Below the pieces are notes generated by a model. The model was given only the letters and a program-made list of their open reading frames with translations. It made no database searches and was not told the DNA's origin. Shown one piece after another: positions 1 to 33,203 of a stretch of DNA of 33,203 bases. How positions within the stretch are numbered: position 1 is the first letter of the stretch; each line of letters opens with the position of its first letter. Origin of the DNA: Dehalococcoidales bacterium (lineage in GTDB: Bacteria; Chloroflexota; Dehalococcoidia; Dehalococcoidales; GCA-2688105); assembly GCA_030640255.1 (NCBI GenBank), contig DAOWJS010000103.1:1-33203 (forward strand). Direction: 5' to 3'. Position numbers and translations under genes: made by a program.

Positions 1-14
1 AAAGGAGGAGTAAA

Positions 15-1349
15 ATGAGAAAGATTGATGTAAGGATTATAGGGGGAAGTGCTGCTGGCATTGAGGCAGCGATTATTGCCCAACAACAGTACCCTTCTAA
101 GAAGGTTATTGTTGTTCGAAGGGAAGAAAAGACTCTTGTTCCCTGTGGTATCCCTTATATTATGGGAACTTTGGGGTCTGCAGAGGAGGATGTGATACCT
201 ACCGCCCTTTTAGGCGATGTCGAGTTAATAGTTGATGAGGTTACTTCCATTAATAGGGAAGCGAAGAGTATAACTACCACTGGAGGCAAGACTATTGGCT
301 ATGACAGGCTGGTACTGGCTACAGGCTCACGGCCAACGGTACCTCCCATACCAGGTGCTGATTTGGAGAATGTCTTTACCATCAGAAAGGAGATAGATTA
401 TCTCCAGAAACTGAAGGAGGCTTTAAAGCAGGCTAAGGATGTAGTCATCGTTGGTGGTGGCTTCATCGGGGCCGAATTTGCCGATGAGTGCCGCAAGATG
501 GGAGTTAATGTAACCATTATTGAATTACTAGATCACTGTCTCATGTTAAACTGTGATGAGGATTTATGCATCCGAATTGAGGACAAGATGAGAGAAGTTG
601 GGGTACAAGTGAATACTATGTGCCGGGTAAAATCAATTGTTGGCGATAAGAAAGTTGAGCATGTGGAGTGTGATAAAGGGCTGCGTTTTAAAGCAGGCGT
701 AGTAATTCTAGCCATAGGTGTAGTGCCCAACACTGAGCTGGCTCATGATGCCGGATTGAAGATTGGTGAACAGAGAGGCATATGGGTTGACCAGTATATG
801 ATAACCAGTGACCCTAATATCTTTGCCATCGGTGATTGTGCTGAGAAGTTCTGCTTCTTCACCGGTAAACCCACGGCCACCCGTCTTGCCTCAGTAGCTA
901 CCAGAGAGGCTAGAATCGCTGGGGCTAATCTCTTCCAGACACGGCGGCGTAGAAACCGGGGCACCATAGGTGTATTCGGGACTATGATTACTGATACTGC
1001 CATGGGAGTAGCCGGGCTCACTGAGAGAGCAGCCAAGAATTTAGGCTTTGATTTAGTTACCGGAGAAGCAGCCGCGATGGACAAGCATCCCGGAGCAATG
1101 CCAGGTGCTAGAGAACTGCGTGTCAAGCTTATCTTTGACCGAAGTTCAGGGAAAATGATAGGTGGTGAGGCCTGTGGAGGCATAACTGCAGGTGAGATTG
1201 CCAATGTCATGGCTCAAGCTATCGCTGGTGGAATGACAGCAGATGAGATAGCTGCTGCCCAGATAGGCACCCACCCTGCGCTGACAGCATCACCATTAGT
1301 TTATCAGATTGTAAATGCCGCTGAAGAGGCTGTAGTGAAGCTACGTTAA
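15..1349 (+). CDS. FAD-dependent pyridine nucleotide-disulfide oxidoreductase (NADH oxidase / CoA-disulfide reductase family)
   Basis: N-terminal FAD-binding IIGGSAAG, single redox Cys in VPCGIPY, ATGS motif, NAD(H)-binding VGGGFIGAE, FAIGD second FAD motif and a C-terminal dimerisation domain; SD AGGAGG upstream. Confidence 0.9.
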   Translation: MRKIDVRIIGGSAAGIEAAIIAQQQYPSKKVIVVRREEKTLVPCGIPYIMGTLGSAEEDVIPTALLGDVELIVDEVTSINREAKSITTTGGKTIGYDRLVLATGSRPTVPPIPGADLENVFTIRKEIDYLQKLKEALKQAKDVVIVGGGFIGAEFADECRKMGVNVTIIELLDHCLMLNCDEDLCIRIEDKMREVGVQVNTMCRVKSIVGDKKVEHVECDKGLRFKAGVVILAIGVVPNTELAHDAGLKIGEQRGIWVDQYMITSDPNIFAIGDCAEKFCFFTGKPTATRLASVATREARIAGANLFQTRRRRNRGTIGVFGTMITDTAMGVAGLTERAAKNLGFDLVTGEAAAMDKHPGAMPGARELRVKLIFDRSSGKMIGGEACGGITAGEIANVMAQAIAGGMTADEIAAAQIGTHPALTASPLVYQIVNAAEEAVVKLR

Positions 1350-1363
1350 GGAGGAGGAAAGCT

Positions 1364-1642
1364 ATGCCAATTTATGACTTCAGGTGCCGGGAGTGTGGCA
1401 GAGTCTTGAAGATATTTCTTCGTGATACCAATCAGATGGCTCGCTGCTCTGGCTGTGGGAGTGATAATATGGAGAGGCTTTTCTCAACATCCTATATGAT
1501 AAAGATGAATGCTTCAGCGCCAGGTACCACCTGCTGCGGCAGAACCGAGCGCTGTGAAACGCCCCCTGCTCTACAGAGGGCGTATGCCGCAGAGAGTAAA
1601 GGCATATATATGCAGATATTAGCTCAGGAGGTCTATAAATGA
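1364..1642 (+). CDS. FmdB-family zinc-ribbon protein; probable 1-nt frameshift near the C-terminus
   Basis: MPIYDFRCRECG...CSGCGS signature. A Cys-rich tail (CSTEGVCRRE*, ending at 1599) lies in another frame after the C5 run at 1562-1566. Confidence 0.85.
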   Translation: MPIYDFRCRECGRVLKIFLRDTNQMARCSGCGSDNMERLFSTSYMIKMNASAPGTTCCGRTERCETPPALQRAYAAESKGIYMQILAQEVYK

Positions 1643-1977
1643 GGTATGCAATACCAGTAAGTAGCGGCGGGCTATCAGCACACTTTGGTCACTGCGAGCA
1701 TTTCGCTTTGATTGACGTTGATGAAGAAAAAAAGAAAGTTTTGGGAAAGGAGCTTGTCCCCTCACCGGGGCACCAGCCTGGACTTCTCCCCCAATGGCTG
1801 GCTGAGCAGGGAGTCTCAGTGGTGATTGCTGGTGGGATGGGCTCCCGTGCTCAGAGCCTTTTTAACCAAAACCACATCGGCGTTGTCATTGGCGCTCTTG
1901 AGAGCGACCCGGAGAAGGCAGTCTTGAATTATCTGAATGGCATGCTGGCTATTGGGGATAATATATGTGACCACTAG
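1639..1977 (+). CDS. NifB/NifX-family (dinitrogenase FeMo-cofactor biosynthesis-like) protein
   Basis: YAIPV...SAHFGHCEHF, VVIAGGMG and a C-terminal ICDH, typical of stand-alone NifX-like proteins. Confidence 0.88.
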   Translation: MRYAIPVSSGGLSAHFGHCEHFALIDVDEEKKKVLGKELVPSPGHQPGLLPQWLAEQGVSVVIAGGMGSRAQSLFNQNHIGVVIGALESDPEKAVLNYLNGMLAIGDNICDH

Positions 1978-2004
1978 GACGGAAACTGAAATGGAGGAAA
2001 GCTT

Positions 2005-3009
2005 ATGGTAACTGAGGAGCAGGTAAGGGAAAGCCTGAGTCAGGTGCTGGTTCCCGGTATCAAGCGAAGTCTAGAAGCTTTGAATCTGGTTCGTAAGGTC
2101 ACTGTGTCTGACCAAGAGGTTAAGGTTACTCTGGCTTCAGCAGCGCTAAGTAGTGGTGCTCAGGACTGGGTTAAGACCAAGACGAAAGAAGTCATAGAGA
2201 AGCTACCTGAGGTAAACAAAGTAGAGGTAGAATTTATTGAGGCTAAGCCGGCAGAGCTGAACAAGATTGGCCACACCTTTGCTGTAATGAGTGGCAAGGG
2301 GGGTGTGGGTAAGTCGTTAGTAGCTAGCCTGGCGGCGGTAGTGCTAAAGCGTCAGGGTTATGAGGTGGGTATCCTTGATGCTGACATCACCGGCCCCAGT
2401 ATTCCCAAGATGTTTGGCATCACTGCCCGACCTGCTGGCAGCGAAAGTGGCATACTGCCGGTGCTGTCAAGGTCAGGCATAGCGGTGATGTCCATCAATC
2501 TTCTTCTACCCAGCGAGGATGATGCCGTTATCTGGCGTGGACCCCTGATTGGGAAAACAATTACCCAGTTTGGGGAAGATGTACTCTGGGGCAAACTTGA
2601 TTATCTAATTATAGACCTGCCTCCGGGCACAGCTGACGCCCCACTTACTGTAATGCAATCATTCTCGGTATCAGGGGTTATTATCGTTTTCACCCCTCAA
2701 GACCTAGTTGAGATGATAGTTAGAAAGGCAATAAACATGACTCAAAAAATGGGAAAACCTATCCTGGGTGTGGTGGAGAATATGAGCTATTTATATGTAC
2801 CTGAAATAGATAAAAAAATTGAACTCTTTGGTAAAAGTCACGGAGAGGAAATGGCACAAGCAGCCCATGCTCCGCTTTTGGGACAACTACCAATAGACCC
2901 AGAGTTGGCTAAGCTGTGTGATGAGGGAAATATTGAGCGTTATGATGCTGAAATTATGAATAGCTTCAGTAAGTCTCTTTCCGAAGCGATATCAGCTAAG
3001 GCAGGCTGA
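2005..3009 (+). CDS. mrp: Mrp/NBP35 (ApbC)-family ATPase with N-terminal DUF59-like domain
   Basis: Deviant Walker A SGKGGVGKS, DADITGPSIP, VIWRGP, DLPPGTAD and GVVENMS motifs. Confidence 0.92.
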   Translation: MVTEEQVRESLSQVLVPGIKRSLEALNLVRKVTVSDQEVKVTLASAALSSGAQDWVKTKTKEVIEKLPEVNKVEVEFIEAKPAELNKIGHTFAVMSGKGGVGKSLVASLAAVVLKRQGYEVGILDADITGPSIPKMFGITARPAGSESGILPVLSRSGIAVMSINLLLPSEDDAVIWRGPLIGKTITQFGEDVLWGKLDYLIIDLPPGTADAPLTVMQSFSVSGVIIVFTPQDLVEMIVRKAINMTQKMGKPILGVVENMSYLYVPEIDKKIELFGKSHGEEMAQAAHAPLLGQLPIDPELAKLCDEGNIERYDAEIMNSFSKSLSEAISAKAG

Positions 3010-3025
3010 TACAGGAGGCAATGCC

Positions 3026-3475
3026 ATGACTTCATCATGGGAGCAGTTTGAAGAACTTATCAAAGCCGAGATGAGGAAGGTCTACTCCGAGACAGCTATT
3101 GACCATTCCATGAACCCCAGAAATGTAGGCGATATGAAGGATGCCGATGGCTTTGCTAAGGTAACTGGTCCCTGTGGTGATACTATGGAGATATGGCTCA
3201 AAGTAAAGAACGGCACTGTTGCCAATGCTACTTTCATGACTGATGGCTGTGGAACCAGCATTGCCGCAGGTAGCATAGTTACTGAGCTGGCCAAGGGAAA
3301 GAGCATTAGTGAAGCCCGAAGGATTAACCAGCAGGATGTCTTAAGTGCTTTAGGCGGGCTGCCGGAGGAAAGCGAACATTGTGCTCTTCTGGCGGCAAAT
3401 ACACTGAGGGGAGCAATAAGAGATTACCTGGCGATGAAGAAGGAGCCATGGAAAAGGGCTTACCGCAAACATTAA
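3026..3475 (+). CDS. IscU/NifU-N-type Fe-S cluster scaffold
   Basis: NPRNVG, GPCGDTM, DGCGTSIA and EHCA supply the three conserved scaffold cysteines. Confidence 0.9.
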   Translation: MTSSWEQFEELIKAEMRKVYSETAIDHSMNPRNVGDMKDADGFAKVTGPCGDTMEIWLKVKNGTVANATFMTDGCGTSIAAGSIVTELAKGKSISEARRINQQDVLSALGGLPEESEHCALLAANTLRGAIRDYLAMKKEPWKRAYRKH

Positions 3476-3490
3476 GGAGAGGAATAGACA

Positions 3491-4138
3491 ATGCCACCCA
3501 TAGTTTCAGTCATAGGTAAATCAAAATCAGGTAAGACAACCCTTATTGAGAAGCTGATTCCAGAATTAAGGTCGCGTGGTTACCGGGTGGCTACCATCAA
3601 GCATATCCCTCAGGGCGTTAGCTTTGATGAGCCAGGTAAGGATAGCTGGCGCCACATTCAGGCAGGGAGCGAGGCTACAGCTATTAGCTCCCCGGATAAG
3701 ATTGTGATGATAAAGCCTGTTGCTCAAGATGCTAGTCTTGATGAGATAGCACGCCTCTTGGGTGAGGACTACGACATTATCTTAACTGAAGGCTTTAAGC
3801 AGGGAAATGTCCCCAAGATAGAGGCCCACCGTAAGGATGCAGGCTCACCCCTCAAAGATATTAAGAAACTTATTGGCATAGTCACCGATGAACCTCTGGA
3901 AACCAAGGCAAGGCAGTTCCCCCTAGACGGTATTAAGGACATTGCTGACCTTCTAGAGAAAGGCTTTATAAAGCCACAAGCAGAGCGGGTATCTCTTCAC
4001 GTTAATAATACGCCCATAACCTTAACCGCCTTCCCTAAGCAAATCATAAGCAATGTCCTTCTGGCTATGGCCTCCTGCCTGAAGGGGGTGGGAGAAATCA
4101 GGAATCTCCAGATTTTCTTGAAGAAGGGGCGAACATGA
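3491..4138 (+). CDS. mobB: Molybdopterin-guanine dinucleotide biosynthesis protein B with C-terminal extension
   Basis: GKSKSGKTTLIEKLI, VATIKH, FDEPGKDSWRH and ILTEGFK motifs. Confidence 0.92.
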   Translation: MPPIVSVIGKSKSGKTTLIEKLIPELRSRGYRVATIKHIPQGVSFDEPGKDSWRHIQAGSEATAISSPDKIVMIKPVAQDASLDEIARLLGEDYDIILTEGFKQGNVPKIEAHRKDAGSPLKDIKKLIGIVTDEPLETKARQFPLDGIKDIADLLEKGFIKPQAERVSLHVNNTPITLTAFPKQIISNVLLAMASCLKGVGEIRNLQIFLKKGRT

Positions 4139-4224
4139 GCCTGAAAGATTACTACCAGATACTTGGTGTAAGCAGAGATGCGAGTGCTGGAGATATAAAG
4201 AAAGCCTTCCGCCGCCAATGTTGA
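4135..4224 (+). pseudogene. Truncated DnaJ J-domain stump (29 aa)
   Basis: Manual translation MSLKDYYQILGVSRDASAGDIKKAFRRQC* matches J-domain helices I-II and stops just before the HPD motif; its ATG overlaps the mobB stop (ATGA). Confidence 0.85.
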
Positions 4225-4252
4225 CAGGGCTAAGGCATGTGGAGGCAGGATA

Positions 4253-5026
4253 ATGGTAAATTCTATTATCTATGGACCGGTACCATCCTGGCGACTAGGC
4301 AGGTCACTAGGTATAGACCTTTTGTCCACCAAAGGAAAGGCCTGCTCTTTTGATTGTATCTATTGTCAGCTGGGAAGGACTACTCACCCACTGGTGGAGC
4401 GAAAGGAGTTTGTCAGCCTGGATAAGCTTGCCGAGGAACTGAAAGTAGTAAGAGACATTGCTGCCGACTATGTTACCTTCTCCGGGGTAGGAGAACCAAC
4501 ATTGGCTTCTAACCTTGGTGAGGCGATAGCGCTGGTAAGGTCAGTTTTAGAACTACCAGTGGCCGTGATCACCAATTCTTCACTAATGACCAGAGAAGAT
4601 GTGCGCCACGAGCTTGGTTTAGCTCATGTGGTGGTAGCCAAGGTGGACGCCCCAAGTGAAGAGCTGTTTCGGCAAATTAACCGGCCTTCTGTAGGATGCA
4701 GCACTCTTGATGGAATTATCCGCTCTATCCAGCTTTTCAGACAGGAATATGAAGGCAAGCTGGCTCTCCAGATGATGTTCGTTGAGGCAAATAAGAGCTA
4801 CGCACCGGAGATGGCAAACATAGCTGAACAGCTCTTACCCGATGAAGTACAGATTAACACGCCGCTACGCCCTTGTGCCGTTCCACCTCTAGCTCCTGAA
4901 GACATTAGCGCCATACGACAGGCATTCTCCAGTCTCAGGGGTGTAGTGACAGTATACCAAGCATCAAGGCCTGACGTTGTCTCTTTGAATCAGGAGGAGA
5001 CGTTACTGCGTCGGCCGGAGCTTTGA
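4253..5026 (+). CDS. Radical SAM Fe-S oxidoreductase (COG0731-like)
   Basis: YGPVPSWRLGRSLGID, CxxxCxxC motif CSFDCIYC, TFSGVGEPTL and VQINTPLRP. Confidence 0.88.
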   Translation: MVNSIIYGPVPSWRLGRSLGIDLLSTKGKACSFDCIYCQLGRTTHPLVERKEFVSLDKLAEELKVVRDIAADYVTFSGVGEPTLASNLGEAIALVRSVLELPVAVITNSSLMTREDVRHELGLAHVVVAKVDAPSEELFRQINRPSVGCSTLDGIIRSIQLFRQEYEGKLALQMMFVEANKSYAPEMANIAEQLLPDEVQINTPLRPCAVPPLAPEDISAIRQAFSSLRGVVTVYQASRPDVVSLNQEETLLRRPEL

Positions 5027-5031
5027 CCACC

Positions 5032-5303
5032 TAGGAACTAGAGCGGGCGTGACTCGAGGTTCAGAACTCTCTATCGGATAGGAAGCTTGATATCGAAGAT
5101 ATGTCGCTTACGCAGAGCTATGTGGCTGTTCTGAAGAGCTTACTGGAATCCGCTCCAATACTCGAGCAAAAAGCATACTTGAAGTCATTTGTCAGAAGTA
5201 TTGAGGTATCCAAATCTGAGGTTACTGTAAACTACTCTCTTCCGATGCCCATATCCAATACCGGTAGGGAAAGTGTTGGAGTTCTTGCTTTTAGATTGAG
5301 TGG
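5032..5303 (+). pseudogene. C-terminal relic of a large serine recombinase (integrase) running into the tRNA-Lys 3' end
   Basis: The frame reads *ELERA*LEVQNSLSDRKLDIEDMSLTQSYVAVLKSLLESAPILEQKAYLKSFVRSIEVSKSEVTVNYSLPMP...VGVLAF. This resembles the coiled-coil/C-terminal tail of tRNA-targeting serine recombinases; in-frame stops at 5032 and 5050, no catalytic domain. Confidence 0.65.
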
Positions 5304-5376
5304 TAGGCCGTGCAGGTCTCGAACCTGCGACACCCTGATTAAAAGTCAGGTGCTCTGCCAACTGAGCTAACGGCCC
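5301..5376 (-). tRNA. tRNA-Lys (anticodon UUU)
   Basis: Reverse complement GGGCCGTTAGCTCAGTTGGCAGAGCACCTGACTTTTAATCAGGGTGTCGCAGGTTCGAGACCTGCACGGCCTACCA folds as a cloverleaf with anticodon TTT and encoded CCA. Confidence 0.97.
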
Positions 5377-5426
5377 GTATTTAACCTTAGTGAGTTGTCA
5401 CAGCGATACTTTGTTTATACGCTCCG

Positions 5427-5455
5427 ATTTTAGCAAAGCTGGGATACCAATGCAA
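5427..5455 (-). promoter_or_regulatory. Sigma70-type promoter for tRNA-Lys(UUU)
   Basis: Minus strand TTGCAT-17 nt-TAAAAT with extended -10 TG. Confidence 0.6.
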
Positions 5456-5488
5456 ATATGACACGTTAGGGCACTGATTCTTTTTAGC

Positions 5489-5695
5489 TTATTTCCTGCC
5501 CATCTTGGTCAGGAGCCAGGAGACCCATTGCTCAATTCCCTGACCAGTGACACAAGAGACTTGAAAAATCTCTACTTTCTTGTTTATCCCCTTGATTGCT
5601 TGAGAAAAAGTCTGAATATCAAACTCCAGGTATGGCAAAAGGTCAATTACTGTCTCCTCACATCCGCCACACGAAGCACACCAATAAAAAGCAAA
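5489..5695 (-). pseudogene. Chimeric deletion scar: [NiFe]-hydrogenase small-subunit N-terminus fused in frame to the HypB C-terminus
   Basis: Manual minus-strand translation FAFYWCASCGGCEETVIDL|LPYLEFDIQTFSQAIKGINKKVEIFQVSCVTGQGIEQWVSWLLTKMGRK*; there is no start codon. Confidence 0.8.
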
Positions 5696-5726
5696 ACAAT
5701 TTCGGGTTGTAATGCGGAGGAGGGGG

Positions 5727-7460
5727 CTATCCCTTGAATCGGTTGGTAATGGGCAATCTCCTATCTCTACCGAATGCCCGGGGAGTTACCTTGACCCCTG
5801 GCGGCGCCTGGCGACGCTTATACTCGCTCGTGTCCACTAACCAGGCAGCCCGCCTGACCACCTCTTCATCAATTCCCATAGCCATAATCTGCTCTACGCT
5901 TTTGTCCTCCTCGACATAAGCGGTTAACACCGGGTCGAGCAGGTCGTAGGGAGGCAGGGTGTCAGTATCCTTTTGTTCCGGCCTTAGCTCAGCCGAGGGC
6001 ACCTTGTCTATGATGGTGGAAGGTATAAGCTCCAACCCGGCTATTGAGTTTCGGTATCTGGCGAGTTTGTAGACCATGGTCTTGTATACGTCCTTTAGCA
6101 CGGCAAAGCCACCGGCCATATCCCCAAACAACGTGGTGTAGCCGGTGGCCATTTCGCTCTTGTTGCCCGTGGTCAGAACCAGCCAGCCGAATTTGTTGGA
6201 TAACGCCATGAGGATATTGCCTCGGACACGAGCTTGAATATTTTCCTCAGTCACATTGGGCTCAGTCCCTTCAAAAGATGGAGCCAGCATCTCAAGGTAG
6301 TCTTGAAAAACCTTCTCAATAGGGATAGTTATCAGCCTGATATCCAGGTTATGAGCCAGCAACTCAGCGTCTGAAATACTGCCCGGAGAAGAGTATCTTG
6401 AGGGCATCGCTACCCCGACCACGCTTGATGGCCCCAGGGCGTCAACGGCAATAGCAGCCACTAAGCTGGAGTCAATGCCTCCAGAAAGACCAATCAGTAC
6501 CTTCTCAAAACCATTCTTGATGATGTAATCGTGCGTGCCCAACACCAGCGCATCATAGACCTCCCCGGGCAGGCCATGCACCTCAAGTTGCCTTGGCGGT
6601 AGCGGTGGTTTTGGAGCTGCCGAAGGCACTTCAGACACCACTAATTTGGTCTCACGCCACCCTTGCTCTTCCAGAAGCGGCGTCCCCTTTCTCCACCTAG
6701 GGTCGTGAAGACGCGCCCGAAAGACAGCCTCAACATCAAGGTCAGCTACTATCAGGTCTTCTTCAAACTGCTTACCCCTGGCTATCAGCCGCCCCTTCTC
6801 ATCCAGCACCAGGCTATTGCCATCAAAGACCAGCTCATCCTGCCCTCCTACCAGATTGTTGTAAGCCACGATAGCTACATTGTCCGAGGCACGGGCTCCC
6901 ATCATTCTTTCCCTGAAGTCTCCCTTGCCAAAATGATATGGCGAAGCACTTATGTTCACTATGACCTCAGCCCCGGAGTAGACTTGTACCGTAGTTGGCC
7001 CGCCCTCGTACCAGAGGTCTTCACAAATGCTGATGCCGACACCAACGCCAGCTATGATATAGACGGGATACTCCTTCCCCGCCTGAAAGTAGCGGTTCTC
7101 ATCAAAGACTCCGTAGTTGGGCAGGTATATCTTGTGATAGACACTAACCAGCTTGCCATCGTGGATGACAGCGGCAGCATTGTAGATGTCACCTTTGGCA
7201 TCAACGAAACCAACCACCAGGGTAAGCCCCGAGGAGTGTTCAACCACCTGGTCAAGAGACCTTAGATTTTCCTCGATAAACCGTGGCTTAAGCAGAAGGT
7301 CCTCCGGCGGGTAGCCGCAGATGGCAAGCTCAGGAAAGGTAAGGAGGTCAACCCCTAAAGACCTGGCTTCGGTGATGGCTTCCAGAATCTTCTGAGTGTT
7401 ACCCTGAAGGTCACCAACGGTAGTATTGATCTGAGCCATACCTATTCGTAGTCTGCGCAC
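5727..7460 (-). CDS. nadE: Glutamine-dependent NAD+ synthetase
   Basis: N-terminal nitrilase-type glutaminase domain (FPEL, YHK, ICED) plus synthetase domain (GLSGGIDSS, ENIQARVR, TGNKSE, PSAEL, EYKRRQ); GTG start with SD GGAGG. Confidence 0.96.
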   Translation of the reverse strand: MRRLRIGMAQINTTVGDLQGNTQKILEAITEARSLGVDLLTFPELAICGYPPEDLLLKPRFIEENLRSLDQVVEHSSGLTLVVGFVDAKGDIYNAAAVIHDGKLVSVYHKIYLPNYGVFDENRYFQAGKEYPVYIIAGVGVGISICEDLWYEGGPTTVQVYSGAEVIVNISASPYHFGKGDFRERMMGARASDNVAIVAYNNLVGGQDELVFDGNSLVLDEKGRLIARGKQFEEDLIVADLDVEAVFRARLHDPRWRKGTPLLEEQGWRETKLVVSEVPSAAPKPPLPPRQLEVHGLPGEVYDALVLGTHDYIIKNGFEKVLIGLSGGIDSSLVAAIAVDALGPSSVVGVAMPSRYSSPGSISDAELLAHNLDIRLITIPIEKVFQDYLEMLAPSFEGTEPNVTEENIQARVRGNILMALSNKFGWLVLTTGNKSEMATGYTTLFGDMAGGFAVLKDVYKTMVYKLARYRNSIAGLELIPSTIIDKVPSAELRPEQKDTDTLPPYDLLDPVLTAYVEEDKSVEQIMAMGIDEEVVRRAAWLVDTSEYKRRQAPPGVKVTPRAFGRDRRLPITNRFKG

Positions 7461-7523
7461 ACTAATTCCTCCACCCGTAGCGAACTACACTCGACTCACC
7501 AGCTTGGGTAAGCATCACTCTTT

Positions 7524-7552
7524 ACTATACTCAGCTTCAAGCCGAAAAGCAA
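7524..7552 (-). promoter_or_regulatory. Sigma70-type promoter for nadE
   Basis: Minus strand TTGCTT-17 nt-TATAGT. Confidence 0.5.
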
Positions 7553-7601
7553 TGGCTTTACTGTTAAAAACGCCCGTTATCAGCACCAGAATGTAGTCTA
7601 T

Positions 7602-7630
7602 TTCCAAGAATCGGTTTTTTATGATACATT
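7602..7630 (+). promoter_or_regulatory. Putative promoter for the liv operon (probably leaderless)
   Basis: TTCCAA-17 nt-TACATT with TG extension; it ends 7 nt before the ATG and there is no SD. Confidence 0.4.
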
Positions 7631-7637
7631 TATAACA

Positions 7638-8522
7638 ATGGTTAACTGGGCACAAGTTATATTTAATTCCGGCGTCACCGGTAGCCTGTATCTTATTGGA
7701 GCTGTAGGTCTTACCTTAACCTATGGTTTGTCTAAATTCCCAAATTTTGCTCATGCTGAATTTATGACTTTGGGTGCCTATATAGGATATTTTGTGGCTG
7801 AGCAATTAGGATTAGGCTTACCGCTAGCTCTGCTTGTTGCCTTCTTGATTGCTGGGCTAGTGGGGGTTCTATGTTACCGTGGTATTTTTCAGCCCCTAGC
7901 TAAAAGGGGAGCCAGCATCATCCATCTTATGGTGGCTTCTATAGCCCTGGGCTTTATCCTCAGGCATTCCATTGGTGCTGCTTGGACTTGGAAACCCTTG
8001 TATTTTACTGCTACCTGGTCTGCCTTCGATGCAGGTCCACTGAGAATCACTGGCCTTTGGCTCTGGCTTATCTTTGCCGCTCTAGTTTTATCGCTTGCCA
8101 TGCACTTCCTCTTGATGAATACCAAGATAGGCAAAGCCATCAGGGCAAGCTCCAGTAATCCCGAGCTTGCCTTAGCCTCCGGCATCAACGTTGATCGAGT
8201 GATTTGGATAACTTGGTTTATTGGTGCTGGACTCGCTGCCGTTGCTGGCATCTTTCGCGGTGCAGATACTCAGATTTGGCCCATGACAGGCTGGGACATC
8301 ATATTACCCATCTTCGCCGTTGCCATACTTGGTGGCATCGGCAACTTCTATGGGGCAATAGCCGCCGCCTTTATCATTGGATTAGCTGAAAATATCGGGG
8401 TGGTGGGTTTGATAGCCTTGGGGCTTTCTACAACATATCGTACAGGTATAGCTTTCTTGATTCTCATAATAACCTTAATTGTAAGGCCACAGGGACTAGC
8501 TATGTTGTTTAGGAGGGCTTAA
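7638..8522 (+). CDS. livH: Branched-chain amino-acid ABC transporter permease
   Basis: AVGLTLTYG...NFAHAEF, TKIGKAIRA and ILGGIG motifs; hydrophobic. Confidence 0.9.
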   Translation: MVNWAQVIFNSGVTGSLYLIGAVGLTLTYGLSKFPNFAHAEFMTLGAYIGYFVAEQLGLGLPLALLVAFLIAGLVGVLCYRGIFQPLAKRGASIIHLMVASIALGFILRHSIGAAWTWKPLYFTATWSAFDAGPLRITGLWLWLIFAALVLSLAMHFLLMNTKIGKAIRASSSNPELALASGINVDRVIWITWFIGAGLAAVAGIFRGADTQIWPMTGWDIILPIFAVAILGGIGNFYGAIAAAFIIGLAENIGVVGLIALGLSTTYRTGIAFLILIITLIVRPQGLAMLFRRA

Positions 8523-8523
8523 T

Positions 8524-9468
8524 TTGGATCCCTTACTTTATGTCTTTGACCTCATCGTCTTTATTGGCATCTTTGGCATTGTCTCTCTAAGCCTTAACTT
8601 GGAGTTTGGCTTCGCCGGACTTGCCAATTTTGGCAAGGTAGCTTTCTTCCTCATCGGTGCTTATACCTATGCCCTTCTCTCTCAAATTGGCCTTCCCTTT
8701 TACCTTTGCCTTATCGCTGGTGGCTTAATCTCAGCTATTTTTGGTTTGCTTGTTTCTTTGCCTGCTCTGAGGCTAAGGGCTGATTACTTGGCCATAGCCG
8801 TCTTGGCCTTTGGAGAAATCTTGAGGTTGATTGTTAAATCTGAGGACTGGCTTGCCGGCGGCGATTGGGGAATAACGGTTTCTTCAGCTATTTCCTTGGC
8901 GGGTGCTTCTCACCGCGTTGATGCTTTGGTAAATATTGCTCTAGTCTATTTCTGTTTGTTTATCTGTTTCACTGTGGCTCAGCTATTGGCCAACTCTCCC
9001 TACGGCAGGGCAATGCGAGCCATAAGAGAAGACGAAATAGCCGCTGAGACACTAGGTAAGAGCAGGGCTAAATTTAAGGCTCAAGCATTAATGTTGGGTT
9101 CGGCTATGGCTGGAGTAGCTGGGGGGCTTTACGCTCAGTATCTCCACTGCGTCCTCCCCGGTATGTTTATGCCTATGATTACCTTTACCGTGTGGATAAT
9201 GGTTCTCTTGGGAGGACCAGCTAATAACTGGGGTGCATTATTGGGTGCTGCTCTGGTAGAGATTTTCGATAGGGGTACAAATATAGTCAAGGACTATTTC
9301 GTTTTGCCTATTGACCCCAGCAACTTGCAGTATATTCTATTTGGCGCTTTGATCATATTTGTGCTACTATATAGACCGCATGGTCTGCTAAAGGAAAGCT
9401 CTATCAAGACAAAGGCACTGAGGTTAGCCTACAATGGAAGACGCTCTATTAAGAATAAGAGAAGTTAG
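8524..9468 (+). CDS. livM: Branched-chain amino-acid ABC transporter permease
   Basis: LNLEFGFAGLANFG, LRLRADYLAI, SPYGRAMRAIREDE; TTG start. Confidence 0.9.
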   Translation: MDPLLYVFDLIVFIGIFGIVSLSLNLEFGFAGLANFGKVAFFLIGAYTYALLSQIGLPFYLCLIAGGLISAIFGLLVSLPALRLRADYLAIAVLAFGEILRLIVKSEDWLAGGDWGITVSSAISLAGASHRVDALVNIALVYFCLFICFTVAQLLANSPYGRAMRAIREDEIAAETLGKSRAKFKAQALMLGSAMAGVAGGLYAQYLHCVLPGMFMPMITFTVWIMVLLGGPANNWGALLGAALVEIFDRGTNIVKDYFVLPIDPSNLQYILFGALIIFVLLYRPHGLLKESSIKTKALRLAYNGRRSIKNKRS

Positions 9469-10198
9469 CAAGCACTTTGGCGGTGTTTACGCCGTCAACG
9501 GGGTAAGCCTGGACATCACTCATGGTGGGGTTTGTGGATTGGTGGGGCCTAATGGCAGTGGCAAGACGACCTTGTTTAATACCATCCTTGGCCTTCATAG
9601 ACCTGACCAGGGAGAAATCTACTTCCACGGCGAGTGTATCAATAACCTGGCTCCTCACCAGATTTATGAGTTAGGCTTGGTAAATGCCTTTCAATTACCT
9701 CGACTCTTTTATGACCTCAGCGTACTGGATAATATGCTGGTGGCGGCACGGGGTCACCAGGGCGATAGGCTGTTTAATAGCCTTTTCCTGAGACGGAGAT
9801 GGCAGGAGCAGGAAAAAGGCTTGATTGAGGAGGCTCTGGATATCCTGGAACTTGTGGAGCTGGATAAATGGGTTTCTTCTCCCGCTGGTGAGCTTTCTGG
9901 TGGACAGAGAAAACTTCTTGAAGTTGCCCGGGGGCTTATGGCCAAGCCGACACTTTTGCTCCTAGACGAACCAGCAGCAGGCATAAATCCCGTACTGGGC
10001 AAGAAAATATTTCAGAAATTGGCAGATTTCTCCCATAACGGCATAACCTTTTTCGTTGTGGAGCACCGGTTAGAGATACTGTTCGAGTTTGCCTCCTGGG
10101 TCTATGTTATGGATAAAGGCAGGATAGCAATTGCCGGACAGCCGCAAAACATAATCGGCGACCCCACTTTCTACACAATATATTTAGGGGAAGAATAA
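9434..10198 (+). CDS. livG: Branched-chain amino-acid ABC transporter ATP-binding protein
   Basis: GPNGSGKT, LSGGQ, LLLDEPAAG, VEH. Confidence 0.92.
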   Translation: MEDALLRIREVSKHFGGVYAVNGVSLDITHGGVCGLVGPNGSGKTTLFNTILGLHRPDQGEIYFHGECINNLAPHQIYELGLVNAFQLPRLFYDLSVLDNMLVAARGHQGDRLFNSLFLRRRWQEQEKGLIEEALDILELVELDKWVSSPAGELSGGQRKLLEVARGLMAKPTLLLLDEPAAGINPVLGKKIFQKLADFSHNGITFFVVEHRLEILFEFASWVYVMDKGRIAIAGQPQNIIGDPTFYTIYLGEE

Positions 10199-10927
10199 AT
10201 GGACCCTATCTTTGTGGCTGAAGACATCAATGCTGGCTATGGCGACGTCATTATTGTTCAAGGTGTCTCTATCCAGTTGGCCGAGGGTGAGACCGTAGCC
10301 ATCGTGGGGCCTAATGGCAGCGGCAAGTCAACTTTGATTAAAAGCTTCCTTGGCTTTGCTAGGTTATTTCAAGGCAGCGTCTTCTATCAAGGGAAGGACA
10401 TCACAGGCATAGCCTCTAATCGAGCAGTGAGCCTGGGAATAGGCTATGTTCCTCAGATAAACAATGTCTTCCTCAATCTTACTACAGCCGAAAATTTGGA
10501 TATGGGAGCCTATCACAGAAAAGGTAAGGCTTCTATTAAAGCTGGGATGGCCGAGATATATGACATGTTCCCTGAGCTTGAAGCTAGGAAAAATGGCTTG
10601 GCAGGAAATTTAAGCGGTGGTGAAAGGCAAATGCTGGCTATAGCCAGAGCTATGATGGCACAGCCTAAAGTTCTGTTCCTCGATGAGCCATTAGCTTCTT
10701 TGTCTCCCAAGCCAGCTTCAGCCATCCTGTCTAAGATGGAAAACATAAGAGAAAGCGGCACTGCTATAATAATAGTAGAGCAAAATGTCAAAAAGGCCTT
10801 GAGCGTATCTAATCGGGGCTATGTTTTGGTTAATGGCACCTGTGCTATAGAAGGAGACGCAGCCTCTCTATTTGCCGAAGACTCCTCCAAACAGCGCTAT
10901 TTGGGATTAGAAGCTAAAAAGGATTGA
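10199..10927 (+). CDS. livF: Branched-chain amino-acid ABC transporter ATP-binding protein
   Basis: GPNGSGKS, LSGGERQMLA, LDEP, VEQN. Confidence 0.92.
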   Translation: MDPIFVAEDINAGYGDVIIVQGVSIQLAEGETVAIVGPNGSGKSTLIKSFLGFARLFQGSVFYQGKDITGIASNRAVSLGIGYVPQINNVFLNLTTAENLDMGAYHRKGKASIKAGMAEIYDMFPELEARKNGLAGNLSGGERQMLAIARAMMAQPKVLFLDEPLASLSPKPASAILSKMENIRESGTAIIIVEQNVKKALSVSNRGYVLVNGTCAIEGDAASLFAEDSSKQRYLGLEAKKD

Positions 10928-11051
10928 CGTAAACCTATCTGGTATTAAATTTAGTATTAAAATTGGGTATGTTAAGAAAGGAGGTGAAGGAATAGTTTAT
11001 TTTCCAGGGTAAATTAGTTTCTAACATTAAACCTTGAAGAAGAGGTGATAC

Positions 11052-12221
11052 ATGATTAAAAGATTATTATTGGTGGCAGCTACCTTAGCTTTGCTTATAC
11101 CAGTTACAGCTTGTGCTCCGGCAGAGGCTGAGACAATCAAGATAGGCTGTATACTGGACCTCAGTGGAGACTTGGCTCCTATGGGGGCTAGGATGCTGGA
11201 CGGCGCAAAGCTAGCAGTTGAGGAGATCAACGCCGCTGGGGGTGTACTGGGAAAACAGGTGGAATTAGTGGCGGAGGATGGCAAGACAGACCCGGCCGCA
11301 GGATTGGACAGAGTCAAAAAGTTAATCGAGATAGACGGGGTACAGGTAATCGCTGGCCCTATGATCTCCGGCTCCTCTAAGCTTGCAATCCCCTATGCGA
11401 AGGAACATAAAGTCCCTCTGATAACGATGTCAGCTACGGCATTTGAACTCTCTGAACTAGAGGGGACAGAATGGTTCTTCCGCGCCTGTCTTATGGATGA
11501 TGCCCAAGGTCGGGTGTTAGCCGACGTCATTATGGACAAAGGCTATACCAGAGTAGCTTCCATAGTACTGGATAACCTATACGGCAAAGGTGTGGAAAAA
11601 GCTCTTATTGAGGGACTTGAAGAGGGGGGGTGGCAAGGAGAGGTAGTAGTAACGGTACACTACGACGAGGCTAAGAAGGATTATCGCACCGAGCTAGGGC
11701 AAATCAAGGATAGCAATCCTGATGTAGTCCTTATTGTTAGCTATGCTGATGACGGCATTATAGTTTTTAAGCAAGCCTTAGAGATGGGCTTGGATAGTAT
11801 CGCCTGGCTTGGCTGTGATGGTAACTATGGCTCAGGCTTATTTAAAGAACCAAGGAGCGCTGAGTTCATGGAAAAGGCCATTGTTGCTGGAACCAGAACT
11901 GTTGGCTCAGGGTCAACCTACGATGAGTTTGTGGCTAAATATACTGAGGAATTCGGCGAGGCTCCCGAAATCTACTGTGATACTACCTATGATGCGGTAT
12001 GGGCAGCAGCCAAGGCAATAGAGGCAGCCGGTGTCTATGACGGCGTAGCCATAAGGACTGCCTTGACCAAACTGGAATTCGAAGGCGCCAGCGGCCCTAT
12101 CAGCTTCAACGAGAAGGGTGACCGCGCTTCCGGTAGCTTTGAGCTCTGGAAAGTGGTGAAGGACCCCACGACTGAAACTGGCTACAAGAATGTGCGAATA
12201 AAGCTGGTTACCCTGGAGTAG
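11052..12221 (+). CDS. Branched-chain amino-acid ABC transporter substrate-binding lipoprotein (LivK/J family)
   Basis: Lipobox VTAC, IKIG...LSG, AVEEINAAGGVLG, YDAV and GASGPISFNEKGDR. Confidence 0.9.
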   Translation: MIKRLLLVAATLALLIPVTACAPAEAETIKIGCILDLSGDLAPMGARMLDGAKLAVEEINAAGGVLGKQVELVAEDGKTDPAAGLDRVKKLIEIDGVQVIAGPMISGSSKLAIPYAKEHKVPLITMSATAFELSELEGTEWFFRACLMDDAQGRVLADVIMDKGYTRVASIVLDNLYGKGVEKALIEGLEEGGWQGEVVVTVHYDEAKKDYRTELGQIKDSNPDVVLIVSYADDGIIVFKQALEMGLDSIAWLGCDGNYGSGLFKEPRSAEFMEKAIVAGTRTVGSGSTYDEFVAKYTEEFGEAPEIYCDTTYDAVWAAAKAIEAAGVYDGVAIRTALTKLEFEGASGPISFNEKGDRASGSFELWKVVKDPTTETGYKNVRIKLVTLE

Positions 12222-12259
12222 AAACCACGATTATTTCTCGACTGCTAGCTGCAAAGCAA

Positions 12260-12346
12260 GCCGCTGAGGGTGTCTATTCCGATTATACATTGGAGATGGT
12301 CGAAGCCGCTGAGTTTATGGAGAAAGCAGTCATCGGCACCAGTCCT
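12260..12346 (+). pseudogene. Short fragment of a paralogous LivK-type substrate-binding protein
   Basis: Translates to AAEGVYSDYTLEMVEAAEFMEKAVIGTSP, aligning with GCDGNYGSGLFKEPRSAEFMEKAIVAGTR in the adjacent SBP. Confidence 0.6.
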
Positions 12347-12384
12347 AAGGGTAAAAGTTATCTCATTATAGTCAACGGCAAACT

Positions 12385-12433
12385 AATAAACAGGGGAGAT
12401 TGGAGTTGGTGCCAGTTTCCCCTGTTTTATTTT
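12385..12433 (+). terminator. Rho-independent terminator after the liv operon
   Basis: AAACAGGGGAGATTGG-loop-CCAGTTTCCCCTGTTT hairpin followed by a T-rich tract. Confidence 0.7.
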
Positions 12434-12503
12434 GGCTTGGTCTTTTGTATCTGAGTCAGCACCAATCGTGACTTTGGTCAATACCCCCAGCTACTGACCT
12501 CTC

Positions 12504-12533
12504 TTGCCATCGTCTTCAACTGGGTGTTAGAAT
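12504..12533 (+). promoter_or_regulatory. Sigma70-type promoter for tRNA-Lys(CUU)
   Basis: TTGCCA-18 nt-TAGAAT with TG extension. Confidence 0.55.
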
Positions 12534-12557
12534 AAGGAACAGCAGTTACACAAATAT

Positions 12558-12630
12558 GGGCCGCTAGCTCAACTGGAAGAGCAGCTGACTCTTAATCAGC
12601 CGGTTGGAGGTTCGAGTCCTCCGCGGCTCA
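12558..12630 (+). tRNA. tRNA-Lys (anticodon CUU), CCA not encoded
   Basis: GGGCCGCTAGCTCAACTGGAAGAGCAGCTGACTCTTAATCAGCCGGTTGGAGGTTCGAGTCCTCCGCGGCTCA folds as a cloverleaf with anticodon CTT; followed by CAT rather than CCA. Confidence 0.95.
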
Positions 12631-12692
12631 CATTCAAATAGGGAACAAAGCTAGGCCTAACAACCTGCACCGGGCGGGCTCCCCAAAACAGC

Positions 12693-13232
12693 ATGGTGCA
12701 AAGTGGAACTTGGGAATGGCTACTGCAGGGCTTCAAGTTTGAGCTGGAGACAGAAGTTAAACCTAGAACCGTTGAATATTACTATAAGCACGCTAGGTTA
12801 TGTGCTAGGTGGGCCCAAAATCAGGGCCTAGATGACCCTTACTTCATTACTAAGCGCCACCTTCAGGCTTTCCTTTATCAGATTGTTCGCAACTCGGAGA
12901 TGTGGATAGGCGGGAACGGCGCTATCTGTAAAGCCCAGCGTAGCGAGCGTACCCGCTGGCATTATTACCGGGCGTTAAAGCGCTTCTTCAGTTGGGCGGC
13001 GAAGGAAGACTATTTTAACCAAAACCCTCTGAATGGCATTAAGCTAAAGGCCCCGAAACCTCCACCTAAGGCATACCAGAGATATGAAGTGCTATCGGCA
13101 TACGAGCTATTCACTCTAACGTTATGCCAACTACCGCCTGACCTCCCCTCTGTAGTGGTTGAGGCTGTTAGGCGAGAGGGCTTTCTATTTATCCCTCAAA
13201 AATGCCCTGCTAGAAATATGATGAAAATATAG
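12693..13232 (+). pseudogene. Tyrosine integrase relic (N-terminal SAM-like/core-binding domain only)
   Basis: KPRTVEYY...ITKRHLQAFL...HYYRALKRFFSWAAKEDYFNQNPLNGIKLKAPK is typical of phage-integrase N-terminal domains. No R...HxxR...Y catalytic residues follow. Lies immediately 3' of a tRNA. Confidence 0.75.
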
Positions 13233-13460
13233 GTTCATTCTGAAATTCAACATTTGTTCGAATTGTTACCCCTTTGAAGGAAAGTCCATTATGTGTGATA
13301 AGTAATGAAATGGCTGATTGTTACCTGGATGTGGCGTTTCAAGGTAATTCCATGACAATCCGATGAACTGTTAGTCTCCACATTTATTTATTGTTGCCTA
13401 ACCCTAAGCCCCTGTTATATTATTAAGCACAGAAAACTACTATTGACAAGGAGGAAAGGT

Positions 13461-14426
13461 ATGTGGCTTCAAACCAGGATGTTCCTGCTAGTCGCCGTTC
13501 TCTTTGGCATCCTTTATGGCGTGATTACCGGCATCGGCACCTGGATGGGAGCCGGAAGTGCTGCGTTCTACATTATCATTGCCTTCGTCTTCCTCGGTAT
13601 CCAGTATCTGATTAGCCCGGCTATAGTGGGTCGGATAATGAAGATAAGGTGGGTTTCGGAAAAAGAGGAGCCAGAGCTACACCGAATAGTTACTGAACTA
13701 GCCAAGGAGGCACGTCTCCCCAAGCCTAAAGTTGGCATCTCCCAGCTGGCTATACCCAATGCCTTTGCTTTCGGTCGAACACAACATGATGGGCGGGTTT
13801 GCGTTACTCAGGGTATCCTGAAGCTACTGAGCCGAGACGAATTGAGAGCTGTCCTCGGGCACGAGCTATCTCACATCAAGCATCGGGACATGGTAATCAT
13901 TACCTTACTTTCGGCTATCCCACTGATAATGTACTGGCTCGCCTGGAGCATGATGTGGGGAGGGGCTTTCGGTGGTCGCCGAGCGGGGGGTGGTTATGCC
14001 GCGCTAATCGGGCTCGGTGCCTTCCTCCTTTACTTCATTACCAACCTATTGGTGCTCTATGGCTCTAGGATACGTGAGTATTATGCTGACCTGGGAAGCG
14101 TTCAGTTGGGGAATATGCCCCATCACCTGGCTTCGGCACTATATAAGTTGACCTACGGAAATGCTCGCCTCAGGGACAAGGAGGAATTGAGGCGGGTTGA
14201 GGGAGTCAAGGCCCTCTTCATTAATGACCCTTCCCGGGCGTGGGGTGAAATTAGAGAGCTATCCCAGATTGACCGTGACATGAGTGGCACTATCGACTAT
14301 GACGAACTCATGGAACTGCGTCAGAAGGAAGTGCGGCTGGGCACTGCCCATAAATTGATGGAGCTTTTCACCACCCATCCTAACATGCTCAAAAGGATAA
14401 AACACCTCTCTACTCTAACCGTTTGA
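13461..14426 (+). CDS. htpX: M48-family zinc metalloprotease HtpX
   Basis: PNAFAFG, HELSH zinc motif, SRIREYYAD, FTTHP...RI. ATG at 13461 after SD GGAGG preferred over TTG at 13443. Confidence 0.93.
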   Translation: MWLQTRMFLLVAVLFGILYGVITGIGTWMGAGSAAFYIIIAFVFLGIQYLISPAIVGRIMKIRWVSEKEEPELHRIVTELAKEARLPKPKVGISQLAIPNAFAFGRTQHDGRVCVTQGILKLLSRDELRAVLGHELSHIKHRDMVIITLLSAIPLIMYWLAWSMMWGGAFGGRRAGGGYAALIGLGAFLLYFITNLLVLYGSRIREYYADLGSVQLGNMPHHLASALYKLTYGNARLRDKEELRRVEGVKALFINDPSRAWGEIRELSQIDRDMSGTIDYDELMELRQKEVRLGTAHKLMELFTTHPNMLKRIKHLSTLTV

Positions 14427-14455
14427 TGCTTGGGAAGACGGGGGAGATTTAATAG

Positions 14456-16171
14456 ATGGAGAAACTAAAAATCCTCGTTCTTCTCTCAATGATTGCCATC
14501 CTAATAACTGGCTCATGCCAGGTTGCCCAAGAGACCAAGGGAGTTTATATATCGGGAACATCAGCCGGAGATGCCGAAACGCTCAACTGGATTCTGGCCG
14601 CCGATAGTGCCTCATTAGGTTATGTCGGGCATACCCTGGATTCCCTGGCTACCTATGATAATGAGTGGAATATCCAGTTGCGCTGCGCCGCCAGAGACGT
14701 TGAGGTAAGCGAAGACGGTCTGGTTTATACCGTGACCATTAGAGATGACCTAAAGTGGAGCGATGGGTCTCCGGTTACGGCTGAAGATTATGTCTACACC
14801 CTGAAGGATTTGATGTTCTCCGACTGGCTCAATTACACCTACCAGAGCGACTGGCAAGAACAGGTGAATGACGAAACAGTGTTTGTCACCCCTGAAGTAG
14901 TTAATAAGACCACCTTTACCATAACCCGTCAGACGGTTGACCCCGAATTTATATACACGGTGCGCAATCTGACCCCCTACCCCAAATATATCGCCACTAA
15001 ATACGAAGGTGATATTGATGCCTTCACCCAGGCTCCAGAATTTAATAATTTGACCTACACCGGGAACCTGGGACCATATAAGTTCGTGGAATGGATAAGA
15101 AATGACAAGTTTGTCGTCGAGCGAAACCCGGAGTATTATCTCGGCAAAGACATTAGCGCCCCTTATTTTGAGCAGTATATCGTGAAGCTCTTTGGCACTC
15201 CAGCCACCTGCCACGCCGCCCTTGAAGCCGGAGATATCGCTTATGCCGGTATCGACCCCCCTCATGTGGCTAAGTTCAAAGCCATAGAACGGATTAATGT
15301 CTATACTGTGCCTACCACCGGTTATCTGTTACTGGCGTATAACCTGAGAGATAATGGCTGGGAAGGGCTTAAGCAGAAAGAGGTGAGGCAGGCTCTGTCT
15401 ATGGCCATAAGCAAGGAACTGCTGATAGAAAAGGTGCTTTTTGGCTTTGGTGAGCCTGCCTACAGCTTCATACCTAAACCCTCACCCTGGTATGTATACA
15501 TTGCTACCGCCAAATATGGGGTTGAGCCTCTACTGGATGAAGAAAAGGCTAAAGAACGGTTACTTGAGACGGGCTATGCTACCCAGAGAGCTGACGGCAG
15601 CATAGAAGTTGCTGATAAAGAAGGCAAACCGCTCAAACTGACCCTGGTAACTAACTCCGGGAACGATATACGCGAAAATGTAGGGCACCTGGTGAAGGAA
15701 GAGTTGTCAGCTATTGGCATTGAGGTAGAACTCAAATTTGTCCCCTGGGCAACCGAACTGAGAAAATACCTTATGAATAAGGTTCCCGGCACCGAGCAGG
15801 AACTGGGATACAATAATGGCCCCAGAGCCGTAAGTGAAGAGCCCTGGGACTTGATGGTAATGGGCTTCAATACCCACCCCCTATCGCCTTCAGGCCAGGA
15901 TGTCTTTTATGCTACCCAAGGCGGCTTAAACTTCTGGGGCTATTCCAATAGCCGGGTTGATGAGTTGTTCCAAAGGATAAAGTCAGAGGAAGCCCTTGAC
16001 GAAGGGGTGAGGAAGCAATTATATGCTGAGCTATCCCAGCTTGTTGCTGAGGAACAGCCGGTGAATTTCCTCGCTTTTCAGCTGGCCAACGCCGGCTTCC
16101 AGAAGAACGTCAAGGGGATAGAACCGGGCATAAACATGGGGTATAACTATCACCTGTGGTATTTTGAGTAG
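14456..16171 (+). CDS. Oligopeptide/dipeptide/nickel-type ABC transporter substrate-binding lipoprotein (family 5)
   Basis: Lipobox TGSC, SEDGLVYTVTIR...KWSDGSPVTAED, GPYKF and VRQALSMAI. Confidence 0.9.
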   Translation: MEKLKILVLLSMIAILITGSCQVAQETKGVYISGTSAGDAETLNWILAADSASLGYVGHTLDSLATYDNEWNIQLRCAARDVEVSEDGLVYTVTIRDDLKWSDGSPVTAEDYVYTLKDLMFSDWLNYTYQSDWQEQVNDETVFVTPEVVNKTTFTITRQTVDPEFIYTVRNLTPYPKYIATKYEGDIDAFTQAPEFNNLTYTGNLGPYKFVEWIRNDKFVVERNPEYYLGKDISAPYFEQYIVKLFGTPATCHAALEAGDIAYAGIDPPHVAKFKAIERINVYTVPTTGYLLLAYNLRDNGWEGLKQKEVRQALSMAISKELLIEKVLFGFGEPAYSFIPKPSPWYVYIATAKYGVEPLLDEEKAKERLLETGYATQRADGSIEVADKEGKPLKLTLVTNSGNDIRENVGHLVKEELSAIGIEVELKFVPWATELRKYLMNKVPGTEQELGYNNGPRAVSEEPWDLMVMGFNTHPLSPSGQDVFYATQGGLNFWGYSNSRVDELFQRIKSEEALDEGVRKQLYAELSQLVAEEQPVNFLAFQLANAGFQKNVKGIEPGINMGYNYHLWYFE

Positions 16172-16295
16172 CCTATTCCAATCAAGCTCGTTAAAACCCT
16201 GCTTATCAGGATGAGGTGAACTTTGGGGGTAGAGAAACCGCAAGCGCTTCTGGGTAATTTCTCCCTGCCCATACCTGAAGCCTACTGTAGAACCA

Positions 16296-17273
16296 ATGAA
16301 AAAGACCTGGCTTAGAGATTACATCATTAAAAGGCTACTTTTGGCGATATTTATCGCCTGGGCAGTACTAACCATCACCTTTGTTCTGGTCAGGGTGGGA
16401 CCGACATCACCAGCCGACAAATATCTGGCTAACCTGACCGCCCGGGGGCAGGATGCGGCACAGGTGGTGGCTGCCATAGAGGCTAGATATGGGGTTGATA
16501 TCCCAATATATGAGCAATACATAAATTATATAGTCAACCTGGGACGTGGGGATTGGGGGTGGTCATTAAGCACCTCAATGCCGGTAATGGAGCTAATTAA
16601 AACCCACTGGATTTACTCCTTTCAGTTAATATTTCTGAGCTCCATTTTGGCGGCTTTAATAGGTATCTTAATCGGCATTTATTCTGCTGTCAGGCAATAC
16701 AGTAAGACCGATTACATAGCTACCTTTTTCTCTTTCATTGGTATATCTATCCCCAATTTCTGGCTGGGCGTGATGCTTATTCTCCTCTTTTCGGTGAAGC
16801 TGGGACTATTCAAGACCTATTATGATACCGGTATACCCCTCTTTTCCTTAGCCAATCTCCAGCAGTTAATTTTGCCGGTGATTACCCTTGGTACCGGGAT
16901 GATGGCAGCCTATACCCGGTATACCCGGTCGGCAATGCTGGATAATTTGAGAAAGGAGTTCGTCAGGACCGCCAGAGCCAAAGGACTACCGGAAAGGACA
17001 GTCATCGGCAAGCATGTCTTCAGGAATGCTATTCTGCCTTTAATCACCATCATTATGTTTGATTTGGGCAGCATCGTCTTTGGCGGCGCCTACCTCACCG
17101 AGATTATCTTTGGCATCCCCGGCTTAGGCCAGATATCCTTCAATGCCATCTTTGCCGATGATTATGCGGTAGTCGTCGCCGTAACCGTTATCTCAGCCTT
17201 CTTGATATTGATGATTAACCTCATAACTGATATTACCTATACCTACCTTGACCCGAGGATAAGATATGACTAA
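16296..17273 (+). CDS. Oligopeptide-type ABC permease (OppB/DppB)
   Basis: YIIKRL, GDWGWS, SIPNFWLG, EAA loop FVRTARAKGL, YLDPRIRY. Confidence 0.92.
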   Translation: MKKTWLRDYIIKRLLLAIFIAWAVLTITFVLVRVGPTSPADKYLANLTARGQDAAQVVAAIEARYGVDIPIYEQYINYIVNLGRGDWGWSLSTSMPVMELIKTHWIYSFQLIFLSSILAALIGILIGIYSAVRQYSKTDYIATFFSFIGISIPNFWLGVMLILLFSVKLGLFKTYYDTGIPLFSLANLQQLILPVITLGTGMMAAYTRYTRSAMLDNLRKEFVRTARAKGLPERTVIGKHVFRNAILPLITIIMFDLGSIVFGGAYLTEIIFGIPGLGQISFNAIFADDYAVVVAVTVISAFLILMINLITDITYTYLDPRIRYD

Positions 17274-18381
17274 CCGACTAAAGAACATCAAGCCTATAGC
17301 CCAAAAAGTCGGCGATGTTAAGAACTCTATTTTTATCACCGTCATCGCTCTTCTGGGCATAACTCTTTTACTGGACATTTTTGTAGTTGAGAAGATTTTC
17401 AACCCACTTACTTACCTCTATATTGTCCTGGGCATATTGTTTGTCCGGTATGGAATACCGCTCCTCTACACCAGCCGGAGATTAATTCAATACTACTGGC
17501 AGAGAGCCAGCCGGAACAAACTGGCTGTTGGTGGATTAGCCTTCATTCTGTTTCTAATCCTGCTGGCTTTAATCGGTCCTTTGTTCACTGCTGACCCAAC
17601 CGCGGTCAACTTTGAGGAGAAAAACCTGCCGCCACCGGGTTTCACCCTTGAGGAATCGGTCTATGACCTCAAGACGGGGCAATTTATCACCAATAGAATA
17701 ACCGGAACCACCCAACACCCCCTGGGCACTGATGATAAGGGGCGGGATTTACTGGCGATGATAATTTCCGGAGCCAGAGTCTCTTTGCAGGTTGGTCTAT
17801 TTGCCACCGGTATCGCTATAGCCCTGGGGACGCTTATTGGTGTTACTGCTGCCTATTTAGGTGGCAAGATGGACAATGTCCTGATGAGATTCACTGATAT
17901 TATGATGACCTTCCCCTTCTTCCTGTTGTTAGTGTTCATCGTTTTTATCTTTGGTCCCAACCTAGCTCTTATCGTCATTGTAATCGGTCTTACCGGCTGG
18001 ACGGGCACCGCCCGGCTAATCAGGAGTGAAACCCTTTCATTAAGGACAAGGGAATTCATTATGGCTTCCAAAGCCTTGGGAGCAAGCGATGGCAGAATCA
18101 TTCTGTCCCATCTTATCCCCAATGTCATTAGCCTGATTATAGTAATAGCCACCTTATCTATCCCCGGGGTAATCTTAGCCGAAGCTGCCTTGAGCTTTAT
18201 CGGTTTAGGTGACCCCACCGTAGCCAGTTGGGGGATGATTCTAAAAGCGGGGCAACAAAATCTGGATACTACCTGGTGGGTAGCCGTAGCCCCGGGCATT
18301 ATGCTCTTCCTCACCGTGCTTGCCTTTAATTTCCTAGGCGATGGGCTCAGGGACGCCTTTGACCCCAGGAGTAACGTTTGA
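17266..18381 (+). CDS. Oligopeptide-type ABC permease (OppC/DppC) with N-terminal extension
   Basis: HPLGTDDKGRD, EFIMASKALGAS, EAALSFIGLG, GDGLRDAFDPR. Confidence 0.92.
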   Translation: MTNRLKNIKPIAQKVGDVKNSIFITVIALLGITLLLDIFVVEKIFNPLTYLYIVLGILFVRYGIPLLYTSRRLIQYYWQRASRNKLAVGGLAFILFLILLALIGPLFTADPTAVNFEEKNLPPPGFTLEESVYDLKTGQFITNRITGTTQHPLGTDDKGRDLLAMIISGARVSLQVGLFATGIAIALGTLIGVTAAYLGGKMDNVLMRFTDIMMTFPFFLLLVFIVFIFGPNLALIVIVIGLTGWTGTARLIRSETLSLRTREFIMASKALGASDGRIILSHLIPNVISLIIVIATLSIPGVILAEAALSFIGLGDPTVASWGMILKAGQQNLDTTWWVAVAPGIMLFLTVLAFNFLGDGLRDAFDPRSNV

Positions 18382-18382
18382 T

Positions 18383-19363
18383 ATGACTGAGACAATTTTA
18401 AGAATTAGAAATCTGAGGACATATTTTTTCACCCGGCGGGGTACGGTTAAGGCAGTAGACGGCATCGATTTTGACCTTCTGAAGAGCAAATGCCTGTGTC
18501 TGGTGGGCGAATCCGGCTGCGGGAAAACAGTGACCGCGCTGTCTATTTTAGGTTTAATTGATAGTCCACCGGGCAGGATAGTCGGCGGCGAAATATACTA
18601 CAACAATCTAAATCTACTGGAATGTCCCCCTGACCAGCTCAGGCGTATCAGAGGCAAAGAAATTGCCATGGTCTTTCAGGATGCGCAATCAGCCCTCAAT
18701 CCAGTATTCACCATAGGTAACCAGATAGTGGAGCAGGTAAAGCTCCACCTCGGGGCGACCACGCGGGAGGCAAAGGAAAAGGCGCTAAGCCTGCTGGAAG
18801 AGGTGGGCATACCAACACCGGAAAAAGTGGCTAACTATTATCCTCACCAGTTATCCGGTGGGATGAGACAGAGAGCCATGATAGCCATGAGCTTGTCCTG
18901 TGACCCGCAAATCCTTATTGCTGATGAGCCAACCACGGCGGTTGATGTAACGGTAAAAGCCCAGATTCTGGACATTTTTAACCAGCTCAAAAATACCCGG
19001 CAGATGTCCCTCCTCTTCATAACTCACGACCTGGGTATAGTTTCCGAAATTGGGGATAGGATTCTGGTCATGTACGGCGGCAGGGTCGCTGAAGCCGCTA
19101 CCGTTTCAGGATTACTCAACAATCCCAAACACCCGTACACCGCTAGCTTGATTAGGTGTTTGCCCGATATAACCCAAGTAAAAGATAGACTTGAGACCAT
19201 ACCCGGAACTGTGCCCAGCCTTATTGACCCCCCTGGTGGCTGTCTTTTCCACCCCCGATGCGATAAAGCTCTGGCTATTTGCCGGGAGGAGACGCCGCCA
19301 CCGTTTATTGTTGCCGAGGGGCATACTGTCTTCTGCCATCTATATTCTCACCTTGAAAGGTAA
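18383..19363 (+). CDS. Oligopeptide-type ABC ATP-binding protein (OppD/DppD)
   Basis: GESGCGKT, YPHQLSGGMRQR, ADEPTT and a C-terminal GCLFHPRC...C...CH motif. Start ATG 18383 lies just after the oppC stop. Confidence 0.92.
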   Translation: MTETILRIRNLRTYFFTRRGTVKAVDGIDFDLLKSKCLCLVGESGCGKTVTALSILGLIDSPPGRIVGGEIYYNNLNLLECPPDQLRRIRGKEIAMVFQDAQSALNPVFTIGNQIVEQVKLHLGATTREAKEKALSLLEEVGIPTPEKVANYYPHQLSGGMRQRAMIAMSLSCDPQILIADEPTTAVDVTVKAQILDIFNQLKNTRQMSLLFITHDLGIVSEIGDRILVMYGGRVAEAATVSGLLNNPKHPYTASLIRCLPDITQVKDRLETIPGTVPSLIDPPGGCLFHPRCDKALAICREETPPPFIVAEGHTVFCHLYSHLER

Positions 19364-19372
19364 AATGGGATA

Positions 19373-20338
19373 ATGTTGAACCATAAGCTACTGGAAGTAG
19401 AGAATTTAAAGAAATACTACCTAATTACCGGCGGGCTACTTGCCCGACAGGTTGGTGAAGTAAAGGCAGTTGATGGGGTATCTTTTTATATTAAAGAGGG
19501 AGAAACCCTGGGGTTAGCCGGTGAATCAGGATGTGGGAAATCCACTCTGGGCAGGATAATATTGAGATTAGAGGAGCCGACCGAAGGGGAAATTATTTAC
19601 CAGGGAATCAATATCACCAGGCTGGGCAAGAAGGAACTACGAAGATTACGAAAGCAAATCCAGATAATATTTCAGGACCCCCAGTCCTCTCTCGACCCAA
19701 GGATGACGGTCAACCAGTCCATAGGCGAGGCTCTACTCATCCACGGTATGAAAGATGAGAAGGAACGGGCAAAAAGAGTGGTAGAGATACTGGAGCGAGT
19801 CGGCTTGGAAGCCCAACACGCCTGGTGCTACCCTCACGAGTTCAGTAGCGGACAGAGGCAACGCATCGGCATTGGTCGAGCGCTGGCGGTAAATCCCAAG
19901 CTTATTATCGCTGATGAGCCGGTAAGCGCCCTGGATGTTTCTATTCAGGCTCAAATCTTAAATCTAATGCTAGACCTGCAGACGGAATTTGGTCTGGCAT
20001 ATTTATTCATTGCCCACGATTTATCGGTGATAAGACAAATCTCCCACCGGGTGGCCATAATGTATCTGGGCAAAATTGTTGAGCTAGCCGAAAAGGGTGA
20101 GATTTTCCAGAATCCCCTTCATCCCTATACCGAGGCGTTACTATCTGCCATCCCCAATATAAGGCAAAGGAAGAAGGCTAGAATCCTGCTCCCGGGTAGT
20201 GTTCCCTCTCCCTTGAACCCTCCCGCCGGCTGCCGCTTCCACACTCGATGCCACCGGGTATTACCAATTTGTGATAAAGAAGAGCCACCGCTCAAGGATG
20301 TCGGGGAGGGACACCTGGTAGCGTGTCATTTGTATTAG
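19373..20338 (+). CDS. Oligopeptide-type ABC ATP-binding protein (OppF/DppF)
   Basis: GESGCGKS, YPHEFSSGQRQR, ADEPVSALD, GCRFHTRC...ACH. Confidence 0.92.
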   Translation: MLNHKLLEVENLKKYYLITGGLLARQVGEVKAVDGVSFYIKEGETLGLAGESGCGKSTLGRIILRLEEPTEGEIIYQGINITRLGKKELRRLRKQIQIIFQDPQSSLDPRMTVNQSIGEALLIHGMKDEKERAKRVVEILERVGLEAQHAWCYPHEFSSGQRQRIGIGRALAVNPKLIIADEPVSALDVSIQAQILNLMLDLQTEFGLAYLFIAHDLSVIRQISHRVAIMYLGKIVELAEKGEIFQNPLHPYTEALLSAIPNIRQRKKARILLPGSVPSPLNPPAGCRFHTRCHRVLPICDKEEPPLKDVGEGHLVACHLY

Positions 20339-20394
20339 GCCTAATTTTGCTAATAGCTTACCGTGGCGAGGCGGACTAAATTATAGATGACCTT

Positions 20395-20745
20395 CTAGCG
20401 ACCTTTTATCTCGTAGGAGCTAAAAATGAAGTCCAGGTCGTCCTGCAAAGCCGAAATCTTCTCCCGGGAAAAGAGCTTTTCATCTATATCCAGCATTACC
20501 TTGGTTTCACCTTTAGCTGAGCCTACGATATGGGCTCTGAGGCATTCCTTTTCCGCCTTGCCCGACTCACCTTGAACCTTGAAGGTTAGTGTGCCCCGAG
20601 AGATAAATGATGACGAGTCAGTAGGCAGAGAGTATGTTTCAAATTTTGCCTCACCTATAACCGCTCCTTGCTTGAGGACAAAATCTCTCACCTCATCATA
20701 TAGCAACTCAGGCTTTACATCTTGGTATGTTTTCCTAATCTGCAC
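20395..20745 (-). CDS. Hypothetical protein
   Basis: 116-aa ORF with natural composition, GTG start after a GGGG SD-like sequence, TTGACA-16 nt-TATTAT upstream (20787-20814, minus strand); convergent with oppF. Confidence 0.7.
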   Translation of the reverse strand: MQIRKTYQDVKPELLYDEVRDFVLKQGAVIGEAKFETYSLPTDSSSFISRGTLTFKVQGESGKAEKECLRAHIVGSAKGETKVMLDIDEKLFSREKISALQDDLDFIFSSYEIKGR

Positions 20746-20825
20746 CTGATTCCCCGCATTTATTATACTCTATATCGGAAGTTTATATAATAGAGCTTTG
20801 CCAATTTTTGTCAAGGAGATTATTT

Positions 20826-21249
20826 ATTAACCTCACCCCTTTAGATTTTTATTAGGTAACCCCATCCCCTTTATCCTTGCCAAAGCAGGCAAGGACTTTA
20901 TCCCCTTCATTCGTGAAATTATAAACTCTAATTTCTAAATCCTAAACAAATTCAAAATTCAAATCCCTAAAGTCTAGAATTTAGTATTTAGTATTTTTAT
21001 TAAATAGGGGCTCCGCCCCTCTAACACCCCTGACTCTTACTCTTGAACAGGGGCTTCGCCTCCCTTTGACTCTCCTTAAAAGGAGAGGGGAAGAGTTTTT
21101 AGCAAAGGGATTTAAAGGGGCGAAGCCCCTTTAAGAATTTCTCTTCCCTCTCCCCTTATGAAGGGGAGAGGGATAAAGGGTGAGGGGTTGTTAAACAATC
21201 TTTTATTAAGGGAAGGGGGGGCAGGGGGATAGGTTGCTAAACAACCTAG
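20826..21249. repeat. Composite GC-rich palindromic (REP/BIME-like) repeat, copy 1, with AT-rich heptamer module and a mini-palindrome insertion
   Basis: Hairpins AGGGGCTCCGCCCCT (21006-21020), TTAAAGGGGCGAAGCCCCTTTAA (21112-21134) and CCCTCTCCCC-TTATGAA-GGGGAGAGGG; GGGATAAAGGGGTGAGG end motif. Confidence 0.85.
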
Positions 21250-21262
21250 ATAGCAAGCCTTC

Positions 21263-21291
21263 TTGATTTTACCTTCAGCATAAGATATACT
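21263..21291 (+). promoter_or_regulatory. Sigma70-type promoter for the rpsB operon
   Basis: TTGATT-17 nt-TATACT; TATACTTG occurs twice in tandem. Confidence 0.6.
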
Positions 21292-21349
21292 TGTATACTT
21301 GTTAACAGATTTATTAAACAACAATTAATCATAAGGAAGGGATTCAAGA

Positions 21350-22132
21350 TTGCCAAATAGAGTTACTATTAAGGACCTTTTAGAATCTGGTGCCCACTTT
21401 GGGCATCAGACCAGTCGCTGGCATCCTCGTATGAAGAGCTACATTTTCACTAAGCGCAACGGTATTCATATTATTGACCTAGAACAAACCGTCAGCATGT
21501 TAGACAAGGCTTGCGACTTTATCCAGCAAGTAGTAGAGGAGGGCGGCACTATCCTTTTTGTCGGCACTAAAAAGCAAGCCCAGGAAACTATTGAGGAAGA
21601 GGCTAATCGCTGTGGTATGTATTATGTCAACCAACGTTGGCTGGGAGGAGTGCTGACTAACTTTGCCACTATCCAAGCCCGTATTGACTATCTCGTCCGC
21701 TTGGAGGACCAGCAAACTAGAGGGGAATTTGACTGCCTACCTAAAAAGGAAGCCCTAAAACTAGGGGAGAAAATCTCACGCCTTAATCATCAGATGGGTG
21801 GTTTCAAAGAGATGACCAGCCTGCCCGATGCTCTATTCATTGTTGACCCTACCAAGGAAAGGATTGCTCTAGCTGAAGCCAAGCGTACAGGAATACCAGT
21901 GGTAGCTATAGTAGATACTAATTGTAACCCCGACGATATAGACCACCCCATTCCCGCCAACGACGATGCTATTAGAGCCATAAAACTGATATGTAATAAA
22001 GTTGCTGATGCCGTTATTGAAGGCAAAACCGGTGAGGTAGTGATTCCGACAGAGGAAGGTGAGGAAAGGGGTCTAGAGGAACTTAAAGTTACCGAGACTA
22101 CCGAACCTGCTACTTTCACCCCGAATGAATAA
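21350..22132 (+). CDS. rpsB: 30S ribosomal protein S2
   Basis: [43 protein letters not shown]; TTG start. Confidence 0.98.
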
Positions 22133-22152
22133 TAAAAACAGAGAGGGAGAAG

Positions 22153-22656
22153 TTGAAAATTCCAACCACCAGAGTAAAGGAGCTAAGAGACCAGTCTGGA
22201 GCCGGGGTTATGGATTGTAGAAATGCCCTACTTGAAGCCGAGGGGGACATAGAAAAGGCGCTCGAAATTCTAAAGCAGAAAGGCTGTCTTCAGGCACAAA
22301 AGAAAGCAGAACGTGCCGCCACTCAAGGAGTGATTGAAGCTTACATCCATACCGGTGGGCAAATAGGAACCATGGTTGAAGTCAACTGTGAAACTGACTT
22401 TGTAGCTCATACTGACGAATTCAAGGAACTGGCTCACCACCTGGCAATGCAAGTAGCCGCCATGCCTCCCCACTTCGTCTCAAAAGAAGAAGTCCCCGAA
22501 GGAGCTGAGATAGAACCTCAATCAGCTTGCCTGCTTCTCCAGCCTTTCATTAAAAACCCCGACAAGACCATTCAGGATATTATAAACGAAACTATTGCCA
22601 AGGTGGGAGAGAATATCAAAGTAAGTAGATTTGCTCGATTTGAAGTAGGCAGTTAG
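22153..22656 (+). CDS. tsf: Elongation factor Ts (short form)
   Basis: VKELRDQSGAGVMDC, EVNCETDFVA, GENIKVSRFARF; follows rpsB. Confidence 0.97.
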   Translation: MKIPTTRVKELRDQSGAGVMDCRNALLEAEGDIEKALEILKQKGCLQAQKKAERAATQGVIEAYIHTGGQIGTMVEVNCETDFVAHTDEFKELAHHLAMQVAAMPPHFVSKEEVPEGAEIEPQSACLLLQPFIKNPDKTIQDIINETIAKVGENIKVSRFARFEVGS

Positions 22657-23391
<735 letters not shown>

Positions 23392-23395
23392 GAAA

Positions 23396-23953
23396 ATGGC
23401 TAGCCGCACTCTATGGACTATTGAAGAAAAAATGCAAATATCTGTTGAGGGCTTGAAGAGGGAGTTAGCCACTATTCGCACCGGGCACGCCACCCCCGCC
23501 TTAATAGAGCATATCAAGGTGGAATATGCTGGCGTTCCCACTCCACTCAATCAAATTGCTGGTATTTCGGCGCCTGAAGCCAGGCTCCTCGTCGTCCAAC
23601 CCTGGGACCCAGGCAGTATACATAACATAGAAAAAGCTATCCTGAAGTCAAACCTGGGGCTAAATCCGACTAGTGATGGGCGTATAATTCGGGTGAATAT
23701 TCCACCACTTACTGAAGAGCGACGACGGGAGCTAATTAAGATGGTGCGAAGTAGAGTTGAGGAAAGAAAGATTGCAATACGCAACCTAAGACGTGAAGCC
23801 ATGGAAGAACTAAAGGGGCTAGAGAAAAATAAGGATATATCACAGGATGAGCTTAAGCGCGTCCTAGACCAGCTACAAAAGCTTACCGATAGCTTCACAG
23901 CCGATACCGAGCAAATTGGACGAGATAAAGAAGCCGAACTTATGGAGGTCTAG
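23396..23953 (+). CDS. frr: Ribosome recycling factor
   Basis: IRTGHATP, LGLNP, PPLTEERR, IRNLRR. Confidence 0.97.
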   Translation: MASRTLWTIEEKMQISVEGLKRELATIRTGHATPALIEHIKVEYAGVPTPLNQIAGISAPEARLLVVQPWDPGSIHNIEKAILKSNLGLNPTSDGRIIRVNIPPLTEERRRELIKMVRSRVEERKIAIRNLRREAMEELKGLEKNKDISQDELKRVLDQLQKLTDSFTADTEQIGRDKEAELMEV

Positions 23954-23975
23954 CTAAGGTTAAAGAGGTTTAATA

Positions 23976-24758
23976 TTGAGTGGCAAAACAGTAGGTACTT
24001 CATCAACAATGAAAAGGATTGCTCTACTCCCCAATCATGTAGCCATTGTGCCCGACGGTAATGGTAGATGGGCAGAGCAGCACGGGTTACCCAGGCTTGA
24101 GGGGCATCAGGCAGGGGCAGAAAACATGCGCCGCATGGTCGAATACCTTAATGAATACCCAATAAAATATGTAACCCTTTATGGTTTCTCTACGGAAAAC
24201 TGGAGCCGACCCGAAGATGAGGTTAGAGGTTTATTCCAGCTGCTGGGGGAGTTTATAGATAAATGTGTCTCAGAATTTTATGAGAATGGTATCAAACTCC
24301 GTCACCTTGGTCGCCTTAATGAACTCCCGCAAAATCTGCAACAAACAATAAATAGAGCGGCAGAGCTAACTAAAAACAATACCAGAATGACACTTGGCCT
24401 CGCCTTCAATTACGGAGGACGCGCTGAGATTATAGATGCCGTGCGCTGCCTGGTAGCTGAAGGTATCCCACCCCAAAACATAGACGAAATTTTATTTAAT
24501 AACTACCTTTATACCGCCGGCTTACCCGATGTTGACCTGTTAATTCGCACTGGTGATGAGCTCCGTCTTAGCAATTTTTTAATCTGGCAAACAGCTTACA
24601 GCGAATACTACTTTACCGATGTTCTATGGCCCGACTTTGATAAAAAAGAGGTGGAGAAAGCACTAATAGCCTATAGCCAGAGGAAAAGGCGCTTCGGCGG
24701 ACTACAAAGAGGCAAAAAGGGAAACAGAGTAAACAGCATTACTCCCGGCAACACGTAG
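23976..24758 (+). CDS. uppS: Isoprenyl (undecaprenyl) diphosphate synthase; start may be ATG 24009
   Basis: HVAIVPDGNGRWA, FSTENWSRP, NYGGR, DLLIRTG, RLSNFLIWQ, RRFGG. Confidence 0.95.
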   Translation: MSGKTVGTSSTMKRIALLPNHVAIVPDGNGRWAEQHGLPRLEGHQAGAENMRRMVEYLNEYPIKYVTLYGFSTENWSRPEDEVRGLFQLLGEFIDKCVSEFYENGIKLRHLGRLNELPQNLQQTINRAAELTKNNTRMTLGLAFNYGGRAEIIDAVRCLVAEGIPPQNIDEILFNNYLYTAGLPDVDLLIRTGDELRLSNFLIWQTAYSEYYFTDVLWPDFDKKEVEKALIAYSQRKRRFGGLQRGKKGNRVNSITPGNT

Positions 24759-24769
24759 CTAAAGTCTAT

Positions 24770-24850
24770 TTAATAACCTAACCCCTTGTGTCCCCCTCCC
24801 CCTGATGAGGAGAGGGGGAATCGGTTATGTAAGAGGGGCTTTGCCTCTCG
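24770..24850. repeat. GC-rich palindromic repeat, copy 2 (short, degenerate)
   Basis: AACCTAACCCC...TCCCCCTC...GAGGGGGA stem and AGAGGGGCTTTGCCTCTC hairpin, as in the other copies. Confidence 0.7.
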
Positions 24851-24888
24851 GTAACACTCTTTACTCCAGAGAGGTAAAGGGAAATCTC

Positions 24889-25710
24889 ATGCTTAAGAAA
24901 AGGGCCATAACTGCACTATGGGTTATTCCTCTCCTCGTCGCGGCTATTTGGTTTGACCAACCATTGCCCTGGTTCACCATAGTAGTGGCTATCTGGGGAC
25001 TGCTGGCTGCCTTTGAATTCTATAAAATGGTGGCGGTAGCCAAGGTGCCGCCCCTTACCTGCTTCGGGCTAATCTGGACATTGCTATTTATCTTGAGTCC
25101 CCATTTTGATTATGCCACTCTTATACCACTGCTATTAACCTCGGCAGTGATACTACCCCTAATCTACCTTGTAGGACGCCAGCAGAAGGAGGCTTTCACT
25201 AGCTGGGTATGGACAATAGCCGGAATTCTCTACCTAGGGTGGATGCTAAGTCATTTTGTCGCTCTGAGGGGTCTAGATACAGGCAGAAATTGGGTATTTT
25301 TTGCCCTGTTTACCACCTTTGCTTCTGATACCGCTGCCTTCTTCATCGGCAGAGTCCTGGGCAGACACCGCCTTGCCCCGCATATTAGCCCCGGCAAAAC
25401 CTGGGAAGGCGCCATAGCTGGCGTCTTTGGTGCCATCATAATTAGCTTGCTTTTTATCACACCCAATCTCTTTACTGTACCCAATCCCCTCTATCTTCAG
25501 GATTTTAGCTACTGGCAGGCAATACTTTTAGGCTTACTGGTCAGTGTCTTTGGGCAACTTGGCGACCTGATAGAGTCCCTGCTCAAACGCAACATGGGAG
25601 TAAAGGACTCAAGCCAGCTAATACCTGGACATGGTGGCTTCCTTGACCGTATAGACAGCATTGTCTTTGCTGGCGTAGTGGTATATTATTATGTAATATG
25701 GGTGGTATAG
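24889..25710 (+). CDS. cdsA: Phosphatidate cytidylyltransferase
   Basis: SDTAAFFIG, SPGKTWEG, GDLIESLLKR, KDS...IPGHGGFLDRIDS. Start is MLKKR at 24889; the ORF-track extension is repeat sequence. Confidence 0.95.
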   Translation: MLKKRAITALWVIPLLVAAIWFDQPLPWFTIVVAIWGLLAAFEFYKMVAVAKVPPLTCFGLIWTLLFILSPHFDYATLIPLLLTSAVILPLIYLVGRQQKEAFTSWVWTIAGILYLGWMLSHFVALRGLDTGRNWVFFALFTTFASDTAAFFIGRVLGRHRLAPHISPGKTWEGAIAGVFGAIIISLLFITPNLFTVPNPLYLQDFSYWQAILLGLLVSVFGQLGDLIESLLKRNMGVKDSSQLIPGHGGFLDRIDSIVFAGVVVYYYVIWVV

Positions 25711-26849
25711 TAAAGCAACTAGCTGTTCTGGGCTCAACCGGCTCCATAGGTCAGCAAACGCTTCAAGTAGTCCGTGCCTTACCTGACCGGTTTCATATAG
25801 TTGGGCTGGCGGCGGGGAAGAACCTTGAGCTACTGACCAAGCAAGTCAATGAGTTCAGACCCAGATTTATCTACTACCAGGATAGAGAGACACGGGTTCG
25901 CCTGACTAACGGGGAATATGAATTCCTATCACCGGAAGACATCGCCCGTCACCCTCAAGTGGACACCGTGGTCATCGCTACCCCCGGGAAGTCAGGGCTG
26001 AGCCCGACACTGGCGGCAGTGAAAGCCGGCAAAAGGGTCGCCCTGGCCAACAAGGAATCGTTAGTCATGGCCGGCGAGATTATCACCGATGAGGCAAACC
26101 TAAATGGAGCCCAGATTCTGCCTATTGATAGTGAACACAGCGCTATATGGCAATGCCTCAGAGGCGAAATGCAACCACCGGTCCAGATTATGCTGACGGC
26201 ATCAGGGGGGCCTTTCCTTCACTATTCACCAGCGCAGCTAAATAAAGTTACCATTGACCAAGCACTAAAGCACCCCTCGTGGCAGATGGGAAGGAAGGTT
26301 ACCATTGACTCGGCTACCCTGATGAACAAGGGGTTGGAGGTAATTGAAGCCCACTGGCTATTTAACCTGCCTTTTGAGGATATCAAGGTTTTAATTCACC
26401 CCCAGAGCATTATACACTCTATGGTAGAATTCGCCGACGGCTCAACTAAAGCCCAGTTAGGTTACCCTGATATGCGCCTACCCATTCAATATGCCCTGTC
26501 CTACCCGGAACGGCTAGCCAACCCCCAGCTCCCCCGGCTTGACTGGAGTCGGATTAATAGCCTCACCTTTGAGTCACCTGACCTGGATACCTTCCCTTGT
26601 CTCAGGTTAGCCATTGAGGCGGGGAGGAAGGGGGAGACTTACCCGGCGGTGCTTGGCGGCGCCGATGAGGTAGCTGTGGAACTCTTCCTATCACAACGCA
26701 TTAAATTTACCGATATTGCCCACCTTGTAGAGCAAGCGCTGGAACAGCATCAAGTTATAGCTTACCCCAATCTGGAGGGAATACTAGCCGCTGATGCCTG
26801 GGCGAGGCGAAAAGTCACGGAACTGGCCACCGGAGATAACCCATGGTAA
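25698..26849 (+). CDS. dxr: 1-deoxy-D-xylulose-5-phosphate reductoisomerase
   Basis: LGSTGSIG, LANKESLV, PIDSEHSA, TASGGPF, HPSWQMG, NKGLEVIEA. Confidence 0.97.
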   Translation: MGGIVKQLAVLGSTGSIGQQTLQVVRALPDRFHIVGLAAGKNLELLTKQVNEFRPRFIYYQDRETRVRLTNGEYEFLSPEDIARHPQVDTVVIATPGKSGLSPTLAAVKAGKRVALANKESLVMAGEIITDEANLNGAQILPIDSEHSAIWQCLRGEMQPPVQIMLTASGGPFLHYSPAQLNKVTIDQALKHPSWQMGRKVTIDSATLMNKGLEVIEAHWLFNLPFEDIKVLIHPQSIIHSMVEFADGSTKAQLGYPDMRLPIQYALSYPERLANPQLPRLDWSRINSLTFESPDLDTFPCLRLAIEAGRKGETYPAVLGGADEVAVELFLSQRIKFTDIAHLVEQALEQHQVIAYPNLEGILAADAWARRKVTELATGDNPW

Positions 26850-27901
26850 TTAATATCATAATAGGTGTAGTTGTTCTGTCAGTGATTATCCTTGCCCACG
26901 AACTGGGGCATTTTATTACTGCCAAAGCTTCCGGGGTAAAAGTGGAAGAATTCGGCTTGGGCTTCCCCCCACGATTATTCGGGGTAAGACGGGGGGAAAC
27001 ACTATACTCACTGAATGCGATACCCTTTGGCGGTTTTACCAAGATGGCCGGCGAAGAAGACCCCAAGGCGCCAAGGAGTTTAGCCAGTAAGGGCATCGGC
27101 ACCAGGCTACTGGTGCTCAGTGCCGGCTCACTAATGAATATCCTGCTGCCTCTCCTTCTGTTCTCAATTGCCTTTATGGTTCCCCATAACCTGGTAGTCG
27201 GACAGGTACTAGTAGAAGAGGTAGCCCCGAATTCGCCAGCCGCCAGGGCTGAGATTGAATCTGGAGACTTATTACTCAGCATAAACGGGGAACCACTGCC
27301 CAATAGCGGTGAGCTAAACCGCCTTGTTTACCTCAACCTGGGTAATGAAATTACCATTCTTGTTAAACACCTTGACTCAACTGCCAAGGATGTTCAGTTA
27401 ATACCCCGATGGAAACCGCCAGAAGGTGAGGGAGCGATTGGCATTTGGCACACTACATCAAATCCAACCACTATTAGCCAGCATGAGCCCTTGTGGAAGG
27501 CAATACCTATGGGAGCCAGGGAATGTATAGAAACCTTTGTTCTATATAAGAATGGAATAATCAGCGTGATTATTGGGGCAGCCCCGGCAGTAGTAGCTGG
27601 ACCGGTAGGTATTGCCCAACTAACCGGGGAGATAGCTAGGGTAGGGATAAGCCCGTTACTGGAATTTGCTGCCTTAATTAGCTTAATACTGGGTATATTA
27701 AATCTATTCCCTCTCCCCGCCTTAGATGGTGGTAGAATTGCCTTTGTCCTTCTGGAATGGTTCCGCCGGGGCAAGCGCGTGTCACCCAGAATAGAAGGGC
27801 TGGTGCACTCCATTGGCTTCGCCATGCTAATCGGACTAATGCTGGTAATCACCTACCAGGATATTTTGCGCATCATAAGCGGAGGCAGCCTGATACCATA
27901 A
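26843..27901 (+). CDS. rseP: RIP metalloprotease RseP (M50, with PDZ domain)
   Basis: HELGH zinc motif, PDZ segment VAPNSPAA, NLFPLPALDGG. Confidence 0.95.
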   Translation: MVINIIIGVVVLSVIILAHELGHFITAKASGVKVEEFGLGFPPRLFGVRRGETLYSLNAIPFGGFTKMAGEEDPKAPRSLASKGIGTRLLVLSAGSLMNILLPLLLFSIAFMVPHNLVVGQVLVEEVAPNSPAARAEIESGDLLLSINGEPLPNSGELNRLVYLNLGNEITILVKHLDSTAKDVQLIPRWKPPEGEGAIGIWHTTSNPTTISQHEPLWKAIPMGARECIETFVLYKNGIISVIIGAAPAVVAGPVGIAQLTGEIARVGISPLLEFAALISLILGILNLFPLPALDGGRIAFVLLEWFRRGKRVSPRIEGLVHSIGFAMLIGLMLVITYQDILRIISGGSLIP

Positions 27902-27915
27902 ATCAGTCTCATTTA

Positions 27916-28150
27916 TCAAGGGAAGCTTGAAGGGGCTTAGCCCCGGCTAATAAGTTAAGAGATTATTTGGTAACCTATCCCCCTGCCCCCCTTCCCTTAA
28001 CCAAGGGAAGGGGGGAGTGCAGGTGAGAGAGGGGCTTTGCCCCTCTCTAAAATCTCTTCCCAATAGGGGTTTAAGGGGCGGAGCCCCTTCAAAAACCACT
28101 CCTCCCCCTCTCCTTTGAAGGAGAGGGGGATAAAGGGGGTGAGGTAGGTA
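27916..28150. repeat. Composite GC-rich palindromic repeat, copy 3
   Basis: GGAAGCTTGAAGGGGC start; CCCCCTTCCCTT-AACC-AAGGGAAGGGGG stem; AGAGAGGGGCTTTGCCCCTCTCT (28026-28048); AAGGGGCGGAGCCCCTT (28073-28089); CCCCCTCTCCTT-TG-AAGGAGAGGGGG; ends GGGATAAAGGGGGTGAGGTAG. Confidence 0.88.
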
Positions 28151-28159
28151 AATAGTCCC

Positions 28160-29206
28160 ATGAACCTGCGGAGAAAAAGTAAACCAATTCAAATTGGCAA
28201 GGTAACTGTCGGCGGTGGCGCTCCCATCGTGGTGCAGTCTATGACTAAGACCGACACTCGTGATGTTATGTCAACTATTGCCCAAATCAAGGAGCTTGAA
28301 GATTGCGGCTGCGAACTGGTGCGAGTGGCAGTGCCTGATATTGAAGCCGCCCGGGCGATACGAGATATAAAAAGAGGCGTTTCCATACCCGTAATTGCCG
28401 ACATTCACTTTGATTACCGGCTGGCTTTAGAAGCCCTGAAGGCTGGTTGCGATGGGCTGCGGTTAAACCCGGGCAATATCGGCGAGCCGGAAAAGGTCAA
28501 GGCTATAGCTCAAGCTGCCAAAGAAAGAAACGTCCCCATCCGTGTCGGGGTCAATGCCGGCAGCCTGCCCAGAGCCGCCAATCCTAAATTAACTATCGCC
28601 CGGCAAATGGTAGATGCCGCCTTACACCAGATTCACCTGCTGGAGAGCCTGGACTTTGACCTGATTAAGGTCTCCCTCAAAGCCTTTGATGTCCCGACTA
28701 CCATTGGCGCCTACCAGGATATTGCCCAGAAGATACCCTACCCTCTGCACATCGGTATTACTGAAGCCGGCCCGCCCAGAACGGGCATTATCCGCAGCAC
28801 GGTAGGCATCAGCACCCTGCTCTACCTCGGCATTGGTGATACTATCCGGGTTTCGCTCACCGCCCACCCCCGAGAAGAGGTAATTGCCGCTTATGAAATT
28901 CTGAAGAGCCTGAACCTGCGCCAGCACGGTCCGATATTAGTCAGCTGCCCCTCCTGCGGTCGGGCTGAGGTTGATATTGTAAAATTAGCTGAGGCGGTAG
29001 AGGAAAGATTATTAAAGGTTGATAAGCCGATAAAGGTGGCGGTGATGGGCTGTGTGGTCAACGGACCCGGCGAAGCCAAAGACGCCGATATCGGCATCGC
29101 CTGCGGCAAAGGCAAAGCCGTCCTCTTCAAAAAAGGCAAGAAGCTCAGAACCATAGAGGAAAGGGATTTCGTGACGGCACTAATGGCAGAAGTGGAGAGG
29201 TTTTAG
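28160..29206 (+). CDS. ispG: (E)-4-hydroxy-3-methylbut-2-enyl-diphosphate synthase
   Basis: VQSMT, ADIHF, RLNPGNIG, PLHIGITEAG, CPSCGR, MGCVVNGPGE. Confidence 0.97.
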   Translation: MNLRRKSKPIQIGKVTVGGGAPIVVQSMTKTDTRDVMSTIAQIKELEDCGCELVRVAVPDIEAARAIRDIKRGVSIPVIADIHFDYRLALEALKAGCDGLRLNPGNIGEPEKVKAIAQAAKERNVPIRVGVNAGSLPRAANPKLTIARQMVDAALHQIHLLESLDFDLIKVSLKAFDVPTTIGAYQDIAQKIPYPLHIGITEAGPPRTGIIRSTVGISTLLYLGIGDTIRVSLTAHPREEVIAAYEILKSLNLRQHGPILVSCPSCGRAEVDIVKLAEAVEERLLKVDKPIKVAVMGCVVNGPGEAKDADIGIACGKGKAVLFKKGKKLRTIEERDFVTALMAEVERF

Positions 29207-29208
29207 CT

Positions 29209-30210
29209 ATGGGAGACGGAACAGAACAAAATCCCTTTACCCGCGAAGATGTGCTCAAAGCCATAGAAGAAAATGGCGGAACAGCCGAAGGTCTTGACCT
29301 GTCTGGGGCAGTATTTGAGCAAGGGATTGACCTGCACGGTCTCGACCTTAAAGGGATTATTCTTAATGGAGTGGATTTGCCGAGCGCTCAGCTCCTTCAT
29401 GCTGACCTTCAGTATGCTAAATTTAACCCGCATAATTCCAAGCCTGCAAATCTTGAAGGCGCTGACCTGCGAGGTGCACATTTGGAATATGCCGAACTCA
29501 AGGGTGCTGAGCTTTGCGAAGCAATCTTTGGGTTATCAGGAGAGTTATCGCATATGAAAGCACACCTCGACAATACTGACCTTCGGGGTGCCAAGCTGTT
29601 TCGTGCTGATTTTAATGGTGTGTTTTTCTACGATACAAAACTTGAGGGCACTTTCATTCGTGGTGCTGATATTACCGAAGCTCATTTAGGTGACGCTGAT
29701 TGGGGTAACTATAAAATCGGAGAGGAGATAAAATATAAAGACTACTACAGTGCGGAACACCGATACAGGCAACTAAAGATATGGTATACCCAATCTGGAT
29801 ATTATGACATAGCGGGAGAGTTTTTCTTCAGGGAGATGGAAGCCAAAAGAAAGGGCGTAAAGTGGTGGCCACAACCTTGGCATAGGACATGGTCTGCGTT
29901 TCATTCTTTTGTTTCTGGCTATGGAGAAAGACCGCTAAGAGTTGTAAGATGGGGAGCGCTAGTTCTATTTGTGTCAGCTTTGCTGTACTTCTTTCTTCGT
30001 GGTGTAGCTCCATATAACCTGTCTTTGCAGGCTTTCCTAGGTAGCCTGTACTATAGCGCAGTGTCCTTCACCGCACTAGGATATGGTCCCTGGTTCACCG
30101 GCGCCTCGGTGCGCAGTTGGGTACAGGGTGCTGGATCAGCAGAAGCTTTCATCGGGGTTTTTACAATAGCGCTATTCTTGGTAACTTTTACCAGAAAAAT
30201 GAGAAGATAA
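29209..30210 (+). CDS. Pentapeptide-repeat protein fused to a two-TM K+-channel-like (Ion_trans_2) pore domain
   Basis: A(D/N)Lxx pentapeptide repeats (ANLEG ADLRG AHLEY AELKG AELCE), GYGERP motif, pore helix YYSAVSFTALGYG flanked by TM helices. Confidence 0.85.
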   Translation: MGDGTEQNPFTREDVLKAIEENGGTAEGLDLSGAVFEQGIDLHGLDLKGIILNGVDLPSAQLLHADLQYAKFNPHNSKPANLEGADLRGAHLEYAELKGAELCEAIFGLSGELSHMKAHLDNTDLRGAKLFRADFNGVFFYDTKLEGTFIRGADITEAHLGDADWGNYKIGEEIKYKDYYSAEHRYRQLKIWYTQSGYYDIAGEFFFREMEAKRKGVKWWPQPWHRTWSAFHSFVSGYGERPLRVVRWGALVLFVSALLYFFLRGVAPYNLSLQAFLGSLYYSAVSFTALGYGPWFTGASVRSWVQGAGSAEAFIGVFTIALFLVTFTRKMRR

Positions 30211-30320
30211 GGGGAAGCTTGAAGGGGCTTCGCCCCTTCATTAACCACCCTCCCCCTCCCTTACAAGGGAGGGGGATAAAGGGGGTAGGTTGCTAACAAA
30301 TTTATAAAGGGGGTGAGGTA
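30209..30320. repeat. GC-rich palindromic repeat, copy 4
   Basis: GGAAGCTTGAAGGGGCTTCGCCCCTTCA; TCCCCCTCCCTT-AC-AAGGGAGGGGGA; ends GGGGGTGAGGTAG. Confidence 0.88.
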
Positions 30321-30388
30321 GAAAGAATCTAAACTACTAGAATGAACCGGTTCAACATGGTTTAATACTTTGAGTTCTCGTATTGCCT
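30308..30388 (+). repeat. 81-bp duplicated upstream (promoter-like) module, copy A
   Basis: 67/81 ungapped identity by manual alignment to 31129-31209; contains extended -10-like TGGTTTAAT. Confidence 0.85.
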
Positions 30389-30439
30389 AAAGAAGCGGGT
30401 GGTAAACAATTATCAACTATTTAAGGAGGTTATGAGCTA

Positions 30440-30940
30440 ATGAAAAAAGCTATCGTGGTCGGGCTGGCATTAATTCTGATGCTTTCGTTTGTAATTTCAT
30501 GCGGGATACCTCAGGAAGAATATGACAAGGTAAGCAGTGACCTTGCCGCCGCTCAGACGCAGATTCAATCGCTGCAAGATGACTTGACCGCAGCTCAGGC
30601 ACAAGTTCAATCGCTGCAAGGTGATTTGGCTGAAGCCCAGGCACAAATTCAGCCCCTGCAAGACGACAAAGAGGCTGCCGAGGAAAAGCGTGCCCAAGCA
30701 TTGGCTTATGCCGAGTATTTGGATATACTTCTGTATTCACTTTTTGAGGAAGCTGGGCTTACTCCCCGCTTCGCATTTGAAGATGAAATTGATTGGATGA
30801 TAGAGCTAAAAACTAGAGCCGACGACATAGGAGATGCCGAGCTAAGTAATTACCTTAAGGAACTAGAGCAACGCAGTGAAGCAGCAATGGAGCGGATGTG
30901 GCAGTATTGCTTGGATAGAATAGAGAAAGCCCTAAAGTGA
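30440..30940 (+). CDS. Hypothetical lipoprotein with coiled-coil 14-aa tandem repeats
   Basis: SD AAGGAGG; signal peptide ending VISC; three 42-bp units at 30539-30664 (DLxxAQxQ[IV]QxLQ[DG]). Confidence 0.8.
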   Translation: MKKAIVVGLALILMLSFVISCGIPQEEYDKVSSDLAAAQTQIQSLQDDLTAAQAQVQSLQGDLAEAQAQIQPLQDDKEAAEEKRAQALAYAEYLDILLYSLFEEAGLTPRFAFEDEIDWMIELKTRADDIGDAELSNYLKELEQRSEAAMERMWQYCLDRIEKALK

Positions 30941-30953
30941 ACGGATTCTCATT

Positions 30954-31142
30954 GAGTTTTGCCTCTCTCTAGAATCTCTTCCTAATAGGGGTTTAAGGGG
31001 CGGAGCCCCTCTTGTAAAACCCTAAATCCTAAACCCTAAATCCTAAACCCTAGGGATTTGAATTTTGAGCTTGTTTAGTCCTTCACCTGTGAAGGATTAG
31101 AAATTAGAATTTGTGATTTCACCAAAAGAGGGGGTGAGCTAG
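30954..31142. repeat. Composite repeat, copy 5, with AT-rich heptamer module and a mini-palindrome insertion
   Basis: 30959-31010 closely matches 28037-28088 (…TCTCTCTA[A/G]AATCTCTTCC[C/T]AATAGGGGTTTAAGGGGCGGAGCCCCT); then the (AAA[T/C]CCT)n module, then AGGGGGTGAG. Confidence 0.85.
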
Positions 31143-31209
31143 AAAGAATCCAAACTACTAGAATAAACTTGCTCACTATGGTTTAATACCTCAAGTTGTC
31201 CTACTGCCT
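31129..31209 (+). repeat. 81-bp duplicated upstream module, copy B
   Basis: Ungapped match to 30308-30388. Confidence 0.85.
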
Positions 31210-31234
31210 GTAATTTAAAAAGAAGGAGAACAAA

Positions 31235-31573
31235 ATGGAGAGAACATGGAAACCGACCACTGCCGGCATCTTGACCATAGTTGCCGGGGTTTTCAATTTG
31301 ATTGCGGGTATAACTCTTGCCTGTGTAGGCACAGATTGCTTAGGTCCACTTACCGGCTTTACAGTTGCCGGGGTTATGTGGTTCGGGGTAATTGGTACGC
31401 CATTAATTATTATCGGGATAGTCGCCATAGTAGGTGGTATCTTTGCTTTGAGGAGAAGAGTCTGGGGGCTGGCGCTGGCTGGAGCCATTTGCGCCCTCTT
31501 CCCACCGCCTATTATCGCCTTGGGGCTATTGTCTATTATATTCCTAGCCCTATCAAAAGAGGAGTTTGCCTAG
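31235..31573 (+). CDS. Small hypothetical membrane protein (about 3 TM)
   Basis: SD AAGGAG; Gly-rich hydrophobic helices (KPTTAGILTIVAG, IVAIVGGIFALRRRVWGLALAGAI). Confidence 0.8.
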   Translation: MERTWKPTTAGILTIVAGVFNLIAGITLACVGTDCLGPLTGFTVAGVMWFGVIGTPLIIIGIVAIVGGIFALRRRVWGLALAGAICALFPPPIIALGLLSIIFLALSKEEFA

Positions 31574-31596
31574 AGTCAATTAGCGGTAAATGAAAA

Positions 31597-33203
31597 GTGC
31601 GGATATCAAAGCTATTTGGTAAGACACAGAGAGAGGTGCCGGCTGAGGCAGAGACAGCCAGCCACCAGCTACTGCTAAGAGCCGGAATGATACATCAGGT
31701 AGCCGCCGGGGTATATTCCTATTTGCCCTTAGCCTGGAGGGTGCTCAAGAAAATAGAGAATATAATCCGTGACGAGATGGATAAAGCCGGCGGGCAGGAG
31801 CTACTGCTCCCCGTTCTCCAGCCTCTAGAGTTGTGGCAGGAAACCGGACGAGACCTCGCCTTTGGCAAAAGCCTGTTTATCCTCTCTGACCGTAGAGACC
31901 GCAAGCTAGCCCTGGGACCAACCCATGAGGAGGTCATCACCCGACTGGTTAGCCACAATGCTAAGAGCTACCGTGACCTGCCCCTACTACTGTATCAGAT
32001 TCAGACCAAGTTTCGTGATGAGCCTCGCCCCAGAGGCGGACTGATACGAGTTCGCGAGTTCACCATGAAAGACCTCTATAGCTTTGATACTGATGAAGAG
32101 GGATTAAGCCAGAGCTACGACAAGATGCTCAAGGCATACCAGAATGTCTACACTCGCTGTGGTCTGCCTACCTTACTCGTTGAAGCCGATAGTGGCGCTA
32201 TCGGCGGCAAGGATTCCCACGAGTTTATGGTTATCACCGAAACTGGTGAGGACGAAATTATCTATTGCCCCGGTTGCCAGTATGCGGCTAATGCTGATAA
32301 GGCTCAGAGCATCAAGGATAAGTTAGCCGACGAGACGCTGTTACCCCTGGAAGAGGTTAACACCCCGGGTATGACCACAATTGAACAGGTATCACGTTTC
32401 CTGGGAGTACCGCAAAGCCACACCCTTAAAGCGGTATTCTATACCGCCGACGGTGAGCTAACCTTCGTGATTATCAGGGGCGACCTTGAGGTAAACGAGG
32501 TAAAGCTGAAAAACACCCTGCACTGTGTCGAGCTCCGCCTGGCTACTGAAGCCAAGGTGATAGAAAGTGGAATAGTCGCCGGCTCAGCCTCTCCTATAGG
32601 GAGCAGTGGTATCAAGATTATTGCTGACGACTCCATAACCTCAGGGGCAAACTTTGTTGCTGGCGCCAATAAACCAGATACCCACTTTAGAAATGTCAAC
32701 TACCCAAGGGATTTTAAGGTTGACCTGGTAATTGATATTGCTCGAGCTCGTGCCGGAGATAAATGCCCTAGATGTGGAGGTAAACTATCATCGGCGCACG
32801 GCATTGAGGTCGGGCACGTCTTCAAACTGGGCACCTTCCTCAGTGAAAAATTGGGTGCCTTCTTCACTAACGACGAGGGCATATCCCATCCGATTGTTAT
32901 GGGGTGCTATGGCATAGGTCTGGGCAGATTGTTAGCTGCTGTCATAGAACAGAACCATGATGATAAGGGCATTATCTGGCCGCTAACTATTGCTCCCTAT
33001 CATATCTACCTTTGTTCGCTGTATGGGGAAGGCTCTAAGGTTTCAGAAGTTGCTGAAAAACTGTATTCTGAGCTTGAGGCTGAGGGTTTAGAGGTGCTTT
33101 TTGACGACCGCCAAGAGTCCCCCGGGGTAAAATTCAACGATGCCGACCTTCTGGGGATACCTATCCGGGTTACCATTAGTCCTCGCACCCTTAAAAGTAA
33201 CAG
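31597..33203 (+). CDS. proS: Prolyl-tRNA synthetase (bacterial type with editing domain), 3'-partial
   Basis: Missing from the ORF track because it runs off the window. From GTG 31597: MRISKLFGKTQREVPAEAETASHQLLLRAGMI...LGPTHEEVIT...YQIQTKFRDEPRPRGGLIRVREFTMKDLYSF...GIEVGHVFKLG...MGCYGIG. Confidence 0.97.
   Translation, partial: MRISKLFGKTQREVPAEAETASHQLLLRAGMIHQVAAGVYSYLPLAWRVLKKIENIIRDEMDKAGGQELLLPVLQPLELWQETGRDLAFGKSLFILSDRRDRKLALGPTHEEVITRLVSHNAKSYRDLPLLLYQIQTKFRDEPRPRGGLIRVREFTMKDLYSFDTDEEGLSQSYDKMLKAYQNVYTRCGLPTLLVEADSGAIGGKDSHEFMVITETGEDEIIYCPGCQYAANADKAQSIKDKLADETLLPLEEVNTPGMTTIEQVSRFLGVPQSHTLKAVFYTADGELTFVIIRGDLEVNEVKLKNTLHCVELRLATEAKVIESGIVAGSASPIGSSGIKIIADDSITSGANFVAGANKPDTHFRNVNYPRDFKVDLVIDIARARAGDKCPRCGGKLSSAHGIEVGHVFKLGTFLSEKLGAFFTNDEGISHPIVMGCYGIGLGRLLAAVIEQNHDDKGIIWPLTIAPYHIYLCSLYGEGSKVSEVAEKLYSELEAEGLEVLFDDRQESPGVKFNDADLLGIPIRVTISPRTLKSN

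Follow-up and report, generated by a model that had tools for sequence, protein, structure and literature searches.

Positions 5489-5694 of the window (the whole stretch of DNA analysed here, 33,203 nt long, corresponding to contig C85 of the Dehalococcoidales draft genome G000) are almost certainly the non-functional scar of an Mvh/Vhu-type [NiFe]-hydrogenase and hyp maturation cluster, of which 11,774 bp have been lost through two deletions between 10-nt direct repeats. The scar represents a further case of gene loss by short-repeat deletion, which is an ordinary process, rather than an element of a new kind. Our searches of open-access literature turned up no description of such hydrogenase scars in Dehalococcoidia.

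The remnant frame and its two halves

The original prediction is upheld in essence, and each of the four checks suggested with it gave a favourable result. It had pointed to an unannotated minus-strand frame between nadE and tRNA-Lys. Such a frame is indeed present at 5489..5785, as a stop-to-stop open frame of 98 codons ending in CFAFYWCASCGGCEETVIDLLPYLEFDIQTFSQAIKGINKKVEIFQVSCVTGQGIEQWVSWLLTKMGRK and a stop codon. As an intact reference we used a genome of the same genus (G001), which is approximately 90% identical at the locus and serves as a proxy for the ancestor. The features of the locus are listed here from the upstream to the downstream anchor.

5727..7484, minus strand: nadE (glutamine-dependent NAD synthetase), intact, the upstream anchor; a stop-to-stop frame with its stop codon at 5727-5729
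5685..5694, minus strand: junction B, a single copy of TTGCTTTTTA (minus-strand reading), defined by overlapping blastn alignments
5649..5684, minus strand: small-subunit-only remnant, [NiFe]-hydrogenase MvhG/VhuG-like; 54 of 56 nt and 18 of 18 aa identical to G001 over 5639-5694
5639..5648, minus strand: junction A, a single copy of AATTGACCTT, encoding (x)IDL in the same phase in both genes, defined by overlapping blastn alignments
5489..5638, minus strand: HypB C-terminal remnant, 49 codons and a stop, or 52 codons with the shared IDL (to 5647); matched to NCBIfam HypB and to G001 HypB
5377..5488, minus strand: intergenic stretch from the hypB stop to tRNA-Lys, from the alignment to G001
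5301-5376, minus strand: tRNA-Lys(UUU), the downstream anchor (ARAGORN; Rfam tRNA, 69 bits)

Within the open frame, 5489-5694 consists of 18 N-terminal codons of the hydrogenase small subunit, after which the reading frame continues into the final 52 codons of hypB, and the part upstream of 5694 is a chance opening that runs over an intergenic stretch and, in another frame, the 3' end of nadE. The frame had been described as lacking a start codon. Upstream of the join there is indeed no ATG or GTG, but a 49-aa ORF formally starts at an in-frame TTG (5636-5638). Both anchors are shared with the reference genome: the window NadE is 92.8% identical over 581 aa to its G001 orthologue (tblastn), in which Pfam recognizes the NAD_synthase and CN_hydrolase domains, and tRNA-Lys(UUU) also lies 3' of hypB in G001.

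In the 78-aa peptide that was searched, residues 27-75 align to positions 240-286 of 290 of the NCBIfam HypB profile (E = 2.7e-12), and a second NCBIfam HypB model is matched at positions 166-214 of 217 (E = 1.5e-8). The homology is thus well beyond what chance would give, but the scores lie far below the cut-offs for full-length HypB (34.4 versus 121.2 bits for TIGR00073 and 46.7 versus 385 bits for NF007775), whereas the HypB of G001 is full length (216 aa) and above the cut-off (266.5 bits). The HypB piece and residues 165-216 of G001 HypB share 86.5% of amino acids over 52 residues (tblastn, E = 2.9e-25) and 88.7% of nucleotides (18 of 159 differ); in these 52 codons there are nine synonymous and seven non-synonymous changes, which are small counts. 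The last 49-52 residues of the scar thus align to the end of the family profile of the nickel-inserting GTPase HypB (TIGR00073/PRK10463), but without the G-domain the scar is a fragment and not a gene. Neither a P-loop or other GTPase motif nor a metal-binding motif of HypB was found in the surviving piece, and Pfam returned nothing significant for the 78-aa peptide, with only a sub-threshold match to Arf.

The small-subunit half has too few residues to be recognized by a profile, and it has no Pfam match. Compared with the start of the G001 small subunit, it differs by two synonymous nucleotide changes. Counted with both junction words (5639-5694), it represents codons 7-24, AFYWCASCGGCEETVIDL, and includes the first CxxC of the proximal-cluster motif; of the full proximal-cluster cysteine set of Oxidored_q6 (PF01058), the scar therefore has the first CxxC pair only. 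Profile searches, tblastn and the match to a solved structure described below agree with the earlier proposal that two protein families are represented, one in each half, with IDL as their meeting point; a single family spanning the peptide was not found.

The intact locus and the type of hydrogenase lost

In G001, Pfam annotation resolves the locus, on a single strand, into nadE, a 97-aa ORF, the small subunit, the large subunit, nifU, a 79-aa ORF, hycI, mvhD, fer4-mvhD, a metV-like gene, hypFCDEAB and tRNA-Lys(UUU). The large subunit (NiFeSe_Hases) is 487 aa long, NifU 72 aa, Fer4-MvhD 388 aa and the MetV-like protein (DUF5981) 213 aa; the 97-aa ORF has only sub-threshold helix-turn-helix (HTH) matches. 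The genes that had been predicted to be missing from the window, namely the rest of the small subunit, the large subunit, the maturation genes and most of hypB, are thus all present between nadE and tRNA-Lys in the reference.

The G001 small subunit has an Oxidored_q6 domain, and its best solved relative is MvhG (PDB 5odc_E, E = 2.5e-70), to which its alignment begins at KVAFYWCASCGGCEETVIDL, residue 5; these are the residues that survive in the scar. For the large subunit, the best solved relatives are 7t2r_D (E = 6e-118) and MvhA (5odc_F, E = 1.8e-114). The best NCBIfam models of the large and small subunits are VhuA and VhuG, with scores below the equivalog cut-offs. Because the subunits of G001 match MvhA/MvhG and VhuA/VhuG best, the lost enzyme is classified as Mvh/Vhu-like, of group 3c by best matches, rather than HoxY-like; of the two affinities first proposed for the small subunit (MvhG/HoxY-like), these matches retain the former.

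The G001 cluster resembles the F420-non-reducing (group 3c) [NiFe]-hydrogenases MvhAGD/VhuAGD not only in its MvhA and MvhG matches but also in the adjacent MvhD and hycI-type protease. It differs from them in its bacterial host, in the absence of hdrABC from the cluster and in the presence of a Fer4-MvhD fusion, a MetV-like (DUF5981) gene and a small NifU, and the window keeps merely 18 codons of such an enzyme. The linkage of mvhGA to MvhD, the Fer4-MvhD fusion and the MetV-like gene without hdrABC (G001 L023 15464-17688 and L024 706-3199) is a hint that H2 may drive methylene-THF reduction in those relatives that have the hydrogenase.

The two genomes also differ on the other side of nadE. 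A 395-aa class-V aminotransferase gene located in G001 between nadE and liv-type ABC transporter genes (L024 5656-6843) is absent from the window (7565-7602), and the liv-type transporter genes beside nadE are 69% identical between the window and G001, compared with about 90% for nadE. This absence and the divergent transporters suggest further indels or replacement at the nadE locus.

Two deletions between short direct repeats

Three blastn blocks relate the window to the reference genome.

Window 5278-5648, G001 L023 9498-9869: tRNA-Lys, spacer and hypB 3' end, 89.5% identity
Window 5639-5694, G001 L024 3089-3144: small-subunit 5' end, 96.4% identity
Window 5685-7565, G001 L024 3680-5568: nadE and its 3' flank, 90.6% identity

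The blocks are collinear, and neighbouring blocks share 10 nt (5639-5648 and 5685-5694). The word at the first overlap, AATTGACCTT, occurs twice in G001, in the small subunit (..GTAATTGACCTTAACGAG..) and in hypB (..AAAATTGACCTTTTGCC..), with the two copies 11,229 bp apart; it occurs once in the window, with the small-subunit side upstream and the hypB side downstream of it. Likewise, TTGCTTTTTA occurs twice in G001, 3' of nadE and in small-subunit codons 6-9, with a distance of 545 bp between the copies, and once in the window. By these coordinates, the 11,774 bp that the window lacks relative to G001 are made up of an 11,229-bp deletion (deletion A) and a 545-bp deletion (deletion B). Deletion A joined small-subunit codon 24 to hypB codon 165. 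Deletion B covered the 97-aa (HTH-like) ORF and the beginning of the small-subunit gene, with its GGAGG ribosome-binding site, ATG and first six codons. Small-subunit codons 7-24 and HypB codons 165-216 are left. The fusion is in frame because both genes read the AATTGACCTT repeat in one and the same phase, as IDL, and it is without evident consequence because there is no upstream start.

A 10-nt word at both ends of the lost stretch, with a single copy at the junction, is what is expected of deletion between short direct repeats, and this is what we observe. The original prediction had read the join as a microhomology-mediated deletion across a shared IDL. The nature of the event and the IDL in both genes stand, but the shared word measures 10 nt (5639-5648) instead of nine, and the single deletion has to be replaced by two, given the second junction at 5685-5694.

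Textbooks describe deletion between short direct repeats as a mutational route, which proceeds by replication slippage or by illegitimate recombination independent of RecA, and spontaneous deletions of this kind are said to have been mapped classically in E. coli lacI. The window resembles the lacI-type deletions in that one repeat copy is kept at each of its two junctions. It differs from them in being a natural case, probably fixed in an uncultured sediment bacterium, and in having a 36-nt gene island between two adjacent events. In the history that we propose, an Mvh/Vhu hydrogenase and hyp cluster would once have stood between nadE and tRNA-Lys(UUU) in this uncultured Dehalococcoidales lineage, and deletions A and B, whether separate or parts of one complex event, would each have occurred between the two copies of a 10-nt repeat, of which one was kept. 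The anatomy of the junctions points to RecA-independent slippage or illegitimate recombination between short repeats as the probable mechanism. We also considered excision of a mobile element or site-specific excision and rejected it: the G001 cluster contains no recombinase or transposase gene, and its borders have the 10-nt words only.

Spacer, tRNA flank and dispersed repeats

The spacer that adjoins hypB (window 5421-5488, minus strand) is identical to that of G001 over about 68 nt. It contains a sigma-70-like site, TTTGCA-18-TAAAAT, at 5456..5427 (one found versus 0.8 expected by chance, so that conservation is its real support), which is likely the promoter of tRNA-Lys. The deletions in G000 and in a third genome of the genus (G003, described below) both end just outside this conserved block, and the promoter may set the limit of tolerated deletion. 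The extent of the scar would accordingly reflect selection on the nadE 3' end on one side and on the tRNA-Lys promoter on the other.

Beside the 3' end of tRNA-Lys, the window has a start-less plus-strand frame at 5053-5298 (..KSFVRSIEVSKSEVTVNYSLPMP..), with a 49%-identical counterpart at the corresponding position in G001 (L023 9390-9512) and a weak counterpart on another contig of G000 (C43:2193-2486). The frame may be a remnant of a gene of an integrated element. It has no Pfam, NCBIfam or PHROG family match, and its reading as the C-terminal remnant of a recombinase is unsupported in these three collections.

Dispersed repeats of 60-200 nt occur in the window at about 20816-20876, 21052-21247, 27950-28160 and 30205-30320, and two repeat pairs lie within it (28036-28088 with 30958-31010, and 20942-20996 with 31024-31078). 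Dozens of copies with 85-97% identity are found across the contigs of G001 and G003, and several lie within the window, which makes them an interspersed repeat family.

Hydrogenase genes in the rest of the genome

The G000 draft comprises 965 kb in 103 contigs and is 93% complete. When the G001 cluster proteins were compared with it (tblastn), 8 of 16 had no match at E <= 1e-3 (Large, HypC, HypD, HypE, HycI, NifU72, orf79 and orf97), and HypB and Small matched only the scar, apart from a weak match of Small to NuoB on C46. Family searches of the draft found no PF00374 above the cut-off, no [FeFe]-hydrogenase and no HypD. Its single Oxidored_q6/Complex1_49kDa pair is of the complex-I type and is located in a nuoA-B-C-D-H cluster. 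A search for other hydrogenase copies had been proposed together with the original prediction, and it found no other hypB and none of the large subunit, hypC/D/E or hycI elsewhere in the 93%-complete genome.

Contig C61 of G000 retains a cluster of MetF, MetV and an FAD/NAD-oxidoreductase-MvhD protein, which resembles the Hdr/MvhD/MetVF modules described in marine Chloroflexi (PMC5736913), for which that study likewise reports no evidence that H2 is the donor. Loss of H2 oxidation as a phenotype is likely, with 7% of the genome unassembled and a possible location for a hydrogenase. The claim that this lineage lost an H2-metabolism module is borne out insofar as the hyp and hydrogenase genes were not found in the draft, and it is strongly indicated rather than proven, because the genome is an incomplete draft.

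Losses elsewhere in the genus and the wider distribution

G003, a genome of the same genus that is 91% complete, has no PF00374 and no HypD. Its nadE-tRNA-Lys interval contains a piece of the MetV-like protein (residues 126-211, 77% identity) and a piece of Fer4-MvhD (residues 257-320, 62%), interrupted by stops. On another contig, a 121-codon stub of the small subunit, in which the first cluster cysteine is replaced by Arg (YWRASCGGC), runs into the final 100 nt of the large subunit, after which come an intact nifU and a hycI fragment. The cluster of G003 was therefore lost via breakpoints other than those of the window. The intact 72-aa nifU beside the decayed small-subunit stub (G003 L034 969-1578, C4) is an observation in its own right, and the small NifU may have a use beyond the hydrogenase.

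Over 20 kb, the window is 89-94% identical to G001, and the same segments are 78-87% identical to G003 and 74-84% to G002, which makes G000 and G001 nearest neighbours. Because this nearest neighbour is intact, the losses in G000 and G003 would be independent, by an argument based on distances. No match to the locus was found in G002, which, at 67% completeness, says little about its fate.

HypB is above the cut-off in 17 of 41 related genomes, and hydrogenase maturation is thus patchy in the order. In 80 nadE loci from other genomes, the cluster lies downstream of nadE just once (L041), with proteins 100% identical to those of G001, and none of the 47 loci whose downstream sequence extends for at least about 3 kb has tRNA-Lys(UUU) within 3 kb of nadE, which makes the nadE-cluster-tRNA arrangement specific to the genus.

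Independent assemblies and alternative explanations

We examined the junctions in Logan contigs (not raw reads) from four public runs of three studies, which cover cold-seep and sediment metagenomes. The likely source run was excluded; the remaining runs of study P1 are not fully independent of the possible source run. The following contigs bridge both junctions.

X2 record 7: window 5354-6100, two other letters and one gap
X3 record 14: window 5386-6037, two other letters
X5 record 31: window 5349-6100, nine other letters and two gaps
X4 record 20: window 5402-5725, one other letter

Other contigs of the same runs match 5639-5694 only and then continue as an intact small-subunit gene (X5 record 32, loose-ended on both sides, is one of them), so the window lineage co-occurs with relatives that carry the hydrogenase. 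Depth peaks over 5479-5540 and 5634-5695 in these runs are probably due to the intact genes of relatives, with contig depths that cannot be ranked. The exact 26-base word of junction A was not found in JGI metagenome_contigs.

An artefact of assembly or binning, in which two contigs or strains were collapsed at a short shared word and the organism in fact carries the whole cluster, might be suspected in a metagenome-assembled draft fragmented into 103 contigs, with relatives that have intact small-subunit genes present in the same runs. The original prediction had itself named misassembly as the first thing to check, and contigs from the four runs span the junction. They were assembled separately, which argues that there is no misassembly: both junctions recur in four runs of three studies with 1-9 differing letters over 324-752 bases, the Logan index works with 31-letter words, which exceed the 10-base repeats in length, and the window contig continues for 33 kb across the site. 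We consider such an artefact barely credible. It is about as hard to accept that the short locus is the older state and that G001 gained the cluster by insertion next to tRNA-Lys. Outside the genus, the cluster follows nadE at none of the other 79 loci, the tRNA-Lys(UUU) neighbour is missing from all 47 loci with sufficient sequence, and the genus-specific arrangement may derive from an older insertion or rearrangement. But the window holds internal pieces of two cluster genes at the level of identity seen for G001, which an insertion cannot leave behind, and different gene-internal pieces of the cluster persist at this locus in G003. The ancestor of the genus may have acquired the cluster by an earlier insertion, which would be compatible with the scar explanation.

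A third alternative, that the leftover is a working small gene encoding either a 49-aa HypB C-terminal peptide from the TTG at 5636-5638 or a chimeric peptide, strikes us as highly improbable. The frame is still open, a GAGGAG lies upstream of the TTG, the position downstream of nadE on the same strand would probably allow read-through transcription, and the nucleotide identity of the remnant to G001 (88.7%) is near that of nadE (90.6%). Yet the GAGGAG is 15 nt from the TTG, beyond the usual distance, all GTPase and metal-binding motifs of HypB are missing from a piece that covers profile positions 166-214 of 217 only, and the ratio of nine synonymous to seven non-synonymous changes, small as the counts are, makes no strong purifying selection visible. 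Moreover, G003 retains entirely different fragments and none of this piece. A deletion scar of the hydrogenase cluster is thus the reading that we retain.

Implications for hydrogen metabolism in Dehalococcoidales

The scar resembles the pseudogene remnants that are well known from bacteria with reductive evolution (e.g. Genome Biol Evol 2018, PMC6054270). In such cases a dispensable module decays by deletions, and its short leftovers are soon purged. The window lineage differs from those bacteria in being a free-living sediment lineage with a genome of approximately 1 Mb that is not host-restricted, and in the availability of an intact reference from the same genus. For annotation, the 49-aa TTG ORF and the 98-codon frame should be treated as pseudogene remnants and not as genes. 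Metabolic reconstructions of marine Dehalococcoidia infer H2 use from patchy gene presence, and a scar of this kind distinguishes true loss from incomplete binning.

Beyond the single locus, we tentatively entertain a broader scenario, which we think has a smaller chance of being right than of being wrong: the nadE-tRNA-Lys locus would be undergoing repeated, independent and stepwise dismantling of an Mvh-type hydrogenase/hyp cluster, intact in G001, reduced by two short-repeat deletions in the window and by at least three others in G003. If selection and not drift were responsible, cold-seep Dehalococcoidales would now be shedding H2 oxidation beside hydrogenase-bearing relatives. If true, this would be natural streamlining or a 'Black Queen'-type dependency observed while under way, down to its exact breakpoints. 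The differently broken parallel locus of G003 suggests that the module is dispensable or costly in the habitat. As a natural record of the repeated loss of one module, the scar is of modest ecological interest. It offers a base-pair view of how an uncultured sediment bacterium with a small genome lost its only detectable hydrogenase together with its entire nickel-insertion machinery, and the intact sister locus shows exactly what was lost.
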